From the IMG/VR virus record IMGVR_UViG_3300010367_000012, positions 20,856-84,855 of that record: a stretch of 64,000 nt of DNA. One strand, written 5' to 3'. Below, in pieces: positions 1-64,000 of this stretch; the first letter of the stretch is position 1; each line of letters opens with the position of its first letter. Position numbers and translations under genes: made by a program. This DNA comes from a virus. The notes under the pieces are model-generated. The model saw only the letters and a list, made by a program, of their open reading frames with translations. It ran no database searches and was not told the origin of the DNA.

Positions 1-2
1 CC

Positions 3-245
3 AATCCACAGTTCAGTAGTGGTACTGCCCCAAAAGCTAATGGCGCATATCCTCAGCACACACATCCTGAAGGATCATCAACTGCGCCATTGCCTAATCT
101 GACAGCATCTCAGCCAAAGCCGAATACATTTACTACTGGCTCCAGAAATGCTAAGCCTGGTGGAATCGCAGCACGTGGATCACAACTAGAGGCTTGGGCA
201 ATTGGACGTACTCAGCAGATCAGACAGCAAAGACAGGGAGAATAG
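3..245 (+). CDS. 3' end of a gene truncated by the window edge (hypothetical)
   Basis: Open frame from position 3 (NPQFSSGTAPK...RQQRQGE) ending at TAG 243-245; not in the ORF track because the start is outside the window. Confidence 0.7.
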   Translation, partial: NPQFSSGTAPKANGAYPQHTHPEGSSTAPLPNLTASQPKPNTFTTGSRNAKPGGIAARGSQLEAWAIGRTQQIRQQRQGE

Positions 246-247
246 CC

Positions 248-1753
248 ATTAAGCTATATTTTCAGGGAGCCCATCTTCCTACTTACCGTAACCTTATTAA
301 GGAAACGGGAGTAGGAAGTAGCTCCCTGTCCTATTTGGGATTAAGAAATCGTACTAACTTCAGTAAGCCCTGGAAGGTTTCCAAGTACTTTCCAGAAGGA
401 CACGCACTATTCGTAGATTCTGGTTGTCAGACACTGAATACTGCTAAGGAACAGAAATATACAAATGAAGAATTGAGAGAAATTGCTGATCACTATTATG
501 AGTGGGTCGCTAGTAATATCAACGAAATCGAAATCTACACAGAATTTGATGCTCTACAACTCGGTAATAGCTACATTGAAGAGCGTAGGGATTCCGCTAG
601 AGAACTCCTCTTCGACAAATTCGTCCCAGTTTGGCACCCTACCGGGAATTCCCAAAGCGATGGAATGGCTGATCTCAATTCCCTGGCAGAAAGATTCGGC
701 AGGGTTGGAATTGCTCAGACTCATCTCAACGGAAGAGATCTTGTCCTTGTGCTCAATAGAATGGCATCCAGAGGTATTGAGCTTCATGGTTTAGCCATGA
801 CTAAACAAGACGTCATGCAGTCAGTCAACTGGACATCTGTTTCCTCAACCTCTTGGGTCTCTCCACAGAAGTACGGAGCTACTTTCGTCTGGTCCCACAA
901 TCAGCTAAAGAGCTATTCCAAGGATCAGAAGGAACAGGCTAGACGTAAGGAAAGATTCGTTATCGAGTCTGCTGGATTCGATGTAGATAAGATTTTAAAG
1001 GATGATCCCAAGGAACTTCTTAGACTTTCTTTGTGGTCCTGGTCACAATTCGTTGACTCAATTAACGCTAAGAAAGCAAGAGGAGTAACTACATCTATGA
1101 TTTCGCCTACTGACGACTTCTCGGAAAATGATGACGATGCAGTTGGTGGTGTTCTTGAGCCAGTACGGAACAGAGTATCAACTCCGGTAGCAAGAAATGC
1201 TGATGAAAAGAAGATAATTCCACTCATCGGATTCGAGTTCATTACACAGAAGAAGCGTAACCCTGTAACAGGACAAATGGAGGACGTAGATCTTCCTACT
1301 GTACGCAGTCGTAGTGATTCAATGCGTATTTGTGATACCTGTTTCCTTGCAGCCAAGTGCCCCATGTTTGAAGAAAACGCAACTTGCGCGTATGATATCC
1401 CCATCACAATCCGTACCAAGGAGCAGGCTCAAGCTCTGATGGATACTATGGTGGAGATGCAGGCGCAGCGAGTTCTGTTCATGAAAATGGCGGAAGATGC
1501 TGAAGGTGGACATGCTGACCCTATCCTTTCTGGTGAAATGGATCGTCTGGTTAAGATGATGAAGACTAACCACGATCTTCAGCAAGAGGGATTCTCCCTT
1601 ACTGTCACTGCTAAGCAGAACGGACAGGTAGGAATCGTAGACAAGATCTTCGGTGAAATGGGAAACACTCAAAAACTGAGAGAATTAGAAGCTCCACAAC
1701 AGGCTGATGATGTGATCAGAAGCTACGATTTTATTGATGTAGAGACCGATTAA
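248..1753 (+). CDS. TGT/DpdA-like (tRNA-guanine transglycosylase fold) protein with a C-terminal Cys4 + helical domain; probable ATT start
   Basis: LFVDSG motif, EFD, VPVWH, HGL, SVSSTSW..KYG pattern typical of phage TGT/DpdA-like barrels; C-terminal CDTC-x5-C-x8-C. The ORF track starts at TTG 194, but GGAG-N7-ATT at 248 follows the upstream stop and gives an MKLYFQG N-terminus. Confidence 0.6.
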   Translation: MKLYFQGAHLPTYRNLIKETGVGSSSLSYLGLRNRTNFSKPWKVSKYFPEGHALFVDSGCQTLNTAKEQKYTNEELREIADHYYEWVASNINEIEIYTEFDALQLGNSYIEERRDSARELLFDKFVPVWHPTGNSQSDGMADLNSLAERFGRVGIAQTHLNGRDLVLVLNRMASRGIELHGLAMTKQDVMQSVNWTSVSSTSWVSPQKYGATFVWSHNQLKSYSKDQKEQARRKERFVIESAGFDVDKILKDDPKELLRLSLWSWSQFVDSINAKKARGVTTSMISPTDDFSENDDDAVGGVLEPVRNRVSTPVARNADEKKIIPLIGFEFITQKKRNPVTGQMEDVDLPTVRSRSDSMRICDTCFLAAKCPMFEENATCAYDIPITIRTKEQAQALMDTMVEMQAQRVLFMKMAEDAEGGHADPILSGEMDRLVKMMKTNHDLQQEGFSLTVTAKQNGQVGIVDKIFGEMGNTQKLRELEAPQQADDVIRSYDFIDVETD

Positions 1754-1759
1754 TTAGAA

Positions 1760-1951
1760 ATGGACAAGAGTAACTACGTGACAGCGCAAATCGAAGAATA
1801 TGACACGGACGAATACTTTGAAGTAGAGTCCGAGTTTTTGGAAAACTATGAGTTTGAAGAGACTCAGCCGTGTCCAGCTTGTTTTGGTTCAGGATTGGAT
1901 AGAGAGCTAGATTCTGATTGTCTAAATTGTTGGGGTGATGGAGTTGTCTGA
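1760..1951 (+). CDS. small acidic protein with CxxC..CxxC (DnaJ-like Zn finger)
   Basis: CPACFGSG...CLNCWGDG; abuts the previous gene. Confidence 0.75.
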   Translation: MDKSNYVTAQIEEYDTDEYFEVESEFLENYEFEETQPCPACFGSGLDRELDSDCLNCWGDGVV

Positions 1952-2210
1952 AGAAGCTAAGATTTTTGACGATATGGTAGATGGTCTGTTAGCTGGGGAA
2001 GGTCTCGTTGCTGAGTTTGACTCAGGACTAACACTTTCTGCCTACGACATTGACCGAATTGGTATTACTCTAGATGAACCAGGGCATACTATTGATATCG
2101 TAATCACAGGAGAAGAGTTAGATTATCTCCATCTGTTCCTGGAAGCATTGCATGCTGCACGAGGTCAAGTTGAAAACGTTAATTGGGACGAATTGCTGAC
2201 CGGAAATTAA
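1935..2210 (+). CDS. hypothetical acidic protein
   Basis: 91-aa ORF overlapping the previous stop, followed by a terminator. Confidence 0.7.
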   Translation: MMELSEEAKIFDDMVDGLLAGEGLVAEFDSGLTLSAYDIDRIGITLDEPGHTIDIVITGEELDYLHLFLEALHAARGQVENVNWDELLTGN

Positions 2211-2236
2211 AAACTTAATTAGCTGAAAAACCAAAC

Positions 2237-2278
2237 AGAAATACCCCCGAAATCTAAACAGAAATCGGGGGTATTTCT
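2237..2278. terminator. bidirectional intrinsic terminator
   Basis: agaaatacccccga...tcgggggtatttct inverted repeat between convergent genes. Confidence 0.8.
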
Positions 2279-2286
2279 ATGCCTAT

Positions 2287-2523
2287 TTAATCTTCAGTCT
2301 TCCAGCGCATAACGTAGCGACCGCGCTCTGTGTCAAACCTGTCATCCCACAGATTGTATTCTTCCCACTCGTTATTCACCAAATCCAGATCTACCAGGAT
2401 GTCTGCTACTAGATCCTGCTGAATCGGTGAGAAGAAGTCGATGTACTGCTCTACTGACATCTTCTCCTTCATCTGCTTCGATGTCACGATAACTGACGCT
2501 ACATACTCAATGTCATAGCCCAT
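2287..2523 (-). CDS. hypothetical protein
   Basis: 78-aa ORF, ATG with upstream AGGAG on the minus strand. Confidence 0.75.
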   Translation of the reverse strand: MGYDIEYVASVIVTSKQMKEKMSVEQYIDFFSPIQQDLVADILVDLDLVNNEWEEYNLWDDRFDTERGRYVMRWKTED

Positions 2524-2657
2524 TATGCTATGTCTCCTATTTCCGACTTGTCCTGAATGTCCGATTCGGGTAAAAGGGCAGCTCTGGTACGAATCCGTAG
2601 GGTGACAACTGGTCTGTCACGTGACCCTTAGAGCGCAAGCGCTCCGTTCGATGTCTC

Positions 2658-2687
2658 TATCTAATCATGCGCGCCACTCCCTGTCAA
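2658..2687 (-). promoter_or_regulatory. sigma70/HrdB-like promoter (leftward)
   Basis: TTGACA-N18-TAGATA on the minus strand. Confidence 0.55.
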
Positions 2688-2820
2688 GCGCTCCGTTTCC
2701 CTTTCTTGCGAGTCTCTGAGTGCCCGTGTGGCGCGTTGTTGGGACAACCCTAGCACGTGCCCCCACCTTGCCCCTGTACGCGCGTGAGGGAGGCACACAG
2801 ACACGCTCTGACGTGCAGAG

Positions 2821-2848
2821 TTGACACCCTGCCCGATGCGCGTATGGT
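2821..2848 (+). promoter_or_regulatory. sigma70/HrdB-like promoter (rightward early)
   Basis: TTGACA-N16-TATGGT; ATG at 2856 lies 7 nt downstream (leaderless geometry). Confidence 0.55.
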
Positions 2849-2855
2849 TCTCCCC

Positions 2856-3086
2856 ATGACAACGAAACGCAGCAAGGCATTTCAGGCACCCGCACGTGAG
2901 CCGCTTAAGCCTCTCAAGGCTGGTCAACGACGTTGCCCGATGTGTTCCCGTGGCATCAAGCCTACGCCTAACGGGCTGTTCTACCCTCACAACGTCATCA
3001 AGGGCGTACCGTGCGACTCCCGTACGGTTCGGGCCGGATACGTCTACAGAGGAACGGGTGTTGACACGCTCGCACAGAGCGCGTAA
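2856..3086 (+). CDS. small basic Zn-ribbon-like protein, probably leaderless
   Basis: MTTKRSK...CPMC...H...C; no SD, ATG at the predicted transcription start. Confidence 0.6.
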   Translation: MTTKRSKAFQAPAREPLKPLKAGQRRCPMCSRGIKPTPNGLFYPHNVIKGVPCDSRTVRAGYVYRGTGVDTLAQSA

Positions 3087-3132
3087 CGTTCTCTCTGTCG
3101 CCACAACGGCGCACAGTACGGAGGTAGACAGC

Positions 3133-3390
3133 ATGGCAACGGTTCGCGTAACGTCTGAGCTTGTGGAGTCGGACGGAACGGAGCACGAAGAGTTTTACGC
3201 CGAAGCTGATAGCGTGGCTAAGGCTACCGCGCTTCTCCTTGAGAATGAGGAGAAGGTGAGCGAACAGGATTGGATGGCATGGGTTGCCTACCAGTCAGGT
3301 TTTAACTACGATGACGAAGGGTACTCCTTCACTGTCACGGACAACGGTTCTCGACAGTCGATTGTGTACCGTTACGTAGTCTCTGTGTAG
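3133..3390 (+). CDS. hypothetical early protein
   Basis: GAGG SD before ATG 3133 (MATVRVTSE...); the ORF-track start at 2896 is an over-extension. Confidence 0.75.
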   Translation: MATVRVTSELVESDGTEHEEFYAEADSVAKATALLLENEEKVSEQDWMAWVAYQSGFNYDDEGYSFTVTDNGSRQSIVYRYVVSV

Positions 3391-3467
3391 TGAGCTTGCG
3401 TCACCCTAGGACTTGTGCCTAGGATGGCGTTAGCTTCCTAAACGGGAAGCGAGAAAGGGGTAAAGCA

Positions 3468-3797
3468 ATGGAGCGGGCAAAGAGTGCTGTTCATTCTCTC
3501 CGTATGGTTGACGTTGTTACCGATCGGGGAGTACCTTTCCGAGTGACTTTCGGTAACAGGGAATACCGGGATGGGACGCATTCACCTTATGAGGTAGTGT
3601 CGTTCTATGACGCACGGTACGACTTTACCGAGCATGGACAGTTTGTGTCGGATTACAACCCTGAAACGCTTTTGGAGCGTCAGAGGGGTTACGCATTGTC
3701 GCTCAATGGCGATTATGCCGATTGGACGATTGACGGAAGTACGATGAACCTTGTACTTACGTGGCTCGTTCATCACGTGATCGCTGGGAAGTTCTAG
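3468..3797 (+). CDS. hypothetical early protein
   Basis: 109-aa ORF with GAAAGG SD. Confidence 0.75.
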   Translation: MERAKSAVHSLRMVDVVTDRGVPFRVTFGNREYRDGTHSPYEVVSFYDARYDFTEHGQFVSDYNPETLLERQRGYALSLNGDYADWTIDGSTMNLVLTWLVHHVIAGKF

Positions 3798-3890
3798 CCT
3801 CCACTATCGTCTAGGGACTTGACAGACCCTAGGCGGTAGGGTTCACTAGAACCAACAAACCGCAGTAATAACGGCTGAAAGGCTTTCATC

Positions 3891-4133
3891 ATGGCTGCTG
3901 TCTCCTTCACTCAGTCCTGTGACGTTCACTTTGCGCACTCGCACACTGAGCCTGTGAACTGTTTCGGTGAGGCTTCGGCAATGGCGCTCATGTTCATCTG
4001 TGAGTTTGCGATTGTTGACGAGATCCCCAGCATTGCGCTTGAGTGGAGCAAGAACGACGGTACCGAGACGTTTGAGATCTCCTTTGAGGATGATCTCTCG
4101 GGTGCGGAAACTGTTCTGACTTTCACTGTCTGA
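3891..4133 (+). CDS. hypothetical acidic early protein
   Basis: 80-aa ORF with GAAAGG SD. Confidence 0.75.
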   Translation: MAAVSFTQSCDVHFAHSHTEPVNCFGEASAMALMFICEFAIVDEIPSIALEWSKNDGTETFEISFEDDLSGAETVLTFTV

Positions 4134-4220
4134 GTTAGTGAGATTGCCTTTATCCTCTCTCTTATTAGAGGGGATAAGGGTTGTCTTCCTAAAACAGGGA
4201 AGCTAAAGAAAGGCCATATC

Positions 4221-4772
4221 ATGGCTATTGGTGAGACGTTCTCGCACCTTGAGCTTTCTTTCTCTGCCTATGTGGGCATTGAGGGAGTTAACCGACGCGT
4301 TATCTTCCGTGACGTTGAGTTTGACGACACGCACGATTGTGGTTCGGTCGACAACATCATCAAGGGTATGGAGCGTGCGGGGTGGGAGATTCACACTGCC
4401 CTGATTCACACTGAGAATGACTCGGCATACATCGATAACAAGGATGCCGCTACGGTTTCCGCTGTCTTTGATGCACTGTTTGAGTCTCCCGAAGAGGCTG
4501 GTAAGATCATCGCGTATGGTGAGCTTTTCGGCTGGACTGAAAGCCACTTTGAGCGTAACCGTTACGGTCGTTCTTATGAAGATGGTTTTTACGGTGTGTA
4601 TGACAATGCCGAGGAATTCGCGCAAGAGTTTGTCGAGAATGACGAAGAGACTTCGGGAATTCTCACGTCTCCTTATATCTCTGTGGATTGGGAGCAGACA
4701 GCGGATAACCTCATGAATGACTTTGCGTCGCATGAGTACGGTTATGAGCTGTACGTGTTCGCCAATCACTAA
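4221..4772 (+). CDS. ardA: ArdA-like antirestriction (DNA-mimic) protein
   Basis: Highly acidic; C-terminal YGVYDNAEEFAQEF...YISVDWEQTADNL...YVF matches the ArdA C-terminal pattern as recalled. Confidence 0.65.
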   Translation: MAIGETFSHLELSFSAYVGIEGVNRRVIFRDVEFDDTHDCGSVDNIIKGMERAGWEIHTALIHTENDSAYIDNKDAATVSAVFDALFESPEEAGKIIAYGELFGWTESHFERNRYGRSYEDGFYGVYDNAEEFAQEFVENDEETSGILTSPYISVDWEQTADNLMNDFASHEYGYELYVFANH

Positions 4773-4842
4773 CCATTCGCTTTAGTCGCTATCCCTCGCT
4801 TACATAGGAGGGATAACGGCTATGGTCAATGGAGGTGAAATA

Positions 4843-5058
4843 GTGTTTGCTAAAATCCTTACCCGTAGTGGTAACGATGATGACCCGAACCCTGTTGGTG
4901 TAGGCTTTTACTACATTGACGACGATAACGAGCGACAGAAGAAATTGCGTGTTGCTCGTTGTTATACCACCATGATTGAAAACAGCAAGTTCAAACGTCG
5001 CACCGTTTTCTATGACAGAGACGGTAAGGCTGTTTGTACTGGTTGGATGATGTGGTAA
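4843..5058 (+). CDS. hypothetical early protein
   Basis: GGAGG SD before in-frame GTG 4843; the ORF-track ATG 4822 lies inside a hairpin repeat. Confidence 0.65.
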   Translation: MFAKILTRSGNDDDPNPVGVGFYYIDDDNERQKKLRVARCYTTMIENSKFKRRTVFYDRDGKAVCTGWMMW

Positions 5059-5147
5059 TCGACAGCTTTAGTCATATCCGATAGAGATATCGGATTTGGC
5101 TATGGCTAGCGGTCGCTAGTCGTTTGTTACAGAAAGGCACAACCATA

Positions 5148-5381
5148 ATGGTTACTTACGAGCGTCAGTCTCCCTCTGAGATTCGTACGGGTGACAAGGT
5201 TACGGATGCACTCGGTAGGGTGTTCGTCGCGTACTCCGATGCTGAGTTGTCCATGGGTGACTATTGCGTTAACGGTGTCCTTATGGATGGCGGAGACGTG
5301 AAGTCATTTATCCTTGACGCTGATTCTCTCGTGACTATCTCTTATGACGAGTCCGTTTGGAACGAAGACACCTACGTCTAA
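5148..5381 (+). CDS. hypothetical early protein
   Basis: GAAAGG SD, ATG 5148 (MVTYERQSPSEIRTGDKV...). Confidence 0.7.
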   Translation: MVTYERQSPSEIRTGDKVTDALGRVFVAYSDAELSMGDYCVNGVLMDGGDVKSFILDADSLVTISYDESVWNEDTYV

Positions 5382-5400
5382 AACTGAATAGCTTTACCAC

Positions 5401-5448
5401 TTAGCCTACGGCTCTAGTTCTTCGATAGAATTAGAGCCGTAGGCTTTT
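5401..5448 (+). terminator. intrinsic terminator
   Basis: agcctacggctctagttct...agaattagagccgtaggct followed by a T-run. Confidence 0.8.
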
Positions 5449-5476
5449 TGTGTTTCTATTCAGGAGAATTCAATTC

Positions 5477-5662
5477 ATGAGTAATCAAACAGAACCAAAG
5501 TTATGGGAAAAGAAGACATTCGCTAGTGCTGCTTTCTCTGCCTTATTGGCTGCGCTTGCTGCTGTCTCTGTGTGCGCCGTACGCGGAGAGACCTTAGCTC
5601 TTCCCCCTATGACGCACGTTAGCGGCTCACAGAGTCACCTAGACAGCTCAGAAGGGAAGTAA
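5477..5662 (+). CDS. small membrane/secreted hypothetical protein
   Basis: AGGAG SD; one hydrophobic helix. Confidence 0.55.
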   Translation: MSNQTEPKLWEKKTFASAAFSALLAALAAVSVCAVRGETLALPPMTHVSGSQSHLDSSEGK

Positions 5663-5666
5663 CGCC

Positions 5667-5834
5667 ATGCCTTATGAAGTGAGAAAGGTCAAGGGTGGAT
5701 ACAAGGCAGCACACAAGGGAACGAGCAAGACCTTTAGCAAGCATCCACAGAGCAAGGAGACAGCACGCAAGCAGATTCAAGCTATCGCCATCCATACACA
5801 CGAGTTCAGCCACGGAGCACAGAGCAGCCGTTAA
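5667..5834 (+). CDS. small basic protein (55 aa, missed by the ORF track)
   Basis: MPYEVRKVKGGYKAAHKGTSKTFSKHPQSKETARKQIQAIAIH...; GAAGGGAAG SD. Confidence 0.7.
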   Translation: MPYEVRKVKGGYKAAHKGTSKTFSKHPQSKETARKQIQAIAIHTHEFSHGAQSSR

Positions 5835-5999
5835 GATACCTGTGTGCCCCTGTGACGTCCTCCCGTACGACAGTTGACCACAGAGACCCACTCCTCAAAG
5901 GATCTTGCTACAGGAGCGTACAGAGCTTCTATGTAGCACACTTTGTTTGCCCCGTGTCGGCAAGCCTGCTGAGTACATGTCAAGTCATGACACACGAAA

Positions 6000-6040
6000 A
6001 ACCCCTAGCCATTCCCGTTAAGGATTGACTAGGGGTTTTC
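6000..6040. terminator. bidirectional terminator between convergent early operons
   Basis: aaaacccctag...ctagggggtttt. Confidence 0.75.
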
Positions 6041-6045
6041 GCTAT

Positions 6046-6243
6046 TTACTGGTGAAACAGGATCTTGCCATCCTTCACACAGATATTATCTGCGCTCTTA
6101 TCCACGGTGCCGTGTGCCATTGAGACACAATCCTTTTTGAATTGCCCCGCTTCCTTATACGGAATAGCTACAAGACCCCAAAGAATTGCACTAATCATAA
6201 CTCCGATTAGCATTCCAGCAAAAGCCGCTAGTGGTTCCATCAT
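6046..6243 (-). CDS. small membrane protein
   Basis: N-terminal TM helix, 65 aa. Confidence 0.7.
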   Translation of the reverse strand: MMEPLAAFAGMLIGVMISAILWGLVAIPYKEAGQFKKDCVSMAHGTVDKSADNICVKDGKILFHQ

Positions 6244-6255
6244 TCCCCTTAGAGG

Positions 6256-6465
6256 TTACTTGCCCAGGATGCGCGAAATAACATCCTTGCCACTCAGCAA
6301 GAGCGATCCCCAACCAAGAGCGGAAGCAATAGCCAGGATCACCAGCGCGGTAACGAATGCGCCGATAGCGTGAGCGACCATCACAATAAGCAAGATCACA
6401 CCCCATACAGCCATGCCAAGAGAGGCAACAGCAAGAGCGAGCGCAACCCAATTGCGAGCGTTCAT
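6256..6465 (-). CDS. small two-TM membrane protein
   Basis: 69 aa, strongly hydrophobic. Confidence 0.7.
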   Translation of the reverse strand: MNARNWVALALAVASLGMAVWGVILLIVMVAHAIGAFVTALVILAIASALGWGSLLLSGKDVISRILGK

Positions 6466-6547
6466 TATCCGATATCCATTCTGTGAGTCGATTAGTCGGA
6501 CATAGAGACTCTGGGAATTGCTTCCCAGAATCCCTAAACCCTGCTAA

Positions 6548-7435
6548 TCAGGCAGCGTCAACCGTGTGTGCGTCTTCCTGCGCCTTTGCCACCTTAAGCC
6601 AGTAATCCCGCGCGCTCTGAGTAATAGCAGTGTGCGCCATGTCCCACGTGTTCGCGTTGACACCCTCGGGACGCTCCGGGATCTCGTTAGGCTCATCAAG
6701 CGCAAGTCCGCTCTTGACAATGCGAGACTCATAAACCATATCGCCAGTCTCAGCGTCAATGAACTGATCCAGTCCATCAATTTCCGGCAGTCGTACAGGC
6801 GTAAGAGTCTTCAGCTTTTCGGCCAAAGCCTCTACAGCGTCCGCAGTCTTGGGAGCATCCTTGCGAATGGCGTTGATGATATCGGAAACCTTCTCTTCAG
6901 AGATCAGCCGCTCACCCTTTGCAGCGTCCAGTTCCCTACGCGCTCCCTTGGGGTCGTTCTCAGGGTCAACAGGAACCGTAACGTTCGTGCCGTCCGCAGC
7001 CTGTACAGGCTCCACAGCGGGCAGAACATCAGAGGCAATGAAACCCTGTGCGCGCTCATCTGCATACGCGTTATACGCCGTACGCTCCTTGTAATCCTGC
7101 TCCTTCTGAGTGAGCTTACGCGGCTCATCCTTGACGACAGGAGTAGCGTTCGAAAGAGCCTCACGCGCAATTGCAAGCGCGTTGTCTTCCGACACATCCG
7201 GAACATCAATCCACCACTCAGCAGCCAAGCCACGGCCGGACGCGTCCACCAGCTCAAGATCAGCGAGAGCGTCAAGCGCGTTGAATGCCTCGCTAGGCGT
7301 AATGCCCATCTCAGCCGCGAAATCCTCGGTAGAAACCGCGTCATCCTGCGTCACGTCGAATGAGGCAAGAACCTTGAAAACCTCCGCAAGATCGAGCGAA
7401 CCGGTTTCCTGCGTCTTGCTCGGACGAGTAGCCAT
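6548..7435 (-). CDS. acidic protein with an N-terminal winged-HTH-like region
   Basis: STEDFAAEMGITPSEAFNALDALADLELV pattern; GAAGGA SD; upstream TTGACA promoter near 7500-7525. Confidence 0.7.
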   Translation of the reverse strand: MATRPSKTQETGSLDLAEVFKVLASFDVTQDDAVSTEDFAAEMGITPSEAFNALDALADLELVDASGRGLAAEWWIDVPDVSEDNALAIAREALSNATPVVKDEPRKLTQKEQDYKERTAYNAYADERAQGFIASDVLPAVEPVQAADGTNVTVPVDPENDPKGARRELDAAKGERLISEEKVSDIINAIRKDAPKTADAVEALAEKLKTLTPVRLPEIDGLDQFIDAETGDMVYESRIVKSGLALDEPNEIPERPEGVNANTWDMAHTAITQSARDYWLKVAKAQEDAHTVDAA

Positions 7436-7536
7436 TTTCTTGTGTCCTTCCGTCTCGGTTCCTTGTGTTAGGAACCTGATAGGACAGACGTTAGTCTCCC
7501 AACGTCCATCCTGTCAAGCCACTAGCTCAAGATCTT

Positions 7537-7965
7537 TTACAGCTCACACGGACCCTGGCACGTTTCGCAGTAGTCTTCCGCGTAGTCGTACCATGACTCT
7601 GCATCTTCCTGCCCGAACACCCCTGCATACCACGCTGTGACGCTGTAAGCGGTCTGTTCGTCCCTTTCCTCATCCTGCCACTCAGAAAGCCACAGAGCGC
7701 GTTCCTTGCGCTTGATCTCCCTACGGTGAGCCTGCCCCTTCTCCCCTTCGTCCGCGTAGTGGTGAGACAGTACGCGAGAGTTAGCGGAGACACCCGCACC
7801 GTTCTTGTACTTGCGACGGTTACGGTTAGCAGTGCCCGGAACGGGAATGCCCTTGTCTTCCGGAAGAGCATGGTAACGACGCTTAGCGATCTTGGCCAGT
7901 TCAGCCCAGAAAGCGTAATAAGCCTCGCGGTTTTCCATGAACGGGCCGGTAGGACGCTCCAACAT
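7537..7965 (-). CDS. hypothetical basic/acidic protein with C-terminal CxxC..C
   Basis: 142 aa, GAAGGAA SD; upstream TTGACA-N18-TAAGTT promoter near 8002-8031. Confidence 0.7.
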   Translation of the reverse strand: MLERPTGPFMENREAYYAFWAELAKIAKRRYHALPEDKGIPVPGTANRNRRKYKNGAGVSANSRVLSHHYADEGEKGQAHRREIKRKERALWLSEWQDEERDEQTAYSVTAWYAGVFGQEDAESWYDYAEDYCETCQGPCEL

Positions 7966-8062
7966 ACTGTGTTCCTTCCTGCTGTCTTACTGTTGAGTCC
8001 AACTTAGTGGACACAGCCACCCCCTGTCAACACCCAGGGAGCGACTGAATCAACTAGGTTGA

Positions 8063-8542
8063 TTAGTCCCAAAGGTCCGATTCGTACGCTCCCGACTCAT
8101 AGGCGTATTCATCATCGCCGTATTCGTCATAAAGCGGCTCATCATCTGCGAATTCGTCGTAAGCCTCTACAGTGCTATTCCATGCCCTTTCGAGCATTTC
8201 GTCACTGTCATAAAACATCGCACGAACTGAGCCGTCAGAATCTGAAACCAGAATCGCACGATAATCCGAGAACAGATCGAAGAAACCGAACGTCGATTGA
8301 TCCCCTACGGAATCACTTGCGTAACCCTCCATTGCGAGGCAATCGAGAATTTCCGTGTCAAGGTTTGCATACTTACCGAGACTGTTGTAATTCTCCTCAA
8401 TTACCGCAGAATGCACGTGATAACGGAATCCGTCACCTTCAGCAGTAAGCGAGAACGAATGTCCGTCAATGTCTCGCCACATGTCCGCCTTATTCTCGAT
8501 AAGCTCAAGGCAGACAGAGCAGATACCGTAATTCGCAATCAT
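8063..8542 (-). CDS. acidic hypothetical protein with N-terminal CxxC
   Basis: MIANYGICSVC...; Asp/Glu/Tyr-rich tail; start chosen at ATG 8542 after a GGAAACGGG SD. Confidence 0.65.
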   Translation of the reverse strand: MIANYGICSVCLELIENKADMWRDIDGHSFSLTAEGDGFRYHVHSAVIEENYNSLGKYANLDTEILDCLAMEGYASDSVGDQSTFGFFDLFSDYRAILVSDSDGSVRAMFYDSDEMLERAWNSTVEAYDEFADDEPLYDEYGDDEYAYESGAYESDLWD

Positions 8543-8610
8543 AATCCCGTTTCCTTCCGAGTAAGGGACCATAGCCACGCACCTATTTCTAGATGAATGA
8601 CTAAAGCCTA

Positions 8611-8811
8611 TTACACGAAGTGCCAGATAATCCAGGCAACGAGAGCAAGAGGACCGATAGTAATTGCTCCAAGACATCCGAAGCAACCACCAATAGCCAA
8701 GACCTTAGCTAGTGGTCCCTCATCCCCATAACCGTTTTCAAGTGCGCTAGCCATACGATCCCGCAAAGGCTGATCTTTGCGAGTGCTAGGAAGTCGCGCC
8801 CAATTAGGCAT
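8611..8811 (-). CDS. small membrane protein
   Basis: MPNWARL...C-terminal TM helix; AAGGA SD. Confidence 0.65.
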   Translation of the reverse strand: MPNWARLPSTRKDQPLRDRMASALENGYGDEGPLAKVLAIGGCFGCLGAITIGPLALVAWIIWHFV

Positions 8812-8885
8812 TTCCTTTTCCCTTCTAGTGTCCAGCACCACGAACCTACAGCACGTAGGCTCATGATGCAAGAGGCTAGCTAGGA

Positions 8886-9332
8886 TTACTTGACAGGCTT
8901 CACCGTGAGGATATTCGGGTACCAAGAGAGAACATGGTTACGAATACCGCGCACGTGGAATGTGTACGTCTGGCCCTTCTTAATCTGACTGTACATGTCC
9001 GAAGAATTCCACTTGCCATTTACCATGGAATCGGAATCCTCAAAGACTCCCTTATCGGTGAAGATAAGGTAAGTGGAAGAATTGTTGTCATTCTTCACCA
9101 ACTTATCCGTAACCGTAGCGGTAACGTCCTTAGTGGGGTGCAGTGCCTCATACAGGCCAACACCACCAAACGTCACCAGACCAAGAGCACCCGCAAGGAG
9201 GATGCCGGAACCGATGTTACGGGACTTGTGAGAACGGTATTGCGGACGCGAGTTATACCGTGTGGTCGGGACACTACGCGCAATGTCGGAAAGCGATTCC
9301 TTGCGCATGCTCGGCTTGCTGTCCTGAACCAT
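8886..9332 (-). CDS. membrane-anchored OB-like secreted protein (DUF1523-like)
   Basis: TM helix followed by VTDK...YLIFTDKGVFEDSDS...G.R...LSWYPNI. Confidence 0.65.
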   Translation of the reverse strand: MVQDSKPSMRKESLSDIARSVPTTRYNSRPQYRSHKSRNIGSGILLAGALGLVTFGGVGLYEALHPTKDVTATVTDKLVKNDNNSSTYLIFTDKGVFEDSDSMVNGKWNSSDMYSQIKKGQTYTFHVRGIRNHVLSWYPNILTVKPVK

Positions 9333-9422
9333 TGATCTATTCTCCTGTTTTCGACGGATTGAATACCTGACTAGATATCCATAGCCAATTTCCCTAATGA
9401 AAGGGAAAGTGACTAAAGCGAC

Positions 9423-9635
9423 CTAGACAGCGAAATTCAGGATTCCCGCACGCTTGGCAGTCTTACGCATAATCACGCGAGACTCACCCTTGATGTGCTT
9501 TGCAGCGTACTGCATTGCTGCTTTCTTCGAAAGGGGAAGGAATGCGCCGAACTCCACGCGCTCACCCTTGCCATTCGGCACAACCACCACGTAGTGATTG
9601 GGGCGAACAAGGTTCATGGGCTGAATCATAAGCAT
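9423..9635 (-). CDS. hypothetical protein
   Basis: 70-aa ORF in the leftward early operon. Confidence 0.65.
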   Translation of the reverse strand: MLMIQPMNLVRPNHYVVVVPNGKGERVEFGAFLPLSKKAAMQYAAKHIKGESRVIMRKTAKRAGILNFAV

Positions 9636-9650
9636 TTCTGTATTTCCTTT

Positions 9651-9842
9651 TCAGATTTTGGTGGCGCTAATGAAAACGACGTGTTCCATACCGATAGTCA
9701 GCGTGTCCCCATGCGCATCGGTTTCGTAGAATACCTCGTTACGACCCTTTGCGAAATTGAGTCGTTCTACAAAGTGTTCATTCATGCGGGGAAGCTTGAG
9801 AGTTCCCGCAAGCGAGATAATCTCAATGTCGTACAGTTCCAT
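9651..9842 (-). CDS. hypothetical protein
   Basis: 63-aa ORF with GAAAGG SD. Confidence 0.65.
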   Translation of the reverse strand: MELYDIEIISLAGTLKLPRMNEHFVERLNFAKGRNEVFYETDAHGDTLTIGMEHVVFISATKI

Positions 9843-9898
9843 TTGGAGCCTTTCATGAAGGGGGAGAGACTGTCAATCCCTCCCCCGTTCAGAGAGTG

Positions 9899-10183
9899 TC
9901 AGGAAGCGCTGTAAGCGCTCTTGAGAGCGGCACGAGCGGCACGCGCACGGTTCTCAAGGGCGAACCACTCGTTACGCTGCTGAGGAGTCCAGAAGTGGAC
10001 ACCCTGAAAACGGGGAGACTTGCGACCGTTCGCAAAAACCAGGTTCGGGAGGTCACGCGAACCCATCATGAAGTTGTCTCCGTAGTCGCGCACCATCTTA
10101 CGGCGCATGATCTCCTGCTGAGTGCGAAGCTTGATCATGACAGGGTGAGCAGCAACCTTGGCAGCGAGCTGAAGAGCGTTCAT
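9899..10183 (-). CDS. basic hypothetical protein
   Basis: MNALQLAAK..., AAGGAG SD; upstream TTGACG promoter near 10230-10260. Confidence 0.7.
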   Translation of the reverse strand: MNALQLAAKVAAHPVMIKLRTQQEIMRRKMVRDYGDNFMMGSRDLPNLVFANGRKSPRFQGVHFWTPQQRNEWFALENRARAARAALKSAYSAS

Positions 10184-10289
10184 TTTTTCTGTCTCCTTGT
10201 GTCTTGCGTCGTTCCCTGCTGACAGATCTAAGACTGTCATACCCTCGCTTGAGCGTCAAGCCCCAACGTTCAAGCAAGAGTAAAACCTC

Positions 10290-10784
10290 TTAGATGCCTG
10301 CTACGTGATCATGGTTGATGTAGTCAGTGACTGTACCGTCACGATGCGTCACGCTGTAGCATGAACCATTATTTGCGTGGAATGCCGAAGAAATAAGCCC
10401 GTACTTGATAACGGGATTCTTTTCTTCATCCTTTGTCAGAATGGCAACACTTGCACCAATCGACCGAGAATTGTGAATCTGATTTCCCCGGAGCATAGAG
10501 AAATGCTCAATAGTGAGGTAATTCTCATGTGCCGTGTCTTCCTCAGTGACAGGAACATACTTGCGCACGTCGGAGCTGTCAACGCTCCATTCCTGCCCGC
10601 TCGTGTCGAGAACGTACCTTCCCGCGTCGCTCCGATACCGCACAACGATACCGGTAATGAGCTTGTACCCACGAGGAGCCTTCACAAGGGCAGTGACGCT
10701 ATCCCCAACGTCACCACGTGCGCTAGTCTTCTTCCGAAGGTCCTGGAATTCCCGAACAGCCCTGAAGGATTCGGAGACGGACAT
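10290..10784 (-). CDS. hypothetical protein with SH3/KOW-like repeats
   Basis: 164 aa, GAGAGG SD. Confidence 0.7.
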   Translation of the reverse strand: MSVSESFRAVREFQDLRKKTSARGDVGDSVTALVKAPRGYKLITGIVVRYRSDAGRYVLDTSGQEWSVDSSDVRKYVPVTEEDTAHENYLTIEHFSMLRGNQIHNSRSIGASVAILTKDEEKNPVIKYGLISSAFHANNGSCYSVTHRDGTVTDYINHDHVAGI

Positions 10785-10863
10785 ATCTAATTCCTCTCGT
10801 ATTGCTGGCAGGATTAGCCAGACTTACCCAATCCCCCATTTCTGGGGGAATGAGTAGGCTTGT

Positions 10864-11160
10864 CTAAGCCTCTTCAAACAGTGTCATTGCGTGCCGCTCA
10901 CCGTGGAGCCACGATCCACAACTATCACAGTCCGAAGTACTGTACGAGCGTTCCTCACAATCGCAGAAACCCTCTCCGTCACAGTCTTCCGCATGGTCAC
11001 CCAAACGCATGCCCATAGCTACCGTGAAAGGCCACACAATGAGGCACAAAGGCTCTTCATCGTGCCCATGGTCTGAATGACAGTCTCCACACTCACCATT
11101 TGCATGATGGTGCAGACAATTGCCACAAACCCAAATGGTCCCGTAATCCTTAAGTGCCAT
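10864..11160 (-). CDS. Cys/His-rich Zn-binding protein
   Basis: CGNCLHHHANGECGDC...CDCE...CDSCGSWLHGERH. Confidence 0.75.
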   Translation of the reverse strand: MALKDYGTIWVCGNCLHHHANGECGDCHSDHGHDEEPLCLIVWPFTVAMGMRLGDHAEDCDGEGFCDCEERSYSTSDCDSCGSWLHGERHAMTLFEEA

Positions 11161-11354
11161 TAATTCTTTCCCCTCTCCTGCTTATCCCAGATGATAAACA
11201 GAACATAGGTCATTGGCCAAATTACAGCCATACCCAGCGCTGTACCGAATCGCTCTATTTCTGAAACTTCCTCATCACCCATAGAAAGGGCGAGAATTAG
11301 AAGGAAGAACCAGAACGTCACGAAACCATATGCGGCGAGAAAAGTAAACATCAC
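11160..11354 (-). CDS. small membrane protein
   Basis: Two hydrophobic segments with a WP motif. Confidence 0.7.
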   Translation of the reverse strand: MMFTFLAAYGFVTFWFFLLILALSMGDEEVSEIERFGTALGMAVIWPMTYVLFIIWDKQERGKN

Positions 11355-11485
11355 TCGCCAACAAGTGCGGTGAACTCAACAGCCGTGAACCACTCGAACG
11401 TGTCGTCACTCCAGAGGACACAACGCGCGCCGTTGTCACGCACACCACAGGTGAAACCGTCGACGTCGTTACGCTGAACAGCCAT
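11351..11485 (-). CDS. small protein (44 aa, missed by the ORF track)
   Basis: MAVQRNDVDGFTCGVRDNGARCVLWSDDTFEWFTAVEFTALVGE; GAGAGG SD; stop overlaps the next start. Confidence 0.6.
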   Translation of the reverse strand: MAVQRNDVDGFTCGVRDNGARCVLWSDDTFEWFTAVEFTALVGE

Positions 11486-11564
11486 TGTTTTAGCCTCTCG
11501 TCTGTCACCCTGTCTAGGTGGACAGTGCAGAGCTTAGCGCTTGTCTAAGCCCCACACAACCCCT

Positions 11565-11711
11565 CTAGCGCGTCAGCAAGTCCAAGTAATGCCAGTACAT
11601 CGCTTCTGCTTTCTTACGCCAGTACTCCCGATACTGGGAGCGTGACAAACCCTCACCCGTCATGCGCGTCTCATAGAACTTCAAACGCCGTTCCATCTCT
11701 TCGCGTGACAT
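11565..11711 (-). CDS. small helical protein
   Basis: MSREEMERR..., GGAGG SD. Confidence 0.65.
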   Translation of the reverse strand: MSREEMERRLKFYETRMTGEGLSRSQYREYWRKKAEAMYWHYLDLLTR

Positions 11712-11800
11712 GTGCTTACCTCCTGGTCTAGGTGAACAACACCCATCTAAGCACATGCGCTAACGCGAGTCAACACATGTCTTAGAGGGATGCAAGACAT

Positions 11801-11998
11801 CTAGAACAGTCCGCCAAACAGCAGGAATACCGCAGCGATGAGAAGGACGTAACCAATCATGATCGGCCACGCAAACAGCAGACCAAGAGTGATCTTGAGC
11901 TTATACCGCTTGCCTTTATCGCTTTCCAGCATTCCGTAATTGCCGATGAGTGCAAAAGCTACACCCATAAGCAGATATGCAATTATCCAATTGATCAC
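11801..11998 (-). CDS. small membrane protein
   Basis: Two TM segments with a WP motif, similar in pattern to 11160-11354. Confidence 0.7.
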   Translation of the reverse strand: MINWIIAYLLMGVAFALIGNYGMLESDKGKRYKLKITLGLLFAWPIMIGYVLLIAAVFLLFGGLF

Positions 11999-12183
11999 AG
12001 CGTGCCCTCTCCCATTTCAGTGACACGAACCAAAGTGTCACGCTGAACATAAATCTTGTGGATTCCTTGACCGATGTATTCCCGGTCAATTACTCCAGTG
12101 TCGTACTTATTAGGGTTTTCCTCGCTGTCAATGAGCTGCAAGAGAACACCCGCGATTTCTTCGGCAGAGTAAATCTTCTGCAT
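11995..12183 (-). CDS. hypothetical protein
   Basis: 62 aa, GGGAG SD, 4-nt overlap with the next gene. Confidence 0.7.
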   Translation of the reverse strand: MQKIYSAEEIAGVLLQLIDSEENPNKYDTGVIDREYIGQGIHKIYVQRDTLVRVTEMGEGTL

Positions 12184-12263
12184 TTCTCGCTCCCTAATTG
12201 GTGGAGTAATCCACTCGGACTATAGGGACACAATCCCTACGTATTTCCGAGTAGAAAGCACCA

Positions 12264-12494
12264 TCAATTACAGCGGTAAACAGCCTTCATGAACAGTTCA
12301 CGATTGAAACTCGGATTATCGTCCGCGAACCAATCCGCAAACTCATCTGCGAGTGAGTCAAGCTGAGCATATTCGCCCGCCATTTCAGGCAGGATCAGCC
12401 CAGGAATTGACACACCATCCACACTCGCAAGACACGTACGAATACGTGCATTGAGAATGTCGGCAGTCTTCTGAAAGTGCGTACGAGTCATCAT
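12264..12494 (-). CDS. hypothetical protein
   Basis: MMTRTHFQKTADIL...LADEFADWFADDNPSFNRELFMKA, a common small phage protein pattern. Confidence 0.7.
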   Translation of the reverse strand: MMTRTHFQKTADILNARIRTCLASVDGVSIPGLILPEMAGEYAQLDSLADEFADWFADDNPSFNRELFMKAVYRCN

Positions 12495-12495
12495 G

Positions 12496-12798
12496 TCAGT
12501 TTCTGACTTTCTGTCGGTCGGCAATATACGCCTTGAGGGCATCGAGTTCCTGTTGATTTGTCCTATTCGCATTGTCGTATTCACTCTGACTTGCGAAGTC
12601 GGAAATACCCATGTCATCCGTTACCGCTCCCATTGTGCTGAGAGTGGTTGAATTCGGAGAACCAGGAGAATGCCACCATGACGCAATTGTCTGTGCGCAT
12701 GCATCGGAAATCATCGTTCCGAATCGGAAGAATTCCCATACTTCGAACTCTACTTCATCATTGGAAAGGTGAAACTCCCAATTTCTGTACACAATCAT
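12496..12798 (-). CDS. hypothetical protein
   Basis: 100 aa, GGAAAGG SD; ISDACAQTIASWWHSPG. Confidence 0.7.
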   Translation of the reverse strand: MIVYRNWEFHLSNDEVEFEVWEFFRFGTMISDACAQTIASWWHSPGSPNSTTLSTMGAVTDDMGISDFASQSEYDNANRTNQQELDALKAYIADRQKVRN

Positions 12799-12992
12799 TG
12801 GACTTTCCTTTCCCTAGACAGTCCTAGAATCGCTGGGATCTAGTAATTATTACGCCTTGCGTTGCTTACGCTTATTGCACACTGTGCAACGCTTTATTTG
12901 CCAGAGTTCTTGCCACGTTCCGGCCCAAGGAAATAGGGGAGAGTCAAACGTTCTCACCTGATCCTGCCACGGTCCGTATTTATGAATGTGGA

Positions 12993-13364
12993 TCACTTGC
13001 TCAGCCTCGCAAGCTTGGACAGATTGTCAGCCTTACGGCCGACAGAAATCTTTTCTGTCTTTGACACATAGGTTCGAGCTTGACGCTTAACCTCATTGAG
13101 GTCATTTGTCCAGGCCAAACCATACTCATCCCAACCCTTTTCATATGCCCCATTGCAGGAACATCCCGAGTCGGAATAGATAGCGTATTCACCATTTGAA
13201 TTGAGAACGATGGCAGTCATCCACCAATCGTAGTCAGCATAAGAACTGACATCCCAAACGATGATTACAGGATTTTCACCCTTAGAATCATTCCACGTGT
13301 AGCCAATCACTGAATTTCTCCAGTTTCTGACCCCAGCGATTTTAGCGCTGTCTAGAGAGGGCAC
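12993..13364 (-). CDS. hypothetical protein
   Basis: 123 aa with DSGCSC motif. Confidence 0.7.
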   Translation of the reverse strand: MPSLDSAKIAGVRNWRNSVIGYTWNDSKGENPVIIVWDVSSYADYDWWMTAIVLNSNGEYAIYSDSGCSCNGAYEKGWDEYGLAWTNDLNEVKRQARTYVSKTEKISVGRKADNLSKLARLSK

Positions 13365-13731
13365 GCTGTTTAGTTCTCAAAGAGCAGTGAAGCACGGGCA
13401 CACTATGTGTCGTTTAATCTCTATGATTTACATTCAAGAGACCCGCTGTGTTGCTGTCTTGCTGGTCACTATCCTTGCACTTGCTGTCTTGCCTGTCAAC
13501 TCCCCTTGTGAGCGTCCCTCGCGTCGTTTTAGGCCCGTAGGCTGTCCCGCTTGGGCTGTGCTCTGTGGTGCCAACAGGGAGGACACTACGCACCATGGGG
13601 GAGCGTGTCAAGCCCTACCCGAAACGCTCTGTGTGCCTGTCTAAGAGCCTCACACCCCCTAGTGAGTCTCTGTGGTCACCAGACATGCCAAAGGGCCCTA
13701 GAGACGTCTCTAGGGCCCTACAGGGGTACAG

Positions 13732-13857
13732 CTAGGGAGTCTGAACCGTGACTAGGTTCTGTCCGTCCCTCACTCCAGCATCCCAACCCATGATCACACC
13801 CGCGCTGTATGCAATTACAACCAATAGAGCTACAGAGAAAGTCAGAATGAATTTCAT
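13732..13857 (-). CDS. small membrane protein (41 aa, missed by the ORF track)
   Basis: MKFILTFSVALLVVIAYSAGVIMGWDAGVRDGQNLVTVQTP; AGGA SD. Confidence 0.5.
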   Translation of the reverse strand: MKFILTFSVALLVVIAYSAGVIMGWDAGVRDGQNLVTVQTP

Positions 13858-13959
13858 TATCTCTATTCCTAATGAGAGAGGTATTTATGGAGAAATATAA
13901 ATAGGTAGATACCTAGAAATAGATTCTAAATATCTACCTATTTATATATGTATTTATGT

Positions 13960-14163
13960 TTAGAGGGTAGCGATCACATCAGAAGTTGTCAACCCCTGAT
14001 TTAGATTGCCAATTGCGCTATCAATCATGAACAGAGTTTCAGGGAGATTAGTACCGAATGCCGTACGGTAAATCTTGGTTGCCTGAAGTCGTGTTGTGTC
14101 TCCGCGCTTAATCATTTCTGCGAGGAGCATAGCCAGACTTACAGCGCGCTGAATTTCATTCAT
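13960..14163 (-). CDS. hypothetical protein
   Basis: 67 aa, GGAGAA SD. Confidence 0.65.
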   Translation of the reverse strand: MNEIQRAVSLAMLLAEMIKRGDTTRLQATKIYRTAFGTNLPETLFMIDSAIGNLNQGLTTSDVIATL

Positions 14164-14166
14164 TGC

Positions 14167-14376
14167 TCATTCTCCTTGCTCAGTCTTGGTGATCATTACG
14201 TCAAGAGCATCACGCCACTTGCGCGCATCGTCAAGCGTGAGGTATATGGACACATCACGCGTAGGCTCACGCTCTAGGACAATCCGGACATGAGTTCTTA
14301 TGCCCTCCCCAGGGATGAGCGCGCGTCCAATGCTCCGCACCGTTGCTAGCCACGTTGCTTTAGGTCTACCGGCCAT
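14167..14376 (-). CDS. hypothetical protein
   Basis: 69-aa ORF. Confidence 0.6.
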   Translation of the reverse strand: MAGRPKATWLATVRSIGRALIPGEGIRTHVRIVLEREPTRDVSIYLTLDDARKWRDALDVMITKTEQGE

Positions 14377-14487
14377 AGTCTCTCAGTGCCTCTCTAACAA
14401 GATCGTTTAGGTGGGTTGGGGGAAGTGCCCAGGGTGCCCCTTTGATCTTGCTAGAGGCACCCTGTAGCACGTTCTAGGGGGTGTTGC

Positions 14488-16281
14488 TCACTCACCCCAG
14501 GGAAGCGCGTGAGTGTGAGCGCATGTCTCGCCATATCCGACAGTCACGGAACGGTCATCCGTGAGTGCCTTAGTGCAGAACACGCAACGCGAGTGAGTGT
14601 GGCCGAACCGTGCCGCATCCTCAGCGCTTACCGCGTCGCTTGCCTTAATCACGTGAATGGATTTCGGGGAGTACTCCCAACCATTGTCAGTGAACTTAAC
14701 GGCGTACGCCGTTCCCTTTACCGTGCGAATCTTGAAATACGAGTTGTTGAAGAAATAGACACCGTTCATATCCACGGTGACATTCTCCGCGCGCATTTCA
14801 TCCTTTGCCTTAATAGGCGCGTCCTTAACCTTTGCATTCTCGGTAATGCCATCCGTGAGAGTGCAACGGGTGAGCGCGGTTTCAGCCGCACCCTTCCAAT
14901 CCTTGTGAGCCTTGATACCGGCCGTAAGGCTCACACGCTCCCCAATCATCCCGTCAAGCTTAGGGGAGGATGCAAACCAGGAATACACGTTACCGGATGC
15001 GTCAGACAGCTTGTAAAGCGTTGACGAACCGTATTGCGTCTCAATGTGCCGCTCACTCTCCACAGTGAGGGACAGTGCCCAACGCTCCCCAATTTCGCCC
15101 ACATGAACGGACGTGCTTTCCTGCTTTTCGACTTTCTGAATAAAAGTCTTTTCCAGGAATCGCGCCCAAGCTTGGGGAGCGCTAGCGAGAATTCCCATAT
15201 TGCGGAATGAAACCTTATCGGCACCCGCAACGCTTTTCATGTTGAGCACGTATTCAGAGTTTCCGCTGAATTCATCCGAGAGAATCCACGCGCGCAATTC
15301 CTCAGCGCGCCCGTACATTTCCTCAGAATACTTAGCGAGCCGCTTAAGGTCCGCGAGATATTCCGCATTCCACTTGTCAGGCTTAGGAGGGTCGATTACA
15401 TCCAATACCATTCCCTTTGTTGCCCCCGGCTCATTCGTGCGAATGAAACCGTATTCCGTGACGCATGCCCACGAAATGGCAAGCGCGGTAAGCGTGGAAA
15501 CGTCAGAACGTCCACCACCAAAACCGCCGGACATTTCCTCAACGTCCTTTGCCATGCGGTCGAATGTGTAAGGCAATGCAGCCCAACCCGTAAAGTCCTT
15601 AATGCAAGAACTTCCGACCTGAATTTGTTCGCCCGTTTCCGTATTCCGCATCACATAGGTGTTTTTGCGGTAACGGTCCGTCTGGCAATGGTCGCACCAT
15701 CCCTCACGCAATTCGGAACGGTCAATCGACTTTACGCCCGGATACGTGCGCACAATCAATCCCGCGTGCTGGTCATAATCCAGAGTCGCAATGAATTCCC
15801 AGTTAGGGAGTTTCGGCGCAATTCCAGTAATGCGCGTCATGTACACAATGGTTTCGACCTTTACGCCGAAAACATTCTCTGTCTTTTTGGTTTCCTCGCG
15901 GTATTCGACATTCAAACCGCCCGGAATTCCACGCTTAGCGCAACGCGCATTGATCTTTTCGATCTTTTCGCGCGTCATTTCCAGTTCAAAGGAATTCAAC
16001 TCGAATTCCCACGTAATGAATTCCTCCGTGATTTCCGAGGAATTCTCTACCGACTCACGCATACGCATTTCCCTTTCTGCCTTACGCGCACGGTCGTTGA
16101 TACGGCGCGCATCCGGATTGATACGGACACACGTACGGCACATGCGCCGCTCACTGCCCTTACCGGGCATGACCACACGTCCACATGCGCTCACGTCATG
16201 CGCCATGCCCTTAGTGATCACGTGCATTACCGCGCCGTGCAACCGTGCACCCGTTGCGACAGTCTGAGCGTTCATGATCAT
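14488..16281 (-). CDS. large early protein with a Zn-binding motif, OB-fold-like region and C-terminal DUF6011-like Zn ribbon
   Basis: 597 aa; CDHC-x25-C; C-terminal CVFCTKALTDDRSVTVGYGETCA; AGGAGAG SD. Confidence 0.75.
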   Translation of the reverse strand: MIMNAQTVATGARLHGAVMHVITKGMAHDVSACGRVVMPGKGSERRMCRTCVRINPDARRINDRARKAEREMRMRESVENSSEITEEFITWEFELNSFELEMTREKIEKINARCAKRGIPGGLNVEYREETKKTENVFGVKVETIVYMTRITGIAPKLPNWEFIATLDYDQHAGLIVRTYPGVKSIDRSELREGWCDHCQTDRYRKNTYVMRNTETGEQIQVGSSCIKDFTGWAALPYTFDRMAKDVEEMSGGFGGGRSDVSTLTALAISWACVTEYGFIRTNEPGATKGMVLDVIDPPKPDKWNAEYLADLKRLAKYSEEMYGRAEELRAWILSDEFSGNSEYVLNMKSVAGADKVSFRNMGILASAPQAWARFLEKTFIQKVEKQESTSVHVGEIGERWALSLTVESERHIETQYGSSTLYKLSDASGNVYSWFASSPKLDGMIGERVSLTAGIKAHKDWKGAAETALTRCTLTDGITENAKVKDAPIKAKDEMRAENVTVDMNGVYFFNNSYFKIRTVKGTAYAVKFTDNGWEYSPKSIHVIKASDAVSAEDAARFGHTHSRCVFCTKALTDDRSVTVGYGETCAHTHALPWGE

Positions 16282-16399
16282 CTCTCCTGTGAGTCTCTGT
16301 GTGGCTGTCTAGCGTGATCGTTTAGGTGGGGTGAGGGAAACGGGCCTAGATGCATCCCTAGACGTTCCTAGGCCCGTTTCTGTGGCTTACAGCGTGTCT

Positions 16400-17905
16400 C
16401 TAGATGTCTGCCACGTCGTGAACCGTGATGATGCTTGCCCAACCATGGCGGGGGGTGCCCGTTCCGTGTGTCCGGCCGTACTCATCTGCCACACGGTCCC
16501 AATCCATGCACTGAGCGGCATTCATGGTGAGCGTGACCCAACCAAGGGAAATACGCGTTCCGGTCGTTTCGTCAACGATCACGGACAGCTCATATTCCTT
16601 GGTAACCAGGGTCTCAACGAAACCAGCGTCGGAATCGTCATCCTGCGATTCCTGCGCCTTACGCTGTGTTTCCTGCGCCATTTCAACGGCTGCACTCATG
16701 TTGTCCGGAGTGATGAGATCCATAAGCGTGAGCTTAGGAGCGTCATCCTTGAATGCGTTGTGAATAGGCGACTCATCACCTTCACACACGAACTCTGCAA
16801 AGTGCGCGCGATTGTCAATGCTCCGGCAATTCGTGCACTCATACTTGATACCCGCGCGCTCAGTCTCTCCGAAGAACACAAGAGAGTGAGTGTCGAGAGT
16901 GGCGAACGAACGGCCGTTGTCGACGCAATACCCGCACACGTGCTTACCGTCAACGTCCGTGGAATTCTCCGCAACGTTGCCGAATACCTCACACACAGTG
17001 CAACGCTCAGAATCGAGCGGAGCATTACCGAGCATCCATCGGCCACCCGTAAACAGAACGGGCATTCCCTGAATTGCTCCCATGGGAATTGACAGACAAC
17101 CCATGATCTTAATTCCGTCGTAATCGTCGTTTGCGTGATTGATCATGTCGTGAGCGTCGCCATTCTCAACGTCCGCGTACTCAAATTCGATGATCTCTGC
17201 CACGGATGCAAAGGGGAACTCATACATACCGAGACCCTTACGCGCGTTGTGACGCTTCATTTCGCGCACAATGTCACGGCAACCGGGGGCGTGATAGTGA
17301 TTCATGCCGTTCATGCCCATGTGAGCCTGCACGACGTTGACAGTGTCGACGTTGTCACCCTTGCCACCCCACACAGAAGGGTCAACGGGGGCAATGGTGA
17401 TGTGATCACCCAACTTGTCACGGTCGAAATCGCACACACCCTCAGTTTTGCCCACATAGTCACTGAACATGCCCGTTACGGGACGTCCACACCCGAAGTA
17501 GCACTCACCGGTCAAAGCGGACATTTCGGGGATCATGTCGAAACCCTCTGCGCCGTTCACAGTGACCGTAGGCACGTCGTTGGACTCATCCCCCATGGGA
17601 GCGTCTACAGGCTCCACAACGGCCGATTCCGGGGCGGGAAGGGTGAACAGTGCGAGTGAGTCAACGTCATCACTTACGGACGTCCGGTAACCCTTGCTAG
17701 CGATCACGTCAACGTTCCGGACACTGTGAAGGATGCTCACACCCTGGACAGTGAGGGAGCGCGTACCGTCCACCACCACACCCGCACGGATAAGGGCATT
17801 GATCGTCTGTCCCTTTGCCGTAGTCAGTTCGTATGAGCCGTTGTCGCGCATGGTTGCTTCCCGCATGGCGATGATCTGAGCAGTGGTGATGTTGATCTTG
17901 CGCAT
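16400..17905 (-). CDS. large acidic early protein with multiple CxxC motifs
   Basis: About 500 aa from ATG 17905 (GAGGGAG SD); CYFGC, CTVC..CGYC, CTNC. Confidence 0.75.
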   Translation of the reverse strand: MRKINITTAQIIAMREATMRDNGSYELTTAKGQTINALIRAGVVVDGTRSLTVQGVSILHSVRNVDVIASKGYRTSVSDDVDSLALFTLPAPESAVVEPVDAPMGDESNDVPTVTVNGAEGFDMIPEMSALTGECYFGCGRPVTGMFSDYVGKTEGVCDFDRDKLGDHITIAPVDPSVWGGKGDNVDTVNVVQAHMGMNGMNHYHAPGCRDIVREMKRHNARKGLGMYEFPFASVAEIIEFEYADVENGDAHDMINHANDDYDGIKIMGCLSIPMGAIQGMPVLFTGGRWMLGNAPLDSERCTVCEVFGNVAENSTDVDGKHVCGYCVDNGRSFATLDTHSLVFFGETERAGIKYECTNCRSIDNRAHFAEFVCEGDESPIHNAFKDDAPKLTLMDLITPDNMSAAVEMAQETQRKAQESQDDDSDAGFVETLVTKEYELSVIVDETTGTRISLGWVTLTMNAAQCMDWDRVADEYGRTHGTGTPRHGWASIITVHDVADI

Positions 17906-18874
17906 CCTGATCACTCCCTCTGTGGTGTGCCCGTTGTTGAGCACTCCCCCATTACATGCCCTTACAGGGAGAGCAGACACCCAAGACCTACGATGTTGAC
18001 CAAAGCTTTGCCATAGCCTTGACTGTCCATGGGGGAATAACGGACATACCAGACATGACAGATCGTCAGTTGATCATGACCAACCAAGATCATCCGTGCG
18101 AAAAAAGCGGCGCGGCACACATAATCTCTCTGGTCAATACTACTCACACGTATACCCTAGAAACCTCTGTACGCCCCTCTAAGAGCTTTTGATCATGCTC
18201 TAGGTCTCTCCTATCCACCCCACATGAGATAGGCCCGTAGAGAGCGATACTCCATAGGGTGACATCTGACGATCACTCAGCATCCCATGACACACCATCA
18301 GATATGCCCTCTGACCTGCGATGCTTGACAACACCCCAACTGACGTACTCTCAGACAGTCCCCTATGTCCCATATGCCTGCACACCCTCCGTGATAACAG
18401 GAGCAACTACCCATAGGGCCTATACCCTCCCATACCAGGAATATGCGACATATCACCCATAAGCCCCCTAATACCCCGTATCCCCCATACCGCTCTTATA
18501 TGGTCAAATCGGACATCAGGGACAATGCTAATCAATGCCATTTTATACGCAGAGTGACATTTATACGGTTTTTTCCCTAGTAAAACTATCGAATATGGTC
18601 ACACTGTGTGATAATTGCCCAAGAATGGCATATCGGACATAATACGCAATGCTGCTCTATGCCTCATTGGTGCTCATACATGGGCATACAGGGGCGTAGC
18701 AGGCATCTTGCATATAGGGAGCATAGAAGGCAAAATGGACATATGAGACCCCCCTACCCTTAACGGACAAATACGGACAAAAGGGGCGGCCTAGTTTGAT
18801 TTACGATTTTCGAATTGATTTGTAATACAGTATCCGAATAGGGCCCTATTAAAATTTAAATTCTATTTGGGGAT

Positions 18875-18903
18875 TGACAGATCAGTATCTCTGTAGTACG
18901 ATC
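18875..18903 (+). promoter_or_regulatory. sigma70/HrdB-like promoter
   Basis: TTGACA-N17-TACGAT, with ATG 18909 just downstream (leaderless geometry). Confidence 0.55.
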
Positions 18904-18908
18904 TTCCT

Positions 18909-19115
18909 ATGAGTAGACAGAAGGTGTATACGGACCATGTATTCAAGACTGAAGATGAGGCGTGGAAGTATGTCACGGATCATTACTCAGTAGAGAAGAA
19001 TTACATTATGAAGAATGCTAAGAAGGCCGGTAAGAAGGTATCAGTCGGCGTAGAAAAGCGAGGGCGCGGAGCTAGTAGCAATGTCTCATTCATCATCGTA
19101 ATTTATGTAGGCTAA
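18909..19115 (+). CDS. small basic protein
   Basis: 68-aa ORF directly after the promoter. Confidence 0.65.
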   Translation: MSRQKVYTDHVFKTEDEAWKYVTDHYSVEKNYIMKNAKKAGKKVSVGVEKRGRGASSNVSFIIVIYVG

Positions 19116-19116
19116 A

Positions 19117-19160
19117 GAGAAAGACCCCTTTCCGTTATGGATTGGGGTCTTTCTTTGTTT
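19117..19160. terminator. bidirectional terminator
   Basis: agaaagacccc...ggggtctttct between convergent genes. Confidence 0.75.
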
Positions 19161-19179
19161 ACTCCATACATTTACGGAT

Positions 19180-19281
19180 CTACTCCATTTTTCCGTCACA
19201 ACGCTTATCAGGACAGCGTCTTGGATTGGTACTGAGTGATCCACACTTATTGCAGCGATATTGTCTGTAAGCCATTCTCAT
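19180..19281 (-). CDS. tiny Zn-ribbon protein (33 aa)
   Basis: MRMAYRQYRCNKCGSLSTNPRRCPDKRCDGKME; ATGA overlap with the upstream gene. Confidence 0.6.
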   Translation of the reverse strand: MRMAYRQYRCNKCGSLSTNPRRCPDKRCDGKME

Positions 19282-19427
19282 GCGATATGTCCTTCATCTG
19301 GAATGATTACTGTCTTCTTTCCATTGCATTGAGTAGATGGACATCTTTGGAGTGATGTTCTCAGTCCGCAGGATGTACATTTCCTCAAGGGCCGTCTTGG
19401 TTTGAAGATTGCTGCTACTTTAGCCAT
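19278..19427 (-). CDS. tiny Zn-ribbon protein (49 aa)
   Basis: MAKVAAIFKPRRPLRKCTSCGLRTSLQRCPSTQCNGKKTVIIPDEGHIA; AGGAGAA SD. Confidence 0.65.
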   Translation of the reverse strand: MAKVAAIFKPRRPLRKCTSCGLRTSLQRCPSTQCNGKKTVIIPDEGHIA

Positions 19428-19445
19428 TAGTTCTCCTGACATTCC

Positions 19446-20027
19446 TTAGTCTCGCAATCCTGCATCAAAACTGTCCTGAAGGGCCTGTGTGGCTCTGTGA
19501 GGCTTTACTGTGCGCTCTAGGTACTCGTAGGTCTCCTTGTTCCAGAGAGCGTCCATATAGGCGTTGTGAGCCCCTGTAGCCTGCTCTGGGACTCTTGGGT
19601 TGCCCAGTCTCATGATCTCGGACTTCAGATCGTTCGTATACATGGGGAAACCAGAAGGAAGATCGATCATGCGCCCGAAAAGCTGACATAGGGCTACATG
19701 GTCATAGGCTGAGTAATAGGCCCACAGTTCTGGATTAGGAGTATCGAGCACGAAATGCTTTACGTCTTCCGCAATTTCATCCTTGTGCTTGACAGAGTCA
19801 TAATCCAGATGTCCGTGAGTAAGTGCAACACCATCTTCGGTCATCGTATAAGGAAGAGAAGGCACTACATTCTGTCTTAGCCACGGATGGAGGAAAATAT
19901 CCTTCATAAGAGAGTAATCGAAATTGACTCTGTAGAGTCCCTTTCCGTCTTCTCTTACCATTCCGATACTGATGAGGCGGATTGTAGAGCCATTCTCAAG
20001 GAATTCTGTATCGTAGTAGATTTTCAT
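19446..20027 (-). CDS. DEDDh 3'-5' exoribonuclease (Rv2179c/RNase AS-like)
   Basis: YYDTEF...LISIGMV...WAYYSAYDHVALCQLFG.MIDLP..FP...HNAYMDA. Confidence 0.85.
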   Translation of the reverse strand: MKIYYDTEFLENGSTIRLISIGMVREDGKGLYRVNFDYSLMKDIFLHPWLRQNVVPSLPYTMTEDGVALTHGHLDYDSVKHKDEIAEDVKHFVLDTPNPELWAYYSAYDHVALCQLFGRMIDLPSGFPMYTNDLKSEIMRLGNPRVPEQATGAHNAYMDALWNKETYEYLERTVKPHRATQALQDSFDAGLRD

Positions 20028-20188
20028 TACTCAGGATTCTTCCAGTTCTTCAGAGTTTCCTTATTACGATTGGATGTAACGAGTGCTCCACGCTTGTTGT
20101 AGAGGTACCAGCGCTTTGTTTTCTTGTTGAAGCGGAGATACATACCCTTCTGGGTTTCTTCGCGCTCTCCCCAGTCTTCATCTGCCAT
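20027..20188 (-). CDS. small protein (53 aa, missed by the ORF track)
   Basis: MADEDWGEREETQKGMYLRFNKKTKRWYLYNKRGALVTSNRNKETLKNWKNPE; overlaps both neighbours. Confidence 0.65.
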   Translation of the reverse strand: MADEDWGEREETQKGMYLRFNKKTKRWYLYNKRGALVTSNRNKETLKNWKNPE

Positions 20189-20702
20189 TGAGATTAGCCT
20201 TCCATTCTTCGATTTCTTCGAGATGGTCTCTTGTAATACCTGTTTGAGGGGAAATTATGCGGATTCCACTGTGTGGAGCGCAGTTTTCCTCAATCCAGTC
20301 TCTGTCTTTGCGTCCAACTTCGTCATCTAGCCACAAAAATGGGATTCCAGGACGATTTTCGTTCATCCATTCGGCCACACGCTTGGTTTTCCAGTACAAA
20401 CCTTCCTTATTCCAGTGATCTCTGTCAATCCAGTCGATAACTGGGAGCTTAGGAAGACCAATATGGCAGCCAACCCATTCATCTGCTTCGAATTCCCATG
20501 TAGTTGCCCAGATAAGTTCCCCGCCAAGTGCCAGCAGATCAGGCCCGTGAGTGGGGTTCAGCCACAATCTGAAGCCCTTTGTGCTGGGGGAGCTAGCTGG
20601 GAACGCTCTATGGGTTTCGTAGCCTTCTGGACGCCTTGTAGCCTTTGCCGCGTAGGGGTTCAAGGGTCCGTCAACGTCCAGAAGGATAGCGAATTCATTC
20701 AT
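20178..20702 (-). CDS. HAD-family phosphatase (Swiss-army-knife RNA-repair type)
   Basis: LLDVDGPLN (DxD motif I), WATTW, YWK, FLWLDDE. Confidence 0.8.
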   Translation of the reverse strand: MNEFAILLDVDGPLNPYAAKATRRPEGYETHRAFPASSPSTKGFRLWLNPTHGPDLLALGGELIWATTWEFEADEWVGCHIGLPKLPVIDWIDRDHWNKEGLYWKTKRVAEWMNENRPGIPFLWLDDEVGRKDRDWIEENCAPHSGIRIISPQTGITRDHLEEIEEWKANLNGR

Positions 20703-21112
20703 TAAAACTTACCTCCGTATTTCAGTCTGTCCTCATTGCACCAGGAATGCAGTGCCAGGAGCTTACCCTTGTGGATAATCTTGGATACATACTGGTTCTT
20801 CTTGTGAAATTGAGTAATTTCCGTTGAACAGTAACGGCAGTGATAACCATGAGGTATGACCATCTCCCGCTTAAGCTGTTCTTGCCAGTTCGAAGGGTAG
20901 ACTATGTCTCCCTTCAGGTTGTTGCATTGCTTATGTGTTAACTGAATATTGTCTCGACCATTTCCCCCGCCTGCTGCACGGGGGATAATATGGTCACGAG
21001 ACGCATCGTCAAGTTCTACATACTCTCCACACAAGGCACAGATACCCTTGAAGTCTGCATGTATCCGCGCCAATGGTTTAGAGTAGTAGGAACTTTGATT
21101 CCTACGACTCAT
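20702..21112 (-). CDS. HNH endonuclease
   Basis: CALCG...DHIIPRAAGG.N...NIQLTHKQCNNLKGD. Confidence 0.9.
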   Translation of the reverse strand: MSRRNQSSYYSKPLARIHADFKGICALCGEYVELDDASRDHIIPRAAGGGNGRDNIQLTHKQCNNLKGDIVYPSNWQEQLKREMVIPHGYHCRYCSTEITQFHKKNQYVSKIIHKGKLLALHSWCNEDRLKYGGKF

Positions 21113-21114
21113 CT

Positions 21115-21387
21115 CTAACCCTTTCTTTTAACTTCTTCCAGGAATTGCTCGAATGAATGATCGAAGAGATATCTTCTCATTTCAGACCAGCACTTCAACT
21201 CAAGTTTGTGTTCTTTAGGGTGTCCTGGTACCATACAAGGTCCAGACTTACCGATGTCCATCTTCTTAAAGTCCATGATGTAGAACTTTCTTACTAGTAG
21301 TACCCCCACCAATCCCCATGTCTTTACTCTAGCAGTTCTGGTTACAGAGCACAAGGACTTGACAAGTACCACGCCATCCCTGTACAC
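21115..21387 (-). CDS. hypothetical protein
   Basis: 90-aa ORF, GTG start; true start uncertain. Confidence 0.5.
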   Translation of the reverse strand: MYRDGVVLVKSLCSVTRTARVKTWGLVGVLLVRKFYIMDFKKMDIGKSGPCMVPGHPKEHKLELKCWSEMRRYLFDHSFEQFLEEVKRKG

Positions 21388-21457
21388 TCTTCTTTATAAT
21401 AAATACTTAGTTCTTATAAGTATGTGTACTTAGTTATTTTCGTTAGGAGATGAATGT

Positions 21458-21628
21458 ATGACTAATAGTGAAGCTATGGTTTCTCGTAGTCTTAGATTAC
21501 GTAAAGATACTCTTCAAGTTCTTCATAGAGAAGCTGAAAAGAAGAATCTAGGGATTACTGTTTACATCAGAACTGTTCTTGAATCTCTTGTTGAGAATCT
21601 TTCTAATGAGAACCAGGAGAACAACTAA
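21458..21628 (+). CDS. ribbon-helix-helix (CopG/Arc-like) DNA-binding protein (56 aa, missed by the ORF track)
   Basis: MVSRSLRLRKDTLQVLHREAEKKNLGITVYIRTVLE: beta strand + two helices; AGGAGA SD. Confidence 0.7.
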   Translation: MTNSEAMVSRSLRLRKDTLQVLHREAEKKNLGITVYIRTVLESLVENLSNENQENN

Positions 21629-21831
21629 TGATTGAAGATCACCTGGAACTCTATGAAATGATTAGAGAGGCGCTGGAAAAGAAGTTCCCCTCTGAAACCC
21701 CTGAATTGGCATTGACCTTTGATAGAGTGGCAGAAGTGGCTACTCTTGGTGCTCTGGAATATGTAAATGAACTTGAAGAGGCTGTTGCTAATCTTCGTGG
21801 AACGATTAAGCGTATGACCAAGGAGCACTAA
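21628..21831 (+). CDS. hypothetical coiled-coil protein
   Basis: 67 aa, TAATG coupling. Confidence 0.7.
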   Translation: MIEDHLELYEMIREALEKKFPSETPELALTFDRVAEVATLGALEYVNELEEAVANLRGTIKRMTKEH

Positions 21832-21835
21832 GACC

Positions 21836-22057
21836 TTGACACAACCAGAAGAACTTGCTAGATTCCTGGCATACGCAGTCAAGCATCTTGGTGGATCACT
21901 GAAGATCTCCAAGAAAGAGCTTGACAACATGCTCCCTACTCGGTTAGTATGGGATGCAACTTCCGAGGAAGAGTTTGTTACTGTGGCAACGATAAGCAAC
22001 GACGTTATCATGCTTACAGTAGAGCCGTCCACAGTAGTTGCCACCCCTACAGATTAG
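21836..22057 (+). CDS. hypothetical protein
   Basis: 73 aa, AAGGAG SD. Confidence 0.7.
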   Translation: MTQPEELARFLAYAVKHLGGSLKISKKELDNMLPTRLVWDATSEEEFVTVATISNDVIMLTVEPSTVVATPTD

Positions 22058-22121
22058 TGTTATACTGATCAAGCCTCCTTTCGAAAGCCCTAAGAGGTAG
22101 GTTCGTCCCTCTTAGGGTCCT

Positions 22122-22193
22122 CGGGTACGAGGAAGATGGTAATCCGCCTGTTTTGGGAACAGGATAAACGGGGTTCGATTCCCCGGTACCCGA
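22122..22193 (+). tRNA. tRNA-Pro(TGG)
   Basis: cgggtac/gtacccg acceptor; cctgt-tt TGG ga-acagg; TTCGATT T-loop. Confidence 0.9.
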
Positions 22194-22328
22194 CTAGTCA
22201 GCTTGAACTGTAAGGATGTAAATCCGAATCAGCGCCTGCTGACTTTAAACTTGAGTAAACACACATATGAAAACACCCTCAACAAATACTAATGGTGCTC
22301 ATCATATCGTTTTACTCATTTCTGTAAT

Positions 22329-22400
22329 GGCCCTTTAGCTCAATTGGCAGAGCATCCGGTTGAAGCCCGGAGTATATCGGTTCGAGTCCGGTGGGGGCCA
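22329..22400 (+). tRNA. tRNA-Phe(GAA)
   Basis: tccgg-tt GAA gc-ccgga; canonical D and T arms. Confidence 0.92.
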
Positions 22401-22476
22401 CTCACCCGTAAACCTTTATCTGATCAATTCTGGTGTTGGGTCTGCGCACAAAGACCAGGGTGAACGATTTCTTTAT

Positions 22477-22548
22477 GGCTTAGTAGCTCAGTGGAAGAGC
22501 GGCCGTCTCATACGCGGCTTGTCGGGAGTTCGATTCTCTCCTAAGCCA
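22477..22548 (+). tRNA. tRNA-Met(CAT), elongator (or Ile2)
   Basis: gccgt-ct CAT ac-gcggc; paired 1:72. Confidence 0.88.
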
Positions 22549-22549
22549 C

Positions 22550-22626
22550 TGCACGGATAGAGAAACGGTGTCTCACGAGCCTCATAAGCTCGCAAGTAGA
22601 GGGTTCGACTCCCTCCTGTGCCCCCA
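22550..22626 (+). tRNA. tRNA-Met(CAT), possibly initiator-like
   Basis: cgagc-ct CAT aa-gctcg; T1:C72 mismatch; encoded CCA; lacks the three G-C pairs typical of fMet. Confidence 0.8.
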
Positions 22627-22685
22627 CTTCTTTACATGCCCTATCTTATGTAGTACACTCCAGTTATCAACGACTAGGAGGAACT

Positions 22686-23039
22686 GTGGGAGATAGGGCA
22701 AACGTTTATATTCATGAGAATGGTCGTCCGGGCGTATACCTGTACACGCACTGGGATGGTACGTATTTACCCCGTCTGATTAAGGACGCGTTACAGACGG
22801 ATCGTGCACAAAACCGCTTGACTGATTCTGCGTATTTGACAAGAATCCTGTTCGAAGAGATGATTAAGAACACTCTCGGGGAAGAGACAGGATATGGAAT
22901 CTCAGCGGAAGTACAGGACGGTTCCGACCGTATCGTAGATATAGACACATACAACTGCATAATAACTTTAAAGGGCTATCCTTATGACTGGGATGGCGTG
23001 CCAATCGATCCTTATGCCTATGAGGATGAGATCTGGTAA
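22686..23039 (+). CDS. conserved phage hypothetical protein
   Basis: 117 aa, AGGAGG SD; GVYLYTHWDG motif. Confidence 0.85.
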   Translation: MGDRANVYIHENGRPGVYLYTHWDGTYLPRLIKDALQTDRAQNRLTDSAYLTRILFEEMIKNTLGEETGYGISAEVQDGSDRIVDIDTYNCIITLKGYPYDWDGVPIDPYAYEDEIW

Positions 23040-23076
23040 GTTAGGGGTCCTGAGCATGACGAGAAACTGCTCCCAA

Positions 23077-23152
23077 TCGGTATTAGTGTTTAACGGCAGC
23101 ACATCAGTCTTCCAAACTGAGAGAGGGAGTTCGAATCTCCTATACCGGACCA
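23077..23152 (+). tRNA. tRNA-Gly(TCC)
   Basis: tcagt-ct TCC aa-actga; encoded CCA. Confidence 0.9.
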
Positions 23153-23153
23153 T

Positions 23154-23227
23154 TCCCCATTCGTATAATGGCAATACATGCGCCTCTGGAGCGTAGAATC
23201 GAAGTTCGAATCTTTGATGGGGAGCCA
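23154..23227 (+). tRNA. tRNA-Gln(CTG)
   Basis: tgcgc-ct CTG ga-gcgta; tccccat/atgggga; CCA. Confidence 0.9.
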
Positions 23228-23358
23228 CACGTACAGAAACTGGAAGAATAACGGATCTGGAACGCACATAATAACCATGGTAAAGGTGCGGAAAGGTGAA
23301 GGGAAGCAACTGGGAAGTTCGTATCCGCTTGTAAACGGCTCTGCGGCACGTGAGACCA

Positions 23359-23429
23359 TGGGGATTCGTCTAATGGCAGGACGGGGGTTTTTGGTGCCCT
23401 CTGTGGAGGTTCGAATCCTTCATCCCCAG
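23359..23429 (+). tRNA. tRNA-Gln(TTG)
   Basis: tggggat/atcccca; ggggt-tt TTG gt-gccct. Confidence 0.88.
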
Positions 23430-23496
23430 CAAGATGCTATATTAACTTGGCCAGTGTTGTAATAGGCTGTGTCCTGCCTTAAAGGACACCCCCACT

Positions 23497-23570
23497 GCCC
23501 CGTGGGACTGCTGGAGTGGTCACAGGCTTGTCACGCCTGTATCAGGCGGGTTCGATTCCCGTACGGGGCG
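23497..23570 (+). tRNA. tRNA-Asp(GTC)
   Basis: caggc-tt GTC ac-gcctg. Confidence 0.9.
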
Positions 23571-23574
23571 CTTT

Positions 23575-23645
23575 GCTCCTATTGTGTAATGGAAGCACGC
23601 TACCCTCTCAAGGTAGGGGTCGGAGTTCAATTCTCCGTAGGAGTA
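23575..23645 (+). tRNA. tRNA-Glu(CTC)
   Basis: ctacc-ct CTC aa-ggtag. Confidence 0.9.
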
Positions 23646-23814
23646 CAATCGGCATCCTTGTAGGTTCCAAAGATAGGACCATGCCCCTGTCGGGGGTTCG
23701 AGTGGATATCGCTAGCGGAAATTGGAATACGCTGCCTACAATAGATTTCAAAGTAAGTGACGTCATAGGATGCCTGACAGTCACATAAGCCTAGGGGTCG
23801 CTCCTCTAGGTTCT

Positions 23815-23886
23815 GCTCCCATCGTATATTGGTTAGTATCGCGGTTTTTCACACCGCAGGACGGGGTTCAATTCCCCGTGGGAGTA
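23815..23886 (+). tRNA. tRNA-Glu(TTC)
   Basis: gcggt-tt TTC ac-accgc. Confidence 0.9.
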
Positions 23887-24131
23887 CGTTTGGAACCAGT
23901 CATAGCTTACGCCCCACGTATACTCAAACAGACTGGATAGGGTATACCAGCATAGAAGAGGCGCAGACAAGGGAAGGGCCTCCAGGTGGGAGAACCGCTA
24001 TTCTTTGGCAAGAATAGTAGGCACAAGGGATGAGACCACCAGCCACAGTACTACTTACCTTTCTAGAAATGCTATACAATAGAAGAGCTATAGCGATCAC
24101 TTAGTGATTCTTTCTAGAAAGGTTTAATAAT

Positions 24132-24443
24132 ATGGCTTTTGGTGCTAATACCGTAGTTAGAGTAAACGCTCTAACTGTAGGACAGCAGGTTGTAGCCGCC
24201 GTTGCAGCAGATGGACATGCATATGTGTATCCAACCCCTACAACAGGTGGTGCTACATACCCAACTGTTCGTAAGTTGATCCCAGCAGACGTTCCCGCAG
24301 GAACTGATAGTGCTGGAAACCCTGTAACTAGTGCAGCAGTTCTTTGGACAGTACAGTTGAGTGGAAGTGCTTTCTCTCTTCCTATCGATTTTACTCTTAA
24401 CGCAATTACTGACTACGTTATTGTTACAACTGGTTCAGCGTAA
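24132..24443 (+). CDS. hypothetical beta-rich protein (possibly virion)
   Basis: 103 aa, GAAAGG SD, Thr/Val/Ala-rich. Confidence 0.75.
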   Translation: MAFGANTVVRVNALTVGQQVVAAVAADGHAYVYPTPTTGGATYPTVRKLIPADVPAGTDSAGNPVTSAAVLWTVQLSGSAFSLPIDFTLNAITDYVIVTTGSA

Positions 24444-24464
24444 GATTCTTAGAGAAAGAGTTAT

Positions 24465-24860
24465 ATGGCTACATATACTAAAAAGGCTATCGATCTAGCA
24501 ATAGGCGATTACCTTGTACATATTCCTGCAAGTGTGGATAATTCTGAAGTGACTAAGGTTGCTCCATATCCACAGGTCACAGGTATTAGCTATGGTGGAT
24601 TTTCAGACGGACAACTTGGTGTTAACTACGGTCTTGATGGCGGACACATTGACTTCAATATGTTAGCTAGTATCACGATTACAGTATCCAATATGGCTTC
24701 GGATGACGGAAAAACCATTGTTACTTTACCTGCGGACAGACTTGTAGCAGGAAATCAGATTAATGGCGTTGCTATTACTGATGTAAAGATTGTGGCTACA
24801 ACCTCAGACTCTGTACAACATCAATATGCACTTACTGATGTTGTTCAAGTAGCACAGTAA
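24465..24860 (+). CDS. hypothetical beta-rich protein with two A-x-D/R-L-x-x-G repeats
   Basis: 131 aa; AIDLAIGD and ADRLVAGN. Confidence 0.75.
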   Translation: MATYTKKAIDLAIGDYLVHIPASVDNSEVTKVAPYPQVTGISYGGFSDGQLGVNYGLDGGHIDFNMLASITITVSNMASDDGKTIVTLPADRLVAGNQINGVAITDVKIVATTSDSVQHQYALTDVVQVAQ

Positions 24861-24913
24861 GATTTAGAGTGGGCTATGGGTAAGAAATTCATAGCCCACT
24901 CATAACTTTATAT

Positions 24914-25777
24914 TTGTTGATACCATGTGAGAGTACTAGCCCTACTCTTGTATTGGATAATAAATTGGCTACCTATTACCGTAGTATTTCTGAGTCTGCA
25001 TCTGAAACTAATGGCGGAAGACTGGGACGTCATGTAAAGCATGATTCCCGCTCTCTTGACTACAAGTTTGATGGTTCAGGTATTGCTACTGCTTCAATTC
25101 GTCATACTCGTTATATTCCTGTACTAGATCAGGGTGACTTAGGTTCTTGTACAGGAAATGCGGCTACTGGTAACCTTGGTACTGGAGCCTTCTACGCCAC
25201 TATCCCATCTAGCCTAACGCTAGACGAGACTGAGGCTGTAAAGCTCTACAGCGCTGCTACAGCGCTTGACAGCTACCAGGGTACGTATCCTCCCACCGAT
25301 ACTGGTTCAGACGGTCTGAGCGTCGCTAAGGCGGCACAGAAGGCTGGTCTGATCTCTGGTTACCAGCACATCACTTCTTTGGCTGATGCTATCGCTGCTC
25401 TACAGCTAGGTCCGATCATCACTGGAGTCAACTGGTACAGCTCATTTGACAATCCCAGCAAGACAGGTAAGGTGTCTATCACCAAGTCTGCTTATGTCCG
25501 TGGAGGGCATGAGTTCGTTCTTGATGAGGTTGATGCGACAAATAAGCTTATCGGTGCAACTAACTCCTGGGGAGAGTCTTGGGGTCTTAAGGGACGCTTC
25601 TACTTCTCCTTCGCAGATTATGAGCGCTTGCTAGCTGAGCAAGGAGATGCTACAGTGTTCGTAAAGCTAGTAACTCCAGAGCCAACCCCAACACCTACTC
25701 CGGTAAGTGTTGATCCTGATACTCTTGCTGCCTACCAGTCCCTAAAGGCTTGGGCAATCAAGAACAACGTTCAGTAG
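24914..25777 (+). CDS. papain-like (C1 family) cysteine peptidase
   Basis: VLDQGDLGSCTGNA (Q/C), GGHEF (H), NSWGESWG (N); true start may be TTG 24965. Confidence 0.88.
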   Translation: MLIPCESTSPTLVLDNKLATYYRSISESASETNGGRLGRHVKHDSRSLDYKFDGSGIATASIRHTRYIPVLDQGDLGSCTGNAATGNLGTGAFYATIPSSLTLDETEAVKLYSAATALDSYQGTYPPTDTGSDGLSVAKAAQKAGLISGYQHITSLADAIAALQLGPIITGVNWYSSFDNPSKTGKVSITKSAYVRGGHEFVLDEVDATNKLIGATNSWGESWGLKGRFYFSFADYERLLAEQGDATVFVKLVTPEPTPTPTPVSVDPDTLAAYQSLKAWAIKNNVQ

Positions 25778-25778
25778 A

Positions 25779-25807
25779 CTTGACGCCTGCCATTGGGCAT
25801 AGTACAA
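25779..25807 (+). promoter_or_regulatory. sigma70/HrdB-like promoter for the tRNA block
   Basis: TTGACG-N17-TACAAT upstream of tRNA-Thr. Confidence 0.6.
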
Positions 25808-25815
25808 TGGCTAAT

Positions 25816-25887
25816 GCCGCTATAGCTTATCTGGCAAAGCACCTGTCTTGTAAACAGGAGTGCTCGGTTCGAGTCCGGGTAGCGGCT
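25816..25887 (+). tRNA. tRNA-Thr(TGT)
   Basis: cctgt-ct TGT aa-acagg. Confidence 0.92.
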
Positions 25888-25899
25888 CTCCACTTTAAT

Positions 25900-25971
25900 G
25901 CCTCTGAAGTTCATTGGTTGAATTTCCCCTTGGTACGGGGAAGGTACAGGGTTCAATTCCCTGCTGAGGCT
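25900..25971 (+). tRNA. tRNA-Thr(GGT)
   Basis: tcccc-tt GGT ac-gggga. Confidence 0.88.
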
Positions 25972-25975
25972 CTTC

Positions 25976-26048
25976 GGCGGTGTAGCATAAGGGAAATGCG
26001 CCTATCCTGAACCGATAGGAGATCTCAGTGTAACTCTGAGCACCAATG
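25976..26048 (+). pseudogene. degenerate tRNA-like element
   Basis: D arm (gcat..atgc), 6-bp anticodon stem cctatc/gatagg around ctgaacc, T stem ctcag/ctgag with non-canonical TGTAACT loop; acceptor positions 2-3 unpaired and 1:72 only G.U. Confidence 0.55.
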
Positions 26049-26052
26049 ACAT

Positions 26053-26126
26053 GCTCCGGTATCCCAAAGGCAGAGGACATAGTCTCAAAAACTATGCTAG
26101 TGTCGGTTCGAGTCCGACTCGGAGTA
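26053..26126 (+). tRNA. tRNA-Leu(CAA), short variable region
   Basis: atagt-ct CAA aa-actat. Confidence 0.88.
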
Positions 26127-26132
26127 CTTTAT

Positions 26133-26205
26133 GGTCCCTTAGCCCAATGGCAGAGGCAACAGATTTAAACCCTGTTTAGTATCGGTTCGAGTCCGATAGG
26201 GACTA
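26133..26205 (+). tRNA. tRNA-Leu(TAA), bldA-like specificity, short variable region
   Basis: acaga-tt TAA ac-cctgt (A31:C39 mismatch); A73 discriminator; GG in D loop. Confidence 0.82.
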
Positions 26206-26218
26206 CTTTACACATCAT

Positions 26219-26299
26219 GCCGGTGTGGCGGAATGGCAGACGCGATGGTCTTAGGAACCATTGTCTTCGGGCGTGCAGGTTCGACTCCTGTCACCGGTA
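26219..26299 (+). tRNA. tRNA-Leu(TAG)
   Basis: atggt-ct TAG ga-accat; long variable arm. Confidence 0.92.
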
Positions 26300-26357
26300 C
26301 TCGCTTGACATCTACTAGCTTCAGTAGTACGCTGTTACTAACGAAGGGAGCAAGCAG

Positions 26358-26567
26358 ATGGATATTGTTACAGGAATTCTTGCTTTTCTGGGAACGGCTG
26401 GTCTTTTCGGTCTGTTCATCTTCTTCATGATCCAGAAGCAAGGCTGGAGGTTGGCACAGATTGTCGCAGGTGCTATCATGGGCATCCTGCTTGTGTCTAA
26501 CTTTCCAGGACTTCCAAATGCAGTAAATGACGGACTGACAGGTATTGTCAATTCGTTTAAGAAGTAG
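26358..26567 (+). CDS. small two-TM membrane protein
   Basis: 69 aa, AAGGGAG SD; upstream TTGACA-N17-TACGCT promoter near 26305. Confidence 0.8.
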   Translation: MDIVTGILAFLGTAGLFGLFIFFMIQKQGWRLAQIVAGAIMGILLVSNFPGLPNAVNDGLTGIVNSFKK

Positions 26568-26588
26568 TAAGATGGGCTTCGGCCCTAT

Positions 26589-26659
26589 ATGCCACTGGTG
26601 TACCGGAAGCATAACTGGCTCCAACCCAGCGGGACAAGGTTCGACTCCTTGGTGGCGTG
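26589..26659 (+). tRNA. tRNA-Trp(CCA)
   Basis: actgg-ct CCA ac-ccagc; atgccac/gtggcgt acceptor; short D arm. Confidence 0.8.
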
Positions 26660-26707
26660 CGTATAATTTGATAAATTAACAAACAGCTCTTCTTTGAAGA
26701 GCCTTAT

Positions 26708-26779
26708 TCCCCTGTAGCTCAACGGCAGAGCAGTCGACTGTTAATCGACCGGTTGTTGGTTCGAATCCAGCCGGGGGAG
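26708..26779 (+). tRNA. tRNA-Asn(GTT)
   Basis: gtcga-ct GTT aa-tcgac. Confidence 0.93.
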
Positions 26780-26804
26780 CTTGTGCCGTAAGGCACACGA
26801 GCAT

Positions 26805-26956
26805 TGACAGCGATGCGTAGTTGAGAGATACTTCATACAAGGGAAACCGCATGTGAAGGTTCAAATCCTTCCGGCCCGACTCTTCGGGACGTAGCTCAAC
26901 TGGATAGAGCAGTGGTAAATATAAAAGCACTTTCAACGCCCTTTTCTAGCTGTCAA
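26805..26956 (+). ncRNA. Y RNA 1 (YrlA-like, with permuted tRNA module)
   Basis: Terminal stem ttgacagc/gctgtcaa with CGATGCGTAG ... CGCCCTTTTCTAG; internal T arm (gaagg TTCAAAT ccttc), loop-closed acceptor-like stem, then D arm (gctc aactggata gagc). Confidence 0.85.
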
Positions 26957-26966
26957 AACAACTTAA

Positions 26967-27078
26967 TAGCCGATGCGTAGACTTGGGTTACTTCGCAACC
27001 AAATTATATGCGGCCCTTCGGTTCGATTCCAGGGTCAATGGGCTGGTGCCCTTTCCTAAGTCGCCTCTTTCTAGGCTA
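26967..27078 (+). ncRNA. Y RNA 2
   Basis: tagcCGATGCGTAG gacttggg TTACTTC ... cctaagtc GCCTCTTTCTAG gcta; internal T-arm-like GGTTCGATTCC. Confidence 0.8.
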
Positions 27079-27094
27079 ACAATTTAACAAGCTT

Positions 27095-27169
27095 TACCCG
27101 ATGTGCAGGCAACAGTTACTTCTTCAATTATGGTGAAAACAAAGCACTGTAGCCGTTTTTTCTAGGGTA
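27095..27169 (+). ncRNA. Y RNA 3 (minimal, no tRNA module)
   Basis: taccCGATGTGCAG gcaacag TTACTTC ... AAGCA ctgtagc CGTTTTTTCTAG ggta. Confidence 0.75.
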
Positions 27170-27180
27170 TTTATTTTTAC

Positions 27181-27328
27181 GAGTTCCGATGCGTAGTTGG
27201 GGAGTTACTTCTAATTTCCTGCTAAGAAAAAGTTACGGGTTCGAATCCCGTTGCGTCCACTCCTGGGCGTATGGTGTAATTGGCAACACTAAAGAAACCA
27301 CGCTTCACGACGCCTTTTCTAGGAACTC
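27181..27328 (+). ncRNA. Y RNA 4 (YrlA-like, with permuted tRNA module)
   Basis: gagttcCGATGCGTAG ... CGCCTTTTCTAG gaactc; anticodon-like hairpin, T arm acggg TTCGAAT cccgt, closed acceptor-like stem, D arm gtg taattggcaa cac. Confidence 0.85.
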
Positions 27329-27338
27329 AATTTTTGAT

Positions 27339-27372
27339 ACCCTCCGTATTCCGATACTGGAGGGTTTTATTT
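27339..27372 (+). terminator. intrinsic terminator between the Y RNA array and the TROVE gene
   Basis: accctcc-gtattccgatac-tggagggt followed by tttatttt. Confidence 0.6.
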
Positions 27373-27405
27373 TAACTAATGGCGTACCACAACAAGGAGG
27401 ATGGA

Positions 27406-28986
27406 ATGGCTAAGTTCAACAAGACTGTAAAGACTGGTGTTACTTCCCCAGTAAAGTCCGCTAAGACTGCTCTCAATGAGTCTTTCAAGATGGGCTATGA
27501 GCGTGAGAAGAAGAGTGAGCTGTTCCTTCTTGCCGTTTCTAACTTCGTGGGTCAGGACACTTTCTATGAGAGTGCCCAGAAGCGTGATGACCGATTCGCT
27601 AGCCTTGTTCGTGAGGTTGCGGTTCAGGATCAGGCTTGGATCACCGGTTTCGTCAAGTGGCTTCGTAATGATGCCTTCATGCGCTCTGCGTCCATCGTAG
27701 CGGCTGCTGAGGGTGCCAAGGCACTTCTTGACGCAGGAACCATGAACGGCTCTCCTAGGGGCCTTGTAGCGGCTTCTCTAGCCCGTGCTGACGAGCCTGG
27801 TGAGTTCCTGGCGTACTGGACCAACAAGTTTGGCAAGAGTATCCCTGCTTCTGTAAAGAAGGGTGTTGCTGACGGAGCAAAGCGTCTCTACAACGAGTAT
27901 GGTTTGCTTAAGTACGACACCGATTCCAAGGGATTCCGCTTTGCTGACGTCATTCAGTTGACTCACGCTAAGGCTGGAAATGCTACTCAGAACTCTTTGT
28001 TCAAGTATGCTCTTGACCGCCGTTACGGAAATGACGCTGTTCCTGCTGAGTTGAACATGGTGAGCACTCGTGCTAACCTGATGTCTGCTCCTGTAGAGAA
28101 GCGTAAGGCTCTCATTGGTACTGCTGTTGGTCGAGACACGCTCAAGACTGCTGGTATTACCTGGGAAGCTCTTTCCGGATGGCTTCAGGGTCCGATGGAT
28201 AAGCAGGCTTGGGAAGCTGTTATTCCTAACATGGGTTACATGGCATTGCTGCGTAATCTCCGCAACTTCGTAGAGGCTGGTGTATCCAATGAGGTTCTTA
28301 AGGGCGTACTGGCAACACTGTCTGACGCTGGGCAGGTTTCTCGAAGCAAGCAGTTCCCATTCCGATTCCTTGCGGCCTATCAGGCTAACAAGGGAAATCT
28401 GAAGATTGCTGCTGCTCTTGAGGAAGCACTTGAGCACTCCCTTAGCAATGTTCCGTCTCTGACTGGACGTACGCTAATCCTGGTTGACCGCTCAGGTTCT
28501 ATGTTTCAGACTCACCAGAATGACCGTGAGTTGACCATGGCTGATAAGGCTGCTATCTTCGGTTCTGCGCTTGCGCTTCGTGCTGAGGATGCTGACTTGG
28601 TTCAGTTCGGTTCTGCATGGGGTGGACGTAAGCCTTACGAGGCTGTAAACTTCCGTCAGGGAGATTCACTGCTTCCTATGCTTGACAAGTTCCGTGACAT
28701 GGGTGGAACTGACACTCAGGGTGCCGTTCGCGGTAGCTTCAAGGGTCATGACCGCGTTATCATCATCACTGATGAGCAGTACAACGGTTACGGTGGCGAT
28801 CCTCTTTCTGCTGTTCCTGTGAACACTCCGGTGTACACCTGGAACTTGGAAGGGTATCGTGTCGGTCAGAGTCAGTCTGGTTCTAAGAAGCGTCACACCT
28901 TCGGTGGACTTACTGACAAGGGATTCGAGATGATTCCTCTCATCGAGATGGGTCAGTCTCAGAAGTGGCCTTGGGAGAAGAAGTGA
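27406..28986 (+). CDS. rsr: Ro60/Rsr TROVE-domain + vWA ribonucleoprotein
   Basis: ELFLLAVSNF..QDTFYES, LRNDAFMRS, LLKYD, DVIQLTHAK, TWEALSG, MGYMALLRNLRN, SKQFPFRFLAAY, LILVDRSGSM (MIDAS), IIITDEQ, WNLEGY; AAGGAGG SD before ATG 27406. Confidence 0.93.
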   Translation: MAKFNKTVKTGVTSPVKSAKTALNESFKMGYEREKKSELFLLAVSNFVGQDTFYESAQKRDDRFASLVREVAVQDQAWITGFVKWLRNDAFMRSASIVAAAEGAKALLDAGTMNGSPRGLVAASLARADEPGEFLAYWTNKFGKSIPASVKKGVADGAKRLYNEYGLLKYDTDSKGFRFADVIQLTHAKAGNATQNSLFKYALDRRYGNDAVPAELNMVSTRANLMSAPVEKRKALIGTAVGRDTLKTAGITWEALSGWLQGPMDKQAWEAVIPNMGYMALLRNLRNFVEAGVSNEVLKGVLATLSDAGQVSRSKQFPFRFLAAYQANKGNLKIAAALEEALEHSLSNVPSLTGRTLILVDRSGSMFQTHQNDRELTMADKAAIFGSALALRAEDADLVQFGSAWGGRKPYEAVNFRQGDSLLPMLDKFRDMGGTDTQGAVRGSFKGHDRVIIITDEQYNGYGGDPLSAVPVNTPVYTWNLEGYRVGQSQSGSKKRHTFGGLTDKGFEMIPLIEMGQSQKWPWEKK

Positions 28987-29128
28987 GTTGGTTTTGTATC
29001 TGGTGTAGAAACTGGGTTCCTTTCCCAAGGAACACCTGTCATCTATGCGGTAGACCAAAACCCATCAGTTGATTGGCAGAGTAAAATCTGCTAAGCTAGT
29101 AGTTCTACGGGGTAACTCGTAGAACAAT

Positions 29129-29199
29129 GGGGCCATCGTTCAATGGTAGGACACCTGTTTTGCAAGCAGGTAATCGGGGTTCGACTCCCCGTGGCTCCA
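29129..29199 (+). tRNA. tRNA-Ala(TGC)
   Basis: cctgt-tt TGC aa-gcagg; G3:U70. Confidence 0.92.
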
Positions 29200-29294
29200 C
29201 ATCGCAAATCCTGAGAGCGGGCTAAACCGGTTACGCCCTTAAGGGATGATTCCAGAGATGGTGACTACACTGGATTAACAAAGTAGTCACACCT

Positions 29295-29367
29295 GCTCCG
29301 GTAGCTCAGTTGGCAGAGCAGCGGACTCTTAATCCGCGTGTCCTCGGTTCAAGTCCGAGTCGGAGTA
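29295..29367 (+). tRNA. tRNA-Lys(CTT)
   Basis: gcgga-ct CTT aa-tccgc. Confidence 0.93.
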
Positions 29368-29503
29368 CAGTGTAGCTAGGAAGGGCTCTACAGCTTTGTA
29401 CTGCATTCCCCCTACCAGGCAGCGTGCGCACCTGTCCTGGCCATAGCAGTCCTCTATGCGGTTCTTGGAGAAGGCACAATGGTGCAACCTCATGGACTTT
29501 TTT

Positions 29504-29576
29504 GATTCATTAGCTCAGTTGGCAGAGCAGCAGACTTTTAATCTGAAGCGCCTCGGTTCGAGTCCGAGATGAATCA
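29504..29576 (+). tRNA. tRNA-Lys(TTT)
   Basis: gcaga-ct TTT aa-tctga. Confidence 0.9.
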
Positions 29577-29596
29577 CTTTACAATTAGGAGGAAAG

Positions 29597-30187
29597 ATGG
29601 CAGTACAACCAGGAGACTTTGGTCTAGTATCCATTAAGGGCGGAGTCGGATTATTAATCCGAATCGGTCAGTTTTTGAATGGAGATGGCTTCCGTGATTA
29701 CGAACACGCCTTTATTTATATGGGTGATGGTAAGATCGTTGAAGCTGAGCCTGGTGGTGCCCTTATTTCCGACTTGTCTGAGTATGATGGTCGTCCAATT
29801 ATCTGGTCTAGTGGACTTGTTCCCTTGACAGATGAGCAGCGCAACCTTATTGTTCAGTCAGCACTGGCGCAGGAAGGAACGCCTTACAGCTTCCTTGACT
29901 ACCTAGCCATTGCGTTGTATCGTCTCGGTATCAAGCATCCGGGTGTGGCACAGCGTGTTGAGAGTTCGAAGCACTTGATTTGCTCTCAGCTAGTTGCGCT
30001 AGACTATGAACATGCTGGTATACCGTTGACAGACTTACCACCGTATCTTGTGACTCCTGGCAAACTGACCAACTACTTGCTAAGACTCAAGGGATACGCT
30101 AAGCTAGCCAAGCAAGTACAGCACAGCGGAAGAAACAGTGTAAACATTCAAGCCGCAGGAGATATAAGCATTGGCAGTATTCGCTAA
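29597..30187 (+). CDS. permuted papain-like amidase (YaeF/YiiX, NlpC/P60 superfamily)
   Basis: QPGD, HAFIY (His before Cys), EAE, GTPYSF, ICSQLV, VTPG. Confidence 0.85.
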   Translation: MAVQPGDFGLVSIKGGVGLLIRIGQFLNGDGFRDYEHAFIYMGDGKIVEAEPGGALISDLSEYDGRPIIWSSGLVPLTDEQRNLIVQSALAQEGTPYSFLDYLAIALYRLGIKHPGVAQRVESSKHLICSQLVALDYEHAGIPLTDLPPYLVTPGKLTNYLLRLKGYAKLAKQVQHSGRNSVNIQAAGDISIGSIR

Positions 30188-30317
30188 CATAGATAACATT
30201 CGATGGTTCTTTCTCTGTAAGAAATGCAAGCCACAACTAACGTCAGATAACTATCCGACAAAAGATAGGGCTGAAGCAGCAGAGCAAAAGCACATTAGAA
30301 TAAAGCACGCAAAGTAA
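30171..30317 (+). CDS. small C2H2-type Zn-finger protein (48 aa, missed by the ORF track)
   Basis: TTG start after GGAG; ...CKKCK...KHIRIKH. Confidence 0.55.
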   Translation: MAVFANIDNIRWFFLCKKCKPQLTSDNYPTKDRAEAAEQKHIRIKHAK

Positions 30318-30320
30318 CAT

Positions 30321-30393
30321 GCGTCTGTAGCTCAATGGATAGAGCATCTGACTACGGATCAGAAGGTTGGGGGTTCGAATCCCTCCAGGCGCA
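30321..30393 (+). tRNA. tRNA-Arg(ACG)
   Basis: tctga-ct ACG ga-tcaga. Confidence 0.94.
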
Positions 30394-30503
30394 CAGGGAA
30401 ATCTAAACCATGTTGAAACACACCCTATAAAGTCTTAACACATGGGAGATCCGCCAGAGTCTCTGATATCTGGCATTTTCATACCTAAAACACGGAGGCA
30501 ACC

Positions 30504-31286
30504 ATGTTTGGTCGTAAGAAGAAGACGAACGATTCGCTTACGGTTCTCAAGAGCATTACTCTTCAGAATCAGGCTAACTTTCAGCAGGTTTCGCTTGATA
30601 AGTCTCACGTTTCTCTTGTGAAGACTCAGGAGGCTGCTAAGGTTTCGCTTACTAAGCGAGGAATGGCAGGAAAGAAGTTTGCAGTCGGCATTATCGTGGA
30701 TAACTCTGGTTCTATGGGTCCGTGGGGATTCAATTTCTACAACAAGGGTTATGTGCAGACGCTGACTGAGTTTGCTCTGGGCTATGCCTTTGAGGTGGAC
30801 ACGGATGGTCTGATCCCGGTTGGTGTCTTTGGAGATGGCTTCCAGTGGGCTTCTGAGGACCTTACACAGGACAACTACAAGGGTTTCGTAGCCTCTCAGG
30901 GCTGGAACGGCAACGGTGGCGGTACGAACACTGGTGGCGCTCTGGAGAAGGTTCAGGAGCTGTTTGACCACTCTGAGGATCTTAACCTCATTATCGTTGT
31001 TACTGACGGTATGCCGAATAGCAAGTCGCACGTTATTCAGCAGCTTGAGCTTATGTCTCGTAAGCCTTATGTTGTCAAGTGGCTTATTGTTGGTGATGAC
31101 GCTGAGGCACTGAAGTTCGGTAAGCACATTGACGATAACCTTGCTGGTCTTGTTGACAATGTTGACACCAAGAACTACACTGGTAAGGACCTTGCAAAGC
31201 TGACTCCTGAGAAGTTTGCTGAGGACATGTCCGACGAGCTTGACACGTATGAGGTTGCAGCAAGGGACAAGGGTATTCTTAAGTAA
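30504..31286 (+). CDS. vWA-domain protein (Ter stress-cluster type)
   Basis: IIVDNSGSM MIDAS, DTDG.IPV..F, GGGTN, IVVTDG; GGAGG SD. Confidence 0.85.
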   Translation: MFGRKKKTNDSLTVLKSITLQNQANFQQVSLDKSHVSLVKTQEAAKVSLTKRGMAGKKFAVGIIVDNSGSMGPWGFNFYNKGYVQTLTEFALGYAFEVDTDGLIPVGVFGDGFQWASEDLTQDNYKGFVASQGWNGNGGGTNTGGALEKVQELFDHSEDLNLIIVVTDGMPNSKSHVIQQLELMSRKPYVVKWLIVGDDAEALKFGKHIDDNLAGLVDNVDTKNYTGKDLAKLTPEKFAEDMSDELDTYEVAARDKGILK

Positions 31287-31295
31287 GGAGTATTT

Positions 31296-31808
31296 ATGTC
31301 ACGTACTCGTAAAGATCGTCCATACTGGGTTATGAAGAATGATCCTGAGATGGACCGATATGCACGACACGATCATTTGGTTACTCTTCGAGAGCAAGTC
31401 GGAGAAGAGCCTGTTTACCGCAATGTCCTGGATAAGGATGGCTGGCACTGGAAAGAAGAAGTCTTGTACATGAGACCTATCTTCCGTACCTGGACAGAGA
31501 CTGTCGATTGCACTCTTGACATCCCTGAAGAGCCTGTGTCAGTATGGAGACGTAAGACCCTCAAGGGTAAGACCAACGAAGATCGACTTGCTGAGAAGAA
31601 TTGCTTCCACTGGTTGGAATACTATCCAAATACCAGAAGCAGCAAGGACTTCAAGCAGTTGACAAACGGGGCCGTACGCTCTAAGGTTAGACAACAGCTA
31701 CACAGCGCGGTACGTGATTACGGTACTTATTGGGAAGACGACGACTGGTACGATGTTGATGTCTTCGTAGACAGCAAGCACGCTAGTAACGGATGGTGGG
31801 ATTGGTAA
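31296..31808 (+). CDS. hypothetical protein
   Basis: 170 aa, AAGGAG SD; MSRTRKDRP N-terminus. Confidence 0.8.
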   Translation: MSRTRKDRPYWVMKNDPEMDRYARHDHLVTLREQVGEEPVYRNVLDKDGWHWKEEVLYMRPIFRTWTETVDCTLDIPEEPVSVWRRKTLKGKTNEDRLAEKNCFHWLEYYPNTRSSKDFKQLTNGAVRSKVRQQLHSAVRDYGTYWEDDDWYDVDVFVDSKHASNGWWDW

Positions 31809-31957
31809 TGGCAGCAAAGGTGAACACTAAGGTCACTTTGCCCAGCGGTAAAAAGGGAGTTGTAACTACTCCTCCTACTGGAACACCTGGTAAGGAAACT
31901 CAGGAAGTCTGGGTTAAGCCTGGAGAGTCTTACCGAGTCCCTGCGAAGGACTTGTAG
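31808..31957 (+). CDS. small SH3-like protein (49 aa, missed by the ORF track)
   Basis: MAAKVNTKVTLPSGKKGVVTTPPTGTPGKETQEVWVKPGESYRVPAKDL; TAATG coupling. Confidence 0.65.
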   Translation: MAAKVNTKVTLPSGKKGVVTTPPTGTPGKETQEVWVKPGESYRVPAKDL

Positions 31958-32023
31958 TAAAATTGGGGGATACGGGTAGACGCAGCCGCCGTATCTTAAA
32001 TGAAGCAGGGACTCGCCCCACTT

Positions 32024-32096
32024 GCTCCAGTAGCTCAGCGGATAGAGCAATCGCCTTCTAAGCGATAGGTCGCAGGTTCGAATCCTGCCTGGAGCA
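32024..32096 (+). tRNA. tRNA-Arg(TCT)
   Basis: atcgc-ct TCT aa-gcgat. Confidence 0.94.
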
Positions 32097-32120
32097 CGCC
32101 GTATCTTACAAGGAGGAATA

Positions 32121-32321
32121 ATGGCTGATAGTAAGAAGCTCAAGCGTGGAGATCGCGTCAAGACGGCTGTTGGTGAGGGTACTGTCACCTGGACAGAAAG
32201 CTCAACTGGTCGGTTTGTCGTTGATAACTATCCTCACGCATTGTCTTCTGGGGATCTGCGAGAAGTTGTCAAAGAGCCTGAATCTGGAAAGAAGAAGGGT
32301 TTGTTCGGCCGTAAGAAGTAA
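32121..32321 (+). CDS. small SH3/KOW-like protein
   Basis: LKRGDRVKTAVGEGTVTW; GGAGG SD. Confidence 0.75.
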   Translation: MADSKKLKRGDRVKTAVGEGTVTWTESSTGRFVVDNYPHALSSGDLREVVKEPESGKKKGLFGRKK

Positions 32322-32353
32322 GCTATACTTGTACAACGCCCTTCGGGGCACTT

Positions 32354-32424
32354 GCCCGATTAGGTTAATGGGAGACCAGTAGTTTTACACACTACATGCG
32401 GGGGTTCGATTCCCTCATCGGGTA
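32354..32424 (+). tRNA. tRNA-Val(TAC)
   Basis: gtagt-tt TAC ac-actac. Confidence 0.88.
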
Positions 32425-32515
32425 CGTGAAACCAAAAACACCAAAGCCCTATCCAGGGCCTAATAATCCGAAACCACCGAGTGGTCCTAGACCACCTTAT
32501 AGAACTTAATACAAT

Positions 32516-32593
32516 GGGGCTGGAAGGTTTCGACGTTGGCGAAAGCCGCACGCGGAGCACCAGCGGACCTGGGTTCGATTCCCAGCAGCTCCA
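32516..32593 (+). ncRNA. mini-tmRNA: tRNA-like domain only, no tag reading frame
   Basis: 5' GGGGCTG-GAAGGTTTCGAC and 3' GGAC-CTGGG-TTCGATT-CCCAG-CAGCTCC-A are tmRNA end signatures; G3:U70; P2 cgttgg/ccagcg closes only about 20 nt. Confidence 0.8.
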
Positions 32594-32595
32594 CT

Positions 32596-32672
32596 GGTGC
32601 CGGACCTAGATCACATGGCGTGGTAGCGCTCTGCAAAAGCGTTGGTTCGGGGTTCGATTCCCCTCGGTACCT
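32596..32672 (+). tRNA. tRNA-Cys(GCA)
   Basis: gcgct-ct GCA aa-agcgt; U73; atypical D arm. Confidence 0.8.
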
Positions 32673-32676
32673 CTTT

Positions 32677-32762
32677 GGAAACTTGGCTGAGATGGCTTAA
32701 GGTGCTCGACTGCTAATCGAGTGAAGGTAACACTTCCACGGGTTCGAATCCCGTAGTTTCCG
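32677..32762 (+). tRNA. tRNA-Ser(GCT)
   Basis: ctcga-ct GCT aa-tcgag; long variable arm; G73. Confidence 0.92.
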
Positions 32763-32767
32763 CGCAT

Positions 32768-32851
32768 GGAAGGGAAGCAAATGGTTAGCGGCTACGCTGG
32801 AAACGTAGTGAGGGTTTACCGCCCGAGCGGGTTCGATTCCCGTCCCTTCCG
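32768..32851 (+). tRNA. tRNA-Ser(GGA)
   Basis: ctacg-ct GGA aa-cgtag; long variable arm. Confidence 0.9.
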
Positions 32852-32949
32852 CAGCACTTGGCAGTGCAACCCTATGTGGTCTGCCTTTTATCGCGGTCTG
32901 GCCTAACGCCAGGGGCTCCGGTACTAAAACAAAATCAGTAGGGCACAAT

Positions 32950-33033
32950 GGAGGAACTAACATCGGTGGCGTGGCACGGTCTTGAAAACCGTACGGTGTA
33001 AAAGCCGTGGGGGTTCGAATCCCTCTTCCTCCG
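32950..33033 (+). tRNA. tRNA-Ser(TGA)
   Basis: acggt-ct TGA aa-accgt; long variable arm. Confidence 0.88.
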
Positions 33034-33037
33034 CTTT

Positions 33038-33112
33038 GCTCCTGTGGCCAAGTTTGGTGAAGGCAGCACTCTTATAAGGTGAAGATCGTCAGTTCAAATC
33101 TGACCAGGAGTA
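33038..33112 (+). tRNA. tRNA-Ile(TAT)
   Basis: gcact-ct TAT aa-ggtga; A73; canonical D and T arms. Confidence 0.82.
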
Positions 33113-33125
33113 CGTTAGGGAGACA

Positions 33126-33434
33126 ATGCGAAACATTACTATGGAGAACTTCAATGAGGTTCTTGAATCTAGCAAGCCTGTTCTTGTTGATTTCTGGGCT
33201 GAATGGTGTGGTCCTTGTAAGATGATGACACCCGTGCTAGAGTCTGTAGACAAGGAGAACGAGTGGCTAGACGTAGTGAAGATCAATGCAGATGAACAAG
33301 CTGATCTGGCTAAGCGTTATGACGTATCCTCTATTCCAACTCTTATGCTTTTCAAGAATGGCAAGATCGTTGAGTATCATGTAGGAGCCTTGCCAAAGTT
33401 CAAGATCCTTGGTATCATTAACGAACACAAGTAA
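33126..33434 (+). CDS. trxA: thioredoxin
   Basis: VLVDFWAEWCGPCK, SIPTL. Confidence 0.95.
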   Translation: MRNITMENFNEVLESSKPVLVDFWAEWCGPCKMMTPVLESVDKENEWLDVVKINADEQADLAKRYDVSSIPTLMLFKNGKIVEYHVGALPKFKILGIINEHK

Positions 33435-33441
33435 GCAACAA

Positions 33442-33513
33442 TCGGGCGTAGTTCAATGGTTAGAACGGCTCTCTGATAAGGAGCAGACGGAGGTTCAATT
33501 CCTCTCGCCCGGA
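33442..33513 (+). tRNA. tRNA-Ile(GAT)
   Basis: gctct-ct GAT aa-ggagc. Confidence 0.9.
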
Positions 33514-33515
33514 CT

Positions 33516-33587
33516 GTGACTGTAGCATAATGGCAATGCGCCACGTTGTGGTCGTGGTTTATGCGGGTTCAATTCCCGTCAGTCACC
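33516..33587 (+). tRNA. tRNA-His(GTG)
   Basis: ccacg-tt GTG gt-cgtgg; C73; the -1 base is T, not G. Confidence 0.88.
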
Positions 33588-33589
33588 CC

Positions 33590-33671
33590 GGATGTGTAAC
33601 CCGTAATTGGTAGCGGTGCGGCCTGTAAAGCCGTTGTTTCGACTCTGGGGGTTCAAGTCCCTCCGCATCCA
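33590..33671 (+). tRNA. tRNA-Tyr(GTA)
   Basis: gcggc-ct GTA aa-gccgt; long variable arm. Confidence 0.9.
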
Positions 33672-33685
33672 CGTAAGACCAAAAG

Positions 33686-33725
33686 AAGCCCCTAGCAGAT
33701 GTAATGTCTCTGCTAGGGGTTTTTC
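33686..33725 (+). terminator. terminator closing the tRNA island
   Basis: cccctagcaga-tgtaatgtc-tctgctagggg followed by ttttt. Confidence 0.8.
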
Positions 33726-33846
33726 AATACCACAAAGCTGTGGTATTTCTGTGACTTGTGTTACGAATGCATAACAATGTGGAATATGTGATTCTAGTAT
33801 ACTTATAAGCGAAATGTTCCAACCACATCCCCCCACAGGAGCATAA

Positions 33847-34983
33847 ATGGCAGAGTCATGGCCAGATGACGGATTGATGGACCTTCAACAGGAGCACCTA
33901 ATCCTAGCTAATCAACTTGCTGATAACACTCTTCAGCTTGAGCAGGGACAGCGAGTAACTGATACTCGTGTATCTCAGGCTCACGGAGATCTAGCTAATG
34001 GACAACGTGCAATTGTTGGTGACATCCACAATGCCGCTCACAATGTAATTAGAGAAGTATCCACAGACACACAGTTCCTGGACACAGGACAGAAGCTGCT
34101 TGAGATGGGCCAGCGTGGCATCGTAGAGGACCTAGGAAGAGGTTTCCTGGGTGTAGAGCGTGGCCAGGCTGCATCCGACCGCAACGTAGACGGGGCCGCA
34201 AGACACCTAGATACTGGTCAGCGCTTTATTGATAACAACCTATATCGTGGATTCCATCAGACTGAGCATGGACAGCGCGAAACCGACAGAAATGTAGATC
34301 ACAATTTCCGTTGGAACGATCTAATTCTTAGAGAGCTTCAGCGTGAAGTTGATCGTGATACTCGTGAGCTAGAGCGCGGACAGCGTTGGAGTGACGAGAA
34401 GAATAGCGATAACTTCTACCGCACAGGACGTGCACTTTCTCACAACGCAGAAGAGAATGCAGAAGCTTTTGGTGACACTAACCAGCACCTAAGCGATGTA
34501 GAGCGTCGTGTAGAAAACCGTATGAGCGACCTAGACCGTAGAGTTGAAGTTGGACAACTGCGTAATCACGATGAGATTCGCTACCAGTCTGAGCTAACTC
34601 GTGAGAAGGCTGTAAAGAATGAGCTAGAGACTCGTCTGTACTTGCGTGACCGTGAGGACAGAACTGAAGATCTAGTACGTACAATGGCTGATCGCAACCT
34701 TGATGAGATGCGTGGATTCGAGCGTCGTTCTCGTGACGATGAGGGACGTACCCGTGACCTTATTCGCCACATTGAGGAAGAGGCTAATGAGCGTGCATTC
34801 CTAAAGGCACAGCTAGCAAACCAGGAACTACGCACAGAGCTAGCAATTGAGCGTGCTCTACGTCGTCGTCACTGGGATAATGAGCCAGTTAGATTTGACC
34901 CAAGAATCAATATCGTAATTGATGATGACGATGACGACAGACATCATCGTCGTGAGCGTCGTGAGTCTTCTCAGACAGTCTAA
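33847..34983 (+). CDS. 18-residue-repeat coiled-coil protein of unknown function
   Basis: G-Q-(R/A) motif at residues 34, 52, 88, 106, 124, 142, 178; charged C-terminus; AGGAG SD. Confidence 0.85.
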   Translation: MAESWPDDGLMDLQQEHLILANQLADNTLQLEQGQRVTDTRVSQAHGDLANGQRAIVGDIHNAAHNVIREVSTDTQFLDTGQKLLEMGQRGIVEDLGRGFLGVERGQAASDRNVDGAARHLDTGQRFIDNNLYRGFHQTEHGQRETDRNVDHNFRWNDLILRELQREVDRDTRELERGQRWSDEKNSDNFYRTGRALSHNAEENAEAFGDTNQHLSDVERRVENRMSDLDRRVEVGQLRNHDEIRYQSELTREKAVKNELETRLYLRDREDRTEDLVRTMADRNLDEMRGFERRSRDDEGRTRDLIRHIEEEANERAFLKAQLANQELRTELAIERALRRRHWDNEPVRFDPRINIVIDDDDDDRHHRRERRESSQTV

Positions 34984-34994
34984 GGAGTAATGTT

Positions 34995-35369
34995 ATGCCT
35001 TTAGACATTGGTTTCGCTTATCAGAATACTTCCACACAAACAGTAGTAGACGATGCTTGGACCTCCCTTATTGGTGGCCCAACTCAGCTACTGGGCTTGA
35101 CAGTTGGTCCAATTGCTACACTCGTAGAACTAAAGGGATACGTTCTTAATTTGTCTAAGGACGAAGCAAGAATTCGTATCGTTGTAGACGGGGTAGAAGT
35201 AGCTCAAGGATCTCCAGAGAACCCACTAATGTATGTGGCAGCATTCCCAAGCACAACAATTGGTTTCCATACCATTGATTTCCAGGCCATCGCACTTGAG
35301 TGCGCGGAACTAGCTTTCGCTGGACCTGTAGGCTTTACCGCAATTGACTTCGTGACAATTACGGCGTAG
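34995..35369 (+). CDS. hypothetical beta-sandwich-like protein
   Basis: 124 aa, AAGGAG SD, followed by a terminator hairpin. Confidence 0.75.
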   Translation: MPLDIGFAYQNTSTQTVVDDAWTSLIGGPTQLLGLTVGPIATLVELKGYVLNLSKDEARIRIVVDGVEVAQGSPENPLMYVAAFPSTTIGFHTIDFQAIALECAELAFAGPVGFTAIDFVTITA

Positions 35370-35373
35370 TGAG

Positions 35374-35410
35374 CAAACCCCCCCTGTGACTGGGCTTGAC
35401 AGGGGGGTTT
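35374..35410 (+). terminator. terminator hairpin overlapping a TTGACA promoter
   Basis: aaacccccctgt...acaggggggttt; TTGACA(35396)-N18-TAGGCT. Confidence 0.65.
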
Positions 35411-35432
35411 GTCATGTCGTAGGCTGTACCAC

Positions 35433-35798
35433 ATGACAAACTTCACTACGAAAGATTCTGGATACAGAGAACAATATTCTACGGGTATGCAGCGGGATAC
35501 ACAGGATGGGAAAGCACGGTTTGACTTGCTGTTCCCTTTGGATGTACCCTACTCAGACCAGTTCTTCACACGGATTGCTGAATTGATGACCCGTGGTGCT
35601 GAGAAGTACTATGAGCGTAACTGGGAGAAGGCTATAACTAAGGAAGAAATATCGCGCTTTCGTTCATCGGCTGCACGACATTTCTTTCAATGGATGTCTG
35701 GTGATACTGAAGAAGACCATGCTTCCGCTGTGGTATTTAATCTGCTAGCTTATGAGACCACAGTTTACAAGATAAGCCAACAGGAGGAAGAACAATGA
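35433..35798 (+). CDS. dATP/dGTP diphosphohydrolase N-terminal-domain (DUF5664-like) protein
   Basis: TGMQRD..GKARFDLL, GAEKY..RNWEK, S.ARH, EDHASAVVFN; ATG 35433 in leaderless geometry. Confidence 0.8.
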   Translation: MTNFTTKDSGYREQYSTGMQRDTQDGKARFDLLFPLDVPYSDQFFTRIAELMTRGAEKYYERNWEKAITKEEISRFRSSAARHFFQWMSGDTEEDHASAVVFNLLAYETTVYKISQQEEEQ

Positions 35799-36832
35799 AG
35801 CTGTACGATTTGTTCGGTTATCGAGACTATATGCAGATGCTTGACGAAGGGTATGTGCGAGAGAACTTCCACCCTGAGCTTGATCTGCGTATCATCAACT
35901 ACACGGAGAAGGCACAGTACGACAACGAGTGGAACAAGGTAACTGCTAGGTGCCGTGGCCTTATTATCAGTTCTGATGGCACGATCATTGCACGGCCTTT
36001 CGATAAGTTCCTGAACTACGGGCAGAACCAGGCTGACGTACTTCTTATGGATGAGCCTGTAGTAGTAACCGATAAGATGGATGGTTCACTTGGTATCCTG
36101 TGGAGTTACAAGGGTCAGCAGGGTATTGCGACGCGCGGTTCCTTTACGTCGGAGCAGGCTATTCACGCTACTGCGCTCTGGAAGGAGAAGTACAACTTCC
36201 AGGTAGCTCCGATGTGGACTTATATGTTTGAGATCGTCTATCCTCAGAATCGTATTGTGCTCAACTATGGTGACATGGATGAGCTGGTATTGCTCGGTGT
36301 ACGAGACATTGAGGAAGGCGATGTGTTGCTTCCTAACGAGGTTGTAACGTGGCGTGGTCCTAGGACTCAGACCTTCTCCTACGGGACGCTCAGAGAGGCC
36401 CTAGCGGCTCCTCAGCGGCCTAATGCAGAGGGCTTCGTCGTCTACTTCCCGAACCTTGACTACCGAATCAAGGTGAAGCAGGAGGATTACGTAGCGCTAC
36501 ACAAGATCGTTACAGGCTTGACAAAGCGTCGTGTCTGGGAGAACCTTGTTGAAGGTCAGACTCTAGTAGATCTTATAGAGCTTGTTCCTGATGAGTGGCA
36601 CGCGTGGCTGAAGCGGACATACAATGAGCTGATGTTTGAGTTTGCAGGTATCAAGCAGAAGGTGGCCGTTTCCTACCTTGCCGTGGAACAGGATCTCCCT
36701 ATTGGATTTACTCGTAAAGAGTTCGCAGAAAGAGTAAAGGATATGCCTTATCGGAGTATGCTGTTCGGTATCCTGGACGGTAAGGACATCAATCCTGCGG
36801 TCTGGAAGCTGATTAAACCTAGCGCAGAGTAA
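35795..36832 (+). CDS. ATP-dependent RNA ligase (T4 Rnl1-like)
   Basis: Motif I KMDGSLG; CRGLI..ARPFDKFLNY; FEIVYP.NRIV..Y; EGFVV; RIKVK..DY. Confidence 0.92.
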   Translation: MKLYDLFGYRDYMQMLDEGYVRENFHPELDLRIINYTEKAQYDNEWNKVTARCRGLIISSDGTIIARPFDKFLNYGQNQADVLLMDEPVVVTDKMDGSLGILWSYKGQQGIATRGSFTSEQAIHATALWKEKYNFQVAPMWTYMFEIVYPQNRIVLNYGDMDELVLLGVRDIEEGDVLLPNEVVTWRGPRTQTFSYGTLREALAAPQRPNAEGFVVYFPNLDYRIKVKQEDYVALHKIVTGLTKRRVWENLVEGQTLVDLIELVPDEWHAWLKRTYNELMFEFAGIKQKVAVSYLAVEQDLPIGFTRKEFAERVKDMPYRSMLFGILDGKDINPAVWKLIKPSAE

Positions 36833-37005
36833 TTACGTTCCGTATACATAAAAGGTACTGGTCTAATGCTATCCTTATGGGGAAAACAGCATTAGACCAG
36901 TCCATATACAACCAACTTGGGGCAGGAAATCTGGAGAAATGAATCGGGTGACATGGATCTCATTGCTGTTGTCCCCTTTTCAATCTAGCCCCAAGCGAGT
37001 TGCTA

Positions 37006-37437
37006 ATGACACAAGAACAGACTCCCACATGGTCAGGGGCGGTACAGAGAGAATTAGACGGTTTGCAGAGAAACGTTGAAACTCGATTTACGGATTTTTC
37101 CAGCCGCCTGGACAAACTATTAACACTAACTGAATATTACGCAGATAAGCATTCAACTGATATCCGTTTCGAAAATCTAAGTGAGAAAGTAGAAGATACA
37201 GAGCAGGACGTTACAGATCTAAAGAGAGAACTTAGAGATTCTTTCGAGTCGTTAAGACGTGATATCTTAGCTGAACGCCAGAGATACGAAGCAGCTATTA
37301 GCAATGAATCAACAACACGACAGACACAGCACACGGGGTACATAAAGGCAAGACAAGAGCAATTTAGATGGTTGATGTCCGTGGTTATGATCCCTCTAGC
37401 AATAGCGATCGTAGATCTGCTGGCAACAAAGAAGTAG
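37006..37437 (+). CDS. coiled-coil protein with a C-terminal membrane anchor
   Basis: Long heptads followed by the hydrophobic segment WLMSVVMIPLAIAIVDLL. Confidence 0.7.
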   Translation: MTQEQTPTWSGAVQRELDGLQRNVETRFTDFSSRLDKLLTLTEYYADKHSTDIRFENLSEKVEDTEQDVTDLKRELRDSFESLRRDILAERQRYEAAISNESTTRQTQHTGYIKARQEQFRWLMSVVMIPLAIAIVDLLATKK

Positions 37438-37505
37438 TAGACACGTTGATCTGCATAGTGTAGGATGTACTGCACTATGCAGATCTTTTCTATGAAGGAG
37501 GCAAG

Positions 37506-38480
37506 TTGCATTCCGTAACGAACATTGCAGAGCTGGAAATTCTGGCTAAGGTTGATCAGGGTATCTATGACGTTCTGGCTAACCGATCTATTGGAAGAGC
37601 AGCAGCGGCTACCACCCTAGGTGAACAGAAGAATATCTCAGTATCTGAAAAGCTCGTTCGTACATGGCGAGAGAAGCACATTCCCATTGTTAAGCCTGTC
37701 ACCAACCTTGGTGGCTATTCAGCAAAGACTATTGTGGTTATGCCTGACGTTCAGGTTCCTTTCCATGATGTCGATCTAGTCAACAAGTTCATTCGATTCC
37801 TTGGAGACTTCCAGCCGGACGAGCTTGCTCAGGTAGGAGACTTCACGGACTCTCAGGAAGTTGGCCGATGGGTTCGTGGACAGAAGCAGGAATTCGCGGG
37901 AGACCTTCAGGCAGGATTCGATTCTGCTAGAGAGATCCTTGGCGATATCCGAGATGTCTTTGATGGTCCAGCTTATGTTGTTCGATCCAATCACGATGAC
38001 AGGCTTGAGAAGTATCTTGAGATGTGCGGTCCTGGTCTTGCTACCTTGCGCGACTTGACTATTGAGAAGCAAGTCTTTGACGATTACGATGTGAAGTTCA
38101 TTCGTGATGCTGTCGTAGAGATTGCTCCTGGTTGGGTTATGTGTCATGGTGATGAAGGCTCGCTGAGTCCCGCTGCTGGTAAGACAGCTTTCGGTCTGGC
38201 TAAGAACAAGTTCGGTGTTTCTACCGTTTGTGGTCATACTCACCGTGCCGGTAAGACAACTGAATCCACTGGTTACAACGGAAAGATCCGTAACACTCTT
38301 ACTGGTCTTGAGGTTGGACACTTCATGGATATCACTAAGGCAGACTACCTTAAGAAGAAGGGTGTAGCCGCTAACTGGCAGCAGGCATTCGGTATCCTTG
38401 AGGTTTATGGAGAGACAGTGTTCTCTCATCTTGTAGAGATTCAGAACGGTCAGTTCTCGGTGAATGGAGTGCTTTACTGA
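37506..38480 (+). CDS. calcineurin-like metallophosphoesterase
   Basis: MPDVQVPFHD, VGDFTD, SNHD, CHGD, GHTHR. Confidence 0.9.
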   Translation: MHSVTNIAELEILAKVDQGIYDVLANRSIGRAAAATTLGEQKNISVSEKLVRTWREKHIPIVKPVTNLGGYSAKTIVVMPDVQVPFHDVDLVNKFIRFLGDFQPDELAQVGDFTDSQEVGRWVRGQKQEFAGDLQAGFDSAREILGDIRDVFDGPAYVVRSNHDDRLEKYLEMCGPGLATLRDLTIEKQVFDDYDVKFIRDAVVEIAPGWVMCHGDEGSLSPAAGKTAFGLAKNKFGVSTVCGHTHRAGKTTESTGYNGKIRNTLTGLEVGHFMDITKADYLKKKGVAANWQQAFGILEVYGETVFSHLVEIQNGQFSVNGVLY

Positions 38481-38899
38481 TGTACACCCCTATGAAGGAT
38501 CTCAAGGAGTTCCATGACACCTTTGCTCCACAGCAGAGGGAAGAGGAGTTCCTGAGTAAGACAGAGCGTCGTATCAATCTTATCTATGAGGAGTATGAGG
38601 AAGTCTCTCAGGCTATCATTCACCTGGAAGATACTCGACTGAATCTTACTTCTAGTTCTATGCACGAGGCTAAGGAAGAAGTCGCCAAGGAATTGGCTGA
38701 TCTTCTCTATGTAGTCTATGGAACTGCTGAAGAGCTTGGTATCCCTCTTGAGGATGTCTTTGATGTAGTGCACGAATCGAACATGTCTAAGGTCTGGCCA
38801 GATGGAGAAGTCCACTACAATGAGTTTGGTAAGGTGTTGAAGCCAAACACGTACGTCAAGCCAGATTTGAGTTTCATCCATGACAATCGAGTTCTATAG
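38480..38899 (+). CDS. MazG/HisE-like NTP pyrophosphohydrolase
   Basis: LIYEEYEE, AKELADLLYVVYG, VHESNMSK, GKVLKP. Confidence 0.9.
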   Translation: MYTPMKDLKEFHDTFAPQQREEEFLSKTERRINLIYEEYEEVSQAIIHLEDTRLNLTSSSMHEAKEEVAKELADLLYVVYGTAEELGIPLEDVFDVVHESNMSKVWPDGEVHYNEFGKVLKPNTYVKPDLSFIHDNRVL

Positions 38900-39118
38900 A
38901 CCAGTACATGATGAAGGTGATATCTGGAGAGAAGAGAGCTGGACTTTCCATTCTGCTCCAGAGGTTCCGTATGATGTGACTGCACTTGTACATGTTTCCT
39001 GTACGTATGTGGATCTCATTCATTACGCTGGACCTAATTGCCCTCACGTAAAGCAATAAGCATCTAGCCTACCCTGTAAGATAGGGGTAGGCTATTTGTC
39101 ATTTATAAAGGAGATCCT

Positions 39119-39577
39119 ATGCCACGAAGAAAGGCGGCCAGTCGAGTTCCGCCATTACATCCTAATCGTCCTCGCGCTGGTTCCGCATGGGATAGAACAT
39201 TCCTGGGAACTGTGCCTGAATCCAATGAGGTCATTCCTCCGAGACAGAATAGCGATCTGAATGCTATTAGAGCCAGAGCAGCCAAGCTGACAGATCCGTA
39301 TCTGGCTACTGAGATCACTCTAGCTATCAACGGTAATGACGCTGCTCTTCTTCCATACCAGCCAACCCCCACTATCAATCCTGGTAGACCGCGTACACTT
39401 GCTGCTGGTTATGATGAAAGAAGTCAGTCACTTCGTATAAAATTCAGAAACGGGGAATACTATACTTACTACAATGTTCCACAGTCAGTATGGTGGAAAT
39501 TCCAACGAGCACAATCCCCAGGACGCTTTATCAATACCACCCTTAACTCATATCCATATTCGAGAGGTTTGACTTGA
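39119..39577 (+). CDS. KTSC-domain protein
   Basis: GYDERSQSLRIKFRNGEYYTYYNVP...AQSPGRFIN. Confidence 0.85.
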   Translation: MPRRKAASRVPPLHPNRPRAGSAWDRTFLGTVPESNEVIPPRQNSDLNAIRARAAKLTDPYLATEITLAINGNDAALLPYQPTPTINPGRPRTLAAGYDERSQSLRIKFRNGEYYTYYNVPQSVWWKFQRAQSPGRFINTTLNSYPYSRGLT

Positions 39578-39924
39578 TCCACAATAAGAAGCATGATTTA
39601 GGACCACTATTCGTACACGGCATCAAACTACAGAAGAAGTCTCCACTCTTCCATCGGTATCCTTCCCATGAGGTAGAGGAACCATACCGATGGTCCAACT
39701 CACTCATCATCCGTATCCCGTGGTGCCGTCAGGGCATTGTGTTGGGCCTGTGGCGCTCTACCAAGAGGTCAGAGGAGCAGATGCTTCTAGATGCTCTGGA
39801 AGGCCGTCAGATCAGCGATGAGGAGTTTTCGGATAGTGAGAAGGCGCATATTCGTCGCACTATGATTAAGAAGCAATTTACGGCAGAACAACAAGAACTA
39901 CTAGTAGAGGCACTGGATATCTAA
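39574..39924 (+). CDS. hypothetical protein
   Basis: 116 aa, 4-nt overlap with the previous gene. Confidence 0.75.
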   Translation: MIHNKKHDLGPLFVHGIKLQKKSPLFHRYPSHEVEEPYRWSNSLIIRIPWCRQGIVLGLWRSTKRSEEQMLLDALEGRQISDEEFSDSEKAHIRRTMIKKQFTAEQQELLVEALDI

Positions 39925-40190
39925 TGAGATTTCTGAAGAGAAGAACTGGTGTTAACGACACCATCAAGAACAAACTATTAAAGAGACTCCGTTCCACAAC
40001 AGATGGAGAACTGATCCGTTGGGTAGACAACATCCATACTGGTATCGGTAGAAACATTTCTGAAATGCGAAAGAGCCTCACCCGAGAAGATCCAAGTGAG
40101 GCTCTAGCATATATAGACGACACGCGTACTGGCGCAGTATCTTTGTTGGCGGCAATGCAGGTATTGGAAGAAAGAATTACCAGACCTTAA
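39924..40190 (+). CDS. hypothetical protein
   Basis: 88 aa, TAATG coupling. Confidence 0.75.
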   Translation: MRFLKRRTGVNDTIKNKLLKRLRSTTDGELIRWVDNIHTGIGRNISEMRKSLTREDPSEALAYIDDTRTGAVSLLAAMQVLEERITRP

Positions 40191-40422
40191 TGACAAAGTA
40201 AACATACAAACCAATCGCTGACAGAACAGCAACCTTGAGCATCTTGCCAAGGAAGCCGATGAACTTACTGGTGTTAAACCAACGACCGAATCTTGTGTGG
40301 TCCAGCATGGAACCGAGTATGGCTCCTCCAAAGGCAAAAGCAAAGCCCTTAACGAATTCCATACCATGCGAAGGCTGCGGCTGAAAATCAAAGATTCCAT
40401 CGTCTCCCAAGTGTGGGTTCAT
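40177..40422 (-). CDS. small membrane protein
   Basis: 81 aa with two hydrophobic segments; AGGAG SD. Confidence 0.6.
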   Translation of the reverse strand: MNPHLGDDGIFDFQPQPSHGMEFVKGFAFAFGGAILGSMLDHTRFGRWFNTSKFIGFLGKMLKVAVLSAIGLYVYFVIKVW

Positions 40423-40528
40423 GGTGTACTCCTGAGTAGTAGTGATGTTAGTACCACTGTAAAGGTAGTACCCTGTTATGTCAACTCAGGTACAATATAT
40501 TTGTTGAGAAATTAATCTGGAGAATTAG

Positions 40529-42103
40529 ATGGCCACTGATATTGATTTAGATGAGCTAACAGCGGAAGAGCTGGAAGCCTATAAAAGTACGACTATTGAT
40601 CTAGACCCTCGTTCTCAAGCATGGGTTGACTCTCTTGTAGAGAAGCTATTGCTATTCGCGGATGAATTATCTGGGCACCCTCTCTATGGATATCAGCGTC
40701 CATTTGCTGCTCGATTCATGGAGTCAGTCATCATTAACGATGGCGCTACAGTTACTGCTCTCTTCTCTCGTCAGTCAGGAAAGACTGAGACGGTAGCTGC
40801 TTCCGTAGCCACCATGATGATTATGCTTCCTCGCCTTGCCAAGGTTGAGCCGTTCAATGAGTGGCTAGAAGACTTCAAGGAAGGCGTATGGGTTGGAGCG
40901 TTCGCACCAGTAGATGACATGGCTAAGACTCTTTACTCTCGAATCATCTCTATGTTCGAATCTGAAAGAGCAAAGGAGATCCTAGCTGATCCTTCTATTG
41001 ATGAGAAGGTACGTGGTCGTGGAGCCGAGATGAAGCTAGAGAAGTGTGGCTCTCTCGTACGCAGACAGACTGCTCACCCTCGCGCGAACATTGAAGGTAA
41101 GACCTATCACATTGCTCTCCTGGACGAGTCTCAGGTAGCTGACCAGAAGGTAGTAGACAAGTCTATCCGCCCTATGTTGGCGTCCACTAATGGAACCTTC
41201 GTTATGACAGGAACTCCTACATACGAAAAGGGAGTCTTCTACCGAGAGATTCAGCACAACAAGCGCAACGCTACTAAGCGCGGAGCGCGTACCAACCACT
41301 TCCAGGCTGACTATCGAGAAGTATCCAAGTGGAACAAGAGATACGAAAAGGCTGTCAATGGTGACATGCTTCGTATGGGATATGACTCTGACGAATTCAA
41401 GCTTTCCTACCGTCTGCTCTGGCTTCTGGAACAGGGAATGTTCACCACCTCTGAGCGTCTTGAAGAGCTTGGAGATAAGACAATGCAGATCGTAAAGAAC
41501 TACAACACTTCTCCTATCATCATTGGTATCGATCCTGCCAGAAAGATTGACAGCACGATTGTCACTGCTCTATTCGTAGACTGGGATCATCAGGATGAGT
41601 ACGGATACTATAACGTACGTATTCTAAATTGGCTTGACCTACAAGGACAAGACTGGGAAAGCCAGTATCATAGAATCGTAGAGTTCGTGTCCAAGTATAA
41701 TGTCTGGGCTATTGGAGTAGACGTAGGCGGAATGGGAGATATCTTTATCTCTCGCTTGCGTGTACTACTACCGCATATTGAAATCGTAGATGTATCCTCA
41801 CAACGTCCCCAGCAGTCTGAGCGCTGGAAGTATCTAAGAGAGATGCTGGACAGAGGAAAGCTAGGATGGCCTGCACATGCCAAGACAAGAAACTTGCGCA
41901 CATACAGAAACTTCGTTCAGCAGATGTCGGATCTTCAGGTTAAGTTTGAAGGGCCGTACATGCTGGCAGAAGCGCCAAAGGAAGTCAATGCGCACGATGA
42001 CTACTGTGACTCCTTGGCTATCGCACTAAGTATCATTCCCGAGAATATTCACGAGGAAGTAGAGATCTCTAATAATCCCTTTTATGACAGACGTAGATCT
42101 TAA
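40529..42103 (+). CDS. terL: terminase large subunit
   Basis: Walker A SRQSGKT, Walker B ALLDESQ, TGTP, nuclease GIDPAR and HDDYCDSLA. Confidence 0.95.
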   Translation: MATDIDLDELTAEELEAYKSTTIDLDPRSQAWVDSLVEKLLLFADELSGHPLYGYQRPFAARFMESVIINDGATVTALFSRQSGKTETVAASVATMMIMLPRLAKVEPFNEWLEDFKEGVWVGAFAPVDDMAKTLYSRIISMFESERAKEILADPSIDEKVRGRGAEMKLEKCGSLVRRQTAHPRANIEGKTYHIALLDESQVADQKVVDKSIRPMLASTNGTFVMTGTPTYEKGVFYREIQHNKRNATKRGARTNHFQADYREVSKWNKRYEKAVNGDMLRMGYDSDEFKLSYRLLWLLEQGMFTTSERLEELGDKTMQIVKNYNTSPIIIGIDPARKIDSTIVTALFVDWDHQDEYGYYNVRILNWLDLQGQDWESQYHRIVEFVSKYNVWAIGVDVGGMGDIFISRLRVLLPHIEIVDVSSQRPQQSERWKYLREMLDRGKLGWPAHAKTRNLRTYRNFVQQMSDLQVKFEGPYMLAEAPKEVNAHDDYCDSLAIALSIIPENIHEEVEISNNPFYDRRRS

Positions 42104-42161
42104 AGGGTATTTAATGCGCTATCATATAAACAACACTAGTGTTTTAACTTAAGGAACTAAT

Positions 42162-42599
42162 ATGGCAGAAATGTATCAGGAGGCAGGACGTGCTAGTCAG
42201 CTAGCCCCTGCGCCTAGATTCCCTGAAAGAGATCGCGGTGCGGTTAACTACGAAGCCAAGGGTGCCGCAAATCCTGAGCGTCGTGGACCACTTCGCTTTG
42301 AAGAAGGAATTGCAACAGACACTGACGTACCTAATGACTTTCAGCTAGGTGCAATGCAGGGCTACAGAACCGCTCCTGGAAGTCCTAACCACAACATGAA
42401 CGTATTTATCAAGCCAGCCGCTGAGACTATGCGTGAGCGTGCTCACGTAGGTTCCGCAGCATGGATTGACTCCGCTGGTATGACTGGTGAGTTCATGCAC
42501 GGTGTAAATGTAGATGCCAACGCAGCTCGTAGATTTGAAGAGGTTAACCGTAGTGGTGGCCGTTACGAGCGCCTACACGGAGCAGTTATCACCGACTAA
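42162..42599 (+). CDS. hypothetical (probable virion-associated) protein
   Basis: 145 aa, AAGGA SD. Confidence 0.8.
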   Translation: MAEMYQEAGRASQLAPAPRFPERDRGAVNYEAKGAANPERRGPLRFEEGIATDTDVPNDFQLGAMQGYRTAPGSPNHNMNVFIKPAAETMRERAHVGSAAWIDSAGMTGEFMHGVNVDANAARRFEEVNRSGGRYERLHGAVITD

Positions 42600-42802
42600 T
42601 GAATAGCGACATTAAGAACAGATTCACATTCCATCCATCCACACCCAATACAGCAGCCCTTTATGAATCCATGAGAACAAAGGCTCTTGAATTGGCAGCG
42701 TGGATGGATGAGAGTGCTCCAGAAAGCCGAGAGCTTTCTCTTGCCCTGACCAATCTAGACCAAGCGGTTATGTGGTTCAATGCCGCAGTCGCTAGAAATT
42801 AA
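42599..42802 (+). CDS. Acb2/Tad1-like helical-hairpin protein (candidate cyclic-nucleotide sponge)
   Basis: RFTFHP...YESMR...ESRELSLALTNLDQAVMWFNAAVAR matches the recalled Acb2/Tad1 hairpin-domain pattern. Confidence 0.6.
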   Translation: MNSDIKNRFTFHPSTPNTAALYESMRTKALELAAWMDESAPESRELSLALTNLDQAVMWFNAAVARN

Positions 42803-42811
42803 AGGATCGAT

Positions 42812-43138
42812 ATGACTTTTGTACAAGATCTAGAGGCTAAGTTCTCTCATTTAAAGAACGTAGCAGAAGACGATGTTCACGCTCTTATCCTAAAGCTTGA
42901 GGCTATCTTTAACCGCGTACACGTTGCGCAGGTATCTGACGTTCTTAAGCAAGCTGTGTCTTCTGACATTCACGCTGCCCTAGGACACATTGAGGCGGTT
43001 GCTGATGGTGTTCGTGCTAAGGCAGATTTAGCTGACGAAGTTATCGACGTTGTTACTACCAAGGTTGACGAAGAAGTCGAAGCTGCTGAGGCAGACATTG
43101 AGGAGCCAACTCGTTCTAGAAGCTCCCGTCGTAGATAA
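42812..43138 (+). CDS. hypothetical helical protein
   Basis: 108 aa, AAGGA SD. Confidence 0.75.
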   Translation: MTFVQDLEAKFSHLKNVAEDDVHALILKLEAIFNRVHVAQVSDVLKQAVSSDIHAALGHIEAVADGVRAKADLADEVIDVVTTKVDEEVEAAEADIEEPTRSRSSRRR

Positions 43139-43167
43139 TTAACCCCTTACACGAATAGGACATAACT

Positions 43168-43557
43168 ATGGCCGTACACGGATCTGGTGGAACTCTTGTT
43201 GCTTCCACAGCCACTACCACTACTTATACAGGATGGGAGAAGTACGTAATCATTACTGCCTCCGCTCCTAGCACCGTTGCTGGAACTCTATCTGTAACTA
43301 CTGATGGAACAACAGCTACTGTAAATGGTGCAGACAATGCTTCCGTTAGAATTCCAGCTTCTGGTTCTGTGACTGTTGCCGTGAAGAATAACTTCCCACG
43401 TCCAATGATTTCTACCACAACTCCACTAGCTACTGACCCATCTGCTGTTCCCGCATACACAGCTTACGGTTCAAAGGTTTCTATCATCTCTGATCTAGCT
43501 GCTCCTTACAGCATTGACCTAGCTGAGGACCCTGGAACTCTGCCAGTTTATAGCTAA
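43168..43557 (+). CDS. Thr-rich beta-strand protein, probable virion component
   Basis: 129 aa, AGGA SD. Confidence 0.75.
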   Translation: MAVHGSGGTLVASTATTTTYTGWEKYVIITASAPSTVAGTLSVTTDGTTATVNGADNASVRIPASGSVTVAVKNNFPRPMISTTTPLATDPSAVPAYTAYGSKVSIISDLAAPYSIDLAEDPGTLPVYS

Positions 43558-43567
43558 GGAGTAAGCA

Positions 43568-43762
43568 GTGACAGTCTTTCATGATAGACGGAACGCTGCT
43601 TATACTGAATTGTCCGGAGAGCCAGTCGAATACATAACTGGTATCTCCGGACAAAACAATGCAGAGACCTTTGGCTACAGTGGTGGAGAGATGCCACCTT
43701 TAAGTGCCACTAAATCAAAGTATCCAGTAGACCAAACCACCTCTGTGGTAGATATGAGATAG
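43568..43762 (+). CDS. hypothetical protein
   Basis: 64 aa, GTG after AAGGAG. Confidence 0.7.
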   Translation: MTVFHDRRNAAYTELSGEPVEYITGISGQNNAETFGYSGGEMPPLSATKSKYPVDQTTSVVDMR

Positions 43763-43769
43763 GAATACT

Positions 43770-44072
43770 ATGGCAGCAGTCAGAGCAAAGTCTGGTACGT
43801 TAACGATTAATACCGTAGCTGCCGTTAATTTCCCTCAGTACTTTGCAAATATAACGATCGTTCATCGCGGAACAACAGGAACTATCTGGCTTCGTACAGA
43901 TGGTGTAGAGCCTGTCATCCTAGCCGATGATAATTTCCCTGTCCTACCTGGGCAGGCTGTAACATTCCCGAATGGGATATTGACTCAAGAACCAATTACT
44001 CGTGTGATCAGTGGAACTAGTGTTCAGTTGCTTTCTGACACAGCGGTTCCTTACACAGTTTATTGTTCTTAA
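43770..44072 (+). CDS. small beta-rich protein, paralog of 44118-44417
   Basis: VNFPQYFANITIVHRGTTGTIWLRTDG.EP. Confidence 0.75.
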   Translation: MAAVRAKSGTLTINTVAAVNFPQYFANITIVHRGTTGTIWLRTDGVEPVILADDNFPVLPGQAVTFPNGILTQEPITRVISGTSVQLLSDTAVPYTVYCS

Positions 44073-44117
44073 CGGGGAACTACTCGGGCACTTCCAACTA
44101 TTAACTATGGTGCTCTT

Positions 44118-44417
44118 ATGGCAACACACATCACTAGTGGAACTACTGTGGCAGCCACAGTAACCACTGTCACTTTTGCTTCCTGGTATCACAATGTCGA
44201 AGTAATCAATAGAAGTTCCGGCGACATGTGGGCGCGTATCGATGGTATTGACCCCACCATCGGTGGAGACGAATGCTTTTTCGTTGCTCCACTAGGATTT
44301 ATTGATGTAATCAATCCTAAACTTCCACCCGAGCCAGCACTAGGAACAACATCTAATACTGTAGTAAAGATCATTTCAGCAGCCAACGCGACTTACACTA
44401 TTCAAGCAGGTGTGTAA
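44118..44417 (+). CDS. small beta-rich protein, paralog of 43770-44072
   Basis: VTFASWYHNVEVINRSSGDMWARIDG.DP; the start may be ATG 44139. Confidence 0.75.
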   Translation: MATHITSGTTVAATVTTVTFASWYHNVEVINRSSGDMWARIDGIDPTIGGDECFFVAPLGFIDVINPKLPPEPALGTTSNTVVKIISAANATYTIQAGV

Positions 44418-45949
44418 TGGCGACTAGAGGCAGCTTCGGAGTAGGGCCACAAGGCGTTCCAGGGCTGTCTACAGGCCCTGCTGGTGGTGACTTGGGCGGC
44501 GTATACCCCAACCCTACTTTGCTGCCCACAGCGAACGTTCTGACGGTTGTAGGAGCCCTTACGCTAGACGCCCTAGCAGCTCCTCTTACCAACGTTAATT
44601 TGAATAGCCATAAGATTGTCGGGCTATCAAACGGCACAGCAACTAATGACGCTGCTGCCTTCGGACAAATTCCTACTACTCTTCCACCTTCAGGCAGTGC
44701 TGGTGGAGATCTAACAGGTACGTATCCTAATCCCACATTGTCTGGGACTGCCAATGTCAATACAGTTGTACGAGCTAACCGTCTAGATCAAATGGCTGTC
44801 ACTCAAGCTAACATCTCTATGAACAGCAAGAAGATTATTGATCTTCAGAACGGTACGGTTTCTACCGATGCAGCAAACTTCGGACAGATCCCAACCACTC
44901 TGCCACCTAATGGTGCGGCTACAGGTGATCTGTCTGGTACGTATCCAGCTCCTACCGTGGCTAAGGTAAACGGTGTAACGATTTCTGGTACACCTTCTGC
45001 TGGAACACAACTAACTGCTACGTCTGCTACTACAGCCTCTTGGCAACCAGGTGTAGCGAGATCAACCGGAATTCTAAATGGTGTTCTACTTACTATCAAC
45101 AGTTCAACGTCTATTCATATCACCGCAGGTAAAGCACAAGTCGTTGACTATACAACAACACCTGGCTCTCCAACAGTAACGCTAGTTACTATTGCCGATC
45201 AGGTTATTACTCTGAATGGTACTGAACTAGCTAGACCTATCAACTGGTGGGTAGCAGATATCAATGGAACAATAACAAGTCTTGCTACTCAGCCTACTGC
45301 TGATCAACGCCGCTCATTGATTCAAATTGGTATCACTGCGGAAAACGCAGGAAGTATTGTCGTATTCGATACAGCTCCTATCTACGTCGCAGATGTTACG
45401 TCACAGCTATATGATCTGATCTTCGCACTAGGAACCTTTGTATCCTCTGGAGCAAATATTACGTCTAACGGTGCAAACCTTCAGATGAATCTAAGCGCCG
45501 GAACTATCTTTGTTGGTGGTAGAAACTACAAGAACGACATCTCTAATCCACACAACATTACGGTGCCTGCTGAGACACCTCTTACATTTAGACATATCCT
45601 TAGAGCTGGTTCAGGCTTGGCTCTTACATCGACACTAGATGTTACACACTTTGACAGCAGTGGAACATTGACACTAGTCGGTGGTGGAGCTAACTCCTCA
45701 ACAGTTATGCGCGTCTATCTGTTTGGTACAGGGGCAGCCACTAACCAGGTAATTGTTCAATACGGAGATACTGTCTTTTCAACTCTTGATAATGCTGCTG
45801 CATCAATTAACACTATTGCATTCGCAGAAAATCCAAGTCTAGCCAGCGGTGCTCTATTGGGTTGGATGTGTGTATCTAAGTCTTGTACTAGTTTGCTAGA
45901 TGCTTCTACTGCACGATTTATTCCGGCACATAGATTCGATCGTGATTAA
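44417..45949 (+). CDS. repeat-containing fibre/minor structural protein
   Basis: Three G-x-A-x-GDL-x-G-x-YP-x-PT repeats with AAxFGQIPTTLPP linkers. Confidence 0.8.
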   Translation: MATRGSFGVGPQGVPGLSTGPAGGDLGGVYPNPTLLPTANVLTVVGALTLDALAAPLTNVNLNSHKIVGLSNGTATNDAAAFGQIPTTLPPSGSAGGDLTGTYPNPTLSGTANVNTVVRANRLDQMAVTQANISMNSKKIIDLQNGTVSTDAANFGQIPTTLPPNGAATGDLSGTYPAPTVAKVNGVTISGTPSAGTQLTATSATTASWQPGVARSTGILNGVLLTINSSTSIHITAGKAQVVDYTTTPGSPTVTLVTIADQVITLNGTELARPINWWVADINGTITSLATQPTADQRRSLIQIGITAENAGSIVVFDTAPIYVADVTSQLYDLIFALGTFVSSGANITSNGANLQMNLSAGTIFVGGRNYKNDISNPHNITVPAETPLTFRHILRAGSGLALTSTLDVTHFDSSGTLTLVGGGANSSTVMRVYLFGTGAATNQVIVQYGDTVFSTLDNAAASINTIAFAENPSLASGALLGWMCVSKSCTSLLDASTARFIPAHRFDRD

Positions 45950-46002
45950 TTTATGGTAAGCTATACCCCAAGAGACACTAATTCGAAGAACAAGGTATTT
46001 AA

Positions 46003-47715
46003 ATGTCAATGACTTTCTACTCTCCATCAATGAGAGCCGCAGCATCAGACCTAGCAATTGCAGTTTCGCCGCTAGGTCTAGTTGAGTTGTCCGATGAAGA
46101 GTTTGAAATGCATGGTCCACGTCTTAATAGATATGCAGAATATTGGGCTTGGTACCTTGGACACCACTGGGGAACTCGTCGTGAGTTTGGTGACCCACAA
46201 CTTACCTTCAATTATGTACAGGCATTTGCCGACTATATCAATAGCTTCTGTTTCTCCAGAGGTATTTCCTTTGACACCGTTAAGCAGTATGACCACATCG
46301 TGCCTGCATTGCTAAAGCGTATTTGGCAGCAGGATAACAACATGAAGGCAGTCACCTGGGAAATGGGTCAGCAAGGAGGTATCTCTGGAGATGCTTTCGT
46401 TAAGGTGGCTTATGAGTCTCCTTGGACTGACGAAGCTGATAACTACCATGCGGGAAGAGTACGTATCCTTCCCCTTAACTCCGCCTATTGTTTTCCTACC
46501 TGGCACCCACACGATAGAGATAGACTCCTAGAGTTCAAGCTTAAGTATCGTTTTTGGGGAACTAACACAGAGGGTACAAGAAGCGTATATACTTACACTG
46601 AGTTAATTCGCTCAGATGTTATTCGTGAATACGTAAATGATGAACTGATTGATGAGCGTCCCAATGCTCTAGGTGTTATCCCAATCGTTCACATCGCTAA
46701 CCACCCTGCTTCCGGATCTCCTTGGGGACTATCCGATGTGCAGAATCTGATCAGCCTTAACCGTCAGTACAACGAAACAGCTACTGACATCGCTGATATT
46801 GTGAATTATCATGCAGCTCCCATTACCGTAGTTATCGGTGCCAAGCCTTCTCAGCTTGAAAAGGGAACTAACCGTGTCTGGTCTATTGGTAACAAGGACG
46901 TAGACATTCACAACCTTGAGAACGGTGTAGAACTAGAGGGACCTCTAGACGCACTGAACATGCTTAAGGTCGCAATGCATGAGATGACTGGTGTTCCAGA
47001 GACTGCTCTAGGACAGAGTCAGGCTATTTCAAATACTTCTGGAGTTGCATTGGCTATGCAATTCCTGCCCCTTATGCAAAAGTTTGAACTAAAGAAGATA
47101 CAATATGGTAAGGGACTACAAAAGATAAATGAGTTAGCACTAAAGACACTCTTTATTTTTGAACCAGAAGCTACTCTGTATAATCCGGATACAGAGGGAA
47201 TTATCCAAGATGGTCAGCCACTGGCTATCGACCCGAGAGATCCACTAGTATACTTTAGTGATATAGACTGGCCTTCACCACTTCCTGTTGATCGCCTAGT
47301 TAAGTTGAATGAAATCGGCGCAATGATGAATATGGATCTCGAATCTCGTAGAGGTGCACTTAAGGATCTCGGTGAGCAGTTCCCAGATGAGAAGCTACAA
47401 GAAATCTTTGATGAGCTTCATGAGGACGCTATCCGTGATGGTGCTCTACGTATGCTAAGAACCCAGATCGATTCTGTAATTCAAGAATTGACCGGAATGG
47501 TTCCAATGCCTGACGGTACTTCAGAGCCAGTACAGCCAGGAGAAGACGCCCTAGGCAACCCTGTACCGCCTTCTGGTGGACCAGGAACTATCAACAAGAT
47601 AGATCTACAGGACCTTGATGGGGCAGGCTCTATGGATGCTCTACGCGAGACAGTTGTCAAGGCATACGGAACCAAGCTAGGTTCACGTCAACTTCCTACC
47701 GATGACAACAACTAA
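46003..47715 (+). CDS. portal protein (SPP1 gp6-like)
   Basis: 570 aa; GDAFVKVAY, LGVIPIVHIAN, WGLSDV, SNTSGVAL; position between terminase and scaffold. Confidence 0.9.
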   Translation: MSMTFYSPSMRAAASDLAIAVSPLGLVELSDEEFEMHGPRLNRYAEYWAWYLGHHWGTRREFGDPQLTFNYVQAFADYINSFCFSRGISFDTVKQYDHIVPALLKRIWQQDNNMKAVTWEMGQQGGISGDAFVKVAYESPWTDEADNYHAGRVRILPLNSAYCFPTWHPHDRDRLLEFKLKYRFWGTNTEGTRSVYTYTELIRSDVIREYVNDELIDERPNALGVIPIVHIANHPASGSPWGLSDVQNLISLNRQYNETATDIADIVNYHAAPITVVIGAKPSQLEKGTNRVWSIGNKDVDIHNLENGVELEGPLDALNMLKVAMHEMTGVPETALGQSQAISNTSGVALAMQFLPLMQKFELKKIQYGKGLQKINELALKTLFIFEPEATLYNPDTEGIIQDGQPLAIDPRDPLVYFSDIDWPSPLPVDRLVKLNEIGAMMNMDLESRRGALKDLGEQFPDEKLQEIFDELHEDAIRDGALRMLRTQIDSVIQELTGMVPMPDGTSEPVQPGEDALGNPVPPSGGPGTINKIDLQDLDGAGSMDALRETVVKAYGTKLGSRQLPTDDNN

Positions 47716-47789
47716 CACGTAAGATTGTAAGTAAATTCATTCGGGACATATTCGGAAAACACACAGTTAAATTCTAGGAGATATTAGAA

Positions 47790-48608
47790 ATGACAGTTCC
47801 AGCACAGCCAGGTTTGGCGGCAGCAATTGAGTCTCCAAATCCACAGGATAATGGTGCTCAGAGCCCAGCTCCTTCCCCAGCAGCTTTCCAGCATGGCGCT
47901 ACAGGTGAACGTACATTCACTGAGGCGGACATTGCGGCGGCACGTAAGCAGGAGAAGGACAAGCTATATGGAGAGATCACTTCTCTGAAGGATCAATTCA
48001 CAGCGGCTCAGAAGACCCTGCAAGAAATTCAGGATCAGAAGGCACAGGAACTAGCAGAAGCTCAGCGTAAGCAGCAGGAAAAGGAAGCAGCAGCACAGGC
48101 TAAGCGCGAAGAGGAGATGTCCGCTAAGACTCTCCTTGAGACTAAGCTAAAGGAGACAAACGATACTTGGGAGTCTCGCTTTACTCAGCTTCAGCAGGAG
48201 CGTGAGCAAGAGCGTGCACTACTTGCCAAGGAAAGAGAATATAATGATCTTGTAGATTATCGTACTTCTCAGCTACAGGCTAATGCTAATGACATCGCTC
48301 CACAGTTCCACGAGTTTGTTGTGGGCAATGACAAGGAGCAAATTGATAACGCTATAGCAAGAGCTAAGGCTGCCACGCAATCTATCGCAGAAGAAATTGC
48401 ACAGGCAGCACGTCAGCAGCAGCCACAGCAAAGAGGTGTATCCCCTACAGGCTACACAGCCCTAGGTCCCCTAGAAGGTTCCGTGGGTCAGAAGACATAC
48501 TCACCAGATGACATCAATAACATGTCTATGGCTGAATACGCAAAGTTCCGTCAGGATTCGGGACTTGCCGGAAATGACGCTGCGAGATCTCGCGGCCTAT
48601 TCGGCTAA
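47790..48608 (+). CDS. capsid scaffolding protein
   Basis: Coiled coil, FTEADIAAARKQEKDKLY, C-terminal MSMAEYAKFR; immediately upstream of the capsid gene. Confidence 0.85.
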   Translation: MTVPAQPGLAAAIESPNPQDNGAQSPAPSPAAFQHGATGERTFTEADIAAARKQEKDKLYGEITSLKDQFTAAQKTLQEIQDQKAQELAEAQRKQQEKEAAAQAKREEEMSAKTLLETKLKETNDTWESRFTQLQQEREQERALLAKEREYNDLVDYRTSQLQANANDIAPQFHEFVVGNDKEQIDNAIARAKAATQSIAEEIAQAARQQQPQQRGVSPTGYTALGPLEGSVGQKTYSPDDINNMSMAEYAKFRQDSGLAGNDAARSRGLFG

Positions 48609-48670
48609 CGTTTTTAAACACCATGGGTACGGCTTTGTACCCGAACCCAGATAATAGATAAGGATCGAAT

Positions 48671-49708
48671 ATGGCCGGTAGTGCTATTACGGGTACACCG
48701 AATATCTCTGGTGCCCCAACCGCTTATCCAGGTGGTTCCTCAGCTCTTTCTCCTGCAATTCAAACTATTTGGAGCAAAGAAATTTTGTTCCAGGCAATGC
48801 CGATTTTGAGATTTGAACAATTCGCAGTAAAGAAGACAGAGCTTGGTGTAACACCTGGTCTTACAATTAACTTTATGCGTTACAACAACCTAGGCAATGC
48901 TTCACAGCTTGTTGAAGGTATCCGCATGCAGACTGCTCCACTTACAGCTAGCCAGTTCAGCATTACCGTTGCTGAGCAGGGATTCGCTGTAGCCGTGTCT
49001 GAGCTTCTATTGAACGCATCCTTCGATGACGTAATGGCATCTGCCTCTCGTCTTCTAGGTCGTAACATGGCTACTTACCTTGACGTAAGTGCCCGTAACA
49101 CATTGCTCCAGGCTTCTTCACAGCTATTCGGTTACCAGAAGGACACCGGAGCTATCAACAACCAGGTCTTCTACAACGTGGGAACTGTTGGAACATCCAA
49201 CGCTTCTATGACTGGAGACTTCAACCTAACATCTCAGACTGTATATGACGCAGTCGAGACTCTAGCAACAAAGAACGTGCCACGTCTAGGTGAGACATAT
49301 GTCTGTTTTGTCCACCCTCACCAGTCACGTTGGCTACGTAACGACCCTCAGTTCATCGAGATGACTAAGTATGCGGCCCCTGGTAACTTTATGCTAGGAG
49401 AAATCGGACGTTTGAACGATGTCGTATTTATCGAGACAACTCAGGTTCGTAACGTTGTAGGTGGAGCTGGAGCCGGTTGGACAACTGACACCACTACTGG
49501 TGGAGTTACAACAGGTAACGGTGCCGCAAATAGATATGACTCTATCTTCATTGGAGACAATGCATTCGGTCACGCTATTTCTCTTCCTGTAGAATTGCGC
49601 GATGGTGGTATTCTCGACTTTGGACGTGAGCATGCCCTAGCTTGGTATGCTATTTGGGGACTTGGTCTGATTACTGACATTTCTGTAGTTATCGCCTCTA
49701 CCAACTAA
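48671..49708 (+). CDS. major capsid protein (N4-gp56-like HK97 fold)
   Basis: 345 aa; YVCFVHPHQ, GEIGRLNDVVFIET, DFGREHALAWY. Confidence 0.92.
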   Translation: MAGSAITGTPNISGAPTAYPGGSSALSPAIQTIWSKEILFQAMPILRFEQFAVKKTELGVTPGLTINFMRYNNLGNASQLVEGIRMQTAPLTASQFSITVAEQGFAVAVSELLLNASFDDVMASASRLLGRNMATYLDVSARNTLLQASSQLFGYQKDTGAINNQVFYNVGTVGTSNASMTGDFNLTSQTVYDAVETLATKNVPRLGETYVCFVHPHQSRWLRNDPQFIEMTKYAAPGNFMLGEIGRLNDVVFIETTQVRNVVGGAGAGWTTDTTTGGVTTGNGAANRYDSIFIGDNAFGHAISLPVELRDGGILDFGREHALAWYAIWGLGLITDISVVIASTN

Positions 49709-49735
49709 TTTGTACCTTCTGTCCGATTCGGACGT

Positions 49736-49775
49736 ACCCCTCCTCAGTGATCCCCATACTGGGGAGGGGTTTCTT
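49736..49775 (+). terminator. terminator after the capsid gene
   Basis: acccctcctcag...ctggggaggggt followed by ttcttt. Confidence 0.8.
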
Positions 49776-49810
49776 TAATAACATACGAGACATTTAATCT
49801 GGAGAATAGA

Positions 49811-50182
49811 ATGCCACCACGTAAGCGCCCCGGTGATATGACCGGTATTGAAACTGAGCGTCTTCAGAAGGAAAACCAGGAAGCACTCAAGGAACGTGCC
49901 AAGGAAATCTCTATGATGGCTGAGGTTCAGGCAGAAGCCGACTCAAAGCCAGTTGACTACTCTAATGGTCCTATTACTTCTGTAGTAGAGCTAGACGTAG
50001 ATGCAGAGATTCAGCTTGAGGAACCTACAAAGACAATTATTCCGCTGACCACTCTTGAACAAGTAACCTTCGGTGCCGGGAAGCATTATGACTTTGAAGA
50101 GGGACGTAAGTACGTCGTTCCTGTAGAATTAGCTCGACACCTATCAAGTAAGGGCCTTCTTTGGGAAGGCGGCTACCGCTAA
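49811..50182 (+). CDS. head-associated/connector hypothetical protein
   Basis: 123 aa, GGAGAA SD; FGAGKHYDFEEGRKYVVP. Confidence 0.8.
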   Translation: MPPRKRPGDMTGIETERLQKENQEALKERAKEISMMAEVQAEADSKPVDYSNGPITSVVELDVDAEIQLEEPTKTIIPLTTLEQVTFGAGKHYDFEEGRKYVVPVELARHLSSKGLLWEGGYR

Positions 50183-50195
50183 GGGAGAATAACAA

Positions 50196-50648
50196 ATGTC
50201 AGGTAATCTAACTGATACGACAGATCGTGCCATTCTGAATTGGGTTACAGGTACGACACTGGGTGGATGGGCTCCACCAACCACAGCGTATATCGCATTG
50301 CTTACTGTGGACCCTGCTACAACAGCTATTACTCCAACTGACCCACAGTTATCAGAGCTGACTGAATTGGCAGCTACAGGTTATACACGACAAGTTGTTA
50401 CCTTTACAGCAGCCACTTCCCCTAGTCAGGGAACAAGTCAGATTCAAAACAGCAATCTTGTTACCTTCGGACCGTTTACGGATGCCTCTGGTTCTGGAAC
50501 TCCTACTACTTATGGGGCGCTAGTCAACGTGGCATCAGGTACAGCCGGTGAAGTAATCTGTGTATGGCAATGGGATACACCTATTACAGCTCCACAGAAT
50601 CAATCTATTACTATTCCGATTGCTAACCTTACCTTCACACAACAGTAG
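50196..50648 (+). CDS. minor structural protein
   Basis: 150 aa; YIALLT.DP, TGYTRQ.VTF pattern seen in actinophage virion proteins. Confidence 0.8.
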   Translation: MSGNLTDTTDRAILNWVTGTTLGGWAPPTTAYIALLTVDPATTAITPTDPQLSELTELAATGYTRQVVTFTAATSPSQGTSQIQNSNLVTFGPFTDASGSGTPTTYGALVNVASGTAGEVICVWQWDTPITAPQNQSITIPIANLTFTQQ

Positions 50649-50654
50649 GTCTCC

Positions 50655-51479
50655 ATGCCATTTACAACACAGGACATGATTAGTCGCGTTCGTGTGGAGT
50701 TGGGCGATACAGGAGCACCTTTTTCTGATACGTTTCTGGGGACTGGGATGGTATCCACTTACGATCTCACAGACTTCAACATCTGGAATGAGACCGTAAC
50801 GTGGATTCGTAACCAGTCCCCAGTAGTATTGGTAAAGGGAACGGACTATGCAATGAATTACCAGGAAGGAAGAATCTTCCTGACCGGAGCACCCGCGCCA
50901 CTTCCACAAGGTGATACCCTAGTAGTATCAGGATATTCAGGCGGAATGTTCTCAGATGATGAGCTATCCTCCTTTATCCAAGATGCAGTTCTTCAGCATA
51001 CAAATGGAAGAACAGCCAAGACAAGATTCAAGGATGCCAACGGTTTCGTCAAGTACGTAACTATCCCTATGGATCTGTCCAACCTCCCAGAGGTGGAAGG
51101 TACCTTGGTAGCCCTCAGAGCCACCATAGACGCCCTCTGGGCACTCGCTACCGATGCGAGTACCGACATTGATATTTCGTCCGCAGACGGGACCACAGTG
51201 CCTCGTAGCCAGCGATACCAGCAGCTACGTGAACAGATCGATGGAATGACTGCGCGATATAATCAACTATGTGCAATGCTTAATGTCGGTCTTAACCGCA
51301 TTGAGATGTCTAAGATCCGTAGAGTATCCAGAACTACTAACCGTCTGGTACCTATCTTTGAAGACAGAGAGTACGACGATTACGACTTGCCACGTCGTCA
51401 GTTGCCACCAATTGATGCACGCGACGAAGATTCAAGCAACCTGCAATCACCTATCTTCGGTGGTATGTGGGGGCTATAA
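50655..51479 (+). CDS. head-to-tail adaptor
   Basis: ISRVRVELGD, FSDDEL, DISSADGTTVPRSQRYQQL. Confidence 0.8.
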   Translation: MPFTTQDMISRVRVELGDTGAPFSDTFLGTGMVSTYDLTDFNIWNETVTWIRNQSPVVLVKGTDYAMNYQEGRIFLTGAPAPLPQGDTLVVSGYSGGMFSDDELSSFIQDAVLQHTNGRTAKTRFKDANGFVKYVTIPMDLSNLPEVEGTLVALRATIDALWALATDASTDIDISSADGTTVPRSQRYQQLREQIDGMTARYNQLCAMLNVGLNRIEMSKIRRVSRTTNRLVPIFEDREYDDYDLPRRQLPPIDARDEDSSNLQSPIFGGMWGL

Positions 51480-51505
51480 ACTAATGAAGGCCCTTATAGA
51501 TAAGG

Positions 51506-52258
51506 ATGTATTCAATGGGAAGAATAGGGTGGAAAGGCGGCCGATTCTCCGTTGATTTCGAAACATCTGAAATCTATAGGGGCCTTCGTGATTGGCAGCG
51601 TTGGACCGGTGACCAGATCTACTATTACCGTTTCGCATATGATCAGTCCACAGTAGATCCTGTATACGGAGAAGCAGCAGGACCATTAGGCCGTGTTTAC
51701 TTCGGTCCTAACAATGTTCCTGCTCTGCACGTTATCCACGTTGAAGGCGATAACGATAACACTGAGAATGGTTTCTACTACAACGACAGAGCCCACGTAA
51801 CGCTGTCCTTTGATCAGCTAAAGCGTATGGGTATGGACAAGATGGATCTGAATACTCAGAACTATCTCAAGGATCGCTTTGTATATGACACCAAGGTATT
51901 CCGAGTAACCAGTGTTCAGGTTCTAGGACAGATTCAGCAGAAGGACATCATCCTTTCTATTGACGCTACTCAGGTAAAGCCTGATGAGATGGTCAACGAT
52001 GTTCAATTCGCTCAGTACGCCTCACCAAATGACAGACAGTTCTCTCAGAGACTAAGTCTGAATGATTCTAACTATGATCCATATGTCAGTGGTCAGGGTG
52101 TATACCCACTTAACTACAAGGTAGACAATGGAACAAGCAATCTAACCAAGCTAGTAAATCAGGTAACACCTACACTGCGTTCCCCTGCCTACAACCCACC
52201 TCCTTCCCCTGGAGGATACGGAGAAGGTCAGTACGGATCAGGACCATACGGAGGATAA
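51506..52258 (+). CDS. head-to-tail stopper/neck protein
   Basis: 250 aa; position in the neck module; the start may be ATG 51515. Confidence 0.75.
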   Translation: MYSMGRIGWKGGRFSVDFETSEIYRGLRDWQRWTGDQIYYYRFAYDQSTVDPVYGEAAGPLGRVYFGPNNVPALHVIHVEGDNDNTENGFYYNDRAHVTLSFDQLKRMGMDKMDLNTQNYLKDRFVYDTKVFRVTSVQVLGQIQQKDIILSIDATQVKPDEMVNDVQFAQYASPNDRQFSQRLSLNDSNYDPYVSGQGVYPLNYKVDNGTSNLTKLVNQVTPTLRSPAYNPPPSPGGYGEGQYGSGPYGG

Positions 52259-52260
52259 GA

Positions 52261-52920
52261 ATGACTATTACCGTTCCTGTCAAGGGACAGACAGACTGGG
52301 ATCTTACGCTAAACAATGCTCTCAATGAATTAGAAGAAGAGATAAGCAACAAGACTACTGGACCAGTTTCATCTACAGACAAAGCTATAGTAAGATTTAG
52401 TGGAACATCCGGATCAGTAATCCAGAATTCTAATGTCGTAGTAGACAACGCAGGAAATCTGAGTACTCCTGGAACTGTTACATCTACTGGCGTAGCAACT
52501 GTAGGCGGACTAGCTTCTCTAGCCAATGCGTCTGTTACTGGTGACCTATCAGTCATGGGTACAGCCAAGGGATACAGATTCCGTACTGGTGGAAGCAACC
52601 TAGATCTAGAAGCAACTGGAACAGACCTCATTGTCTCTAACTGGTCTGGTACTGCTTTTGACGGTAATCAGAGATCTTATCTGCGTCTGTCTGCTGATGC
52701 ACAGAACATTCAGGCTGCGGGTAAGATTGAATTTGTTGATGCCCTCTATGGTGCTACTAAGCACACCCTTGACGGAGCAGCTAATCAAGTAGGTTTCTAC
52801 GGAGCATCCCCAGCAAGCAAGCCATCTGTAACAGGTTCTCGTGGAGGCAATGCGGCACTAGCAAGTTTGATTACAGCACTGGCTACATTGGGTCTGGTTA
52901 CTGATAACACAACAGCTTAA
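52261..52920 (+). CDS. minor tail/fibre protein
   Basis: N-terminal P.KG.TDWD..LN.AL anchor shared with the next two genes. Confidence 0.8.
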   Translation: MTITVPVKGQTDWDLTLNNALNELEEEISNKTTGPVSSTDKAIVRFSGTSGSVIQNSNVVVDNAGNLSTPGTVTSTGVATVGGLASLANASVTGDLSVMGTAKGYRFRTGGSNLDLEATGTDLIVSNWSGTAFDGNQRSYLRLSADAQNIQAAGKIEFVDALYGATKHTLDGAANQVGFYGASPASKPSVTGSRGGNAALASLITALATLGLVTDNTTA

Positions 52921-52933
52921 GACGGAGCACTAA

Positions 52934-54616
52934 ATGACTTATTCGCCTATTGCTAAGGGCACAACTAATTGGGATGTGCCCCTTAACTCTGCACTAGCTA
53001 GCTTGGATGCAAACATTACATCCTCTGCTAGTGGCGCACTTCAAAAGGCAAACAACCTTTCAGATCTAACTAATGCTGCACAGGCCCGTGTCAATATCGG
53101 TATGGCTGCCAGTGCAGCCGCAGACGTGTCCGTATATAACGTAAAAGATCATGGGGCAGTCGGTAATGGCGTAGCAGACGATACCTCTGCTCTCCAGTAC
53201 ACTCTAAGCCTTGCATCAGGAAATGGCGGAGGAGTCGTTTACCTTCCGCCTGGCAACTATAAGATCTCTACAGCCTTGACTACCTACAGCAAGGTAACCA
53301 TGTTAGGTGCTGGACCAAACGCTACGACTATTACTCAAGCCAGCACAACCGCTCATGGAATTGTGGGAACGGATCTAACCTTCCCTGCCATCAAGGAACT
53401 TACTCTTACTGGTCCTGGTTCAGGATCAGGTGCGGGAATCAGATTCATTCTGTCTTCCAGTGCAGCTACAGTCTTTCCTACTATTGAGAATGCAATGGTT
53501 CAATCCTTTGGATCTCATGGACTTTCTATTCAGAACTCCATCGTAGGTACCTACTCAAAGGTAATCTCTCAGAACAATGGTGGAGATGGTTTCCATATTG
53601 TCGGACAGACATTCCCTTCCGCTGCTGGAACATCTAGCAACTTCAATGCTTGCTACGCAAACAACAATACGTCTAGTGGTTTTTACCTGTACAACATGGT
53701 TTACTGTGCACTAAGTGCCTGTGCTGCTGATGCTAATGGAACCAACGCTTATCTGTTTGATACCTGTCAGAGTATTTCAGCCCATGGTTGTGGTGCTGAG
53801 TCTCAGGACACTAACTCATTCAAGATCACTGGTGGCTTCGGCATCGGACTTTACAACAACTGGATTTACCAGAACAACGGTATTGGTATTTACGTAACTG
53901 GTAATGCTGGAAGCGTTGTGCTTTCTGGTAACACCGACAACACTCCTGCTGGTGGAGCTACAAACTTCATCAAGGTAGATGCGGGATGTCACGTTGCTCA
54001 AACAATGAATCACAACACCACAGCAAATAGCTTTGCGTCTGGCACAACTAATACTCTTGATGACACTGCTGGTGGAACATCTATTCAGGGATATGCCTTC
54101 TTCAATAATCAGATTGAAGCTGTAGGAAATATCACTTCTGATACTGGAAATCTACAGGCAGCTAATTTCCCTTCTGGTGCATGGACATCGTGGACTCCTA
54201 CATGGACTACAAGCAGCGGTAGCAATACTCCATCATTTGGTAATGCTGTAGTAAGCTGTGCATATACAAAGATTGGTCGCACAGTCTTTTATCGCATGAG
54301 CATTACATTTGGAACTACCACTAACTTTGGTGCTGCTCCTACAACTGGAGATAACTGGTGGTTCTCACTACCATTCACAGCCGCTGTAAACGGTGCTCCT
54401 ATTGGTACATGGTCGGGTCGTCCTGCAAGCTCCACATCTGTCAGAGGTAGCTTAACAGCCGCTTCCAGCGGTACAGTAATGCAGCTAAACATTGATACTG
54501 GTGCGCCTAACGCTGTAGCCATTACTAACGTTGGTGTTGCTGACTCCTTGTCTCCATTCACTTGGGCGAACACTAACGTATTTTCAGCCACTGGTTTCTA
54601 CGAAGCTACTTCTTAA
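52934..54616 (+). CDS. tail spike with a pectate-lyase-like beta helix
   Basis: NVKDHGAVGNGVADDT.AL, GGVVYLPPGNY; repeated beta-helix rungs. Confidence 0.88.
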   Translation: MTYSPIAKGTTNWDVPLNSALASLDANITSSASGALQKANNLSDLTNAAQARVNIGMAASAAADVSVYNVKDHGAVGNGVADDTSALQYTLSLASGNGGGVVYLPPGNYKISTALTTYSKVTMLGAGPNATTITQASTTAHGIVGTDLTFPAIKELTLTGPGSGSGAGIRFILSSSAATVFPTIENAMVQSFGSHGLSIQNSIVGTYSKVISQNNGGDGFHIVGQTFPSAAGTSSNFNACYANNNTSSGFYLYNMVYCALSACAADANGTNAYLFDTCQSISAHGCGAESQDTNSFKITGGFGIGLYNNWIYQNNGIGIYVTGNAGSVVLSGNTDNTPAGGATNFIKVDAGCHVAQTMNHNTTANSFASGTTNTLDDTAGGTSIQGYAFFNNQIEAVGNITSDTGNLQAANFPSGAWTSWTPTWTTSSGSNTPSFGNAVVSCAYTKIGRTVFYRMSITFGTTTNFGAAPTTGDNWWFSLPFTAAVNGAPIGTWSGRPASSTSVRGSLTAASSGTVMQLNIDTGAPNAVAITNVGVADSLSPFTWANTNVFSATGFYEATS

Positions 54617-54626
54617 GGAACACTAA

Positions 54627-56801
54627 ATGACTTATTCTCCAATCGCTAAAGGTACTACCAACTGGGACGTACCGCTTAACGCTGCTCTAGCACAAATCGA
54701 TTCCACCGTTACTGGTAATAACAGCAATGCTCTTCAGAGAGCCAATAACCTAAATGATCTAACTAACTTAATTCAGGCCAGAAACAATCTAGGCATCAGC
54801 GCTGGTGTTGTTCAGGGAGTTAACCAGTTCAACGTAAAGGATTATGGAGCTGTAGGAAATAACGTAGCTGATGACACTGCTGCTATAGCTAGCGCAGTTT
54901 CCGCAGCTAATGCCACAGGTGGAATCGTATACTTCCCACCAGGTAAATATCTAATCAATAGTGGAACCGGTTTTTCTGCTGGTACTTCTGGCGTAGTTAT
55001 TATGGGATCAGGACCAGAGATCAGTTCAATCGTTATCGGTTCTGGCTTTACTGGAACCAGCCTATTCAGCTTTACCAAGGACAACTCTGGTGTCCGAGAC
55101 ATCAGCATTGACGGAGCCAACCAATCCAGCACTACGTCTAACCCTGTCGCTCATGCGGTAACTGTTACAGGTGCTGGAGCATTCAAGGTAGCCAACACAA
55201 CCTTCACTCGTATCAACGGTTACTGTATTCGCGCTATTGGTACAGCAGCTAACACCTTGCACGGTGGAATGATCTACAACGTGAAGATGCAGAGTTCTGC
55301 TGGTGGAGTTTATATCATCTCCGATAACACAGCCACAGCAGCTAACTTCCTAATCTCGAATCTATTCACTCGATTCATGGGTGTTGCTTCTGGTGGTAGT
55401 GCAAACCTTGACTGTATTCACATTGAAGACTCCTGGGATGTTCTACTTCAGAACTGCTTTACTTGGATGCAGGCTACCCTAGGTGGAACTGGTGCTTCTC
55501 TTCGTGTTAAGGGAAACTGTGCCGCTACCTTTATCCAGAACCTTGACGCTCTAGGTCCACAGACTGGAAATAACGTAGTTATTGAAGATGGTCCTAACGG
55601 ATCTCCTCAGAACGTACAGATCACTGGTGGAGTTATCCAGCAGGGTAACGTAGGTCTTCTGATCACTGGTGGAGCTACACAGATTCGTGTTAGCACAATG
55701 CGTATTATCAGCAACCAGACACATGGTGTTTCTATAACTGGAACTGGTGTTGCGATTAACATTGAGCGTAGCTTCTTCTCGCTTAATGGTAATGGTGCAA
55801 CTGGAACTAACTATGATGTGAACTGGTCAGGTACAGCTACTGGTTGGATTACTTCTACTCGTTTCGCTTCACCTATCGTGTCCACAGGTACCGCAGGAGT
55901 TCAGTTCTCTGTCAACGTAGCCGCTGGACAGGCCGTGAAGATCCGTGATGCTGAATTCGCTGGCTCTGGTGCTGCTCAGGCTAACTGGGTTACAGCCTTC
56001 CCCTCAGTCTTTTCACATGCTGAGAGCGGTAACTATGAATCCTTTGGAAACGTAAACTTCAGCTTCTCTGGTGCAGGACGTGTACAGCTTGCTCCATCAG
56101 TTACAACAAACTCTGTTCTATCTACTAACACAAATGGAACAGATGCATTCGACCGCTTCCGTCTAACTGGAGATGGCGCGATTGCAATTGGTCCTGGTAC
56201 AGCTACCAGAGATACCAACTTGTATAGAGAATCTGCGGGAGTACTGAAGACAGATAACAATCTATCCGTTGCAGGTAATGCCCTCGGTATTATCAAGCCG
56301 TCTAATCATGGCTTAGTAGCCTGGACCTTTGATCCTGCAAACGTATCAACAGGTAAAGCTGGAACTGCTGGAACTGTTTATCTAGCTGCTGTACAAGTCA
56401 ACCAGGCAATGACCGCTACTAAGATTCTCTGGGGAATCAATACTCAGGGTGCAACTATCACATCCGGACAGAACTTTGTCGGGCTATACAACTCCGCAGG
56501 ATCACGTCTGGCAACTGTAGGAGTAGACGCACGAGTAACAACCACTGGTATGTTCACTGAAACTATCAGCGTTGCGGTAACACCAGGACTCTACTGGGTA
56601 GCCTTTGTATTCAATGCAACAACAATGCCGCAGGTTTATAGAGGGCAGGATTTGAATGCTACTCTTATGAATGCTGGTATTTCTAGCAATGCTCTATTGC
56701 GCTATGCCACAAATGGTACGAGCCAGACGTCTCTACCATCGTCCATTACCCCCTCTAGCAATGCTTCAGCTCAGTTCGCATACTGGGCAGCGATTGGATA
56801 A
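54627..56801 (+). CDS. second tail spike with a pectate-lyase-like beta helix
   Basis: NVKDYGAVGNNVADDTAAI, GIVYFPPGKY; same N-terminal anchor. Confidence 0.88.
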   Translation: MTYSPIAKGTTNWDVPLNAALAQIDSTVTGNNSNALQRANNLNDLTNLIQARNNLGISAGVVQGVNQFNVKDYGAVGNNVADDTAAIASAVSAANATGGIVYFPPGKYLINSGTGFSAGTSGVVIMGSGPEISSIVIGSGFTGTSLFSFTKDNSGVRDISIDGANQSSTTSNPVAHAVTVTGAGAFKVANTTFTRINGYCIRAIGTAANTLHGGMIYNVKMQSSAGGVYIISDNTATAANFLISNLFTRFMGVASGGSANLDCIHIEDSWDVLLQNCFTWMQATLGGTGASLRVKGNCAATFIQNLDALGPQTGNNVVIEDGPNGSPQNVQITGGVIQQGNVGLLITGGATQIRVSTMRIISNQTHGVSITGTGVAINIERSFFSLNGNGATGTNYDVNWSGTATGWITSTRFASPIVSTGTAGVQFSVNVAAGQAVKIRDAEFAGSGAAQANWVTAFPSVFSHAESGNYESFGNVNFSFSGAGRVQLAPSVTTNSVLSTNTNGTDAFDRFRLTGDGAIAIGPGTATRDTNLYRESAGVLKTDNNLSVAGNALGIIKPSNHGLVAWTFDPANVSTGKAGTAGTVYLAAVQVNQAMTATKILWGINTQGATITSGQNFVGLYNSAGSRLATVGVDARVTTTGMFTETISVAVTPGLYWVAFVFNATTMPQVYRGQDLNATLMNAGISSNALLRYATNGTSQTSLPSSITPSSNASAQFAYWAAIG

Positions 56802-56803
56802 AT

Positions 56804-57424
56804 ATGTGGTTATTCAATGAGGACAAAGCCATGAAGGAGAAGTTCTCTAACCTGGTGGTCACTGATGTAAATGCTCCCGACCAAGGTAGACCTGTACAGG
56901 TTATCTGGCTTGACGCTGATGTTGAATTGACCAACCTTACTTATCCTTCAGTAATTATTGCGAATACTGGAATTTCTTTTGATGCGGAGCGTGCTCATGC
57001 GGGATGGGCACAGCTTCCATATACACCAGAGAATTTCCCTGACTGGATCTCAGATGACAATGAGGATGTAACAACTTCTCCTTACTGGGCTTTCACTCCT
57101 ATCCCGTATAATATTGATTATCAAATAGAAGTGTTATCTAGAAATAATCAGCATTCAACATTTCTCACAGCAGTTCTCGCAGGACCAGACTACTTAAGTA
57201 CTCGTCATGGATATCTAACAATTCCAGAAGACGGTACTATTAGAAGGCTGGACCTTATGGGTGGTCCTGAAAGACAGAACACTCATGACACAGATGGCAA
57301 AAGAATTTTCCATACTGTCTATACCGCGAGAGTTTCAACCGAACTACTTCCTGTCGAAATCAGTACCTACTCTAAGGTTACAAAGGTAGTGGACACTATC
57401 ACTGTTCTACCGCCACAGGTCTAA
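56804..57424 (+). CDS. tail terminator/completion protein
   Basis: 206 aa immediately before the sheath; YPSVII, PYNIDYQIEV. Confidence 0.75.
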   Translation: MWLFNEDKAMKEKFSNLVVTDVNAPDQGRPVQVIWLDADVELTNLTYPSVIIANTGISFDAERAHAGWAQLPYTPENFPDWISDDNEDVTTSPYWAFTPIPYNIDYQIEVLSRNNQHSTFLTAVLAGPDYLSTRHGYLTIPEDGTIRRLDLMGGPERQNTHDTDGKRIFHTVYTARVSTELLPVEISTYSKVTKVVDTITVLPPQV

Positions 57425-57471
57425 TCTATATACTGATAGTAGCCACTACTTTCAATTAGCTAGGAGATCAA

Positions 57472-59373
57472 ATGACTTATCAGCGTCCTGGGGTATACGT
57501 TAATACCTCACTAACTCCATTGTCTACGGGAACAACTTCCCCTGGGCAATCTACGGCTGCCTTTGTAGGAGTTCATACACAGGGACCTACACAGCCCACC
57601 CTTATTACAAACTGGAATGACTTCCTAAACATCTTCGGTGGCTTTGGTAACGGTACTTCTTACTTGCCTTTCGCTGTATGGCAGTACTTCGCTAACAACG
57701 GAAACCAGTGCTACGTAACTCGTGCGGCTGCCTCTGACGCTGTAACAGCCGTTGAGACACTGAATGACCGTGAGGATGGTGTAGGAGCTGTACAGCCTCC
57801 TGCCAACGTAATCGCTACTCCAGCGGGAACTACTACTCCTTCTTACACTTACGAGTACACCGTTACCACAACCACTTCTAGTGGAGAGACTGATGGTGGA
57901 ACTCCGGTAACTGCTGTAGCTAATCAGGTATTGACTTCCACAAATAAGGTAACTCTTTCTTGGACTGCCGCAACTGGAACCATTACTGGATACAAGGTTT
58001 ACCGTAGAAACTTGACTCTTGATGGTCCTACTTCTACACCGCTATTCCTTTCTGCTGTAGCATCACCAACCGTTACCTTTACTGACGATGGTTCTTATAC
58101 TCCTGCTGGAGCTATCCCAACCTTCAACAGCACTGGAACTGCTGTACCTATCCTTAAGCTTTCCTGTGTTGCCGTTGGTGCATGGGGAAACAACATCTAT
58201 GTAGATATCACTAACAGCTCAACTGGAGCTGGACGATTCAACCTACTTGTTCGTTACGGTGGAACTGCTGATTCAAATATCGTTGAGAGATTCCTTGACG
58301 TAACTATGAATCGCACAGACGCTCGTTACGCTGTAGCTATGATCAACTCCACTCTACTGGGATCTAAGTACATTCAGGCTTCTGATCTAGGTACTTACAC
58401 CACATGGAATACAGACATCACTCCACGTCTACAGAGCGCAACCGCTTTGTCTGGTGGATCTGATGGTGTAGCAACTCCTAGCCTTCTAACAGCAACACAG
58501 AGACTAGCAACAATTCAGGGAAACATTGACCTGAATCTTCCAGGTGTAACAGATACCTTGACTCTGAATCCTGTTCTTGCATGGACAGACGCTCAGCCAA
58601 ATATCTTTACCGTTGTAGACGCTCCACAGGCAATCATCGGTTCTGATGGTGTTACTCCTTCTGAGGCAGCAACAGTAAACAATTACCTAGCAATGGTAGT
58701 AGGAAATGCTGAGATCGTTCCTTCTCCACAGGTAGCTGTATACGCTCCTTGGCTACAGGTTCCAGACCCTATCTCTTCTACTCCTGGTGCAACCAGAAAG
58801 CTTCCCCCTGGTGGAGCTGTCCTAGGTCTTTACTCTCAGACTGACGCTCAGTACGGAGTACAGAAGTCTCCTGCTGGAGTAACCATTCCAGTTCAGAGAG
58901 TTGCTGGAGTAGAGCTGCCATTCCAGAATTCAAATCTAGATACACTAAATACAAATGGTGTTAACATTATTCGTAACGTATCTAGCTATGGTTTCTGTGT
59001 AATGGGTGCAAGAACACTTCTACCTAATCAGCCTAACCGCTATGTCGCTATCCAGCGTACCTTGATGAGCATTACCGAAACGCTGCAAGACATTACTCAG
59101 GTAGCTATTTTCGAGAACAACAATTCAGCCCTTTGGTCAAAGCTAGGAGCTATTGTTACTCAGTACCTACAGGGAATTTGGCAGCAAGGTGTTCTTCAGG
59201 GTGACACTGCTGACGCAGCCTACTTCGTACAGTGTGACGCTGGAAACAATACGCCTACATCAATTGCTTCTGGTGAAGTTCACGTTCAGGTTGGATTGGC
59301 TTTGAATAGTCCTGCTGAGTTCATCGTTATCGATATCAACCAGATGGCCTCTTCATCAACCACTTCATCATAA
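57472..59373 (+). CDS. tail sheath protein
   Basis: MTYQRPGVYV, AFVG...GP, AVYAPWL, PPGGAVLG, SPAG, GARTL, IFENNN..LW, VGLALNSPAEFIVI. Confidence 0.95.
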   Translation: MTYQRPGVYVNTSLTPLSTGTTSPGQSTAAFVGVHTQGPTQPTLITNWNDFLNIFGGFGNGTSYLPFAVWQYFANNGNQCYVTRAAASDAVTAVETLNDREDGVGAVQPPANVIATPAGTTTPSYTYEYTVTTTTSSGETDGGTPVTAVANQVLTSTNKVTLSWTAATGTITGYKVYRRNLTLDGPTSTPLFLSAVASPTVTFTDDGSYTPAGAIPTFNSTGTAVPILKLSCVAVGAWGNNIYVDITNSSTGAGRFNLLVRYGGTADSNIVERFLDVTMNRTDARYAVAMINSTLLGSKYIQASDLGTYTTWNTDITPRLQSATALSGGSDGVATPSLLTATQRLATIQGNIDLNLPGVTDTLTLNPVLAWTDAQPNIFTVVDAPQAIIGSDGVTPSEAATVNNYLAMVVGNAEIVPSPQVAVYAPWLQVPDPISSTPGATRKLPPGGAVLGLYSQTDAQYGVQKSPAGVTIPVQRVAGVELPFQNSNLDTLNTNGVNIIRNVSSYGFCVMGARTLLPNQPNRYVAIQRTLMSITETLQDITQVAIFENNNSALWSKLGAIVTQYLQGIWQQGVLQGDTADAAYFVQCDAGNNTPTSIASGEVHVQVGLALNSPAEFIVIDINQMASSSTTSS

Positions 59374-59384
59374 GGAGTAACTAA

Positions 59385-59963
59385 ATGGCTACGTCTCACG
59401 CGTCTCCGCTAGCCAAGGCAACGCCCTCTATTGCCCACTTGGCTACAGACCCACTAAGAAATTTCAAGTTTAATGTAAATATCATGCACCCCCGCCTTAC
59501 TGGATTTGCTACTCTGGGATTCATGACCGTTTCCGGTTTGAATATCACCACTGAAGTAATTCCATATCGTGAGGGTGGAATGAATACCACTACACAGAAG
59601 ATGCCCGGACAGTCCGATTTCGCACCTATCACCCTATCTCAGGGGGTTGCTGTCGGTTCGGGTCCTATGTGGAAGTGGATGAAGGAACTCTTTACAGTTC
59701 AACAGGGAACTGGTACAGGTGATCCTGGTAAGGACTTCCGCGCAACTGTAGACATCATGGTGCTTGACCACCCTGTAACTACTTCTACTGTTCCTGTTAA
59801 GGCTATCTATCGCGTCTATAACGCATGGCCAACAAGCATTGCATTCTCTGACCTAGACGCTGGAGCCAATGCGGTTCTTATGCAGCAGCTTTCCCTAGCT
59901 CATGAGGGCTTTGACTTTAAGCTTGCTACAAGCACAGGTCTAAACGGAGTTACCTTTAACTAG
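59385..59963 (+). CDS. tail tube protein (T4 gp19-like)
   Basis: DPLRNFKF, GF.TVSGL, YREGG, ITLSQG, NAWPTS, L.HEG. Confidence 0.93.
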   Translation: MATSHASPLAKATPSIAHLATDPLRNFKFNVNIMHPRLTGFATLGFMTVSGLNITTEVIPYREGGMNTTTQKMPGQSDFAPITLSQGVAVGSGPMWKWMKELFTVQQGTGTGDPGKDFRATVDIMVLDHPVTTSTVPVKAIYRVYNAWPTSIAFSDLDAGANAVLMQQLSLAHEGFDFKLATSTGLNGVTFN

Positions 59964-60007
59964 GATAGAATGAGTACTAATCTTTCGTGACAATATTTGG
60001 AGAACGT

Positions 60008-60868
60008 ATGGAACACCAGATGCCTCAGTATTCAATGTCCTTCGATGACGATCAGGGGCAGGTAGTAAATGACAGCACAGATATCAATTCGTTAACGAAG
60101 AAGGTATTGCAGTCAATGAACTCTGCTCCTGTCATTGACGAACTTCCTGATACCTACGTAACACTTCCTGCTGGAATTGTCGTAGATGGAAGAGTGGATA
60201 ACAGTGCTGAAGTTCGTGAATTAACTGGTGAGCACGAGGAGAAGTTGGCTAAGGCTCGTCTGTCTAATAACGCAGCCAAGTATGTCAATACTCTTCTACA
60301 GTGTGGAACAGTTTCTATTGGTGGACAAGAAGCCACCCCAGCACTTCTAGACTCTCTGCTTCAGGGAGATCTGGATATGCTTATGCTCGCTATTCGCAGA
60401 GCAACCTTCGGTGAGGAATTTGAAGTCTATGAAGTAGAGTGTCCTCACTGCCAGGAACTAAATGATCTAGAGCTTAACCTTAAGGACATTCCCGTACAAA
60501 AGTTAGAGGACCCCGAGACTCGGGAGTTTCTTATAGATCTTCGTAAGGGTAGACAAGCTAAGATCAAGTTCCCGACAGGTGCAGTTCAGAATGAGATCTT
60601 CAAGAACAACCTAACCATTCCAGAGATGAACTCTCTTACTCTTGCCGAGTGTGTTATTTCCTTTATCGAAAAGGATGGCACTGAGCTGAAGTCAACTGGT
60701 CTGGCAGATGTAAAGAAGCTAGGTCTAGCTGACAGAAAGACTCTTCAGGAATACATCTATGATAATCAGCCCGGACCACGATACGATCAGGTTACTGCCC
60801 TGTGTGCATCGTGCGAAGGAGAGGTTCCTGTCCCGCTAAATGTGGGTATCCTATTTCGTGAACTCTGA
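60008..60868 (+). CDS. tail assembly chaperone / baseplate hub (T4 gp26-like)
   Basis: VRELTGEHEE, GDLDMLMLAIRRATFG, CPHC, CASC; ATG 60008 after GGAG. Confidence 0.8.
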   Translation: MEHQMPQYSMSFDDDQGQVVNDSTDINSLTKKVLQSMNSAPVIDELPDTYVTLPAGIVVDGRVDNSAEVRELTGEHEEKLAKARLSNNAAKYVNTLLQCGTVSIGGQEATPALLDSLLQGDLDMLMLAIRRATFGEEFEVYEVECPHCQELNDLELNLKDIPVQKLEDPETREFLIDLRKGRQAKIKFPTGAVQNEIFKNNLTIPEMNSLTLAECVISFIEKDGTELKSTGLADVKKLGLADRKTLQEYIYDNQPGPRYDQVTALCASCEGEVPVPLNVGILFREL

Positions 60869-61094
60869 TTACAAAATACTGTATAAAGAATATGAGCAGT
60901 TAACAGACGCATTCCATTGGCCTGTTTCAGAATCTCGTCAATTGACTTATAGGGAAAGAAAGCATTGGATTAAGAGATACTTGTATAAGCTGGAGCAGGA
61001 ATACGAGCGAATGCACCAAGCTAATAACTCAACACAAGTCACCATGAGATCCGTAGGACAAGGTGTTACTTTCGGTGGAATGCCTTATAGGTAA
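60840..61094 (+). CDS. small tail assembly chaperone partner
   Basis: LYKEYEQL...HW..SE...L...ERKHW; overlaps the previous gene by 29 nt. Confidence 0.7.
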   Translation: MWVSYFVNSDYKILYKEYEQLTDAFHWPVSESRQLTYRERKHWIKRYLYKLEQEYERMHQANNSTQVTMRSVGQGVTFGGMPYR

Positions 61095-61132
61095 TATAAT
61101 GAAAGTAACAACTTGACATTAGGAGACCTCAA

Positions 61133-64000
61133 GTGGCTACACCTACTCCGCCCAATACAGGGCCAAATATCGGAGCCAGCCGCTTGTTGGGGACCAATGG
61201 TCTTCAGCAGGCGGTTGATTCGTTAACGCAACAAGTTAATAGACTTTCACAGAGCGTCGGGAATTTGCAATCAGGATTCCAAGGCGCTGGTAATGCTGCA
61301 CGAAATTCTGGTTCCGGAAGTAACGGAAGCATCTGGAATAGTGGTTCCAACCGTACCTCTTATGGTTCAAATGGTGGAGGCGGTAGATTCACTGTAGGTT
61401 CTCTTGGTGGTAATTCCTCCAATGGTGGAGGCGGAAACTTCGGTAACCTTATGGGCATGTCTCGCATGTCTGCAACCGTAGGAGCCATTGCAGGTATTGG
61501 TTCTTCCCTAGTCAACTATGCAAACAAGAACATGGCTACCAATTTCCAGTTGGATTACTTTGGTACAGCCTCTTCTGTTGCTGGTGGTGGAGGAAGAGCG
61601 GGAAACAATCTTGCTCGTGCTCTAGCAGTAAACAACAACATGGTTGGACTGAATGCTACTGACGTTACTAAAGCTGGATATGTAAATCAGTACACCTTCG
61701 GTAACGCTCAGTTCAATGGACAGGCCAATCCAGCATTCCAGTCAGGGATGCGTCAGGCTAATGCCTTCGCTTATGCCAACCCAACTCAGGGTGCATATGG
61801 TGGAGCGCTTGCAGCTCAGCAGACTTACTCAGCGCGTGCGGCTTTCGTAGCCCCAGCTCTAGGTCTTGCTAGTCCTTATCTACAAGGTGGAGTCAAGAAC
61901 TCCATGCAGAATATCGCTGGTTCTATTTATCAGAGAACCTTCGGTAATCAGAATGTTACTAATAAGCAATTAAACGCCGCTCTGAGACAGGGTGGCTCTC
62001 TTGACGTTAACCTTCAGTACTTCGGTGCACAGATGGGTTGGAGTCAGGGAACTGTTCAGGAATACCGCAATGTTATTCAGGGACAGGTTGCAGCACAGAA
62101 CAAGGGAATGTCTGAGACTAAGTACTACAACCTACTTGGTCAGGCTGCTGGTGGAAATCGTTCTGCGATTAATCAGCTAGCCAAGACAACGAACATGGGA
62201 ACTTCTATGTTCGAGAACCAGAGAAATCTGAATGCCACTCGTCTTACTCGACAGAATGACATCCTGGATTCACTGGCTCCTGCATTCGATGCAGCAACAA
62301 AGGCAGTAGACAAGTTCAGTCAGGCTTTGACTCACTTCCTACAGGCTACACATCTTGATACTGCAATCGGTGCTTCCTCTGGATTCCTAGCACCCTTCTC
62401 TAACGCCCTGGGTGGCCTTGGTGGAGGCTTGGGAGCCGGTCTAGGACTCATGGGTGCCCGTGGTCTTATGAGGGGCGGAGGAGGGCTTCTAGGGCGTTTG
62501 GGAGGACTCTTCGGAAGAGGTGGTGCAGGAGCAGCCGCAGCGGGTGAAGGTGGTCTGATTGACGCTGGAGTAGCTGGAGCTGGTGCCGGATCAGGTGGAG
62601 CAAGTGTTATCACTTCCCTTGGTGCTGGTGGTGCTGCTACAGGAATCGGTGAAGGATTACTAGCCGGATCTGGATTTGGTGCTGCTGCTCTTGGTGTAGG
62701 AATTGGTGGGCATATGCTTACCAAGCATTTCATCAAGGATAAGAAAAAGCGTAAGTGGGCTAACGTCGGTGTTGACGCTGGAGCTGGTGCCCTTACTGGT
62801 GCTGCTATTGGTTCCGTTGTTCCTGTTCTTGGAACAGGTGTTGGTGCTGCCGTTGGTGGTGTTATCGGTGCTGGTATCGGTCTATTCGGTGGAGCAAGTG
62901 GTGAAGGTGGAGTAACTGGAACTACTGGTAACTCTGCTAGAAACTCTTCTGTACAGGGAGCTACTACAGCTTCTGCTGCACAGATCATTAAGAATGCTGA
63001 GACACAGCTTGGTGTTAAGTACCAGTGGGGTGCCGAATCTCCTGGAAAGGCATTCGACTGTTCTGGACTTACACAGTGGGCATACGGAAAGGCTGGAGTA
63101 AAGATTCCGCGTGTCGCTGCTGACCAGCAGAAGATTGGAACTAAGGTTCCAACAAACAAGACACAGCCTGGTGACCTTCTATTCGTAGGTTCTCCTGCTC
63201 ACCACGTAGTAATGTCTATCGGTAATGGAAAGATCATTGAGGCTCCTCACCCTGGAGCTAACGTAACCATCCGTGCACTGAACCCAAGTGAATTCACTAG
63301 CGCTACTCGTATTGTTGGTTCTATCGGAAACATGAACTCATTGCTGAATGGTAATGAGGATAACTCTGGTGGAACTCTGAACAATCAGCAGAACACTTTG
63401 GGTGGAGACCTAGGAAACCTATCAGGTACCAGCGAGGCTCAGGCTATTGCTTCTGCTCTCGCAGGATCAGCAGCCGGAATTCCTATGGTGGCTGAAGCTA
63501 AGAACACAAGCAGCACAACATCAGCCGGAACAGGATCTAATCCAAAGGCAACAGGAAGTAATGCACAAGGACATTTGAAGTCTTACGCCAAGGCTCTATT
63601 GAATAAGTACGGCTGGGGAAATCAGTGGGATGACTTCAATGCTCTTGAAATGTCTGAGGCTGGTTGGAACGTACACGCTACTAACCCAAGCTCAGGTGCT
63701 TATGGTCTAGCTCAGGCTCTTCCTGCTTCTAAGTACAGCAGCGCTGGTAAGGACTGGAAGACTTCTGGTGAGACTCAGCTTAATTGGATGATGAGTTATA
63801 TCAAGGGTCGCTATGGATCTCCTAGTGCAGCCTGGTCATTCCACCAGAAGAATAATTGGTATGATAAGGGCGCTTGGAGTATTGATAAGGATCAGCCAGC
63901 GACAGTTCACAAGGGTGAAATGATTATCCCTGCACAGCAGGCTGAGACTATTCGTCAGACACTTCTGAACAATACCTTCAATCCAAATCTTCAGAGAGCT
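61133..64000 (+). CDS. tape measure protein (5' part, runs off the window) with NlpC/P60 and transglycosylase-like domains
   Basis: GTG after AGGAG; Gly/Ala-rich; in-frame YQWGAESPGKAFDCSGL (about 63020) and SEAGWNVHATNPSSGAYGLAQALP (about 63650); absent from the ORF track because there is no stop in the window. Confidence 0.9.
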   Translation, partial: MATPTPPNTGPNIGASRLLGTNGLQQAVDSLTQQVNRLSQSVGNLQSGFQGAGNAARNSGSGSNGSIWNSGSNRTSYGSNGGGGRFTVGSLGGNSSNGGGGNFGNLMGMSRMSATVGAIAGIGSSLVNYANKNMATNFQLDYFGTASSVAGGGGRAGNNLARALAVNNNMVGLNATDVTKAGYVNQYTFGNAQFNGQANPAFQSGMRQANAFAYANPTQGAYGGALAAQQTYSARAAFVAPALGLASPYLQGGVKNSMQNIAGSIYQRTFGNQNVTNKQLNAALRQGGSLDVNLQYFGAQMGWSQGTVQEYRNVIQGQVAAQNKGMSETKYYNLLGQAAGGNRSAINQLAKTTNMGTSMFENQRNLNATRLTRQNDILDSLAPAFDAATKAVDKFSQALTHFLQATHLDTAIGASSGFLAPFSNALGGLGGGLGAGLGLMGARGLMRGGGGLLGRLGGLFGRGGAGAAAAGEGGLIDAGVAGAGAGSGGASVITSLGAGGAATGIGEGLLAGSGFGAAALGVGIGGHMLTKHFIKDKKKRKWANVGVDAGAGALTGAAIGSVVPVLGTGVGAAVGGVIGAGIGLFGGASGEGGVTGTTGNSARNSSVQGATTASAAQIIKNAETQLGVKYQWGAESPGKAFDCSGLTQWAYGKAGVKIPRVAADQQKIGTKVPTNKTQPGDLLFVGSPAHHVVMSIGNGKIIEAPHPGANVTIRALNPSEFTSATRIVGSIGNMNSLLNGNEDNSGGTLNNQQNTLGGDLGNLSGTSEAQAIASALAGSAAGIPMVAEAKNTSSTTSAGTGSNPKATGSNAQGHLKSYAKALLNKYGWGNQWDDFNALEMSEAGWNVHATNPSSGAYGLAQALPASKYSSAGKDWKTSGETQLNWMMSYIKGRYGSPSAAWSFHQKNNWYDKGAWSIDKDQPATVHKGEMIIPAQQAETIRQTLLNNTFNPNLQRA

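Follow-up and report, generated by a model that had tools for sequence, protein, structure and literature searches.

The tmRNA-SmpB system is the main ribosome-rescue and quality-control system of bacteria and an antibiotic target, and some phages need tmRNA. Since 2009/2014, one phage tmRNA reduced to its tRNA-like domain (TLD) has been known from the literature, namely that of mycobacteriophage DS6A: Hudson et al. listed it in 2014 as 'Mycobacterium phage DS6A (TLD only)' (PMC4131195), and its entry in the tmRNA Website is tmID 11587 / Phage__Mycobacterium.9. The 2025 tmRNA database holds 79 phage sequences, and only 9 entries among 97,179 are 'Standard, no CDS' (PMC11915505). A DS6A-like RNA has been reported as a tmRNA inhibitor in E. 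coli (Mao et al., 2009, via PMC4131195 and PMC11915505); the two accounts word the test differently, as one of the DS6A RNA itself or of an engineered E. coli analogue. As PMC4131195 presents it, the engineered analogue did not have to be chargeable to inhibit, so that inhibition in itself would not require charging. Apart from DS6A and the papers on the database, we found no literature on a broad phage family of TLD-only tmRNAs.

Other relatives are more distant. Engineered TLD constructs, closed by a short helix or loop, are described as binding SmpB and accepting peptidyl transfer in vitro (Gutmann, 2003; Bessho, 2007; Shimizu and Ueda, 2006; via PMC3895274, PMC4131195 and PMC11090510). In the account of PMC3895274, peptidyl transfer to a TLD-only tmRNA in vitro is kirromycin-sensitive (Shimizu and Ueda, 2006), and therefore EF-Tu-dependent. 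CDS-less tmRNAs also occur in organelles, as mitochondrial forms and as two plastid genes of about 65 bp in Mallomonadaceae (PMC11915505). They are natural, have no tag reading frame and still co-occur with SmpB (PMC11915505), but they stem from reductive evolution, with permutation in the mitochondrial forms, and are set beside the present RNA by description only. Finally, full-length or permuted tmRNAs are encoded by other phages, often near tRNA genes, such as the Wildcat/Bxz1-type mycobacteriophages, Gordonia phage GMA2 (412 nt, 94.6 bits), and Pseudomonas phage PaMx31 and cyanophage S-SSM7 (permuted two-piece forms, 109-118 bits). Unlike the RNA described below, these keep the mRNA-like domain, and an annotated tag is present in some phage tmRNAs, e.g. 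that of EniyanLRS.

The 78-nt gene and its parts

The window, that is, the whole stretch of 64,000 nt analysed here (positions 20,856 to 84,855 of the IMG/VR record IMGVR_UViG_3300010367_000012), contains a 78-nt mini-tmRNA gene at 32516-32593 on the plus strand, the length being that before CCA addition. It reads GGGGCUG-GAAGGUUUCGAC-GUUGGCG-AAAG-CCG-CACG-CGG-AG-CACCAGC-GGAC-CUGGG-UUCGAUU-CCCAG-CAGCUCC-A, and its parts, with the upstream neighbour, are as follows.

32354..32425, +: upstream neighbour tRNA-Val(UAC), called by ARAGORN; same order in phages GiJojo, LuckySocke, pSt2308, BRock and Alone3
32516..32593, +: whole mini-tmRNA gene; Rfam RF00023 65.5 bits over model positions 1-374, family model R1 88.2 bits
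32516..32522, +: acceptor stem 5' strand GGGGCUG, with G3 of G3:U70 at 32518; 7/7 paired with 32586-32592
32523..32534, +: D-loop analogue GAAGGUUUCGAC, without a D stem and with GAC at its end; aligns to the tmRNA consensus GGaUUCGAC
32535..32541, +: helix P2a 5' strand GUUGGCG; double (compensatory) changes at 7/7 pairs in the family
32542..32545, +: A-rich internal loop AAAG; A27 in 79 of the 81 sequences lettered there (6 of 87 are gapped), A28 in 69 of 87
32546..32555, +: capping hairpin CCG-CACG-CGG; compensatory changes at 3/3 pairs, C31:G40 in 80 of 87
32556..32564, +: internal-loop 3' side AG and P2a 3' strand CACCAGC; from the family structure and covariation
32565..32568, +: GGAC linker; fits the tmRNA consensus cGGAC; in the family set, the search pattern required it
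32569..32585, +: T arm CUGGG-UUCGAUU-CCCAG; read directly and in the Rfam alignment, the two outer pairs covary freely
32586..32593, +: acceptor 3' strand CAGCUCC (U70 at 32590) and discriminator A73 (32593); U70, C71, C72 and A73 in 87 of 87

The preliminary description of this DNA had recognised the layout of a tmRNA TLD with an alanine acceptor, and both the sequence and Rfam bear it out. The match to RF00023 (tmRNA) at 32516-32596 scores 65.5 bits (gathering threshold 47, E 2.7e-23), with the model from 1 to 374 spanned in 81 nt; searched alone, the element scores 57.0 bits. Model positions 1-29 and about 334-374 are kept in the alignment, and 304 model positions are reduced to 12 nt. Accordingly, the features of a tmRNA TLD are all found: a 7-bp acceptor stem with G3:U70, A73, a D analogue without a D stem, GAC...GGAC around P2a, and a T arm, with no anticodon arm. 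It had been proposed that ARAGORN and Rfam would both return the two ends with a large internal deletion; Rfam did so, whereas ARAGORN made no call at 32516-32593. A canonical tRNA-Ala (RF00005) was rejected, since ARAGORN calls none, Rfam clan competition keeps the tmRNA match, and the cloverleaf D stem and anticodon arm are missing. In addition, the R1 score of 88.2 bits is far beyond chance, compared with 27.2 bits for the tRNA-Ala of the same phage (29129-29200).

That P2 is closed early, with no pseudoknots, resume codon or stop, also holds, with the addition that the interior is structured: the AAAG/AG internal loop is followed by the 3-bp hairpin CCG-CACG-CGG, which closes P2 where the mRNA-like domain and pseudoknots would stand. 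P2a in the window consists of 5 bp, one C x A mismatch and 1 bp, while most relatives have 7 bp. No TAA, TAG or TGA occurs in any frame of the 78 nt, with or without the added CCA; no tag reading frame (resume codon plus in-frame stop) was found in the mini-tmRNA, and there is no room for pseudoknots. A hidden tag ORF was also rejected at the family level, where GCN...stop frames are present in 19 of 81 sequences, compared with 21.7 +/- 3.8 in shuffles. Having no tag-coding mRNA-like domain, the mini-tmRNA is therefore not a functional trans-translation template. No full-length tmRNA was found elsewhere in the 112,476-bp, CheckV-complete phage record. Folded by itself at minimum free energy, the sequence forms just the acceptor and the T arm, with a weak advantage over shuffled versions (z -1.92), and is uninformative on the interior; consequently, the evidence for the fold is comparative.

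The DS6A element, which we located at JN698994 28478-28560 (L132:579-661), scores 43.2 bits with RF00023 and 65.1 bits with R1. It shares with the present RNA the acceptor with G3:U70, the D analogue, a short capped P2 (interior ACGAAAACCGCACGCGGUAC), the T arm and a length of about 80 nt, and it likewise has no tag frame, is phage-borne and is unannotated in GenBank. The differences are a GCAC linker instead of GGAC, a GCGAG/CUCGC T stem and a score below the Rfam gathering threshold. Moreover, the DS6A element stands alone before the DNA polymerase III gene of a 60-kb mycobacteriophage, whereas the present one lies in an island of about 32 tRNA genes in a 112-kb Streptomyces-type phage. The preliminary description had treated such an RNA as unprecedented, which the DS6A record contradicts; this locus adds a member to a known kind. 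The functions it suggested, namely a SmpB sponge or trans-translation inhibitor, or a tag-less alanine rescue RNA, agree with the view that the literature takes of the possible role of the DS6A RNA (PMC4131195, PMC11915505).

Compared with bacterial tmRNA (SsrA, RF00023), the acceptor, G3:U70, A73, the GGxUUCGAC D analogue, the GGAC linker and the T arm align, but the resume codon, the tag ORF with its stop and PK1-PK4 (304 of 374 model positions) are absent. The sampled actinobacterial tmRNAs are 357-397 nt long, with A at position 8 in 31/31, A-Y-C before GGUUUCGAC and other acceptor and T stems, whereas position 8 is G, with G-A-W before GGUUUCGAC, in the window mini-tmRNA and 54 of 80 minis. 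Over 48 TLD positions, 43 are identical in the best cellular tmRNA; among viral minis of other clades, the best reaches 45-46. The conserved mini interior has no counterpart in the cellular tmRNA sequences examined. A recent capture of host ssrA is not supported, since differences are seen at position 8 and in stems and interior alike; this signal is modest, and the actinobacterial sample is one in which Streptomyces was not singled out. The natural family also differs from the artificial engineered TLDs in having an A-rich internal loop that is conserved and a capping hairpin that covaries.

Could the element be a non-functional remnant? It might be an ssrA copy, of phage or host, that has decayed, a fragment of the attP type, or the result of a deletion in the assembly. 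Fragments of the ssrA 3' end do occur beside integrases in phage genomes, and the matches in Shandong1 and Milly adjoin Y-integrases and do not score as tmRNA. However, a remnant is scarcely credible here. Both ends are present and pair 7/7, which had already been used to set the element apart from the 3' fragments of attP sites, and no integrase adjoins it; the neighbours are tRNA genes, thioredoxin and RNA ligase. Its TLD is also unlike the sampled actinobacterial tmRNAs (position 8 above), the family shows strong covariation, and near-identical RNAs occur in relatives with diverged flanks. As for a mis-assembly or deletion, which the preliminary description had asked to be checked, Logan contigs from soil and rhizosphere metagenomes of three different studies hold the same short form with no inserted sequence. 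A 1,303-nt contig of run X3 over 32484-33700, from a divergent relative, has 23 differences, all in the flank of about 1.2 kb and none in the RNA; the sole difference in a contig of run X4 over 32516-32873 is C32558U, which turns the P2a pair G26-C43 into G.U, still paired. Taken together, 32516-32593 is a tmRNA TLD with both ends and no tag domain, backed by Rfam, covariation and independent assemblies, and the mini-tmRNA of this phage is a genuine, well-supported RNA gene.

Genomic setting and expression

The mini-tmRNA was described at the outset as sitting among tRNAs, and indeed it lies inside a phage tRNA island at 22.1-33.7 kb of the window. The island comprises 30 ARAGORN tRNAs, one Rfam-only tRNA (32768-32851) and a non-canonical tRNA-Cys(GCA)-like element directly downstream of the mini-tmRNA (32596-32671), which makes about 32 genes for all 20 amino acids. 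Also near the mini-tmRNA are genes for thioredoxin, a vWA-TerF-like protein, a dATP/dGTP diphosphohydrolase N-domain protein and an Rnl1-type RNA ligase, as well as a Ro60/TROVE protein with a weak YrlA-like (Y-RNA-like) RNA. The neighbourhood in this phage is thus a setting of RNA repair and quality control.

The gene does not encode CCA, A73 being followed by CUG, and neither does any of the 30 called phage tRNA genes. No SmpB, peptidyl-tRNA hydrolase (Pth), RF-1/ArfB domain or CCA-adding enzyme was found in the phage. Consequently, maturation and function of the mini-tmRNA must use host factors.

A TACAAT-like element had been noted before the gene, but its reading as a promoter is not supported. 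The hexamer ends at 32515 and abuts G1, so that a start 6-8 nt downstream would fall within the acceptor stem. LuckySocke lacks it, GiJojo has an altered form, and the promoter-like matches in the region (5, compared with 3.0 +/- 1.9 in shuffles) are at chance level. More simply, we infer, the gene would be transcribed together with the tRNAs and then processed by RNase P. In RNA-seq libraries, contigs of root metagenome runs X24-X26 cover the element over 79-81 nt with 0 differences, and a contig of soil run X29 carries it with 2 differences. These contigs, from two studies, have flanks that match GiJojo/LuckySocke-like relatives and not this window, and they extend past the mature RNA, DNA carry-over or precursors being possible. 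One soil metatranscriptome has no contig over the mini-tmRNA. The RNA-library contigs are compatible with transcription, and expression is only hinted at.

A phage-borne family under selection

Homologues in other phages, a search for which had been suggested, are plentiful. Isolates with a mini-tmRNA include the Streptomyces phages GiJojo, LuckySocke, BRock, pSt2308 and Alone3, in all of which it occupies the same position after tRNA-Val(UAC), and, beyond Streptomyces, Stenotrophomonas phage Jojan60 (beside primase) and mycobacteriophage DS6A; in Pontimonas phage phiPsal1, it lies between the prohead protease and capsid genes. The element of GiJojo and LuckySocke is 97.5% identical to that of the window, while the surrounding 2.5 kb aligns in pieces only, at about 87%. 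The only two differences in 78 nt form a compensatory pair, 4:69, changed from G-C to U-A. Weaker BLAST matches in other isolated phages were rejected as minis; they are full-length or permuted tmRNAs, plain tRNAs or attP-like fragments.

Based on the conserved core, IMG/VR was scanned with the pattern TTCGAC, 20-50 nt, GGACNNGGGTTCRANTCCCNNC, and at least 119 loci were obtained. Among the matches listed, 114 of 119 are complete minis with a perfect 7-bp acceptor stem, a GGG start and U70. They comprise 82 distinct sequences, 80 of 73-81 nt and 2 of 95 nt (L044 and L056). The same pattern in the cellular genomes of 185,579 species gave 120 loci, only 4-5 of which are minis; the remaining cellular matches are ordinary tmRNA 3' ends, where TTCGAC happens to precede the conserved UAAGCAUGUAG segment. 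Normal tmRNAs of 357-397 nt were found in 110 of the 121 sampled actinomycete genomes, a tally that takes in four genomes flagged unpublished (G008, G033, G037 and G044), which contribute to this count but supply no sequence to the present analysis. One of the 121 (G058) has an extra 81-nt mini, located two ORFs downstream of a phage large-terminase gene. The distribution of mini-tmRNAs is phage-specific.

The genes have largely escaped annotation. ARAGORN misses 79 of 80 family loci, an RNA annotation of the mini is absent from the GiJojo, LuckySocke, pSt2308, BRock, Alone3 and Jojan60 records, and a 'hypothetical protein' CDS is drawn across it in GiJojo and Jojan60. No tRNA is nearby at 63 of the 80 family loci. 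A family-wide conserved protein neighbour was sought and rejected: the most common cluster of neighbours is present at 11 of 81 loci. What recurs beside the mini in particular lineages are genes for capsid, prohead protease, portal or helicase/primase, reflecting lineage synteny. With no fixed tRNA or protein neighbour, the mini-tmRNA is therefore an autonomous module and not part of a fixed operon. In summary, the family is large, phage-borne and nearly unannotated.

The covariance model R1 was built from 88 sequences, and 87 distinct sequences were aligned with it. Note that the columns TTCGAC, GGAC, GGGTTCRANTCCC and C66 were imposed by the search motif and that the alignment was fitted to the model; the set, being gathered by a motif pattern, is therefore biased toward canonical TLDs. 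The typical build consists of the acceptor, G-A-W-GGUUUCGAC, a 7-bp P2a, an AAAR/AR internal loop, a 3-4-bp hairpin with a tetraloop, GGAC, the T arm and A73; GG and UUCGAC of the D-loop analogue are kept across the family, UUCGAC having been fixed beforehand by the search pattern. Standard pairs make up 94.8% of cells in the 87 sequences, compared with 67.0% after shuffling and 41-53% in slid controls. The covariation score is 0.664, while shuffled alignments give 0.138 (0 of 500 shuffles reach 0.664) and slid controls at most 0.09, and at 18 of 22 pairs both partners have changed across the 87 distinct sequences.

Within this pattern, G1-C72, G2-C71, G3:U70 and A73 are invariant in 87 of the 87 distinct sequences, in columns that the search pattern did not impose, while acceptor pairs 4-6 covary freely, with 5 pair types each. 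A G.U wobble in the acceptor together with A73 is the alanine identity set for alanyl-tRNA synthetase (AlaRS). An invariant G3.U70 and A73 within a freely covarying helix can thus be read as selection for aminoacylation. Judged from the alignment, the fold, including the charging determinants, is under purifying selection, and the fixed AlaRS identity set points to selection for alanylation rather than for a mere protein sponge.

Proposed function and significance

From tmRNA biology and similar molecules, the following chain of events seems moderately probable to us. The mini-tmRNA would be transcribed together with the surrounding tRNA island and matured like a tRNA, with RNase P producing the 5' end, 3' trimming, and CCA added by a host enzyme. 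Host AlaRS would charge it with alanine via G3:U70 and A73, host SmpB would bind at the elbow of the D analogue and T loop, and EF-Tu would bring it to ribosomes stalled at mRNA 3' ends, where it would compete with host tmRNA. The nascent chain would then pass to the alanine of the mini-tmRNA, and since no template is offered, rescue would be uncoupled from ssrA tagging and proteolysis. The stalled complexes might then be blocked, or resolved through tag-independent routes, and the net effect for the phage would be less tmRNA-SmpB tagging during infection. Each of these steps, from expression and maturation through charging and SmpB binding to the entry into ribosomes and the final physiological effect, is inferred by analogy.

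The fixed acceptor positions bear on most of the alternatives. A pure sponge would only sequester host SmpB away from the ribosome, and neither aminoacylation nor entry into the ribosome would matter. That the phage encodes no SmpB of its own would suit such a role. However, G3.U70, A73, G1-C72 and G2-C71 are constant while the adjacent acceptor pairs covary, and a sponge would not hold a G.U wobble fixed; according to the accounts given in PMC11090510 and PMC4131195, SmpB contacts the elbow and the P2a side, not the acceptor end (Gutmann, 2003; Bessho, 2007). We regard a pure sponge as unlikely.

We also hold it very unlikely that the RNA acts as a decoy or shield, drawing off host defences that recognise or cleave RNAs resembling tmRNA or tRNA, such as nucleases or CoCoNuT SmpB-like sensors; the same identity elements would be left unexplained. 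The CoCoNuT defence proteins carry SmpB-like OB folds and are predicted tmRNA binders (PMC11090510), and the island of about 32 tRNA genes, with its Rnl1-type RNA ligase and Ro60/TROVE protein with a Y-RNA-like element, provides a setting of repair and counter-defence. On the other hand, with no nearby tRNA or shared protein neighbour at 63 of 80 loci, the mini-tmRNA is not tied to repair islands. Furthermore, we know of no defence system that targets the TLD.

It is still less probable that the RNA itself has no role and serves as tRNA-like 'punctuation', a substrate for RNase P and RNase Z through which polycistronic phage transcripts are cut. In several lineages, the mini does lie on the same strand as its neighbours, with prohead protease on one side and major capsid on the other, or next to primase/helicase genes. 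But any tRNA-like fold would suffice for processing, and the conservation of the tmRNA-type D analogue, the GAC and GGAC linkers, G3.U70, A73, the interior loop and the hairpin would remain unexplained, so that we consider punctuation highly improbable.

A different outcome, to which we give a rather low probability, is a productive rescue pathway run by the phage, as opposed to inhibition: the charged mini-tmRNA, together with host SmpB, would add alanine without a template at stalled ribosomes, tag-free or with Ala tailing. Either one alanine would be added, followed by tag-free release via drop-off and Pth or via ArfB-type factors, or addition would be repeated, which the A site staying empty would allow, to give short C-terminal Ala tails. 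The conserved A-rich loop and hairpin would then be a specific contact with the ribosome or a factor. If true, ribosomes would be kept cycling while host or phage nucleases shred mRNA, and the phage would control the degradation of nascent proteins.

The finding is of interest for a family whose breadth had gone unrecognised and whose mis-annotation is near-universal, and for the prediction on charging, not for the novelty of this single locus. Against the 9 'Standard, no CDS' entries of the published database (PMC11915505), a simple pattern retrieves more than 100 from IMG/VR. The genes are missed by ARAGORN, and in GenBank phage records they are unannotated or overlaid by bogus CDSs. The strict conservation of alanine identity gives a directly testable prediction, namely that charging matters, and cultured systems exist, with GiJojo, LuckySocke, Alone3 and BRock on Streptomyces and Jojan60 on Stenotrophomonas. 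A widespread natural RNA of phages, reduced to the head that SmpB and AlaRS recognise in tmRNA, would be a ready-made tool to separate ribosome rescue from proteolytic tagging. By analogy with tmRNA, the family of mini-tmRNAs probably diverts host ribosome rescue from protein tagging, and it could reveal how the quality control of translation is manipulated during phage infection.

Protein genes and RNA elements around the mini-tmRNA

The tRNA island is flanked by four recognizable protein genes, and it carries two tRNA-like elements close to the mini-tmRNA as well as a Ro60/TROVE match and a weak YrlA match.

Features of the window around the mini-tmRNA
26821-26939, weak YrlA (Y RNA-like) match upstream of the Ro60/TROVE domain
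about 28198-28392, Ro60/TROVE domain (PF05731) within a 536-aa ORF
30504-31286, vWA-TerF-like protein, flanking the island
32596-32671 (+), tRNA-like element of 76 nt, directly 3' of the mini-tmRNA
32768-32851 (+), tRNA of class-II length (Rfam only, 37.8 bits)
33126-33434, thioredoxin, flanking the island
35409-35798, dATP/dGTP diphosphohydrolase N-domain protein, flanking the island
35795-36832, RNA ligase, Rnl1-type (PF09511), flanking the island

In addition, a 378-aa ORF (33847-34983), for which Pfam gave no match, occupies the same position as gp52 of Streptomyces phage GiJojo, which is annotated as an RNA ligase.

The 76-nt element has a 7-bp acceptor stem (GGUGCCG/CGGUACC), a good T arm and the loop CUGCAAA, corresponding to the anticodon GCA (Cys), together with an aberrant D region. 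It was not called by ARAGORN, and it scores 16.7 bits with the Rfam tRNA model and 22 bits as mascRNA-like. Homologues are also located 3' of the mini-tmRNA in GiJojo, LuckySocke and BRock, one of which is annotated as tRNA-Cys. The tRNA of class-II length, which ARAGORN did not call either, corresponds by position to tRNA-Ser(GGA) in GiJojo and LuckySocke.

A separate entry of the preliminary description had placed a Ro60/Y-RNA module in the island. This is borne out in part: the protein gives a PF05731 match (57.7 bits), and the YrlA match reaches 26.6 bits, below the gathering threshold.

tmRNA genes in phage annotations

The mini-tmRNA genes of GiJojo and Stenotrophomonas phage Jojan60 are overlaid by annotated 'hypothetical protein' CDSs (gp44, L001:1504-1746, and L010:1389-1529, respectively). 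The annotated ATG of gp44 lies only 2 nt upstream of G1 of the RNA, and therefore this CDS start is probably wrong.

Other phage tmRNA genes also lack annotation. Permuted (two-piece) genes scoring 109-118 bits were found in Pseudomonas phage PaMx31 and Synechococcus phage S-SSM7, the latter overlaid by hypothetical CDSs. Gordonia phage GMA2 carries a full-length gene within locus L136 (KR063281 59991-60820, reverse strand), and further RNA elements follow it in the order given below.

RNA elements of GMA2 (positions within L136)
21-432, full-length tmRNA (94.6 bits)
457-566, YrlA-like match (43 bits, below gathering)
tRNA-Trp
742-798, Pistol ribozyme match (56.8 bits, above the threshold of 34.5)

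An actinomycete copy and longer variants

Among the 121 sampled actinomycete genomes, a single mini-tmRNA was identified (G058:C13:64027-64107, that is, L292:8028-8108), with CCA encoded. Two ORFs upstream of it is the gene for the large subunit of a phage terminase (phrog_38, 1e-65). The mini-tmRNA is preceded by a 588-aa ORF that lacks annotation and followed by a PHROG-only protein of 1,855 aa. The locus probably represents a prophage or else a contig of phage origin within the assembly.

Two IMG/VR loci contain variants of 95 nt (L044:11908-12002 and L056:11235-11329), whose P2 extension is longer and GC-rich and which score 57-59 bits with the covariance model of the family (R1). These variants suggest that the interior of the mini-tmRNA is able to grow, with the frame of the tRNA-like domain fixed.
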